Shown here piece by piece: positions 1 to 30,617 of a stretch of DNA of 30,617 nt. Origin of the DNA: a virus. Lineage: Duplodnaviria > Caudoviricetes. Under the pieces are notes generated by a model. The model worked only from the letters and a program-made list of their open reading frames with translations. It ran no database searches and had not been told where the DNA came from. Numbering within the stretch: the stretch's first letter is position 1; each line of letters begins with the position of its first letter. The stretch is from positions 1 to 30,617 of IMG/VR virus record IMGVR_UViG_3300012352_000441; one strand, given 5' to 3'. The translations under genes and the position numbers were made by a program.

Positions 1-55
1 AATTGGTAGACGCTACAAGCACCGTAGTGGAGAGCCTACAAGGTAATTGAAGTGG
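1..55. repeat. 55-bp terminal overlap (left copy), identical to 30563-30617; marks a circular/terminally redundant assembly
   Basis: AATTGGTAGACGC...GTAATTGAAGTGG is identical at both ends. 55 is a commonly used assembler k-mer, and the tRNA-like element reads continuously across the join. Confidence 0.95.
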
Positions 56-85
56 CTCATGCAGGTTCGAATCCTGCCCTGACTA
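1..85 (+). tRNA. tRNA-like RNA with a Leu-type scaffold and no canonical anticodon arm; 3' part (begins at 30550 across the circular junction)
   Basis: Acceptor stem AGTCAGG (30550-30556)/CCTGACT (78-84) with discriminator A85. D-arm GCGGAATTGGTAGACGC. T-arm GCAGG-TTCGAAT-CCTGC (61-77). Arm GAGCC/GGCTC precedes the T-arm. No 5-bp/7-nt anticodon arm at the expected position. Confidence 0.75.
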
Positions 86-188
86 CTAATGCAGTTCGAT
101 TCTGCTCGGTTGTTGAGATTTGGTAAGTAAATGAGGTTCGACTCCCCCTCGCGTGTCGAGATTAGTAGCCTATGGTAGAGGTCAACAT

Positions 189-209
189 GACAGCTCGGAA
201 AGACGAGCA
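189..209 (+). other. GC hairpin GCTCG-GAAAGA-CGAGC in the recT leader
   Basis: Perfect 5-bp stem (193-197/204-208) with a purine-rich loop, 30 nt upstream of the recT start. Confidence 0.5.
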
Positions 210-238
210 TCTTTTGTAACCAATTAAATTCATATACA

Positions 239-1090
239 ATGAACACAACAACGCAGCCAGCAGTGGCGGAAAAGGACATCACCACACAGGTGCTCCAAAA
301 AGTGCAAGCCTTTGAGAAATCAGGCGAGCTAAGAATCCCCAAAGACTACTCACCTGAGAACGCGCTCAAAGGCGCAATGCTAGTCTTAACCGAGTTAAAA
401 ACAAAGGACGGCAGCAACGCTTTGCAGTATTGTTCGAAGACAAGCGTTGCACAGGCGCTTTTGAAAATGGTTGTTGAGGGTTTGAGCGTGCTTAAAAAGC
501 AAGGTTACTTTATTCCTTACGATAAAGAGCTCACTTGGATTCGCAGCTATCAGGGCTCAATCGCTTTGGCTAAGCGAGTAGCTGAGGTCAAAGAGGTGAA
601 CGCGGTTGTTGTTTATCAAAACGATTTGTTCGAGTACGGCATCGACGTGAAAACGGGACGCCAAGTTATCTACAAACACGATCAGAAACTCGGCAACATT
701 GCTAACGATAAAATCATTGCGGCTTATGCAATTGTGATTTACAAAGATGGCACGACCGATGCGACTATCATGAGTATGGACGAAATTCGGGCAGCATGGA
801 ACCAAGGCGCGCCAAAGGGCAACTCGCCAGCGCATAAGAATTTCACGCAGGAGATGGCAAAAAAAACGGTCATTAACCGAGCTTGCAAGACACCTATCAA
901 TAGCTCTACCGATGTTATCCTGGTGGGCGGTTACGATGAGGAAAACGACGAGGCGCCAACTATTGACATTAAGCACGAAATCATAGAGGACACAGCGAGC
1001 CAACCGATTACCTTTGAAATCAGCGAAGCGCCCGAGCCTACTTTGAAAAAAGCGCGCCCTGTTGACGAACCTGCGGAATTCCCTGAATAA
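239..1090 (+). CDS. recT: RecT/Redbeta-family single-strand annealing recombinase
   Basis: Motifs GL...KKQGYFIPY...SYQG, VVYQND.FEY, AYAIV, and EMAKKTVINRACK, plus an acidic C-terminal tail, as in phage RecT. Confidence 0.9.
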   Translation: MNTTTQPAVAEKDITTQVLQKVQAFEKSGELRIPKDYSPENALKGAMLVLTELKTKDGSNALQYCSKTSVAQALLKMVVEGLSVLKKQGYFIPYDKELTWIRSYQGSIALAKRVAEVKEVNAVVVYQNDLFEYGIDVKTGRQVIYKHDQKLGNIANDKIIAAYAIVIYKDGTTDATIMSMDEIRAAWNQGAPKGNSPAHKNFTQEMAKKTVINRACKTPINSSTDVILVGGYDEENDEAPTIDIKHEIIEDTASQPITFEISEAPEPTLKKARPVDEPAEFPE

Positions 1091-1782
1091 TGAAAATCAA
1101 CATTATTTCATCCGGAAGCAAGGGCAATGCCTATATAATCGAAAAGAACAACACCGCACTCTTAGTTGAGTGCGGTGTAAAGTTCGCTGAGATTCAAAAA
1201 GCAGTTGGTTTTGATTTGCTTAGAATCAAAGCGTGTATTGTTTCGCACGAACATGGCGACCATTCAAAAGCATGGAAGCAGGTAGTTGGCACAGGGATTC
1301 CGATGTATGCAAGCGTTGGCACTTACGATGCGCTTAAGGTGAGCCCTGAGGATAGGCAATACCCATTTTTTCATGGATGTGTAAAAGGTCCATTCAAATG
1401 TTTTTCCGCCAATCACGACGCAGCCGAACCGCTTAACTTTATCATTGATGAAAAAATACTTTTCATTACAGATAACTACAAGCTGCAATTTGATTTCTCA
1501 TGGTTCAAATTCGCCTGCATCATGATTGAAGCCAACTACTGCGAGGAGCTAATCAAAGGAAAAGCCGATGACTTTGTAAACAAGCGCCGCTTTCGCTCGC
1601 ACATGAGCTTTCAAACCGCTTTGCTAACCCTAAAAACACTCGATTTAAGCGAGTGCAAACAAATCATTTTAATTCACCTAAGCGATGGATATACGGATGA
1701 AAAACGCTTTATTCAGGACACTGAAAAGGCTTTCGGGATTCCGACAATTTGCGCTGATAAAAACCAAATTATTGAGTTATGA
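1090..1782 (+). CDS. MBL-fold metallo-hydrolase (phage YycJ-like putative exonuclease)
   Basis: SSGSKGNAY, LVECG, SHEHGDH, HDAAEP, IEANY, SHMS and LIHLS motifs; coupled to recT. Confidence 0.9.
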   Translation: MKINIISSGSKGNAYIIEKNNTALLVECGVKFAEIQKAVGFDLLRIKACIVSHEHGDHSKAWKQVVGTGIPMYASVGTYDALKVSPEDRQYPFFHGCVKGPFKCFSANHDAAEPLNFIIDEKILFITDNYKLQFDFSWFKFACIMIEANYCEELIKGKADDFVNKRRFRSHMSFQTALLTLKTLDLSECKQIILIHLSDGYTDEKRFIQDTEKAFGIPTICADKNQIIEL

Positions 1783-1940
1783 AAAACCAACAAGCACACC
1801 TAAAAACAATTGCTGTTTTGGGAATCACAGCAATCATAGTATTTTTAGCAATTTCTTTTCCTTTAACAGGAATGGTAGTATTTGCGATTAGTGCATTTAT
1901 AGCAATGTATATGGCTATTTACACACTTTTTAAAGACTAA
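1779..1940 (+). CDS. Small two-TM membrane protein (53 aa; not in ORF track)
   Basis: ATGA overlap with the previous stop. MKNQQAHLKTIAVLGITAIIVFLAISFPLTGMVVFAISAFIAMYMAIYTLFKD; fills the gap before 1945. Confidence 0.65.
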   Translation: MKNQQAHLKTIAVLGITAIIVFLAISFPLTGMVVFAISAFIAMYMAIYTLFKD

Positions 1941-1944
1941 CAAA

Positions 1945-2229
1945 ATGAAAAACAAAATAAAGATTTTCGCAATTTTCGTAATGATGTTTTTCGCGTCATT
2001 TGTGCCGGAATCAAATCATGAACTTTTTGGAGACTGGAGATGCAAAGGCGGCCATGTGATTTATCATGAGTACAAATCAAATGAATATATAGGATGTCAA
2101 TACGGAGTAGATGACCACCATTCCTCTACATGGCATTGGGGTGTTCGTCATTGGATTTGGCTGCTTACAGGCCTTACATTTACCACATGGACAATAGTAG
2201 AAATTATTAACAAAGAAATAAATAAGTAA
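1945..2229 (+). CDS. Hypothetical membrane protein
   Basis: Hydrophobic N- and C-terminal segments, two Cys and a His/Trp-rich WHWGVRHWIW motif; A-rich leader. Confidence 0.7.
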   Translation: MKNKIKIFAIFVMMFFASFVPESNHELFGDWRCKGGHVIYHEYKSNEYIGCQYGVDDHHSSTWHWGVRHWIWLLTGLTFTTWTIVEIINKEINK

Positions 2230-2230
2230 A

Positions 2231-2671
2231 ATGAAACAAACATTTTTAACCAAAGTAAGCTACACCAAGCAATTTGATAACGGCACATTTAAGCGCGTTG
2301 TTGAACAATACCTTTTCGATGGCCACACATTCACTGACTGCGAGGCTAACGTTTACACCCATTTAGGCTCCATGATTAAAGGCGAGTTCACGATCATGAA
2401 GATGGACAAATTTATGGTTGATGACCTAGTCAGAAGTGAAGAACATACATTTGATAAGTATTTTCTAGTAAAACAGGAATACTCTAACATGGATGACCGA
2501 GAAATAAAAATGAAGTTGCTTGTTAACGCTGAAAGCATTGAAATGGCCCGAGATATGGCTGTAAAATACAATGAACAAGAATTAATGCGATTTGAAACGC
2601 AAATCAAATCCATAGTAGAGACAAAAATTTTGGACTATTTCCAAAGTGAAACCGAAAATTTAGAAGCATGA
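2231..2671 (+). CDS. DUF4494-like protein (Bacteroidota family)
   Basis: F.TKVSY.KQ.DNG.FKRV.EQYL.DG.TFTD.EA...GEF.I and LV.AESIE.A...I.S..ETKILD patterns match my recollection of DUF4494. Confidence 0.7.
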   Translation: MKQTFLTKVSYTKQFDNGTFKRVVEQYLFDGHTFTDCEANVYTHLGSMIKGEFTIMKMDKFMVDDLVRSEEHTFDKYFLVKQEYSNMDDREIKMKLLVNAESIEMARDMAVKYNEQELMRFETQIKSIVETKILDYFQSETENLEA

Positions 2672-2838
2672 TGTCAAAAGGATTTGCCCGTGAAAAAATA
2701 CAAGAATACCTAGCCAAAAATGGAGGTGTTTTACCTATCGAAGATGTTGTTATTTACCAATATAAAACGAAAGACGGCATAAATACGTTTACCTTTAGGT
2801 ATCTTTTGTGTGTTGCATATGATTTAGAAAAGCTATGA
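2668..2838 (+). CDS. Hypothetical protein (56 aa; not in ORF track)
   Basis: ATGA overlaps at both ends. MMSKGFAREKIQEYLAKNGGVLPIEDVVIYQYKTKDGINTFTFRYLLCVAYDLEKL. Confidence 0.6.
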   Translation: MMSKGFAREKIQEYLAKNGGVLPIEDVVIYQYKTKDGINTFTFRYLLCVAYDLEKL

Positions 2839-3035
2839 CCCAAACCAAACTAGAAAAGCGCTTCGCCAAAAAAGTGGAGCGCTATTGTTTACAAAAGCAA
2901 ACGACCCCGTGGATAATTTGCAGCTCATTTGGCTACACCAATATGCAGGCTATTGGCCGATTTTTGACAGGTGAGGGCACTATCAGCGCGCAAACCATGG
3001 GATTGATTGATGAATACATGAAAAAGAATAAGTAA
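2835..3035 (+). CDS. Small putative Cro/XRE-like HTH DNA-binding protein
   Basis: 66 aa, basic. TPWIICSSFGYTNMQAIGRFLTGEGTISAQTMGLIDEYM fits a Cro-type HTH followed by the usual 'G...S..T...I..Y' helix. Confidence 0.5.
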   Translation: MTQTKLEKRFAKKVERYCLQKQTTPWIICSSFGYTNMQAIGRFLTGEGTISAQTMGLIDEYMKKNK

Positions 3036-3053
3036 CCTAAAAACAACAACAAA

Positions 3054-3485
3054 ATGTGTAATTTATCAGAATCAGAAGAAGGAAAAAAAGCAAGTAACTT
3101 AGTTGATGGAAATTTGTTTGATGACCTTTTGAAAGCAGAAGTTGAAAAGAAAACAAGACGTCTTGAAAAAATAATTTGGGGCGCAACAGGAAAGCCAATA
3201 CTAAATCGACAATCCTTTTTTACCGACAATCCAACATTTGACCAAGTAATCGCAATAGGCTTCAAACGTGAAATGGCAAGCGACGACGTCTTTGAAGAGC
3301 AACACGGCTACTCGTATTTCCTAGTCTATTTCGAAGCGGATAACTTTATCATTGAATGGGATATTTTAACGCATGAGCTCTCAATAAGCGTGTGCGATGT
3401 GCTAATCGGCAAAATCAGCTTTGAGAAAGCAAAAGAAATAATCGAGGCGAGTGAGCCGCAAAGTAGTAACACTAAACAAGACTAA
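3054..3485 (+). CDS. Hypothetical protein
   Basis: 143-aa ORF with an ACAACAACAAA leader, packed between its neighbours. Confidence 0.65.
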   Translation: MCNLSESEEGKKASNLVDGNLFDDLLKAEVEKKTRRLEKIIWGATGKPILNRQSFFTDNPTFDQVIAIGFKREMASDDVFEEQHGYSYFLVYFEADNFIIEWDILTHELSISVCDVLIGKISFEKAKEIIEASEPQSSNTKQD

Positions 3486-3486
3486 C

Positions 3487-3651
3487 ATGAAAACACCTGT
3501 AATTATTTTGATTATCCTGTGGTCAACAGGGCTGCTAATCGAAGCGCACATGCATGGAAAGCCAAAGAATGAAGAATATAACATTTTTTACAGGGTAGCC
3601 GCAATGGCTATCTACATATCATTGTTCTATTGGGCAGGTCTATTCGATTAA
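3487..3651 (+). CDS. Small membrane protein (start reassigned to ATG 3487)
   Basis: Two hydrophobic segments flank HGKPK..YN; ends YWAGLFD. Confidence 0.65.
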   Translation: MKTPVIILIILWSTGLLIEAHMHGKPKNEEYNIFYRVAAMAIYISLFYWAGLFD

Positions 3652-3674
3652 CCATATTCAAAAACTAACAATCT

Positions 3675-3707
3675 AAAAGCCAACTCAATCAGTTGGCTTT
3701 TTTATTT
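3675..3707 (+). terminator. Intrinsic terminator ending the early/middle block
   Basis: AAAAGCCAACT-caatc-AGTTGGCTTTT followed by a T-tract. Confidence 0.8.
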
Positions 3708-3714
3708 ACCTTTG
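3707..3714 (+). promoter_or_regulatory. Bacteroidota -7 promoter element TACCTTTG
   Basis: Matches TAnnTTTG; directly follows the terminator and precedes in-frame GTG 3718. Confidence 0.55.
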
Positions 3715-3717
3715 AGT

Positions 3718-4236
3718 GTGGAATTTTGGAACAGGGAGGCTTATACGATAGCTCGGAAGATAACAAGTGACCGAGACATTCACCGCGACCTCGTAGCTTT
3801 CGTCTATATTTTGCTCCATGACAAAGGAATAGTTCCGCAATCGCTACCCGCGACATTTGCACGCTGGGCATATCAGCAATATAATTGGAAAGATAGCGCG
3901 TTTAATAAGCAATACGCCAACTATCACCTCGACATTGACTCCATTGATTACGATAAAATCGACGAAAAATACCAAGAGAGCAAGTATGGCCGATTGATTG
4001 ATGAGTACTTTGACCAAGAAAGCGCAACGGAAAACGAGTTTTTTTGCAAAGAAATCGCTAAACTTGTCTTTCAATCAATGAGTTACCGCGAAATTGAACG
4101 TTTAACAGGCATCCGACACGACATTGTGTGCAATGCCATAAAGCAATTTAGAAATGATTTTAGGGATTTTTGCAGCAATCGGAGCGGCGATACCGATATT
4201 CAATTGGGTCCGGACAACAGGGAAGATGAATTTTAA
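3718..4236 (+). CDS. Sigma-70/ECF-like transcription factor (region-4 HTH); putative late activator
   Basis: N-terminal AY.IARKIT.D...HRDLV is region-2-like. C-terminal MSYREIERLTGIRHDIVCNAIKQ is a region-4 HTH. It heads the late operon. Confidence 0.6.
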   Translation: MEFWNREAYTIARKITSDRDIHRDLVAFVYILLHDKGIVPQSLPATFARWAYQQYNWKDSAFNKQYANYHLDIDSIDYDKIDEKYQESKYGRLIDEYFDQESATENEFFCKEIAKLVFQSMSYREIERLTGIRHDIVCNAIKQFRNDFRDFCSNRSGDTDIQLGPDNREDEF

Positions 4237-4402
4237 GCCCTTTTCTTGCCTGCCTTGCCTTTCGTTTTGGATGGCCGTTGTTTACTATCTTTGCTACTAT
4301 CTTTTTGTTGACGCCAACGAAATGATTTTTTTTAACGCATTCGCCGCCTATTTTGGCGCGGCTTTATATTTGATTTATGAAGAGACTTCGTTTAATAATT
4401 AA
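4154..4402 (+). CDS. Small membrane protein with KPFSCxxC.SFW motif
   Basis: Three hydrophobic segments and a CLPC motif. Confidence 0.65.
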   Translation: MILGIFAAIGAAIPIFNWVRTTGKMNFKPFSCLPCLSFWMAVVYYLCYYLFVDANEMIFFNAFAAYFGAALYLIYEETSFNN

Positions 4403-4565
4403 AGGGCTTCGCGTGTTGATGCGACGCAATCGCCGAATAACTGACCAAGACCGCATCTTATCCTCAGTTGGGGCAATTCTAATGATTGAGCTAAAAAACG
4501 ACCGCGCCTTGCGTCGTAAAATCAGAGGCACAAATCTAGAAACAAAACTTAAAAAGTACATTTAA
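4377..4565 (+). CDS. Hypothetical basic protein
   Basis: 62 aa, Arg/Lys-rich, closely coupled to its neighbours. Confidence 0.55.
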   Translation: MKRLRLIIKGLRVLMRRNRRITDQDRILSSVGAILMIELKNDRALRRKIRGTNLETKLKKYI

Positions 4566-4567
4566 CC

Positions 4568-4987
4568 ATGAGCGTAACACTATCCCTTTCGCCTGAGCTA
4601 CTCGAAAAGCTCGAATTTTTCCGCAAGTTTGGCAGCGCCAATATGTCTCGGCCTCTCAAACAAGAGCTGGCAATCCATTACAAAGAACTCACGGGCTCAA
4701 CACTCAACATTGACTGTGGCACCTGCGTCATTCAAGCAATGCACCGTGTCAACGCGGCTACAAAAACCAAAAAAGCCGCCAAGAAAAAAGCTGACACAAT
4801 GATCACAAACACAGAGTTTGACGGCATGAACTTCATGAAGCTCAAAAGCCTTGCAAATGCCAAAGCAAAAGAGCTCGGGATTGAGTTAGCGAAAGACGCG
4901 AAAAAAGATGAGTTAATCAAAATCTTGACGGATGGCCAAAGCGCAAACAACAACGAAAGCGAAGGCAACGACCAAGCCAGCGAGTAA
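4568..4987 (+). CDS. Hypothetical protein with CxxC and C-terminal HeH/Rho-N-like helix pair
   Basis: DCGTC motif; FDGMNFMKLKSLA...ELGI......KKDELIKIL resembles SAP/HeH/Rho-N domains. Confidence 0.6.
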   Translation: MSVTLSLSPELLEKLEFFRKFGSANMSRPLKQELAIHYKELTGSTLNIDCGTCVIQAMHRVNAATKTKKAAKKKADTMITNTEFDGMNFMKLKSLANAKAKELGIELAKDAKKDELIKILTDGQSANNNESEGNDQASE

Positions 4988-5435
4988 AGTAAGGGCGGTT
5001 CGAAAGCCTGTTTCAAGAAAGCCAAAAGCAATCGCGCTGCAGCTAATTGAAAAAATGGACTTGCTTGAGGAGCTCGGTTGGGATTACGTTATTGAGTGTA
5101 CAAAGAACACGAAAGAAACCGTTTCAGCTAGTGGCCGAGTTGTTGAGTTGCTCGATAGGCAAATTCCAACTATTGACTATTTCTTGCGTATTTGGATTCC
5201 AATGAAGGTGGGAATGGAGTTAATGCACAGGCGCACGTGGTACAAGTGGCTTAAGAATGAAGAATCAGAACAGGGGCACACTATAAAAGAGATTGATTTG
5301 AACATGAAAGCGGTTGCCGAAAGCATCGTAGCGAACGAGGGTAAAGGTATTTTTTACGCAAAGAATCGCCTAGGTATGCACGACCGCCAACAAATTGAAA
5401 CTAAAAACGTTGACCGCTTCGACTTCGATAATTAA
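4932..5435 (+). CDS. terS: Terminase small subunit (putative)
   Basis: Immediately upstream of terL. IPTID.F...RRTWY.W HTH-like segment and C-terminal IFYAKNRLG..D.QQIE, typical of TerS. Confidence 0.7.
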   Translation: MAKAQTTTKAKATTKPASKVRAVRKPVSRKPKAIALQLIEKMDLLEELGWDYVIECTKNTKETVSASGRVVELLDRQIPTIDYFLRIWIPMKVGMELMHRRTWYKWLKNEESEQGHTIKEIDLNMKAVAESIVANEGKGIFYAKNRLGMHDRQQIETKNVDRFDFDN

Positions 5436-6628
5436 TGGCAACCATAAAAGGCTACAAACCGCACGAAAAACAGCGCCTCATACACGACTCAATCAATAAC
5501 GAGCCGTTTAAATACTACACGCTTAACATCGGCAGACAGTTTGGCAAATCAATGCTTGGTTTAAATCAAATGCTTTATTGGGCCATTAATGATGCAGGCT
5601 GCGACATCGCTTGGGTCTCGCCCGTTTACAAGCAATCAAAGAAAGTCTTTTCGGATTTCGAGAAATACACGCAAAACAGCGGCTTGTTCAACTTCAATAA
5701 ATCGGAGTTGCTTATCAATGGCATGGGCTCAAAGATTCAGTTCTTTTCGGGTGAGCGCCCGGATAACATCCGAGGCAATACCTTTCACTACCTAATAATT
5801 GATGAAACGTCATTTACACGTAGGGAGCTGTGGGATGAGGTACTGAGCGCAACCGTACTTGTCAAGGGTAAAAAGGTGCTTTTCATTTCAACGCCTAATG
5901 GAAAGAACCACTTTCACGGGCTTTATATGCGCCCGAATTACGATGAGCGTTACAAATCGTTTACGTTTACCTCGTATGATAACCCCATGATTGACCCCGC
6001 TGAAATTGATGAGCGCCGCGCCTCGCTGCCTGAGCATATATTTAGACAAGAATACCTTGCCGAGTTCATTGATGACGGCGCTGGCATCTTTAAAAACGTG
6101 CGCGCATGTATTGGCATAGGTGAAAAAGGCAAGCACTTTGCAGGCCTTGACATCGGCCGAGCAGATGACTACACCGTGCTATCCATACTCAACGATAAAA
6201 AGCAAATGGTTTACTGCGAGCGTTGGCGTCAAATGGAGTGGACACAAATAATTGAAAAGGTAGCCGCTATAATCATTCAGTATAATGCCATGACCGCCGT
6301 TGAGGTAAATAATCAGGGAGACGTGTTTTATGAAATGCTGCAAAAGAAATGCCGTAACCTAATCTATCCACACGTAACCAGCACCAAAACAAAACCGATA
6401 ATGATTGAGGACTTGGCCGTGGCGTTTGAAGACAAGTCGATTCAGATTCTCGACAAAGATTGGCTTATTGATGAGCTCGAAAACTTTACCTTTGTCTATA
6501 ACAACAAAACGCGAAATGTTCAATATTCAGCGCCAAAAGGAATGCACGACGATAGTGTCATATCTTTGGCTTTAGCAAATCAATCGCTTAAAGAAAAACG
6601 AACCCGCGCCAAATACGTATTCGCATGA
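5435..6628 (+). CDS. terL: Terminase large subunit (Terminase_6 type)
   Basis: PHEKQ, Walker A GRQFGKS, Walker B LIIDE, ISTP.G.NHF, QEYLAEF, and nuclease motifs GLDIG..DD and HDD.V.SLALA. Confidence 0.95.
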   Translation: MATIKGYKPHEKQRLIHDSINNEPFKYYTLNIGRQFGKSMLGLNQMLYWAINDAGCDIAWVSPVYKQSKKVFSDFEKYTQNSGLFNFNKSELLINGMGSKIQFFSGERPDNIRGNTFHYLIIDETSFTRRELWDEVLSATVLVKGKKVLFISTPNGKNHFHGLYMRPNYDERYKSFTFTSYDNPMIDPAEIDERRASLPEHIFRQEYLAEFIDDGAGIFKNVRACIGIGEKGKHFAGLDIGRADDYTVLSILNDKKQMVYCERWRQMEWTQIIEKVAAIIIQYNAMTAVEVNNQGDVFYEMLQKKCRNLIYPHVTSTKTKPIMIEDLAVAFEDKSIQILDKDWLIDELENFTFVYNNKTRNVQYSAPKGMHDDSVISLALANQSLKEKRTRAKYVFA

Positions 6629-7314
6629 CACACCAATTCAAAACATCAATTTCTCAAATAAAAATCGGACAAGTCGCGATGTGGCTCAAATTGCTCGAGG
6701 GATTCGATGACCGAAAGTTTACGGCATTGCTGCAAAACCTAGAATTTCGAACCCAAGTTGTGGCAATCATGCTCGAAATACAAATGAGCCAAGCGAGGCG
6801 TATTGACGTTGACGACGTGTTGCAAATTTCGGATCATTATATCACTTTGCTATCAACCTACAAATACAAAGAGCCGCGTGAGCTTATCGAGGTCAAAGGC
6901 CAAAAGTTCAAGTTTACACCCAACTTTGGCGCATGGTCAACGGGTCAAATAATTGACGCGAAGCTACTCGACATTGAAAGCCTGTACACACACCCTGAAA
7001 GGCTAGTTGCTATCATGTACGTTGAGCAAGGCATGAGCTATCACCAAGAGGATGCGCACCAACAAGTCATAAATCCAAACGAAAGGCGTGAAAAGCTCTT
7101 TGCTGAGCATTTTGATGGTGAGGAATTTTGGAACTTCTACAATTTTTTTTTGTCGAATTACGAAGATTGGAAACTCGCTATTTCGGGGATTCAGATAGCG
7201 AGGATGAGGATAGCAGCGAAGACGACGGAGAGGCTCCTAAAGAAGAGGCAAAGAGCAACGAGGATGCGTGGTATCATTTCACGACTGCGTTTGTCTTGGT
7301 GGCGAAAGAGCTAA
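6625..7314 (+). CDS. Putative tail assembly chaperone (G-like, 0-frame product)
   Basis: Contains F....TGQ.ID...L.A.MY...R...F and a T9 slippery run at 7143-7151 that overlaps a -1 frame ORF. Confidence 0.55.
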   Translation: MTHQFKTSISQIKIGQVAMWLKLLEGFDDRKFTALLQNLEFRTQVVAIMLEIQMSQARRIDVDDVLQISDHYITLLSTYKYKEPRELIEVKGQKFKFTPNFGAWSTGQIIDAKLLDIESLYTHPERLVAIMYVEQGMSYHQEDAHQQVINPNERREKLFAEHFDGEEFWNFYNFFLSNYEDWKLAISGIQIARMRIAAKTTERLLKKRQRATRMRGIISRLRLSWWRKS

Positions 7315-7424
7315 ACACACCCGTCGCAGAAATCGGCGCCATGCCTTATCAAAAGTTTCTTTTTTGGCAAAACTACCTACGCATCAAACAACAGCGCAGC
7401 ACTATAATAAATGGTCAATCTTAG
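7143..7424 (+). CDS. -1 frameshift extension of the chaperone (GT-like product)
   Basis: The -1 frame is open from the T9 run to 7424 with no good own start. It has an acidic linker followed by W......LVAKEL...VAEI.AMPY..FL.W..Y. Confidence 0.55.
   Translation, partial: FFFVELRRLETRYFGDSDSEDEDSSEDDGEAPKEEAKSNEDAWYHFTTAFVLVAKELNTPVAEIGAMPYQKFLFWQNYLRIKQQRSTIINGQS
7390..7407 (+). promoter_or_regulatory. Candidate phage late-promoter motif AACAGC-NNA-GCAC-WWTAA (copy 1)
   Basis: AACAGCgcaGCACTATAA; other copies at 14549-14566 and 20572-20589, with a degenerate copy at 13925-13942. Confidence 0.5.
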
Positions 7425-7947
7425 CGATTTAGGAATAACAGGCAACGCAGCTCCACAAAGTGAGTATGAAAAGCTGATACTTGGAATCGCAAACGACGTA
7501 ACACAAAAGCTACGCGAAGCCATACTAGCCAAAGCAAGCAACTCAGGCGCACTCGCTCAATCGGTTGCCTACTTCCCAACGGGTGTGCTATCTTTCCAAA
7601 TACAAGCGGATAGCTACTATAATTTTGTTGATGAGGGCGTGAATGCCCTACCCGCCAAAGAGGGCTACACCTATCGCAGGCCTCAAATGAAAGGCTCGCC
7701 TTATTCCTTCCGTTATGCTGGCGTTAGCTCCACAATGGCAAAAGCCATTCAAGGGTGGAAAGGGGGCGACATGCGCCAAGCATACGCAACGGCATACAGC
7801 ATAAAGCGGCACGGCTTGCAAGCTAAACGCATTACTGAAATGGTTTTTACTGATGAACTACTCACCAGCATAGGCGACGACCTTACCGCGCTCACAGGCT
7901 TACAATTCGACGTTAAATTTGAACGAAACACTAACACATGGCAATAA
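7411..7947 (+). CDS. Virion morphogenesis/tail-completion (neck) protein, putative
   Basis: SG.LAQS..Y...Y.NFVDEGV...AYATAYSIKRHG pattern resembles HK97 gp10-like neck proteins. Confidence 0.5.
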   Translation: MVNLSDLGITGNAAPQSEYEKLILGIANDVTQKLREAILAKASNSGALAQSVAYFPTGVLSFQIQADSYYNFVDEGVNALPAKEGYTYRRPQMKGSPYSFRYAGVSSTMAKAIQGWKGGDMRQAYATAYSIKRHGLQAKRITEMVFTDELLTSIGDDLTALTGLQFDVKFERNTNTWQ

Positions 7948-9143
7948 CATTAACGCAGGGCCCTCAAAGAGTAGCGCCCGGGTGCAATCCTTATGAATGG
8001 ACATTTAGCAGCACCGAGGCAGCACAGTCTAATTTCAGCTTCATTGTAAAGCTGTATATAAATGGCGTGTATCATTCGACACATGAAACCTTTTTAGAGA
8101 CAACCGATAGCGGTAAGTTTAATGCCGAAGGCGTGCTTCGCAGCTACCTAAGTTCCGATTTGATAACTAACGGCGCATTGCTTACAAACTACTTCAATGC
8201 CTTTGCAAAGGTATACATTGAGGTGTTTGAGAAATACGGCGCCCCGCCCGCTTTGGAGGATTCGGAAACGGCAACGGCTTTAGTAGCCATAAATGCCGCG
8301 CTTACTCATGTGGATTTCATAAATTGGGACTATCGCAATTACGACGCATCGCGCAGCAATCCGTTTACAGCATTTCCGAATACGGTTGATTTCTTGACAT
8401 CTTGGCCGCGATCTAAAAAGGCATTTGTTGGCCTAGACCAACGCGCTTTTTTAGGGGTGCTTTCGCTTGCTAAAAATATCGACTTTGAATTTGTGCTATA
8501 CGATTTATTTGGCGCCGTTGTGGATTCCGATACGATAAACATTTTAACTAATGAGCTGGTTGTTATCGACTGCTCACCAAGCACAATCGCGGCCAACACT
8601 TCCATTTTGCCGAGCTCATTTGATGACTCAGCTTACTACACGGTGCAGGCCAAAGGACTTGGCGCAGGAACTAACACGGGATTCAGCGAGGTCTTTACCT
8701 TTTGGTTAGATTTCGACTGCAAGCGCTACCCGATTAGGCGCCTGCATTGGCTCAATAAGTTTGGCGTATGGGATTCTTTCAGCTTTGAAATGGATAGTGT
8801 TGAAAGCGCTGAGGTTACGGCCCAAGATTACGAAAGAAACAAAGGCGCATGGATTGAAGGTGGGCATACATACCCGATTTATCAGGGTCAAAACGTAACG
8901 GCCTCCAAACAATCCACAGCGCAAATGCTACTCAATAGCGACTGGATAGCACCCGAGGTGCAGCAATGGCTTGTTGCTTCGTTATTTGAAAGCCCTAAGG
9001 TATATCTTGAAACCCCGAGCGGATTTGAGCCCGTCAAGGTTACAAATACTAGCTATCAACTCAAAACGCGTAAGCGCAACGGATTGATTCAAGAGCAAGT
9101 AACACTTGAGCGCACTTACACTTATCAAAGCCAATTGAACTAA
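7938..9143 (+). CDS. Tail/baseplate structural protein
   Basis: 401 aa, beta-rich. WLNKFGVWDSF.F...L.SDWI......L..L.ESP.VY is typical of Bacteroidota siphophage tail proteins. Confidence 0.65.
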   Translation: MAITLTQGPQRVAPGCNPYEWTFSSTEAAQSNFSFIVKLYINGVYHSTHETFLETTDSGKFNAEGVLRSYLSSDLITNGALLTNYFNAFAKVYIEVFEKYGAPPALEDSETATALVAINAALTHVDFINWDYRNYDASRSNPFTAFPNTVDFLTSWPRSKKAFVGLDQRAFLGVLSLAKNIDFEFVLYDLFGAVVDSDTINILTNELVVIDCSPSTIAANTSILPSSFDDSAYYTVQAKGLGAGTNTGFSEVFTFWLDFDCKRYPIRRLHWLNKFGVWDSFSFEMDSVESAEVTAQDYERNKGAWIEGGHTYPIYQGQNVTASKQSTAQMLLNSDWIAPEVQQWLVASLFESPKVYLETPSGFEPVKVTNTSYQLKTRKRNGLIQEQVTLERTYTYQSQLN

Positions 9144-11416
9144 TGGACACAGAACTATACATAAATGGCCAGCTTGTCCAATTAGCGGAGCGGCCGACGT
9201 TCCCGTTTTCTTTTAGCGTTACCGAGCTAGCTGATTTATCAAAGCGCAGCGGCGCGAGCTCCAAAACCATAACACTACCGGGCACGGCAATTAATCAGGC
9301 GCTATTCAATAGCATCTTTCAAATGACCTCAGCGGCCGACCCAAACGGGCAGCAAAGCACGCTGATTGATTTTGACCCTACAATCAAAGCGCCTGCACAG
9401 GTGTATCAAAAGGGCTTACTGCAATTCAACGGAACCGCGCAGCTACTTTCATGTAAACGCAACGGCGGCTTTTGGACGTTTGAGGTTTCACTCGTTAGCG
9501 AGGTTATCGACTACATTTCACGCTTGCAGCAAATCAAAGTAAATGAGCTCGATTTTAGCGAGTTCGACCATCCTTTAGTGTTAGCTCGAGTTACAGAAAC
9601 TTGGTCGGGATTGAACTATATTAATGGCATCAGCACCTCAGTTAAGACGGGCAGTGATTGGCAAGGCATCGGCTACTATTATGGCCTTATTGATTACGGA
9701 TTCCCGCGCAACCAACCCGAGAAATTCGACATTGACCAAATACCACTTCAAGTATTTTTATACGGCATACTGCAAAAGCTATTCATAAAAGCAGGCTTGA
9801 CTTGGGATAGCGAATTTTTAGAAAGCGCGTTCTTTAAGCGTAGAGCGTTAGCCTACCAAGGCGGCCAAAAGCCAGCAATCACACCCGCGCAGGCTTTGAA
9901 TGATAGTGCGCTCAACGCTGAGATAAGCGCAGGCCCTTACATCATTGAGGCGCAGCAGTCGGGCACCGTTGTACTTGTATTTGATAACGGCACTGAAAAC
10001 TATTTACCTTCATTTGGCACAGCTACTTTTGCCGATGCGATTGATATTTTTGTAGTTACCGATTTGCGATCACAAATGGTCGGCCAAGTACCTGCATTAT
10101 TTCGTGCGGCGGTTCGCGGCTTGTTTAATTTCCACTATGTTGGCCGCCATGTTATCGACTTAAATTTTGATTTAGGTGGCGCCACAATAACGAGCATAAA
10201 CGGCACCTACACGCTTCGCGCAGTCATCTACAAGAATAACGCTGTGCTGGCAATTGAAGACGTTTATACGGGCCCAATTACATCGACAGCGCTAAGCCAA
10301 TCCTTTACAATAGACTTCGATTATGCGCGTCAATTCAATGCAGAAATAAACGACGAAGTGCGCGTATCACTTCGCCTTGTCATGGCGTTCACAGGCATGG
10401 ACCTCGCGAGCTATTCAGGGCAAAACATCAGCTACTCAGTGCAAGTTTCAAGTATTGACACCCAAGTCAACTTTGAAAAGCAAGCCGCCGAACTTACAGC
10501 AGGCAGCACGGTCTACTTATCCGCGTTGCTTCCCGACTTGACAGGTGCCGATTTCTTTAATGGTCTTTGCAAAATGTATAATTTATTGGTGTCGCCTGAT
10601 AAGTTCGAGCCAACAAAATTGATGATTGAGCCGTTTACTGATTACTACAAGCCAAGCAATGAAGCGCTCATTGTTACGCAAAAGCTCGACGAAAAAGAAC
10701 AAATTGAAATAGTACCATCGGTCAACTTTGCGTCAAAACGTTACTTGTTTAATTTTGCTGATTCATCTGATTTCTACAATCAAAAGTATCAGAACGAACA
10801 GGGCGGCCAATACGGAGCTTTTGAGCTTGTCAATGAGGCGCAGTTAGTCAACAGCGAAACAAAATACTTATTGCCATTTCAGCAGGTTCCGCTTGCTGAC
10901 ATTCCGCAAAACGAAACCAGCTACACAGGCTTGGTGGTGCCGCGTTTATTCTCGGCCACAACCGACGAGCTAGGCGTAACAACCGTGCAGCCATACAAAG
11001 GCAAGCCCTTCATTGTTCAGGTCGGCAGGCTTCGAGATGTTCACTTTAAAATCAAAGACGAGGCAGGCACTTCACACAATTACAGCGCTTACCCGTATGT
11101 CGGTCATTTGGATGACATTGACGAGCCTACGTTTGATGACAATTTCGGAGTTCCTGAGGTTGTTTATTACTCGTCGCCAAGCTATCCGCAAAGAAATCTA
11201 TATGAATATCATGAGCAATTTATCAAAGAGCTTGTTTCGCGTTACGGCCGCTTAGTCAAATGCTCAATGCGATGGAACGAAGCGGATATTTACGCGCTCG
11301 ATTTCCGCTATTTACTCAATCTTGACGGCGTTATTTATCGCCTTCAAAAGATACAGGACTACAATCCAACAAACGACAACTCAACAAAAACCGAATTACT
11401 CAAATACATAGGATAA
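9143..11416 (+). CDS. Large tail/baseplate hub protein
   Basis: 757 aa. ELYING...R.G..SKTI.LPGT..N...F start, YYYGLIDYG, and YRLQKI.DYNP.....TK.ELLK end. Confidence 0.7.
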   Translation: MDTELYINGQLVQLAERPTFPFSFSVTELADLSKRSGASSKTITLPGTAINQALFNSIFQMTSAADPNGQQSTLIDFDPTIKAPAQVYQKGLLQFNGTAQLLSCKRNGGFWTFEVSLVSEVIDYISRLQQIKVNELDFSEFDHPLVLARVTETWSGLNYINGISTSVKTGSDWQGIGYYYGLIDYGFPRNQPEKFDIDQIPLQVFLYGILQKLFIKAGLTWDSEFLESAFFKRRALAYQGGQKPAITPAQALNDSALNAEISAGPYIIEAQQSGTVVLVFDNGTENYLPSFGTATFADAIDIFVVTDLRSQMVGQVPALFRAAVRGLFNFHYVGRHVIDLNFDLGGATITSINGTYTLRAVIYKNNAVLAIEDVYTGPITSTALSQSFTIDFDYARQFNAEINDEVRVSLRLVMAFTGMDLASYSGQNISYSVQVSSIDTQVNFEKQAAELTAGSTVYLSALLPDLTGADFFNGLCKMYNLLVSPDKFEPTKLMIEPFTDYYKPSNEALIVTQKLDEKEQIEIVPSVNFASKRYLFNFADSSDFYNQKYQNEQGGQYGAFELVNEAQLVNSETKYLLPFQQVPLADIPQNETSYTGLVVPRLFSATTDELGVTTVQPYKGKPFIVQVGRLRDVHFKIKDEAGTSHNYSAYPYVGHLDDIDEPTFDDNFGVPEVVYYSSPSYPQRNLYEYHEQFIKELVSRYGRLVKCSMRWNEADIYALDFRYLLNLDGVIYRLQKIQDYNPTNDNSTKTELLKYIG

Positions 11417-13923
11417 TGGCAGACAAGCAAGCAGTTTACACTGTCCGAGTGGACACAGGCAACACAATTAACGACATCAATTCATTTGACAATGCGCTTA
11501 ACAACCTCAATAAGGACATAAATACAACGCAAACGGAGCTAAAAGACAGCTCAGCAACCGATGACTTTGCACAACAGCTCGATGCGCTGAATAAAAAGGT
11601 CGAGGCTGGAGGTCTTACCATGCGTCAACTCGGCAAAGTGGTACGCGAATACCAATCAATTGCCATCGCTGCAGGGGACAGCTCACCAATTGGTCAGGAT
11701 GCCATTAGGGCAGCGGCTGAGCTTACTGATAGAATGGGCGACATTCGAAGCCAAACAACGGCTTTGAGTTCTGATTTTGTAGGCCTAGACACCGCGGTTA
11801 TGGGTATTCAAACGGGAGCGGCTGTATTTGAGGGAGTGCAAAGCGCCATTGCCTTAACGGGTGTAGAGAATGAGAACCTGATGAAAACAATGGTAAAACT
11901 GCAAGCTGTGCAGGGAGTAGCCAACTCAATAAATACCATCGCTGTGGCACTGAACAAAGAAAGCGTGCTCGGCTTGCAATTACGTACAGCATGGGAAAGG
12001 CTTTACACAATCGCAGTAGGGCAATCCACAGGCGCCATGAAAATACTTCGCATTGCTATGTTGTCCACAGGCATCGGCGCGCTAGTTGTGGGCGTTGGTT
12101 TGCTCATTACAAACTTTGACAAAATTGTCAAGTTCGGGCAAATGGTCTATCAAAAATTTCAACAACTTGCAAATGCGGGGGGTGTTCTTGGCGCCATCTT
12201 AAAACCAATCTCAGGTATTTTTTGGGGCATTGGTAAGGCGATGGAATATTTCGGAGTTGTGGATTCAGCAACTGAAAAGAAAGCAAAGCGTAACGCTGAG
12301 GCTCGCAGCGCTCACGCCAAGAAAGAAGCCGACTTAAACATCAAAGAGCTACAACGTCAACAGGATAAAATCGCAGCGCGTTACGACCATGAAATCAACA
12401 TGGCCAAAGCGGCAGGAAAAGACACCACGGCACTCGAGCAAAAGAAACGCACTGAGATGCTGAAAACAGGTCGAGCCATCCTAGCGGAGCTCAAAGTAAA
12501 GCAAGACGCTTACAGGGCAGAACTTGACCTACTTATCAAATTAGGGGATGCCGATAGTAAGAGAGCAAAGGACTTGAAAAAGCAAATAAGCGAAGGCAAC
12601 AAAGACATTAAAGACCAGTACAAGGCAAACACGGACAATGCAAATGCTATTGAGGTGGCTAACGCTGAGGCAGTCAAGAAGGCTAATGATCGTGCAAGTG
12701 AGCGTAAGAAAAAAAGAGATGAAGAACTCGCGCAAATCAAAGGCTTCTTGGCCGATGCACAAACGCTTACCATGACATCAGAAGAAAAGGAGTTCAAAGC
12801 TATTCAAGATAAATACACCGCGGAAATCGCCTTAGCTACCAAACATTACGGCGCGCAATCCGAACAGGTGCAGACGCTGAAAATAGCACAAATGAATGCC
12901 GAAAATGACCTCAATTTAAAATACCAAAACGAGGCCTATGCCAAGCAAAAAGAAGCTGACGATAAGAAGCTAAAGGAAACGGAAGAAACCGAAAAGGAGC
13001 GGCTTGCTTTGGTGGCTCAGTATGAAAAGCTGATAATGGACGAATACCAACTAGAGCTACGCAATTTTGAAGACACCCAAGCCGAAGAACGCAAAGCACT
13101 TGACAAGGCATTACAAGAAAAGCTAATCACCGAAGACCAACACAAAAAAGGCATCGAAGTACTCGAGGCGCAGCATGCCAAAAAGGTTGAGGAAATCAAC
13201 AAGAAAAAGAACGACGCTATAAAAGCTCAAGACAAAAAGACCCTAGAGGAAAAGCTCGCGTCGATTCAAAACATGCTAGACATAGCGCAAAAAGCACTTG
13301 ACCAATTAGGCGCTTTGAATGACCTTGTCAAAGTAGCCGAGGAAAACCGATTGAATGACATCAAACAAAGCGCTGAGCAACAAAACGCGGTGCTTGCCCA
13401 ACAACAAGAAACTGAGCTATCGCGCCAAGGATTGACTGAGCAACAAAAGCAGGCTATCAATGACAAATACGCAAGGCTTAAATACCAAACTGATTTGCGG
13501 GCATTCCAAGAAGAGGATAAGATTAAGCGCTCGCAGTTCCAACGAGACAAGGCGCTGCGTATTGCTCAAATCGCAATGGACACAGCAAGCGCAATCGTCA
13601 AAGCGGTGGCGACTTCTCCCGCAACATTCGGTATGCCATTTAGTGGCTTTGCAGCGGCGCTAGGCGTAACCCAAGCGGCGGCGGTGGCAGCTCAACAATA
13701 CCAAGGCGGCTCAATGCCTCAAATGCCAAACTTGTCGGGTGGAGTCGGAGCGGGCGCGTCGAGCTTTAGCGTTGGCACCAATACCCAAACAACAACAACC
13801 AACACGCAAACCAACACACAAACGACGCCAATGGTTACGCCTGTTGTTGTGCTCGAGGTCAATGACTTTAATGAAGTGGCCAACAAAGTGGCTGTGCAGG
13901 AAGCAAAATCAATGTTTGGATAA
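11416..13923 (+). CDS. Tail tape measure protein
   Basis: 835 aa, Ala/Lys/Glu/Gln-rich coiled coil with hydrophobic segments (STGIGALVVGVGLLI); lies in the tail cluster. Confidence 0.85.
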   Translation: MADKQAVYTVRVDTGNTINDINSFDNALNNLNKDINTTQTELKDSSATDDFAQQLDALNKKVEAGGLTMRQLGKVVREYQSIAIAAGDSSPIGQDAIRAAAELTDRMGDIRSQTTALSSDFVGLDTAVMGIQTGAAVFEGVQSAIALTGVENENLMKTMVKLQAVQGVANSINTIAVALNKESVLGLQLRTAWERLYTIAVGQSTGAMKILRIAMLSTGIGALVVGVGLLITNFDKIVKFGQMVYQKFQQLANAGGVLGAILKPISGIFWGIGKAMEYFGVVDSATEKKAKRNAEARSAHAKKEADLNIKELQRQQDKIAARYDHEINMAKAAGKDTTALEQKKRTEMLKTGRAILAELKVKQDAYRAELDLLIKLGDADSKRAKDLKKQISEGNKDIKDQYKANTDNANAIEVANAEAVKKANDRASERKKKRDEELAQIKGFLADAQTLTMTSEEKEFKAIQDKYTAEIALATKHYGAQSEQVQTLKIAQMNAENDLNLKYQNEAYAKQKEADDKKLKETEETEKERLALVAQYEKLIMDEYQLELRNFEDTQAEERKALDKALQEKLITEDQHKKGIEVLEAQHAKKVEEINKKKNDAIKAQDKKTLEEKLASIQNMLDIAQKALDQLGALNDLVKVAEENRLNDIKQSAEQQNAVLAQQQETELSRQGLTEQQKQAINDKYARLKYQTDLRAFQEEDKIKRSQFQRDKALRIAQIAMDTASAIVKAVATSPATFGMPFSGFAAALGVTQAAAVAAQQYQGGSMPQMPNLSGGVGAGASSFSVGTNTQTTTTNTQTNTQTTPMVTPVVVLEVNDFNEVANKVAVQEAKSMFG

Positions 13924-13944
13924 CAACACAAAAACACAATAAGT

Positions 13945-14574
13945 ATGAAAAGAGACCTACCATTATACGACATAGGCATCGACCTAAACGACCCCGAAAC
14001 AACGGTATCATTTAACAGCCTTGTCAAATCGCCTGCGCATGAAAAGCAGTTCGAGACCTTCAGCTCAAAGCAGCATTATCAGTTCAATGACGATGAGCAA
14101 AGCATCACGGGTGTAATGATAGCAGCCGACACGCCGATTTATCGCTACGATTCAAAGACCAAAGAAGAATATTACGTACAATTTGGCAAGCAAGCGATTA
14201 AGGATATTGTATTTGACTACGCCCGACGTGGCAATTTCAACAACGTAAACATTGAGCACGACGGCAAGCAAGTCGTTGACGGCATTTTTATGACCATGCT
14301 GTACACTATCGACGAGGCAAAAGGATTCACGGCGCCTGAAAGGTTTAAAGATGAGACCGACGGCACAGTCATTTGCAGCTATAAAATCACCGACGCAGAT
14401 GTTTACCAGCGCGCCAAAGATGGTGAGTTCAAAGGCTTTTCAATTGAGGGCGTTTTTGCCCTATATGACAGCGGTAAAACGTCGGATGGATTCAGCAATC
14501 ATGAAACCGAAATAGATGCGTTTATCAGCGGCCTGGAAGCAATTGTAAAACAGCTTAGCACAATAAGTAAATAG
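13945..14574 (+). CDS. Prohead protease (XkdF-like)
   Basis: SLV.SPA.E..F, G.M.AD.PIYR, N.EH, and GEFKGFSIEG motifs. Confidence 0.8.
   Translation: MKRDLPLYDIGIDLNDPETTVSFNSLVKSPAHEKQFETFSSKQHYQFNDDEQSITGVMIAADTPIYRYDSKTKEEYYVQFGKQAIKDIVFDYARRGNFNNVNIEHDGKQVVDGIFMTMLYTIDEAKGFTAPERFKDETDGTVICSYKITDADVYQRAKDGEFKGFSIEGVFALYDSGKTSDGFSNHETEIDAFISGLEAIVKQLSTISK
14549..14566 (+). promoter_or_regulatory. Candidate late-promoter motif (copy 2) upstream of the scaffold/capsid genes
   Basis: AACAGCttaGCACAATAA. Confidence 0.5.
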
Positions 14575-14592
14575 AAAGTAAATAGAAACTTT

Positions 14593-15417
14593 ATGAAAGA
14601 GAAATTCGAAAAGATTAAAAGTCTGTTTGCCACCATCACTAAAATGATAGGCAAATTTTTTGAGACTACCCTAGAGGATGGCACATTGCTCAAATGGGAA
14701 GGCGACCTTACGGTTGGCACACCTGTATTTGTTGTTGATGGCGAAAACGAAGTGCCTGCCCCTGAGGGAACACACGTACTTGTAGAAATGGACAACATGA
14801 GCATTGTTTTAGATGCTGATGGCGTTGTCATTGAAATCATTGAAGCGGTTAGCCAAAGCAAAGAAGAGAACGCAGCCGAGGGCTCGGAAGTATTCAGCAA
14901 AAAAGCCGTTGAGCATTTTGCAGAAATCTCACAAGTATCAATGTGGTCAATGAATGTAGACCAAGAAAGCATTGAGATTGGCACCAAACTTACCTATTCT
15001 TATACATACGGCGAAACAACCGATGTTTACACACTATCCGCAGGTGAATACCAAGACGCAAACGGCCGTCGTTTCTTGGTTGATGCTAACGGAGTAGTAC
15101 AAATGTTCCTAGAAGCATCAACAGCGGCACAAGTTCAAAGCTCTGATGAGCAAATGAGCGCGGCCATTGCTGAGCTGAAAGCGACTAACTCAAACCTATT
15201 TGCTGCCGCTAAGGAATTGCAAAGCGTTGTTGAGTTGATGAGCGCTGAAAACGGAACGCTTAAAGAGGAGTTGAGCACTCTAACTACTCGCTTCAATGCA
15301 CTTGCAAGCAAGCCGTCTGATAAAGGCAGCGAAACGCAGCGCATCACACGTGAGGAGAGCAAGTTTACAGCTCAACAAAAAAGGCTACTTGATGCCGCAA
15401 AACAAGAACGTAAATAA
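14593..15417 (+). CDS. Capsid scaffolding protein
   Basis: Lies between protease and capsid. Acidic, with LEDGT...G.PVFV...PAPEG.H, a C-terminal coiled coil and a basic end. Confidence 0.7.
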   Translation: MKEKFEKIKSLFATITKMIGKFFETTLEDGTLLKWEGDLTVGTPVFVVDGENEVPAPEGTHVLVEMDNMSIVLDADGVVIEIIEAVSQSKEENAAEGSEVFSKKAVEHFAEISQVSMWSMNVDQESIEIGTKLTYSYTYGETTDVYTLSAGEYQDANGRRFLVDANGVVQMFLEASTAAQVQSSDEQMSAAIAELKATNSNLFAAAKELQSVVELMSAENGTLKEELSTLTTRFNALASKPSDKGSETQRITREESKFTAQQKRLLDAAKQERK

Positions 15418-15443
15418 TTTTTAAACCCCAAAAACAAACAAAA

Positions 15444-16412
15444 ATGGCTTCTTTAAAATCCATCATTAAATCCAAGTTTGACTACGATGTGTCAGACCTA
15501 ACGGCTTACGTTGACGACCAACAAGCTGAATTAGTTACACGCTCAGTATCTGAGGCGGTAACATTGAACTACATCCGCACCCAAGAGGGCGTTAAAGGTT
15601 CGCAAGACATCAAATTGCTCAATGATGAAGTAATTTACCAAGCGGCTGACTGCGATATGACTGACCAAGGTGATACGGTCTTTTCTGATCGCAAAATCAC
15701 AACCGTTGCAATCGGTTTCAAAAAAGGCTTTTGTAACAAAGACCTCGACGGATTCTGGACGCAATTAGCACTCCGTCCGGGTGCAATGGCTGAGGATAAA
15801 GAACTCCCTTTTGAGGCTGCAATCACTGACTATTTGATGCGCTTAAATGCGGTTCAATTGGATAAATTGATTTGGCAAGGTAACACCTCAACAGGTACAG
15901 GCAACCTTCAGTGGTTCAATGGCTTCAAAACCATCTTAACCGTTGCAAATGGTTGTGTTGATTTAAACCCTTCTGACATCACGTCAATTACCAACTCTAA
16001 CGCTTACGACATTTTTTACGGATGTTACTCTAACATGAGCGATGCTATCATGGAAAGCGACGAGAAAATTGCTTTCACTTCACGTGGCAACTTTGACAAG
16101 TTGATGAAGAATCTCGTTGACCTCAACTTCTTCCATTACTCACCTGCGGCTATCGCTGCAATGAATGAAGTAATCATTCCGGGTACTGATTTGACGGTTG
16201 TTAAAACACCAGGTCTTGCTGGCACAACTGAAATCTTTGTTGGTAAGCGTTCACACTTCGTATTCGGTACTGACTTGGCTACTGATTCGGCTTCTTATGA
16301 ATTGTGGTACTCGCAAGATGACGACAAGCTCTACATCCGCTCTAAAATGCGCGGTGGTGTACAGGTTCCGTTTACAAACGAAATCGGCGTCTTCAAATTA
16401 CACACAGCCTAA
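15444..16412 (+). CDS. Major capsid protein
   Basis: 322 aa after the scaffold. FC.KDL...W, LPFEA.I, LIWQG.T and FGTDL..D patterns; followed by a terminator. Confidence 0.85.
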   Translation: MASLKSIIKSKFDYDVSDLTAYVDDQQAELVTRSVSEAVTLNYIRTQEGVKGSQDIKLLNDEVIYQAADCDMTDQGDTVFSDRKITTVAIGFKKGFCNKDLDGFWTQLALRPGAMAEDKELPFEAAITDYLMRLNAVQLDKLIWQGNTSTGTGNLQWFNGFKTILTVANGCVDLNPSDITSITNSNAYDIFYGCYSNMSDAIMESDEKIAFTSRGNFDKLMKNLVDLNFFHYSPAAIAAMNEVIIPGTDLTVVKTPGLAGTTEIFVGKRSHFVFGTDLATDSASYELWYSQDDDKLYIRSKMRGGVQVPFTNEIGVFKLHTA

Positions 16413-16424
16413 TCATTGAAATTC

Positions 16425-16450
16425 AAAGGGGAGGCAACTCCCCTTTATTT
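16425..16450 (+). terminator. Intrinsic terminator after the capsid gene
   Basis: AAAGGGGAG-GCAA-CTCCCCTTT-ATTT. Confidence 0.8.
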
Positions 16451-16473
16451 GCTCACTTAAAATTTAAATAATT

Positions 16474-16995
16474 ATGTCTTGTGGACTTACAGCAGGTTGG
16501 AATGACAGGATTTGCACCAACGGAAAAGGCGGTATCAAATCAGTTTTATTTTTCACCAAAGACCAAATTTCTGGCAACCCTACAAAAGTAGGCAACGAGG
16601 TTACTGCGATGACCGTTACAGGTGATACATACCTCTACAAATTGAAGCGCGACCTTTCAAGTGCAACTTACCCGCCGCGCGTTAATGACAACGGCGCGTT
16701 GTATTATGAGGAAACTCTCACAATTGTGTTGAATAACGACACTAAAGAGCTTCGCGCTGAAATCAACTTGCTTGCTCAAAATGAGCTTGTAGCAGTTGTT
16801 GAAAAGCGTGACGGCTCAATCATTGTGCTTGGTTTAGACCAAGGCTTGCAAATGCGTGAAGCATCTGAAGCGGGCACAGGAACGGCAGTAAGCGACCGCA
16901 ATGGCCATACTTTGGTATTTACTTCAATGGAGGATAACGAAGTGCCTGACATGGCAACAGCGCTTTACACCACCTTGTTGGCTCAAGCAGCTTAA
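16474..16995 (+). CDS. Major tail (tube) protein
   Basis: MSC.LT.G....C....GGIK.V, NG..YYE..L.I.L, and GTG.A.SD.NG.TL.F...E patterns, typical of Bacteroidota siphophage tube proteins. Confidence 0.7.
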   Translation: MSCGLTAGWNDRICTNGKGGIKSVLFFTKDQISGNPTKVGNEVTAMTVTGDTYLYKLKRDLSSATYPPRVNDNGALYYEETLTIVLNNDTKELRAEINLLAQNELVAVVEKRDGSIIVLGLDQGLQMREASEAGTGTAVSDRNGHTLVFTSMEDNEVPDMATALYTTLLAQAA

Positions 16996-17014
16996 TCAAA
17001 CTGATTCACTAATC

Positions 17015-17046
17015 AAAAAGGCAAGGTTCACGCTTTGCCTTTTTTT
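17015..17046 (+). terminator. Intrinsic terminator after the tail tube gene
   Basis: AAAAAGGCAAGG-ttcacg-CTTTGCCTTTTT followed by further Ts. Confidence 0.8.
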
Positions 17047-17047
17047 A

Positions 17048-17055
17048 TACCTTTG
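17048..17055 (+). promoter_or_regulatory. Bacteroidota -7 element TACCTTTG
   Basis: TAnnTTTG directly after the terminator, 5 nt before ATG 17061. Confidence 0.5.
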
Positions 17056-17060
17056 AAATC

Positions 17061-17270
17061 ATGGCGAAAATTAGAAAAGAGTGCTTAGGCATTCAAATGA
17101 AATCACCCCTAGTAAACAAATGGTTTACAATCCAAGAAGGTGAAGAGGCGACCTATAAGGCGCTAGGCTTTGACGTATTCGAAACCAAGAAAAAACCCGC
17201 GAAAAATGCTGATAGTTTACAAGGGGCAACCCAACCAAATAGTGGTAACAGCGACGGAGCTGGCAACTGA
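17061..17270 (+). CDS. Hypothetical protein
   Basis: 69-aa ORF with a promoter immediately upstream. Confidence 0.6.
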   Translation: MAKIRKECLGIQMKSPLVNKWFTIQEGEEATYKALGFDVFETKKKPAKNADSLQGATQPNSGNSDGAGN

Positions 17271-17565
17271 AATCGACCCGATTTTTGTATTTGAGTTTAC
17301 TCACCATCAAAGCACTGAGCAAGTTGGTCCCGTTGTGCTAAACAATGAAAGCCTTTCACCTGAGCGTTACGATGAGTTTATCATTGATGAGGGCGTAAAC
17401 GTTACCTTTCCTTATACAGGCGACTACACTTATCGAGTGATTGAACAACAGACAAGCACATTATTAGAGGTGGGCAGGCTAATTGTAAAAGCAGCACAGG
17501 CAGCCGACGATATTTACCAAAACGACATAACCAGCACCATATACGATGGAGAGCAAACCAATTAA
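17206..17565 (+). CDS. Hypothetical virion protein (start reassigned to ATG 17206)
   Basis: VT.TE......F.FEF...S...ERYDEF.I.E...GDY.Y.V.EQ...LE.GR; overlaps the portal start. Confidence 0.65.
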   Translation: MLIVYKGQPNQIVVTATELATEIDPIFVFEFTHHQSTEQVGPVVLNNESLSPERYDEFIIDEGVNVTFPYTGDYTYRVIEQQTSTLLEVGRLIVKAAQAADDIYQNDITSTIYDGEQTN

Positions 17566-19558
17566 GAACGTAATCGAAAAGGTCAATTTTGCCAAGCAAA
17601 TGGCCAAGCCTGTTGAAGAAAAAGACAAGGGCGGCTTTGTGAAATGGGGCAAAAAAAATGATTGGCCTTTTTTCATTAACGAACTTCGCGAGGGCTCCCC
17701 TGTGCATGGTGGCATCATAAAGAACAAGATTCGTTACATTTCAGGCGGCGGCATTGAAATCGTTTCGGGTAACTTGCAGGAATTTCTCGACAATCCAAAT
17801 AGCGACTTCACAATCGAAGAGGTTGCCGATGCAATGACTGAAGATTACGAGGGCTTTGGCGGTTTTATCGTCAAAGGTACTTGGGACATGGAGGGCACAA
17901 AGGTGGTCAAATGGGAAGCCTTACCAATTGATAGCTGTCGTTTTTCTGAGAAGATTGATCGTGTTTATTTATCAAACGATTGGAATGCCCAAAATCAAAG
18001 CCTAGAGAAAACAGGTTATCGCGACTACCCCATTTACAATCCTGACAACAAAAGAGGTTCTTTTTTCTTATTCTACAAAGACCCCGTCAAGAAAAACAAA
18101 AAAGAGCTTGGCATCTACCCGAAGCCGCCGTATTTCTCAGGCATTTATGCAATCGAAACTGACTACCTACTCAATCGCTACAACAACTCACTTGTACAAA
18201 ATAGCTTTTCAAGTGGCACCTTAATCACCATGACTGACGGCGTGCCAGAAACGCAAGAGGAAATAAACAAGGCGGTTGCACAAATCAAAGAGAAAAGCGC
18301 GGGCGTCGATAACGCTGGAGACATTATTGTAACATTTGCCGAAAGCAAAGAGCGCGCGCCATTGGTGCAGCAACTCAACGGCAACGATTTGGATAAGCGC
18401 TACGACCAAACAGGTAAAACTACGCTACAAAACATTTTAATTGCTCACGGAGTAGTTAGCCCTACTTTATTTGGAGTAATGCAGCAGGGCTCATTTAACG
18501 CGGCCGAGAGTGCGCAGTTATTTGAGGTGTTTAAAAAGACCTACGTTATGCAGCGCCAAGAGCGCTTAAATTGGATGCTCAATTATATGGCCGAACTAAG
18601 CGGCTACGTTGGCGAAGTGAAGCTAGTTGAAATCCAACCGATTGAAGACGCCACAAACGCAGCTGTTGGGGCTCCAACCGTTGTTGTAAATAACCCAAGC
18701 GGAACCGATTCAGCAGGCACAACAACCGAAGCGGCACCAATTGAAGACGTATCAAAAACCGCCCTTAACGGCGCTCAAATTGCCTCACTTGTTGACGTAG
18801 TTGCCAAGGTTAAAACGGGTGAAATCACAGCAGACAGCGCCGCCGAAATCATTATAGCTTCATTCCCGTCAATTGATGAGGCCACAGCTAAGAAAATGGT
18901 AGGTATTGATGCCGCAACCTTCTCAAGTTGCAAGCATTCGCACACATTCAGCAAAGAAGACCTTGAGGTATTCGGCGAATTTGGTGAATCATTTGCAGAT
19001 TTTGAAGAGTTTGCCCGCTTACCAATTGAATGGGATAGCCTAGCGACTGACGTATTTGCCAAACATGATGAGGTATTTGCTACAATTGGAGAAATTTCAG
19101 CCGAAATGAAGGACATTGACAAGCAAATTTTGAGCTTGTTAAACAATGGAGAGGACTCCAACGCCATAGCCGAGGCCACAGGTAGCACAATTAAAGACGT
19201 TGCTTTGTCCATTGCGCGCCTCAATGATTGGGGATTGATTAAAAATGGCGAGCTTTCAGCGCTTGCACAGCGTTTAATCGACTCAGCAGATGGCGAAATA
19301 CCCGAGTTCGAAATAAGATACAGCTATCAGGTGCGCTCAGATGTGCCCGAGGCAAAAAGCGGGAGCCGTGAATTTTGCACGCAGCTAATCGCTTTAAACA
19401 AAGCCTACACACGTGATGAAATAAATACCATTTCAAGCCGTGTTGACCGCGATGTGTGGAAATATCGCGGCGGTTTTTATACCAATCCTGACACGCAGGT
19501 AACAACACCTTGGTGCCGACACCTTTGGTTTCAATCAATCGTAACAAAAAAAGTATGA
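17546..19558 (+). CDS. Portal protein with a long C-terminal extension (wHTH-like and MuF-like domains)
   Basis: The N-terminal ~365 aa are portal-like (V.WG..N.WP, SP.HG.II..K, YPKP.Y, G.DNAG, I..AH.V.SP.LFG). The C-terminus has SREFC and GG.Y.......P.CRH.W. Confidence 0.8.
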   Translation: MESKPIKNVIEKVNFAKQMAKPVEEKDKGGFVKWGKKNDWPFFINELREGSPVHGGIIKNKIRYISGGGIEIVSGNLQEFLDNPNSDFTIEEVADAMTEDYEGFGGFIVKGTWDMEGTKVVKWEALPIDSCRFSEKIDRVYLSNDWNAQNQSLEKTGYRDYPIYNPDNKRGSFFLFYKDPVKKNKKELGIYPKPPYFSGIYAIETDYLLNRYNNSLVQNSFSSGTLITMTDGVPETQEEINKAVAQIKEKSAGVDNAGDIIVTFAESKERAPLVQQLNGNDLDKRYDQTGKTTLQNILIAHGVVSPTLFGVMQQGSFNAAESAQLFEVFKKTYVMQRQERLNWMLNYMAELSGYVGEVKLVEIQPIEDATNAAVGAPTVVVNNPSGTDSAGTTTEAAPIEDVSKTALNGAQIASLVDVVAKVKTGEITADSAAEIIIASFPSIDEATAKKMVGIDAATFSSCKHSHTFSKEDLEVFGEFGESFADFEEFARLPIEWDSLATDVFAKHDEVFATIGEISAEMKDIDKQILSLLNNGEDSNAIAEATGSTIKDVALSIARLNDWGLIKNGELSALAQRLIDSADGEIPEFEIRYSYQVRSDVPEAKSGSREFCTQLIALNKAYTRDEINTISSRVDRDVWKYRGGFYTNPDTQVTTPWCRHLWFQSIVTKKV

Positions 19559-20055
19559 AGTTTTTAGTATCAGTCGATGAGGTAAAGCGCCGAGGTATTG
19601 TGCATCAAAATGTAGATACAAAGCTCATAAGCATTGCAATCACGAGAGCGCAGGATATAAACGTGCAGCCTGCCTTAAATACGTGCCTTTATAAGGAGCT
19701 ATTGCGCCGTGTTGAGGATAACGATTGGAACGCAAACTATCGCGAGCTCATGGACGAATACGTGTTGCCATGTCTTATCGCATTTGTTGACTATCGTGCT
19801 ATGGATTTGGTAACTGATCGTGTAATGAATCGCGGCACGGGAACTTTGCAAGATGCTAATTTCAACCCCATGAATGACACCGAGCGCAACCCGCTTCGAG
19901 ACCGATTACGAAAAGATGCTTATTTTTACAAAGAGCGCCTTATCGGCTATTTAAAAGATGACAACGGCGTTAAATTTCCATTGTACACCAACTGCGAATG
20001 CAAGGACGAGAACGTAAAGCAAGAGAAAACGAGTTACCGCACCAATTGGCACTAA
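19555..20055 (+). CDS. Head-tail adaptor/connector protein, putative (start reassigned to ATG 19555)
   Basis: ATGA overlap with the portal stop. NVD...I...I..AQDI..QP.L...LY..L, YV.P.L, and A.FY.ERLI.YL......FP.Y patterns. Confidence 0.65.
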   Translation: MKFLVSVDEVKRRGIVHQNVDTKLISIAITRAQDINVQPALNTCLYKELLRRVEDNDWNANYRELMDEYVLPCLIAFVDYRAMDLVTDRVMNRGTGTLQDANFNPMNDTERNPLRDRLRKDAYFYKERLIGYLKDDNGVKFPLYTNCECKDENVKQEKTSYRTNWH

Positions 20056-20106
20056 AGCCATTTAAAGCCTCGCCGCGTAACATTGAAAAATTAAAGAAGT
20101 ACCTGC

Positions 20107-20568
20107 ATGGAAATGACAATAAACCAACTAGCAAAGCAGCTCGAAATAATAGCAATCGAGCATAAGCAAATCAACGGCTTTTTCTTTGGTGAGTTTTTCC
20201 AAGCATTTGCGCAAGACACCCCAGCGACATATCCGCTCATGGTTGTTACTTTGCTTCCGGGTAGCATTTCAGAAAAAAGCGTCAACGTATCGGCGGCAAT
20301 TACTATTTGCGACAAATACATAACCGATGACAATAGGAGTGTACGAGAAACACACAGCGACTGCCTGCAAATACTTCGCGATATTGACATCACTTTGCGT
20401 CAAGAACGCTTTGAGGATTTAACAATCGCAACCTCACCCGCAACTGAGCCGTTTGTTGAGCGTCAAGCCGACATTATAGCAGGTTGGACGATGTCCTTTA
20501 CTTTATCCATATTTGATAACCAAAATTGGTGCGCAATTCCTTTTGCTAATTATGACTTTGATAACTGA
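20107..20568 (+). CDS. Tail terminator/completion protein, putative
   Basis: H.QIN.F.FG, YPLM.V, SD.LQI..DI, and PF.ER..D..AGW patterns. Confidence 0.6.
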   Translation: MEMTINQLAKQLEIIAIEHKQINGFFFGEFFQAFAQDTPATYPLMVVTLLPGSISEKSVNVSAAITICDKYITDDNRSVRETHSDCLQILRDIDITLRQERFEDLTIATSPATEPFVERQADIIAGWTMSFTLSIFDNQNWCAIPFANYDFDN

Positions 20569-20571
20569 GAA

Positions 20572-20589
20572 AACAGCAAAGCACATTAA
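20572..20589 (+). promoter_or_regulatory. Candidate late-promoter motif (copy 3)
   Basis: AACAGCaaaGCACATTAA, in the intergenic gap before 20602. Confidence 0.5.
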
Positions 20590-20601
20590 TAAAAGAGAAT
20601 T

Positions 20602-20871
20602 ATGACCCCAGCACAACTCCGATTAGTAGCCGCAAAAGGCACTTACATTGTAAATAACACAACTGAAGTAACGCGACCAATTGCGTCCATTGTTGTTTTG
20701 GAAAACACCGTATTTACAAGCATCAAATCAAATAACATAGACGTCAAAGCAAATTATATTGCAACGCCAGCGACTGCCGTAAAAGCGGGCGCTATAATCG
20801 CACCTCAAGACGGTGAAGATTTTACAGGTGTTAAGCTCGCAAGTGGTTCGGTTGCTTTAGTTCTTGGGTAA
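20602..20871 (+). CDS. Small beta-rich virion protein
   Basis: 89 aa ending FTGVKLASGSVALVL; in the tail-fibre cluster. Confidence 0.65.
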   Translation: MTPAQLRLVAAKGTYIVNNTTEVTRPIASIVVLENTVFTSIKSNNIDVKANYIATPATAVKAGAIIAPQDGEDFTGVKLASGSVALVLG

Positions 20872-21035
20872 TGTACTTTTACAGTCTATATAACACCCAG
20901 TTCTTCAGACTGGTTGGTGACATCGTCGCATCCATGATAAGCGCATTTAAGATTCGAGTGGCTGCCGATGGTGGCACGTTTGAAGCTGAGTCTTGTCTGC
21001 AAACTATTCTTGACAAATTCAATTCGATACCATGA
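20871..21035 (+). CDS. Small tail-associated protein (54 aa; not in ORF track)
   Basis: TAATG and ATGA overlaps. MYFYSLYNTQFFRLVGDIVASMISAFKIRVAADGGTFEAESCLQTILDKFNSIP. Confidence 0.65.
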   Translation: MYFYSLYNTQFFRLVGDIVASMISAFKIRVAADGGTFEAESCLQTILDKFNSIP

Positions 21036-22270
21036 GCCTACTTGACGACGCATCTTTATTAGTAACACCCAACGCAGAGAAGGCTACGAAGCTTTACAGC
21101 ATCATCCCATCAAACGGAAACGGGGATTTCTCCGTAACTCGTGCGACTACTGCAACACGAACTAACTCAAGCGGACTGATTGAAAGCACACCTATCAATG
21201 AGCCTCGCCTTGACTACTCACTTGGAAGCTGCCCTAACATTCTTTTAGAGCCGCAGAGGACTAACCTTTCAACATTCTCGGAGCAGTTCGACAATGCAGC
21301 GTGGGCTAAATTATCTTCAACAATTACTGCAAATAGTACAACTTCGCCAAGTGGAGTTCAAAACGCAGATACTTTTTCGGGAGATGGTTTACTTGCGCAA
21401 CATCAATTGCAAGGTACATCCCCTGTGGTAAGTGGCACAACTTATACATATACAATTTACGCAAAGAAAAATACCAATAATTTTATTCAGTTGTTTACAA
21501 CTAATTCAGCAGGTGGTATGTTTGCCAACTTTGACTTAAATAATGGAGTTGTTGGAACTTTAGGGACTACAACGGGAAGCAATCCAACCTCATCGATTAC
21601 AAATGTAGGTAACGGATGGTATAGATGCTCAATGACATTTACACCAAATTCTTCGGTGTCAGGTGCAACAAACAGTCTAACCCTTACAACAAGCGCAAGT
21701 GCATTAAGAGTAGAAGCAAACACCCTTTCAACCTCCGTCTTCCTATGGGGCGCACAACTCGAAGCTGGCGCTTACGCAACATCGTACATACCTACGACAT
21801 CGGCATCAGTTACAAGGAATTTAGACGTAGTACAAAAAACAGGTGTTTCGTCTTTGATTGGTCAAACTGAAGGTACAATCTATTGGGAAGGTACGCTTAC
21901 TTCGGGGTTAGATGACTTATTTTCTTTGAATAGAAGCACATTAAATAGTGTAGTATTATATAAGTCGGGAACAAACACAATTGTATTCCGTGTTTATTAT
22001 GGTGGTTCTTTTATAAGTTTAGGTAACGCAACCGCTTACACAGGAACGGTTAAAATTGCAGCATCATATAAAAGCGGAAATAGCATTATTTATATTAATG
22101 GAGTTCAAGTAGGAACGAGCTCAACCGCCTTTACTTTTACGGGCGCTCTTACCGATGTAGTCTTAAACAATTCGGCTTTCTTCTTTGGTAATGCAACTAA
22201 AAACATTAAGACCGCCGCTTTATTCCCTACTCGATTAACTAACACGCAGCTCGCAGCACTAACCGCATAA
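21032..22270 (+). CDS. Tail fibre/receptor-binding protein with ConA/LamG-like lectin fold
   Basis: Thr/Ser/Gly-rich. F.VTRAT.ATR, PRLDY, LLEPQRTN, GNGWYRCS, WGAQLEAG.YATSYIPT, and YINGVQ...RLTN.QL..LT. Confidence 0.75.
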   Translation: MSLLDDASLLVTPNAEKATKLYSIIPSNGNGDFSVTRATTATRTNSSGLIESTPINEPRLDYSLGSCPNILLEPQRTNLSTFSEQFDNAAWAKLSSTITANSTTSPSGVQNADTFSGDGLLAQHQLQGTSPVVSGTTYTYTIYAKKNTNNFIQLFTTNSAGGMFANFDLNNGVVGTLGTTTGSNPTSSITNVGNGWYRCSMTFTPNSSVSGATNSLTLTTSASALRVEANTLSTSVFLWGAQLEAGAYATSYIPTTSASVTRNLDVVQKTGVSSLIGQTEGTIYWEGTLTSGLDDLFSLNRSTLNSVVLYKSGTNTIVFRVYYGGSFISLGNATAYTGTVKIAASYKSGNSIIYINGVQVGTSSTAFTFTGALTDVVLNNSAFFFGNATKNIKTAALFPTRLTNTQLAALTA

Positions 22271-22272
22271 CA

Positions 22273-22560
22273 ATGAACATCTACAAACTCACCTACACAA
22301 ACAAGGAAGCCGCAATAGCTGACCTCGAAAGCAAAGGAATACTAACCGCAGAAGGCTACGGAATCGGAGTACAAGCCGTGGTTGAAATCGGTGTTATTGC
22401 GTTGGACGAAAACACGAATGCTGAAGGCTACCACTACGACGTTATGTCAACTGAAACCTACGACTTTGGCAGCAACCTTGTGACACCAAGAAATCCTAAG
22501 CACGCCTTTGCTGGCTATCCTATAAACGAAGAAGTAATATCTTTGACAAATGAAAACTAA
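22273..22560 (+). CDS. Tail-fibre-associated protein
   Basis: IYKL.Y......ADL..KG, AVVEIG, GYHYDVM and P.NPKH.FAG patterns; follows the fibre gene. Confidence 0.6.
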   Translation: MNIYKLTYTNKEAAIADLESKGILTAEGYGIGVQAVVEIGVIALDENTNAEGYHYDVMSTETYDFGSNLVTPRNPKHAFAGYPINEEVISLTNEN

Positions 22561-22975
22561 ATTGACCCTTTTAGCATTTTCACTTATTAGCGTTCTAGCG
22601 CCAATTAAACCGCTTGTATTGCTTGCTGTTGCTTCAATCATTTTAGATACCTGTTTTGGTGTTTGGCGCAGTGTTAAGAAAAGGGGGTGGGCTTCGATTC
22701 GCTCGCGCAGGCTTTCGCACACCATTAGTAAGTCATTGCTTTACTCAGGCGCAATTACCTTTATTTTCTTGCTTGAGAAATTTGTTGTTGCCGATATTCT
22801 CGGTCATTTCATTGCTATTGATTTAGTGCTCACAAAGGCGTTCACGTTCTTTTGCGTAGTAACCGAGGTAAAGTCTATTAATGAGAGCTATCACAGCGTT
22901 ACAGGCGTCAATGTGTGGGCTGCGTTCATTAAGTTTGTCAAGCGCTCAAAAGAGCAATTAGATGATTTAAAATGA
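22550..22975 (+). CDS. Holin
   Basis: Multiple TM segments; D...GVW.S.K.....I.SRRL..T.SK...Y and E..SINE patterns; first gene of the lysis cassette. Confidence 0.8.
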   Translation: MKTKLTLLAFSLISVLAPIKPLVLLAVASIILDTCFGVWRSVKKRGWASIRSRRLSHTISKSLLYSGAITFIFLLEKFVVADILGHFIAIDLVLTKAFTFFCVVTEVKSINESYHSVTGVNVWAAFIKFVKRSKEQLDDLK

Positions 22976-23499
22976 AGCCCGTTAGAGCTGCTCTTTATTG
23001 GTTCATTATTTACGCAGCATTCGTTATGCTGTGGAGCTTCTTAATGTACGGATGCTCAGCAACTCGCTTGCATGACAAAGCCGTGCAAAAAGGCTACATT
23101 CATACTATCCATGTGGACACTTTCAAGGTTAACACCATTGATACCATGTGGAAAGATGGCAAACCCTACCCCATAATCAAATACAAAGACTCTTTAGTTG
23201 TAAGGACTGAGTACGTATATATCCCTAAATGGCGCTATCGGTTCGATAACAAGCGTTTTGCTGATAGTTTGGCGCAAATACATGCAATTCATGAGGCTCA
23301 ACTAAGAAACGCGCTTAAAACAAAGAAAATCGAAGCGAAACAAACCAAGCAAAAAGAGAAGCAAAAGACCAAAAGAACCCAAAGCGAGAATAAAAACGGC
23401 TTTGCTGATGGCATGAAATGGCTTGCAATCTTTGCAATCCTGCTTTTTGTTTGGTGGGTAAGCTGGAGAATACACAAATACATAGCGATTAATGGTTAG
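22972..23499 (+). CDS. Unimolecular spanin-like lipoprotein
   Basis: Hydrophobic signal peptide ending in a lipobox-like LMYG-C, plus a C-terminal TM segment WLAIFAILLFVWWVSW; between holin and endolysin. Confidence 0.6.
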   Translation: MKPVRAALYWFIIYAAFVMLWSFLMYGCSATRLHDKAVQKGYIHTIHVDTFKVNTIDTMWKDGKPYPIIKYKDSLVVRTEYVYIPKWRYRFDNKRFADSLAQIHAIHEAQLRNALKTKKIEAKQTKQKEKQKTKRTQSENKNGFADGMKWLAIFAILLFVWWVSWRIHKYIAING

Positions 23500-24070
23500 A
23501 AACTACACAACAGCGCAGCTTTTAGAGAAAGTGCGCGAAATCGAAGGATTTAAAGGCTATCCGCAAGAATATTGGCTTTTAGGGGTCCGCTCAAATGAGG
23601 ACATTGCCAACCGATTTGATGACAAATTCTATTTGTTTTTAGGCGAGCAGTTCGTTTTGGTCACATCAGGAACAACCAACCCGGGCACGCCTGTACTCGC
23701 AAACTATGAAAAATTCAACAAAGCAGGCGCCGCCGTGCTCAATGCCGACAAGTGGTATTATAATATTTGGCACTATGGAAAGCACCAAGGCAAAGTCGAA
23801 GCATTACTCCAGCTCGGCGCTGAGGTCGAAGTCTACCGAGATGCCGACAAAGACGATAACAGCGAAGAAATCGGAACCCTTCAAAAAGGTTATTTCGGGA
23901 TCAATTTTCACCCCAACACATACAACCTAAACAAAGCGAGTGGCACAGCTATCAATGGATGGAGTGGCGGCTGCCAAGTGGTAAACGACGTAAACACATA
24001 CAAGCGCATTATAACGATGTGTAAGCCACAAAAGAAAGTGAGCTATTGTTTAATCAATGAATTTGAGTAA
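23492..24070 (+). CDS. Endolysin, L,D-transpeptidase (YkuD)-like catalytic motif
   Basis: LGVRS......N.FDD, GTTNPG, and GINFH-x14-WSGGCQV (His...S.GC). Confidence 0.7.
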   Translation: MVRNYTTAQLLEKVREIEGFKGYPQEYWLLGVRSNEDIANRFDDKFYLFLGEQFVLVTSGTTNPGTPVLANYEKFNKAGAAVLNADKWYYNIWHYGKHQGKVEALLQLGAEVEVYRDADKDDNSEEIGTLQKGYFGINFHPNTYNLNKASGTAINGWSGGCQVVNDVNTYKRIITMCKPQKKVSYCLINEFE

Positions 24071-24089
24071 ATTTAACCTGTTGTTGTAT

Positions 24090-24130
24090 ATGAGCGCGCA
24101 TGGTAGGTGAAAGCATCAGGCGCGCTTCAT
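24090..24130 (+). ncRNA. GC-rich hairpin with GAAA loop after the endolysin gene
   Basis: ATGAGCGCGC...GCGCGCTTCAT outer stem with an inner TGGT/ATCA stem and GAAA loop. Confidence 0.5.
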
Positions 24131-24153
24131 TGCATAGCGTTGGTTTTAGCAGG

Positions 24154-24187
24154 AAAGGCACCCAAACGAGGGTGCCTTTTTTTGTTT
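24154..24187 (+). terminator. Intrinsic terminator
   Basis: AAAGGCACCC-aaacga-GGGTGCCTTT followed by a T-tract. Confidence 0.85.
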
Positions 24188-24226
24188 ATATTTGCTTTAC
24201 GATATTGTGTCATAAATTCCTACGTT

Positions 24227-24259
24227 AAGCGGGCAGCTCTAAATGCCCGCTTTTTGTTT
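24227..24259 (+). terminator. Second intrinsic terminator
   Basis: AAGCGGGCA-gctctaaa-TGCCCGCTT followed by TTTGTTT. Confidence 0.8.
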
Positions 24260-24318
24260 GCCTACAAGTCAAATAAACGACACCACAAAAAAATATTTTC
24301 ACTTTTTTTAAATAAATA

Positions 24319-24349
24319 TTTGCAACTATAAATATTTATAGTACATTTG
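24319..24349 (+). promoter_or_regulatory. Early promoter (TTTG -33, 19-nt spacer, TACATTTG -7) with an 18-bp palindrome in the spacer
   Basis: Canonical Bacteroidota promoter geometry; ACTATAAATATTTATAGT (24325-24342) is a perfect palindrome. Confidence 0.75.
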
Positions 24350-24401
24350 TGGGGTCAAAGAGACACAACAACGCTAAAAACAACCACTTAACAACAACAA
24401 A

Positions 24402-24569
24402 ATGCAAAAAATCAAAATCATTTTTTTAGACATCAACGGAGATGAGCTATACACAAAAACCAACGAGTTTTTCGATGTGCAAGACGCTGCAAAATACGCT
24501 AACGAAATAGTCGCTAACGGACGCAGCAACGAAAATTCTTTCGAAATTGTAGTGTTAGCCAATCAATAA
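24402..24569 (+). CDS. First early gene, hypothetical (55 aa; not in ORF track)
   Basis: ACAACAACAAA leader. MQKIKIIFLDINGDELYTKTNEFFDVQDAAKYANEIVANGRSNENSFEIVVLANQ. Confidence 0.7.
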   Translation: MQKIKIIFLDINGDELYTKTNEFFDVQDAAKYANEIVANGRSNENSFEIVVLANQ

Positions 24570-24576
24570 CAACAAC

Positions 24577-24852
24577 ATGATTAACGCAAACACTATGTGG
24601 AATGAGCTCCGGGAGCTATCAATCTACACACAGGAAAGAATGGAGCAACTGCCATCAGTAAAGCGCGTAAAGCCACTCATTGATTCAGCAAGCTATCTAA
24701 TACGCCAAGTCGAAATTTGCGACAACGAGCTAAGTAAAATCAACGCTTTGCCTTTGCTGTTTCGCGAGCGCATGAAAGATGAGGTGCGCGATTGGCAGCG
24801 ACAAAAAACGCAATATCTTAGAAGTTTAAACCAAGTAATCAATGAACTATGA
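24577..24852 (+). CDS. Hypothetical helical protein
   Basis: 91 aa with an AACAACAAC leader. Confidence 0.65.
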   Translation: MINANTMWNELRELSIYTQERMEQLPSVKRVKPLIDSASYLIRQVEICDNELSKINALPLLFRERMKDEVRDWQRQKTQYLRSLNQVINEL

Positions 24853-24950
24853 GCAAACAAGACGACAAAGAAATGCTTGCCGCATGGAGCGCAGGCGCAT
24901 TAATCATTGCAGTAATAATCACTTTAATTTACACAGCATGCCAAAACTAA
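24849..24950 (+). CDS. Micro membrane protein (33 aa; not in ORF track)
   Basis: ATGA overlap. MSKQDDKEMLAAWSAGALIIAVIITLIYTACQN. Confidence 0.55.
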   Translation: MSKQDDKEMLAAWSAGALIIAVIITLIYTACQN

Positions 24951-25156
24951 CCACAACCCAAGAAACCATCGCAGGCGGCCTAATAATGGCACTCGGGCTT
25001 GCGTTCCTTGTTTACCTACAATCGACCAACACGCCGCCTGTTATTGATGCGAGCGCGATTGATGGGCAGACCTACCACAAGAAAAGCTACCAGCTCAAGC
25101 CGTCGTTTGACAAGTACATGGAGCACGTTTATAATGATAAATTCGGGAAGCAATGA
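24938..25156 (+). CDS. Single-TM protein (start reassigned to ATG 24938)
   Basis: MPKLTTTQETIAGGLIMALGLAFLVYLQ...; the upstream in-frame extension overlaps the 33-aa ORF. Confidence 0.6.
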   Translation: MPKLTTTQETIAGGLIMALGLAFLVYLQSTNTPPVIDASAIDGQTYHKKSYQLKPSFDKYMEHVYNDKFGKQ

Positions 25157-25242
25157 AACCAATCGAACGCCACCGCCTCATGTTTTGGGGCAGCATCCTG
25201 CTACTCGCAACGCTACTAATCATAAAACTACTATCATGCTAG
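25153..25242 (+). CDS. Micro membrane protein (29 aa; not in ORF track)
   Basis: ATGA overlap. MKPIERHRLMFWGSILLLATLLIIKLLSC. Confidence 0.5.
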   Translation: MKPIERHRLMFWGSILLLATLLIIKLLSC

Positions 25243-25529
25243 AGCACATCGTTAGAAAGCGCGCCGAGCGCCTAGAGCCTTACCGCATTGTTGACGCGCA
25301 ATTTACTTACGGGCCCAAATGGTTTAAAGCTGACAACTACGAGCTGCACGGCTATTTAGCAGGTGAACGCGTCGACATGATTGAAGGCTTGACGCTTGAG
25401 CATTTTGACGAGCTGCACTACATTAGCAGAAGCCGAAACGCTAAGAATGATCGTGAGTTCGTTCACGTGGTCGGAACCCGTTACAAAGACAAAAAACAAA
25501 CAGTACTTATTTTAAAAGTGAAGTTATGA
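25236..25529 (+). CDS. Hypothetical protein (start reassigned to ATG 25236)
   Basis: MLEHIVRKRAERLEPYRIVDAQF...; overlaps the stop of the 29-aa ORF. Confidence 0.6.
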   Translation: MLEHIVRKRAERLEPYRIVDAQFTYGPKWFKADNYELHGYLAGERVDMIEGLTLEHFDELHYISRSRNAKNDREFVHVVGTRYKDKKQTVLILKVKL

Positions 25530-25738
25530 AACAAGCAAAAGTAAATTACAAAAAATTTGACATAGATTACACTAGCAACCTACTTAATAACCGCAGGGAA
25601 TACGCTATTTTCATGGCTAAATCAAATGAAAAGGTAAATTATTTGTACGAATCAAAAGAGAATATTTTAGGCTTTGAAAAGGAAATATCAATTACTGAGA
25701 TAAAAACTTTGAACGCAGAACTAATTTGGAAAAGATGA
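25526..25738 (+). CDS. Hypothetical protein
   Basis: 70 aa with ATGA overlaps at both ends. Confidence 0.6.
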   Translation: MKQAKVNYKKFDIDYTSNLLNNRREYAIFMAKSNEKVNYLYESKENILGFEKEISITEIKTLNAELIWKR

Positions 25739-25995
25739 GCACCCAAAAAGGACCTAAAACAAAGCGCGCTTACATTACGCTCGAATACTACAACACAACC
25801 AGCTTGGATAGTTCGTTAAGCAAACTACGCAAAGAGCTCTTAGAAGGCATTGAAAGCAGTAAAGAGGGCCATTCATACAACAAGCGCGACCTTCATTTTG
25901 AATTTAAACAGGTGTTTATCAACCCAACCGAGCGCGAGGCTATTGTTTCGATAGTTGACGGGCAACCGTGTGAATTAGTTAGGAGCAAGGTTTAA
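25735..25995 (+). CDS. Hypothetical protein
   Basis: ATG 25735 overlaps the previous stop; ends just before a promoter. Confidence 0.6.
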   Translation: MSTQKGPKTKRAYITLEYYNTTSLDSSLSKLRKELLEGIESSKEGHSYNKRDLHFEFKQVFINPTEREAIVSIVDGQPCELVRSKV

Positions 25996-26005
25996 GGAAA
26001 TTTTG

Positions 26006-26013
26006 TATATTTG
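26006..26013 (+). promoter_or_regulatory. -7 promoter element TATATTTG for the replication operon
   Basis: TAnnTTTG consensus directly upstream of the structured leader. Confidence 0.65.
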
Positions 26014-26017
26014 TGAA

Positions 26018-26112
26018 TGAGTTGGTCCGACACCATAAACTCAAAGATATTATTTAGCCCTTGTATTGAAGCGAAAGTCGGACCTCGCGGATTTACAGGG
26101 GCTTTTGCTTTT
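26018..26112 (+). ncRNA. Structured 5' leader: two hairpins with complementary loops, the second terminator-like
   Basis: Hairpin 1 TGAGTT/AACTCA plus GGT/ACC. Hairpin 2 AGCCCTTGTA/TACAGGGGCT plus GCGA/TCGC, then a T-tract. GGTCCGAC (26024-26031) is complementary to GTCGGACC (26077-26084). Confidence 0.6.
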
Positions 26113-26123
26113 AAAAAATTTAC

Positions 26124-27119
26124 ATGAGCGGTTGGATAAAATTACATCGAGCATTAAAAGATTGGGAATATTACGAAGACCACAACGCCACCCGCTTGCT
26201 TATTCATTTGCTTGTTTCGGTAAATTACGAAGACAAAAAGTGGAAAGATACCACGATTAAAGCTGGCACTTTGGTAACAAGTTGGCAGAATTTAGCCCAT
26301 GAAACAGGGTTAACTTTGAAGCAAATTAGGCTCGCAATGACCAAGTTGGAGAGGGCAGGGGAGACGGTAAGGAATGTGGCAGGTAAAGGGGCAGGTAAAT
26401 GGCAGGCTGTAACCCTAGTAAAATGGGACAAATTGCAGGGGTCAGATGACGAAGGAGGGCAGATAAAAGGGCAGGAAAAGGGCAGGACAAGGGAAGGGAA
26501 AAGGACACCAACTAAAGAAGTAAAGAATAAAGAAATAAAGAAAGAAGAAATAAATACTAATCCTACTAACGTAGAATTAGTATTGCACACAAAATTTGAT
26601 TTCTCAGGATTTAACGATTTTTCTTTCGCTTCAGATTTATGGAAAACTTGGATAGATTACAAAAGCGCTCAGCATCGCGATAAATTCAAAACGCCACAAT
26701 CGGAGCAAATGGCCATCAATGCCCTTCAAAAACTTTGTCGAGGTGATACATCCATTGCAAAGCAAATCATTGAGCAATCAATGTCGAATCTTTACAAAGG
26801 GCTATTTCCTTTGAAACAACAGCAATCAAATAACAATCAAATAACGACACAAAATGGAACACCAAAACAACAGCCTCACGCTTTCATCAGAAAAACTCTA
26901 CGAAATTTGGAGCGGCTCGGAACTTTCAATTCTCGACAAGTTGAAATCGCGGAATATTATCTTGAGCACGCAACAGGCCCAATCAATTCTGAAGAGTTCT
27001 TCGGAAAACTTGAGCAACTCGATTGGAGCAGCCCAGCGTTTTATCCTGAAAACATTAGAGATACGCTACGGCTTGGAGAGCGACAGGATAACCGACCTAC
27101 TTTTGAGCTCGATAATTGA
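26124..27119 (+). CDS. Phage replication initiator (replisome organizer/DnaD-like)
   Basis: MSGWIKLHR...WE.Y.D, G.LVTS...LA.ETGLT..QIR.A..KL HTH, K/E-rich linker, and W..WI.YK...IIEQS....YKGLF C-domain. Confidence 0.85.
   Translation: MSGWIKLHRALKDWEYYEDHNATRLLIHLLVSVNYEDKKWKDTTIKAGTLVTSWQNLAHETGLTLKQIRLAMTKLERAGETVRNVAGKGAGKWQAVTLVKWDKLQGSDDEGGQIKGQEKGRTREGKRTPTKEVKNKEIKKEEINTNPTNVELVLHTKFDFSGFNDFSFASDLWKTWIDYKSAQHRDKFKTPQSEQMAINALQKLCRGDTSIAKQIIEQSMSNLYKGLFPLKQQQSNNNQITTQNGTPKQQPHAFIRKTLRNLERLGTFNSRQVEIAEYYLEHATGPINSEEFFGKLEQLDWSSPAFYPENIRDTLRLGERQDNRPTFELDN
26353..26560 (+). repeat. Iteron-like GGCAGG repeats plus A-rich tract; putative replication origin inside the initiator gene
   Basis: GGCAGGTAAA x2 (26378, 26390), AAAAGGGCAGG x2 tandem (26465, 26476), variants at 26353, 26401, 26457 and 26487; A-rich 26511-26560. 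Confidence 0.6.
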
Positions 27120-27615
27120 CAGCTTGCTAAACACACGCGAACCGCTTTCGATAGACGACCTAACGGCTTGCTTTGAGTTTACACCAGTGCAAAAGATACC
27201 CGGGCAAAAGATGACCCTTGACGAGTTCATGACCCCCATTCGCCAATACATAACGACCAAGCAAATGCTAAAGCAGGTTGTATTGCAGCAGCACATCGAG
27301 AATACCAAGCAAGTTGCACAGGATGAAGCAGAGGAGCAATTTTTCCTGCGCGCCAAACAGAAGTATATTGACAGCCTAGAGTTCAATGAATGGATGGGAG
27401 ATATGTTTGAAGCCAAGGCGATAGCTGATAAGTTTTGGAGAGCCATGACCAAAGCCGAGCGCGATGCTTTACTCAAACATACAGCCGATATTTACTATCG
27501 AGAAAAGGCGGCAAATGATCAGGAGGGCGTTATCCCTAAAATCATGGCGAGTAAAAAGCACTATTTAGCTCACGAAGCTATTAAGCACGCTTGTAAAAAT
27601 GGGATACAATGGTAA
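26854..27615 (+). CDS. Hypothetical replication-associated protein (lambda-P-like position)
   Basis: 253 aa directly downstream of the initiator, overlapping it by 266 nt; A-rich leader before ATG 26854. Confidence 0.65.
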   Translation: MEHQNNSLTLSSEKLYEIWSGSELSILDKLKSRNIILSTQQAQSILKSSSENLSNSIGAAQRFILKTLEIRYGLESDRITDLLLSSIIDSLLNTREPLSIDDLTACFEFTPVQKIPGQKMTLDEFMTPIRQYITTKQMLKQVVLQQHIENTKQVAQDEAEEQFFLRAKQKYIDSLEFNEWMGDMFEAKAIADKFWRAMTKAERDALLKHTADIYYREKAANDQEGVIPKIMASKKHYLAHEAIKHACKNGIQW

Positions 27616-27632
27616 ATAAAAAAAACGATAAA

Positions 27633-27932
27633 ATGGAAAAAACAAAAATTTACATAGCAGGCCCGATTACGGGATACGACTTGAACGAAAGAAAAAGAGA
27701 ATTTGATTTTAATCAATCATTGCTAGAGGTAGAAGGATTTGAGGTGGTAAACCCAATGGCGTTGCCGCATAATCACGATAAAAGTTGGGAAAGCTATATG
27801 CGTGAGTGTATTGCGGCGCTGATTACTTGTGATGAAATATTTATGCTAAAAAATTGGAGAGCCTCCAAAGGCGCTAGAATTGAAATGTACATTGCATTTG
27901 AAATGGGCATGAAAATTATATTTGAAAAATAA
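27633..27932 (+). CDS. DUF4406-like protein (nucleoside deoxyribosyltransferase-like fold)
   Basis: KIYIAGPITG...F......L...G.EVVNP...W..YMR.CI..L..CD.I.ML..W..SKGA..E...A...G. Confidence 0.85.
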   Translation: MEKTKIYIAGPITGYDLNERKREFDFNQSLLEVEGFEVVNPMALPHNHDKSWESYMRECIAALITCDEIFMLKNWRASKGARIEMYIAFEMGMKIIFEK

Positions 27933-27936
27933 ACCA

Positions 27937-27954
27937 ACTATAAATAATTATACC
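27937..27954. promoter_or_regulatory. Operator-like site (15/18 match to the 24325 palindrome) between TATATTTG (27917) and TATATTTA (27955)
   Basis: ACTATAAATAATTATACC. Confidence 0.5.
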
Positions 27955-27987
27955 TATATTTACACCCATAACCAATATACAACAACA

Positions 27988-29919
27988 ATGAAAAAGCTAA
28001 TTTTAAGCAAGTTGCATGTACGCGACTTTAAGAAAATCAACGATTTAACGATTGATTTCGCGCAACAAACCACTATTGCCGGAACCAACGGCGTAGGCAA
28101 GTCAACCATCTTTGACGCTTACACGTGGTTACTCTACGGCAAGAACTCGCACGATCAACAAGATTTCAGTATTAAGCGCCTAGATTCTGACGGCAAAGTG
28201 ATTCACAACCTAGTTGCAAGCGTGCGCGGTGTGTTTATCCTAGACAAAGACGTTATCGAACTTGAACGTCGTTACAAAGAGAAGTGGACAAAGAAACGAG
28301 GTAACGAGCATGAAGAGCTCACAGGCCACACAACCGAGTATTTTATCGACCAAATCCCAAAGAGCAAGTCAGAGTTTGACACATACGTCAAAGGCATGAT
28401 TTCTGACACCATTGCAAAGGTCATCAGCTCACCGCTTTATTTCAACGAGAAAATGAAATGGCAGGAGCGCCGCGAGATTCTAACATCCATTGCAGGTGAT
28501 ACAACGCCCGAAGACGTGCTAAATTTTGCGCCTGACGAATTTAAAACAGCAAACGAACTGCTTGCTTTGCTTGAAGCGAGAAAGTCGCTTACAGACGAAA
28601 AAACGCGCATCGCATCGGAACGCAAAAGATTAAAGGAGCAACTAGACGGCATTGCACCCAAGATTGAGGAGCTTACAAGCATGACTGTAACCGAGTTGGA
28701 TGCTACTGAGCTAGATACCAAGAAAGCCGAACTAAACGCAGCTAAAGAGCAAATCAATAAGCAACTCGACGACATCGCCGAGCAGAACAAAGCCGAGCAA
28801 CAAAAGGTCATTGATAGTAACAATCATCTTTACAAATGGCAAGATGAGTACACCAAAGCAAAACGCGAGCTACTCAAAGACCATAACGACCGCGCGCAGG
28901 CATACGAGAAACGCAAAGCAGATTTGCGTCTAGAAATTCAAAAGATTGAATTTGCACTAAGCGAAAACGGCAGCGCTGAGAATCAAAACGAGGCGAATTT
29001 TCGAGTGCTTACGAACTTGCACGCTAAGCTCAAAGAAAAGTACCAAGCTGAGAAAGACAAGCAATTTACGTTTGTAGCGGAAAACTGCCCGTGTTGCCAG
29101 CGACCTATGGAATCAAACGAGCAAGAGCAACTCGAGAAATTCAATCTAGCCAAAGCCAACGCGATAAAGCAAATAGTTGCTGAGGCGCAGGATGTTAAAG
29201 TCAAGATGACTGAGTGTGTCGCGGTACTCGAAGCATGTACAAAAAAACAAGCCGACCTTGCAGCACAACTGAGCGCGAAAGAAACCTACCTCAAAGAAGT
29301 TGAAGCCTCATTTGTAATCGAGCAAGAGCCAAGCGACACTTCCGAAATGCTGGCATTGAAAAGAGCAATTGATACTTATAAGCCTTACACACCTGAGGCG
29401 GTTTGTAACAACGCACTAAAGCAAGAACGCGAGCAGCTCGATGAGCAAATCAAAGAGGTCGAGGCATCGCTTGCCAAGCTAAGTCACATTGCCGGAATAA
29501 ACACCCGTATCGCTGAGCTATCAGAAAACAAGCGCGTACTAGCGCAACAAATCGCAAGCCTTGAGCGCGTAGCTTTCCAAATTGACGCATACGAAAAAGC
29601 GCACATTGAGCTAGTTGAGAGCCGAGTAAACGCCAAGTTTGCTATTGTCAAGTGGAAAATGTTTGATGAGCAAATCAACGGAGGTCTGGCTCCAACGTGC
29701 GAGGCAACTGTAAACGGAACGCCTTATAACGATCTAAATACAGCCATGAAAATCAACGCTGGCCTTGACGTAATTAACGCGCTTAACTACCATTTCGGAA
29801 TGTTTGCACCTGTATTTATCGACGCACGCGAAAGCATTGTTGATATAATCGAAACGGACTGCCAAGTAATTAGCTTGCAGGTTGATAAGTCGTATAGTGA
29901 ATTGACTGTAATTGTGTAA
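27988..29919 (+). CDS. Rad50/SbcC-like AAA ATPase with coiled coil and zinc hook (start reassigned to ATG 27988)
   Basis: L.V.DFK, Walker A GTNGVGKST, central CPCC hook flanked by coiled coils, LN.AMKINAGL signature and Walker B PVFIDARES. Confidence 0.85.
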   Translation: MKKLILSKLHVRDFKKINDLTIDFAQQTTIAGTNGVGKSTIFDAYTWLLYGKNSHDQQDFSIKRLDSDGKVIHNLVASVRGVFILDKDVIELERRYKEKWTKKRGNEHEELTGHTTEYFIDQIPKSKSEFDTYVKGMISDTIAKVISSPLYFNEKMKWQERREILTSIAGDTTPEDVLNFAPDEFKTANELLALLEARKSLTDEKTRIASERKRLKEQLDGIAPKIEELTSMTVTELDATELDTKKAELNAAKEQINKQLDDIAEQNKAEQQKVIDSNNHLYKWQDEYTKAKRELLKDHNDRAQAYEKRKADLRLEIQKIEFALSENGSAENQNEANFRVLTNLHAKLKEKYQAEKDKQFTFVAENCPCCQRPMESNEQEQLEKFNLAKANAIKQIVAEAQDVKVKMTECVAVLEACTKKQADLAAQLSAKETYLKEVEASFVIEQEPSDTSEMLALKRAIDTYKPYTPEAVCNNALKQEREQLDEQIKEVEASLAKLSHIAGINTRIAELSENKRVLAQQIASLERVAFQIDAYEKAHIELVESRVNAKFAIVKWKMFDEQINGGLAPTCEATVNGTPYNDLNTAMKINAGLDVINALNYHFGMFAPVFIDARESIVDIIETDCQVISLQVDKSYSELTVIV

Positions 29920-29930
29920 GAAAAAAAATG

Positions 29931-29938
29931 TATTTTTG
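29931..29938 (+). promoter_or_regulatory. -7 promoter element TATTTTTG
   Basis: TAnnTTTG directly upstream of the structured HNH leader. Confidence 0.5.
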
Positions 29939-30027
29939 AATGAGGATAGCGCGGAGGTAATTAGCCGCGCGAAAAGCGAAGCGTTTACGCCTTCCTCATT
30001 TCTTTTTAAACGCTCAATTTAAACGCT
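29939..30027 (+). ncRNA. Three-way-junction leader with loop complementary to duplicated downstream sites
   Basis: AATGAGGA/TCCTCATT outer stem with inner GCGCGG/CCGCGC and GCG/CGC stems. Loop AGCGTTTA (29980-29987) is complementary to TAAACGCT at 30007-30014 and 30020-30027. Confidence 0.6.
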
Positions 30028-30032
30028 ATAAA

Positions 30033-30509
30033 ATGCAAAAAGAAGTCTGGAGGGATATTCCCAATTTTCAAGGAGCTTACCAAGTAAGTGATTTAGGCAA
30101 TGTTAAAAGCTTAAAATTTGGCAAGGAAAGAATTTTGAAGCCATCAGTACACAAAGATGGATACTTGTTTGTTACGCTTCACGGAAACAATTTAAGGAAG
30201 GTAAAATTAATTCACCATTTAGTAGCCGAGTCATTTTTAAATCATGTGCCAAATGGATTTAAAATGGTTATAGACCACATCAATGATATTCCAAATGACA
30301 ACCGATTAAGCAATTTGCAAATCGTAACACATAGATACAACATTTGCAAAACGCAAGGAAAGTATGCAAGTAGGTTTAAGGGCGTTTATAGGTCTGGCAA
30401 AAAGTGGAAATCTCAAATTGTGGTAAATAACGAGGTACTTTACTTGGGTACTTTCACCTGTGAAATAACAGCGCACTTGGCGTATAGTCAAAAATTAGCT
30501 ACTCTTTAG
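30033..30509 (+). CDS. NUMOD4-HNH-AP2 homing endonuclease
   Basis: EVWRDIP...G.YQVS.LG.VKS (NUMOD4), H.LVA..F, IDHIN..PNDNRL.NLQ.VT...N (HNH), and S.FKGV....KW..QI......YLG.F..E..A..AY (AP2-like). Confidence 0.9.
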   Translation: MQKEVWRDIPNFQGAYQVSDLGNVKSLKFGKERILKPSVHKDGYLFVTLHGNNLRKVKLIHHLVAESFLNHVPNGFKMVIDHINDIPNDNRLSNLQIVTHRYNICKTQGKYASRFKGVYRSGKKWKSQIVVNNEVLYLGTFTCEITAHLAYSQKLATL

Positions 30510-30519
30510 TATAAAACTC

Positions 30520-30539
30520 ACTATAAATACTTATATTTG
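30520..30539 (+). promoter_or_regulatory. Promoter TATATTTG (30532-30539) overlapped by operator-like site (16/18 match)
   Basis: ACTATAAATACTTATATT at 30520-30537; 10 nt upstream of the tRNA-like 5' end. Confidence 0.65.
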
Positions 30540-30549
30540 TTAAAATTTT

Positions 30550-30617
30550 AGTCAGGTGGCGGAATTGGTAGACGCTACAAGCACCGTAGTGGAGAGCCTA
30601 CAAGGTAATTGAAGTGG
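30550..30617 (+). tRNA. tRNA-like RNA, 5' part (continues at 56-85)
   Basis: AGTCAGG-TG-GCGGAATTGGTAGACGC is a Leu-type acceptor strand plus D-arm. Confidence 0.75.
30563..30617. repeat. 55-bp terminal overlap (right copy)
   Basis: Identical to 1-55. Confidence 0.95.

Follow-up and report, generated by a model that had tools for sequence, protein, structure and literature searches.

Which function, if any, is encoded in the gap between the endolysin-like gene of a lake phage and its next early promoter, and, if the gap specifies RNA, which messages would that RNA act on? The window analysed here, 30,617 nucleotides from a virus of the Caudoviricetes (IMG/VR record IMGVR_UViG_3300012352_000441), makes up a phage record that is complete and bears direct terminal repeats. 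An earlier note on this DNA described three hairpin-capped units in the gap and proposed a cassette of small RNAs that block translation initiation, unit 1 on early phage genes and units 2 and 3 possibly on host or competing-phage mRNAs. On balance, and with moderate confidence, we favour a revised form of that proposal, in which the gap would hold two small-RNA genes and the first, RNA-1, would clamp the phage's early leaders with two arms and lower their translation. Blocking of early leaders is thus kept, and is better supported than before once units 1 and 2 are taken as two arms of one RNA, whereas a separate unit 2 and a unit 3 mirroring start regions are given up. A literature search that covered few subscription journals returned neither a phage RNA directed against clpP or a host protease mRNA nor a tested small RNA from any phage of the Bacteroidota; in a 2025 review of phage small RNAs, the names Bacteroides and Flavobacterium have 0 occurrences.

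Genome setting and predicted host

All assignable protein genes lie on the + strand, in the order recT, metallo-hydrolase, terminase, portal, tail, holin, spanin and endolysin-like gene, followed by small early genes, a DnaD-like gene, an SbcC-like ATPase and an HNH gene. A scan of 41 proteins detected no integrase, repressor or antirepressor family; several early genes could not be given a family, and a cryptic antirepressor may be among them. The host is probably a member of the Bacteroidota, as indicated by TAnnTTTG boxes and by leaders that are A-rich and lack Shine-Dalgarno sequences. The searches turned up neither a cultured relative nor a prophage. The gap sequence gave a single 33-nt chance match in blastn, the predicted capsid gene at 15444 had no match in the cultured-relative search and was not found in 401 Flavobacteriales genomes, and the endolysin search reached only ~30-35% identity among the matches listed (15 of 24 records). 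The positions of the features discussed below are collected in Table 1.

Table 1. Features of the gap and of the predicted target regions (window coordinates)
Feature	Position	Strand	Remarks
recT start region	230..252	+	secondary predicted target; first protein gene behind P3 (30521-30539)
Endolysin-like gene	23492..24070	+	PHROG 33083 endolysin, E 7.9e-10; last late gene
RNA-1 -7-type box TAnnTTYA	24068..24075	+	last base non-consensus; overlaps endolysin stop
RNA-1	24080..24182	+	predicted 103-nt small RNA; units 1 and 2 of the earlier note
Arm 1 (5' seed)	24080..24091	+	complementary to 27975-27986; partly to the recT, 24402, 24577 and 3054 starts
Central stem	24089..24130	+	invariant apex 24102-24117; sequence differs between two clades, fold kept
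Arm 2 (predicted single-stranded toehold)	24140..24149	+	complementary to leader just 5' of arm 1's site
RNA-1 intrinsic terminator	24151..24182	+	would also stop late read-through
RNA-2 -7 box, consensus TAnnTTTG	24187..24194	+	
RNA-2	24199..24256	+	unit 3; predicted ~58 nt: open 5' segment, terminator 24227-24252
19-nt stretch in RNA-2	24204..24222	+	complementary to L-G-I-Y-D-T-M coding motif of Flavobacteriales clpP
Promoter P1 and leader of gene 24402	24326..24401	+	CTATAAATA motif; -7 box 24342-24349; top predicted target by energy
Promoter P2 and SbcC-like ATPase leader	27938..27987	+	box 27955-27962; leader ~21 nt

A predicted two-armed RNA behind the endolysin-like gene

The division into three units had to be redrawn. 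Two terminator-like hairpins are present, as is the promoter box assigned to unit 3 (Table 1), but the first of the three hairpins lacks a U-tract and a single fold takes in both unit 1 and unit 2, which leaves two predicted RNA genes. The locus of RNA-1 starts with a promoter-like box; arm 1 and arm 2 follow, separated by a long stem whose apex is invariant, and a terminator closes it. The segment 24071-24195 folds into one long hairpin followed by the terminator (z -4.3; 0/200 shuffles as good). In 12/12 loci examined, the box occupies -12..-5 relative to the first G that is invariant. This is the position reported for the promoter box in Flavobacterium (PMC9723704), and the predicted start is therefore G24080, which places base 24079 outside RNA-1; 24079, the thirteenth matched base of the earlier note, varies among versions.

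RNA-1 was found in 12 relatives (9 IMG/VR records and 3 metagenome contigs) that form two clades, after 11/20 viral and 8/11 metagenome pattern matches had been discarded as unrelated; nhmmer over loci L001-L197 detected no distant homologues. Among nine aligned versions, 12 of 13 columns are invariant both in 24080-24092, which covers arm 1 and where the sole change (A to G) keeps G.U pairing, and in 24140-24152, which covers arm 2. The apex is nearly fixed, and the stem and linker diverge between the clades. The stem fold was recovered in all nine versions folded, with arm 2 unpaired in eight of the nine predicted folds and, in both clades, a CAT at 24128 paired in cis with an ATG at 24090 at the base of the stem. 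The terminator shows two compensated pairs plus G.U variants. Since the two clades do not align in the central stem, RNAalifold mis-paired it on the plain alignment, and stem conservation was taken from the separate folds. No tRNA was found in the gap. Contigs from three sequencing runs of the same study comprised only short, unrelated pieces, which speak neither for nor against expression. RNA-1 is very probably a real non-coding RNA.

SRP mimicry was considered, as the apex suggests the loop of SRP RNA helix 8, and rejected: the RF00169 model gave 0 matches at E<=10 in G000 and G005, and both bacterial genomes searched with it matched.

Clade B (G005-G008) has its early genes and RNA-1 in common with the window, and most of its head and tail genes are unmatched in blastp against the window's late proteins. 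By gene content, clade B is a mosaic in which RNA-1 appears to travel with the early module.

Both arms match the leader of the SbcC-like ATPase

The 13-nt complementarity between 24079-24091 and 27975-27987, which the earlier note listed for unit 1, is present and is weak when taken alone (p about 0.02-0.04). A match of this length to any of 40 start windows arose in 102/5000 dinucleotide shuffles of the gap (p about 0.02) and, under leader shuffling, in 37/1000; a match anywhere on the + strand arose in 155/1000 gap shuffles. As arm 1 was selected for its match, arm 2 alone is an independent test. Unit 2, previously read as a separate and possibly host-directed RNA with no perfect match in this genome, contains arm 2 of RNA-1, and its 3' part pairs right beside the site of unit 1: in the SbcC-like leader, the complements of arm 2 and then of arm 1 adjoin over 17 contiguous nt (27970-27986). 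The same two-arm complement extends over 19 nt in 9/10 other loci with a readable leader, with one G.U pair in clade B. The position of the P2 box implies a leader of ~21 nt, nearly all of which would be covered by the two arms.

When start regions were scored for both arms, the SbcC leader came first in 7/7 SbcC-holding records (40-44, runner-up 34-39), a count that left out G005. The score of G003 is 42, and is lower in the shuffle-control scoring because the ORF caller chose another ATG. A two-arm score of 40 was reached by 0/300 arm shuffles that preserve composition, and 21 other phage records attained only 23-35. Among 751 candidate starts from other phage records, spurious ORFs included, AAAACCAA occurs in 4, AACCAA in 20 and ACAACAAC in 0. 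Arm 2 is also complementary to CTAAAA(A)CCAA-type words in early leaders. When the full-length window RNA and those of four relatives were co-folded with the leader, the prediction was a three-way junction that leaves the hairpin intact (-10.6 to -15.2 kcal/mol); for the start-trimmed window RNA-1, the minimum-energy model keeps arm 1 alone on the SbcC site. At locus L283 the DNA upstream of the SbcC site has been replaced, and both arms are still predicted to pair.

Early promoters and ranking of predicted targets

A CTATAAATA motif is common to three early-type promoters, at 24326 (P1), 27938 (P2) and 30521 (P3). The first protein genes behind them, 24402, the SbcC-like ATPase and recT, rank 1, 2 and 4 of 42 start regions as predicted targets of RNA-1. 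Arm shuffles performed as well in 0/196 cases for the rank sum, 2/196 for the summed energy and 4/196 for the SbcC energy. The best energy of RNA-1 to any start region (-12 to -14 kcal/mol) is ordinary, being equalled in 59/196 shuffles, which counts against the pairing. Enrichment of early over late genes is weak (Mann-Whitney p 0.13; at one threshold 33/192 vs 7/82, p 0.04), with imperfect gene classes in both comparisons. The complementarity to recT that had been pointed out is there and in fact extends over 10 nt (24084-24093 to 230-239), and the leader words noted at genes 3054, 24402 and 24577 were located as ACAACAAC at 3043, 24391 and 24569. Promoter-first leaders, being free of coding constraint, may favour A/C words.

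Under the favoured reading, a host sigma factor would transcribe RNA-1 from G24080, using its own weak promoter, and late read-through would add to the supply. The free arm 2 would seed on the A-rich leader, after which arm 1, freed from its weak cis pairing, would extend the duplex until it ends 2 nt short of the AUG. For initiation, ribosomes of the Bacteroidota disregard Shine-Dalgarno sequences and rely on upstream adenines (PMC6847099), and it is these adenines that the duplex would hide. The build-up of RNA-1 would act as a timer on the promoter-first genes 24402, SbcC-like ATPase and RecT, and the output of the first early cistrons, including the recombination-module ATPase and RecT, would fall.

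Alternative readings of RNA-1

RNA-1 could be a mere structured 3' end of the late transcript, that is, a protein-binding or stabilising hairpin with a terminator that insulates the early promoter, the leader match being a by-product of U/G-rich sequence meeting A/C-rich sequence. Its place at the end of the late operon fits this view, as does a promoter-like box that doubles as a stop codon in 11/12 loci; an invariant apex is what a protein site would be expected to show, the best binding energy is not unusual, and both arms and leaders are of low complexity. The lack of covariation with targets points the same way. No compensatory arm-target change was seen among the relatives, which are not independent tests because the SbcC site is nearly invariant, and when covariation was sought through distant SbcC relatives, 77 of 78 loci were examined and no convincing antisense partner emerged beyond the close family. 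A by-product of composition is hard to reconcile with the 0/300 arm shuffles that reach the two-arm score, with arms that are conserved while their cis partners vary, or with a box that is kept in the one locus where it is not a stop codon. We regard the 3'-end explanation as rather unlikely.

The pairing may also be real and the promoter not, with RNA-1 cut from, or part of, the late mRNA and early genes shut off only late in infection. RNA-1 and the late genes are collinear, no strong terminator precedes the one at its end, and its box is non-consensus. The endolysin-like gene is interchangeable among relatives, so that other genes lie upstream of RNA-1, and the exact spacing of the box from the first invariant base in all 12 loci, behind these differing genes, makes this quite improbable. 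That the gap holds small peptides or a DNA-level site instead of RNA genes is highly improbable, since the open frames that cross it (42 aa on the + strand, 28 aa on the - strand) are not kept among the 7 versions checked and the terminator varies through G.U and compensatory pairs.

An exchangeable second predicted RNA and its possible targets

RNA-1, as the favoured two-armed antisense RNA, is followed by a second predicted gene. Among the 12 relatives, RNA-2 is the same in one (G005, from the other clade), is replaced by an unrelated segment in two (G001 and G009) and is absent in nine, a pattern that marks an exchangeable module. As a sequence module, RNA-2 is real, optional and separate from RNA-1.

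The complements of units 2 and 3 had been read as typical Bacteroidota start regions. Scored with a start-region matrix derived from 412 phage starts, they are equalled by 17% and 22%, respectively, of 2224 random ATG contexts, and the resemblance is thus not distinctive. For unit 3, without a perfect match in the genome according to the earlier note, no start-codon target was found in the window (p 0.48). An exact 18-mer scan of GTDB gave 22 matches, none of them at a Bacteroidota gene start. The only clean gene start, that of a Y1 transposase from an unclassified bacterium, was discarded as a candidate.

When 401 Flavobacteriales genomes were scanned with 15-mers, 13 matches were obtained (one of which is the centre genome, selected for its match) against 1 for the reversed control. 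Six of the 13 fall in one coding motif of clpP, with a run of 17 nt in 6 and 19 nt in 2; an ATG within this match is out of frame. The predicted duplex with RNA-2 is 20 bp with G.U in all six (-19 to -27 kcal/mol). When one mismatch was allowed in 301 phylum-wide genomes, 2/2 matches were again in clpP. In 29/30 clpP loci, which had been selected for family membership and not for a match, best scores averaged 33.8, and shuffles gave 26.2 +/- 0.9 (0/4406), although the locus was chosen after the fact and a rough core-genome scaling gives p 0.002-0.07; relative to the 19-mer, 1-6 mismatches are present in these genes. The alternative segment of G001 and G009 matched 12/301 genomes, scattered, with none in clpP and two in one protein, which we take to be UvrB.

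RNA-2 might instead block a start codon of the host or of a rival phage, the clpP match being coincidental, and this we consider possible, if somewhat doubtful. The layout of RNA-2 is FopS-like, and one true gene start, that of an oxidoreductase at L304, has a 15-nt match. Some similar phage cassettes, moreover, have matches at start codons within the genome that carries them. Cassettes of promoter, segment and terminator occur commonly in the loci examined (41 distinct segments, including some that are due to chance or come from phages outside the Bacteroidota), and 4/26 of those tested show such matches at p<0.05, three of them from one family. A complement that is not start-like, the absence of Bacteroidota starts from the 22 GTDB matches and the recurrence of clpP in 6/13 and 2/2 matches all weigh against a start-codon target, and the view that unit 3 mirrors a Bacteroidota start is replaced by one in which the Flavobacteriales recurrence is a clpP coding motif. 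We read RNA-2 as a swappable passenger that has no phage target and is more probably directed at a host mRNA; clpP is the best current candidate for that mRNA, to be taken as a lead only.

A wider speculation, which we hold to be unlikely, is that the interval from lysis to early genes serves as a cargo slot for small RNAs, combining a fixed two-armed timer RNA with an exchangeable mini-RNA; here, a ~20-bp duplex on clpP would cut the supply of Clp and protect phage proteins or antitoxins.

Several related arrangements were seen in other phages. Cassettes of ~40 nt with promoter, CAT, segment and terminator that match start codons of their own genome occur at L008:4366-4420 and in G013, G017, G019, G020, G024 and G026, the one in G017 matching three starts. 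In two short-cassette variants CAT is replaced by CGT, and pairing with AUG would persist through a G.U pair. In a more distant relative (G030, L111:6349-6630), this slot ahead of the early promoter is occupied by two different promoter-segment-terminator cassettes. In G005-G008 and G010 (e.g. L210:15726-15790), a conserved promoter, a 21-nt segment and a terminator lie directly ahead of a 178-aa gene, and the segment with its terminator is possibly an attenuator.

Comparison with known small RNAs

GibS of Bacteroides thetaiotaomicron is described as a trans-acting RNA whose seeds R1 and R2 pair around target start codons (PMC7366714, PMC11697453). RNA-1 is similar in having two predicted seed regions and predicted start-region targets in a phylum without Shine-Dalgarno recognition. 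According to the same sources, GibS is chromosomal and largely unstructured and has metabolic targets, whereas RNA-1 is phage-borne, its arms flank a long stem with an invariant apex, and its predicted targets are phage early leaders. RNAs of the FopS family are reported to have a canonical promoter, a single-stranded 5' seed and an intrinsic terminator, to target the first genes of polycistrons, and in one reported copy to reside in a phage (PMC11697453). RNA-2 has the same layout, and the predicted targets of RNA-1 are likewise first genes; unlike the FopS RNAs described, RNA-2 is a single copy with a swappable segment, and its best match lies inside a coding region and not at a start. The combination of a sigma-A-type promoter, a single-stranded 5' part and a terminator, a trait of FopS and GibS, is predicted for RNA-2, whereas the box of RNA-1 departs from the consensus and its 5' arm is paired in part. 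Pairing of a seed with the start regions of first genes is predicted for RNA-1, without covariation, and was not found for RNA-2.

The c4 antisense RNA of phages P1 and P7 lies on the same strand as its target, pairs near the ribosome-binding site and blocks translation of a phage gene, thereby controlling antirepressor and heteroimmunity, as summarised in one source (PMC12197685); it corresponds to Rfam RF01695 (PMC2864571). RNA-1 is likewise encoded upstream of, and on the same strand as, its complementary target sites. It differs from c4 in that no antirepressor family was found among the 41 proteins scanned and in that its arms pair side by side on one leader. For RNA-2, if directed at a host, the lambda RNA PreS offers a precedent of a phage small RNA acting on a host mRNA, being described as Hfq-dependent and targeting the essential dnaN mRNA of E. 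coli (PMC12197685). RNA-2 differs from this account of PreS in that it would form a ~20-bp duplex inside clpP. No FopS, GibS or c4 match at gathering score was found in the window, and the 15 weak Rfam matches in 23900-24450 are sub-threshold and terminator-driven, with none of the three among them. RNA-1 and RNA-2 would work like GibS, FopS and c4, and belong to none of these families.

A compact two-arm RNA that covers nearly the whole of a 21-nt leader is tractable in Flavobacterium johnsoniae, and RNA-1 could become a reprogrammable knock-down scaffold for Bacteroidota. If RNA-2 targets clpP, it would represent an RNA-only phage route to weaker host proteolysis.

Other elements near the early promoters

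The copy of CTATAAATA at P1 (24325-24342) forms an 18-bp palindrome and is a possible operator, and motifs akin to it precede SbcC in more distant phages. Just behind P3, a tRNA-like element spans the terminal repeat, from 30550-30617 into 56-90; its D and T arms are intact and its anticodon/variable region is enlarged. ARAGORN reported nothing on the linear window and, at a relaxed threshold, a tRNA-Ser with an insertion across the join. Between this element and recT, positions 90-215 form a hairpin-rich non-coding stretch, which G005 and G006 lack; in both, recT follows a P3-like promoter directly. An Rfam int-alpA match (29939-30035, 41.4 bits) lies ahead of the NUMOD4-HNH gene, and TAAACGC, the complement of a GCGTTTA inside it, occurs twice immediately before the start codon, a layout that, on these matches, is cis-antisense-like.
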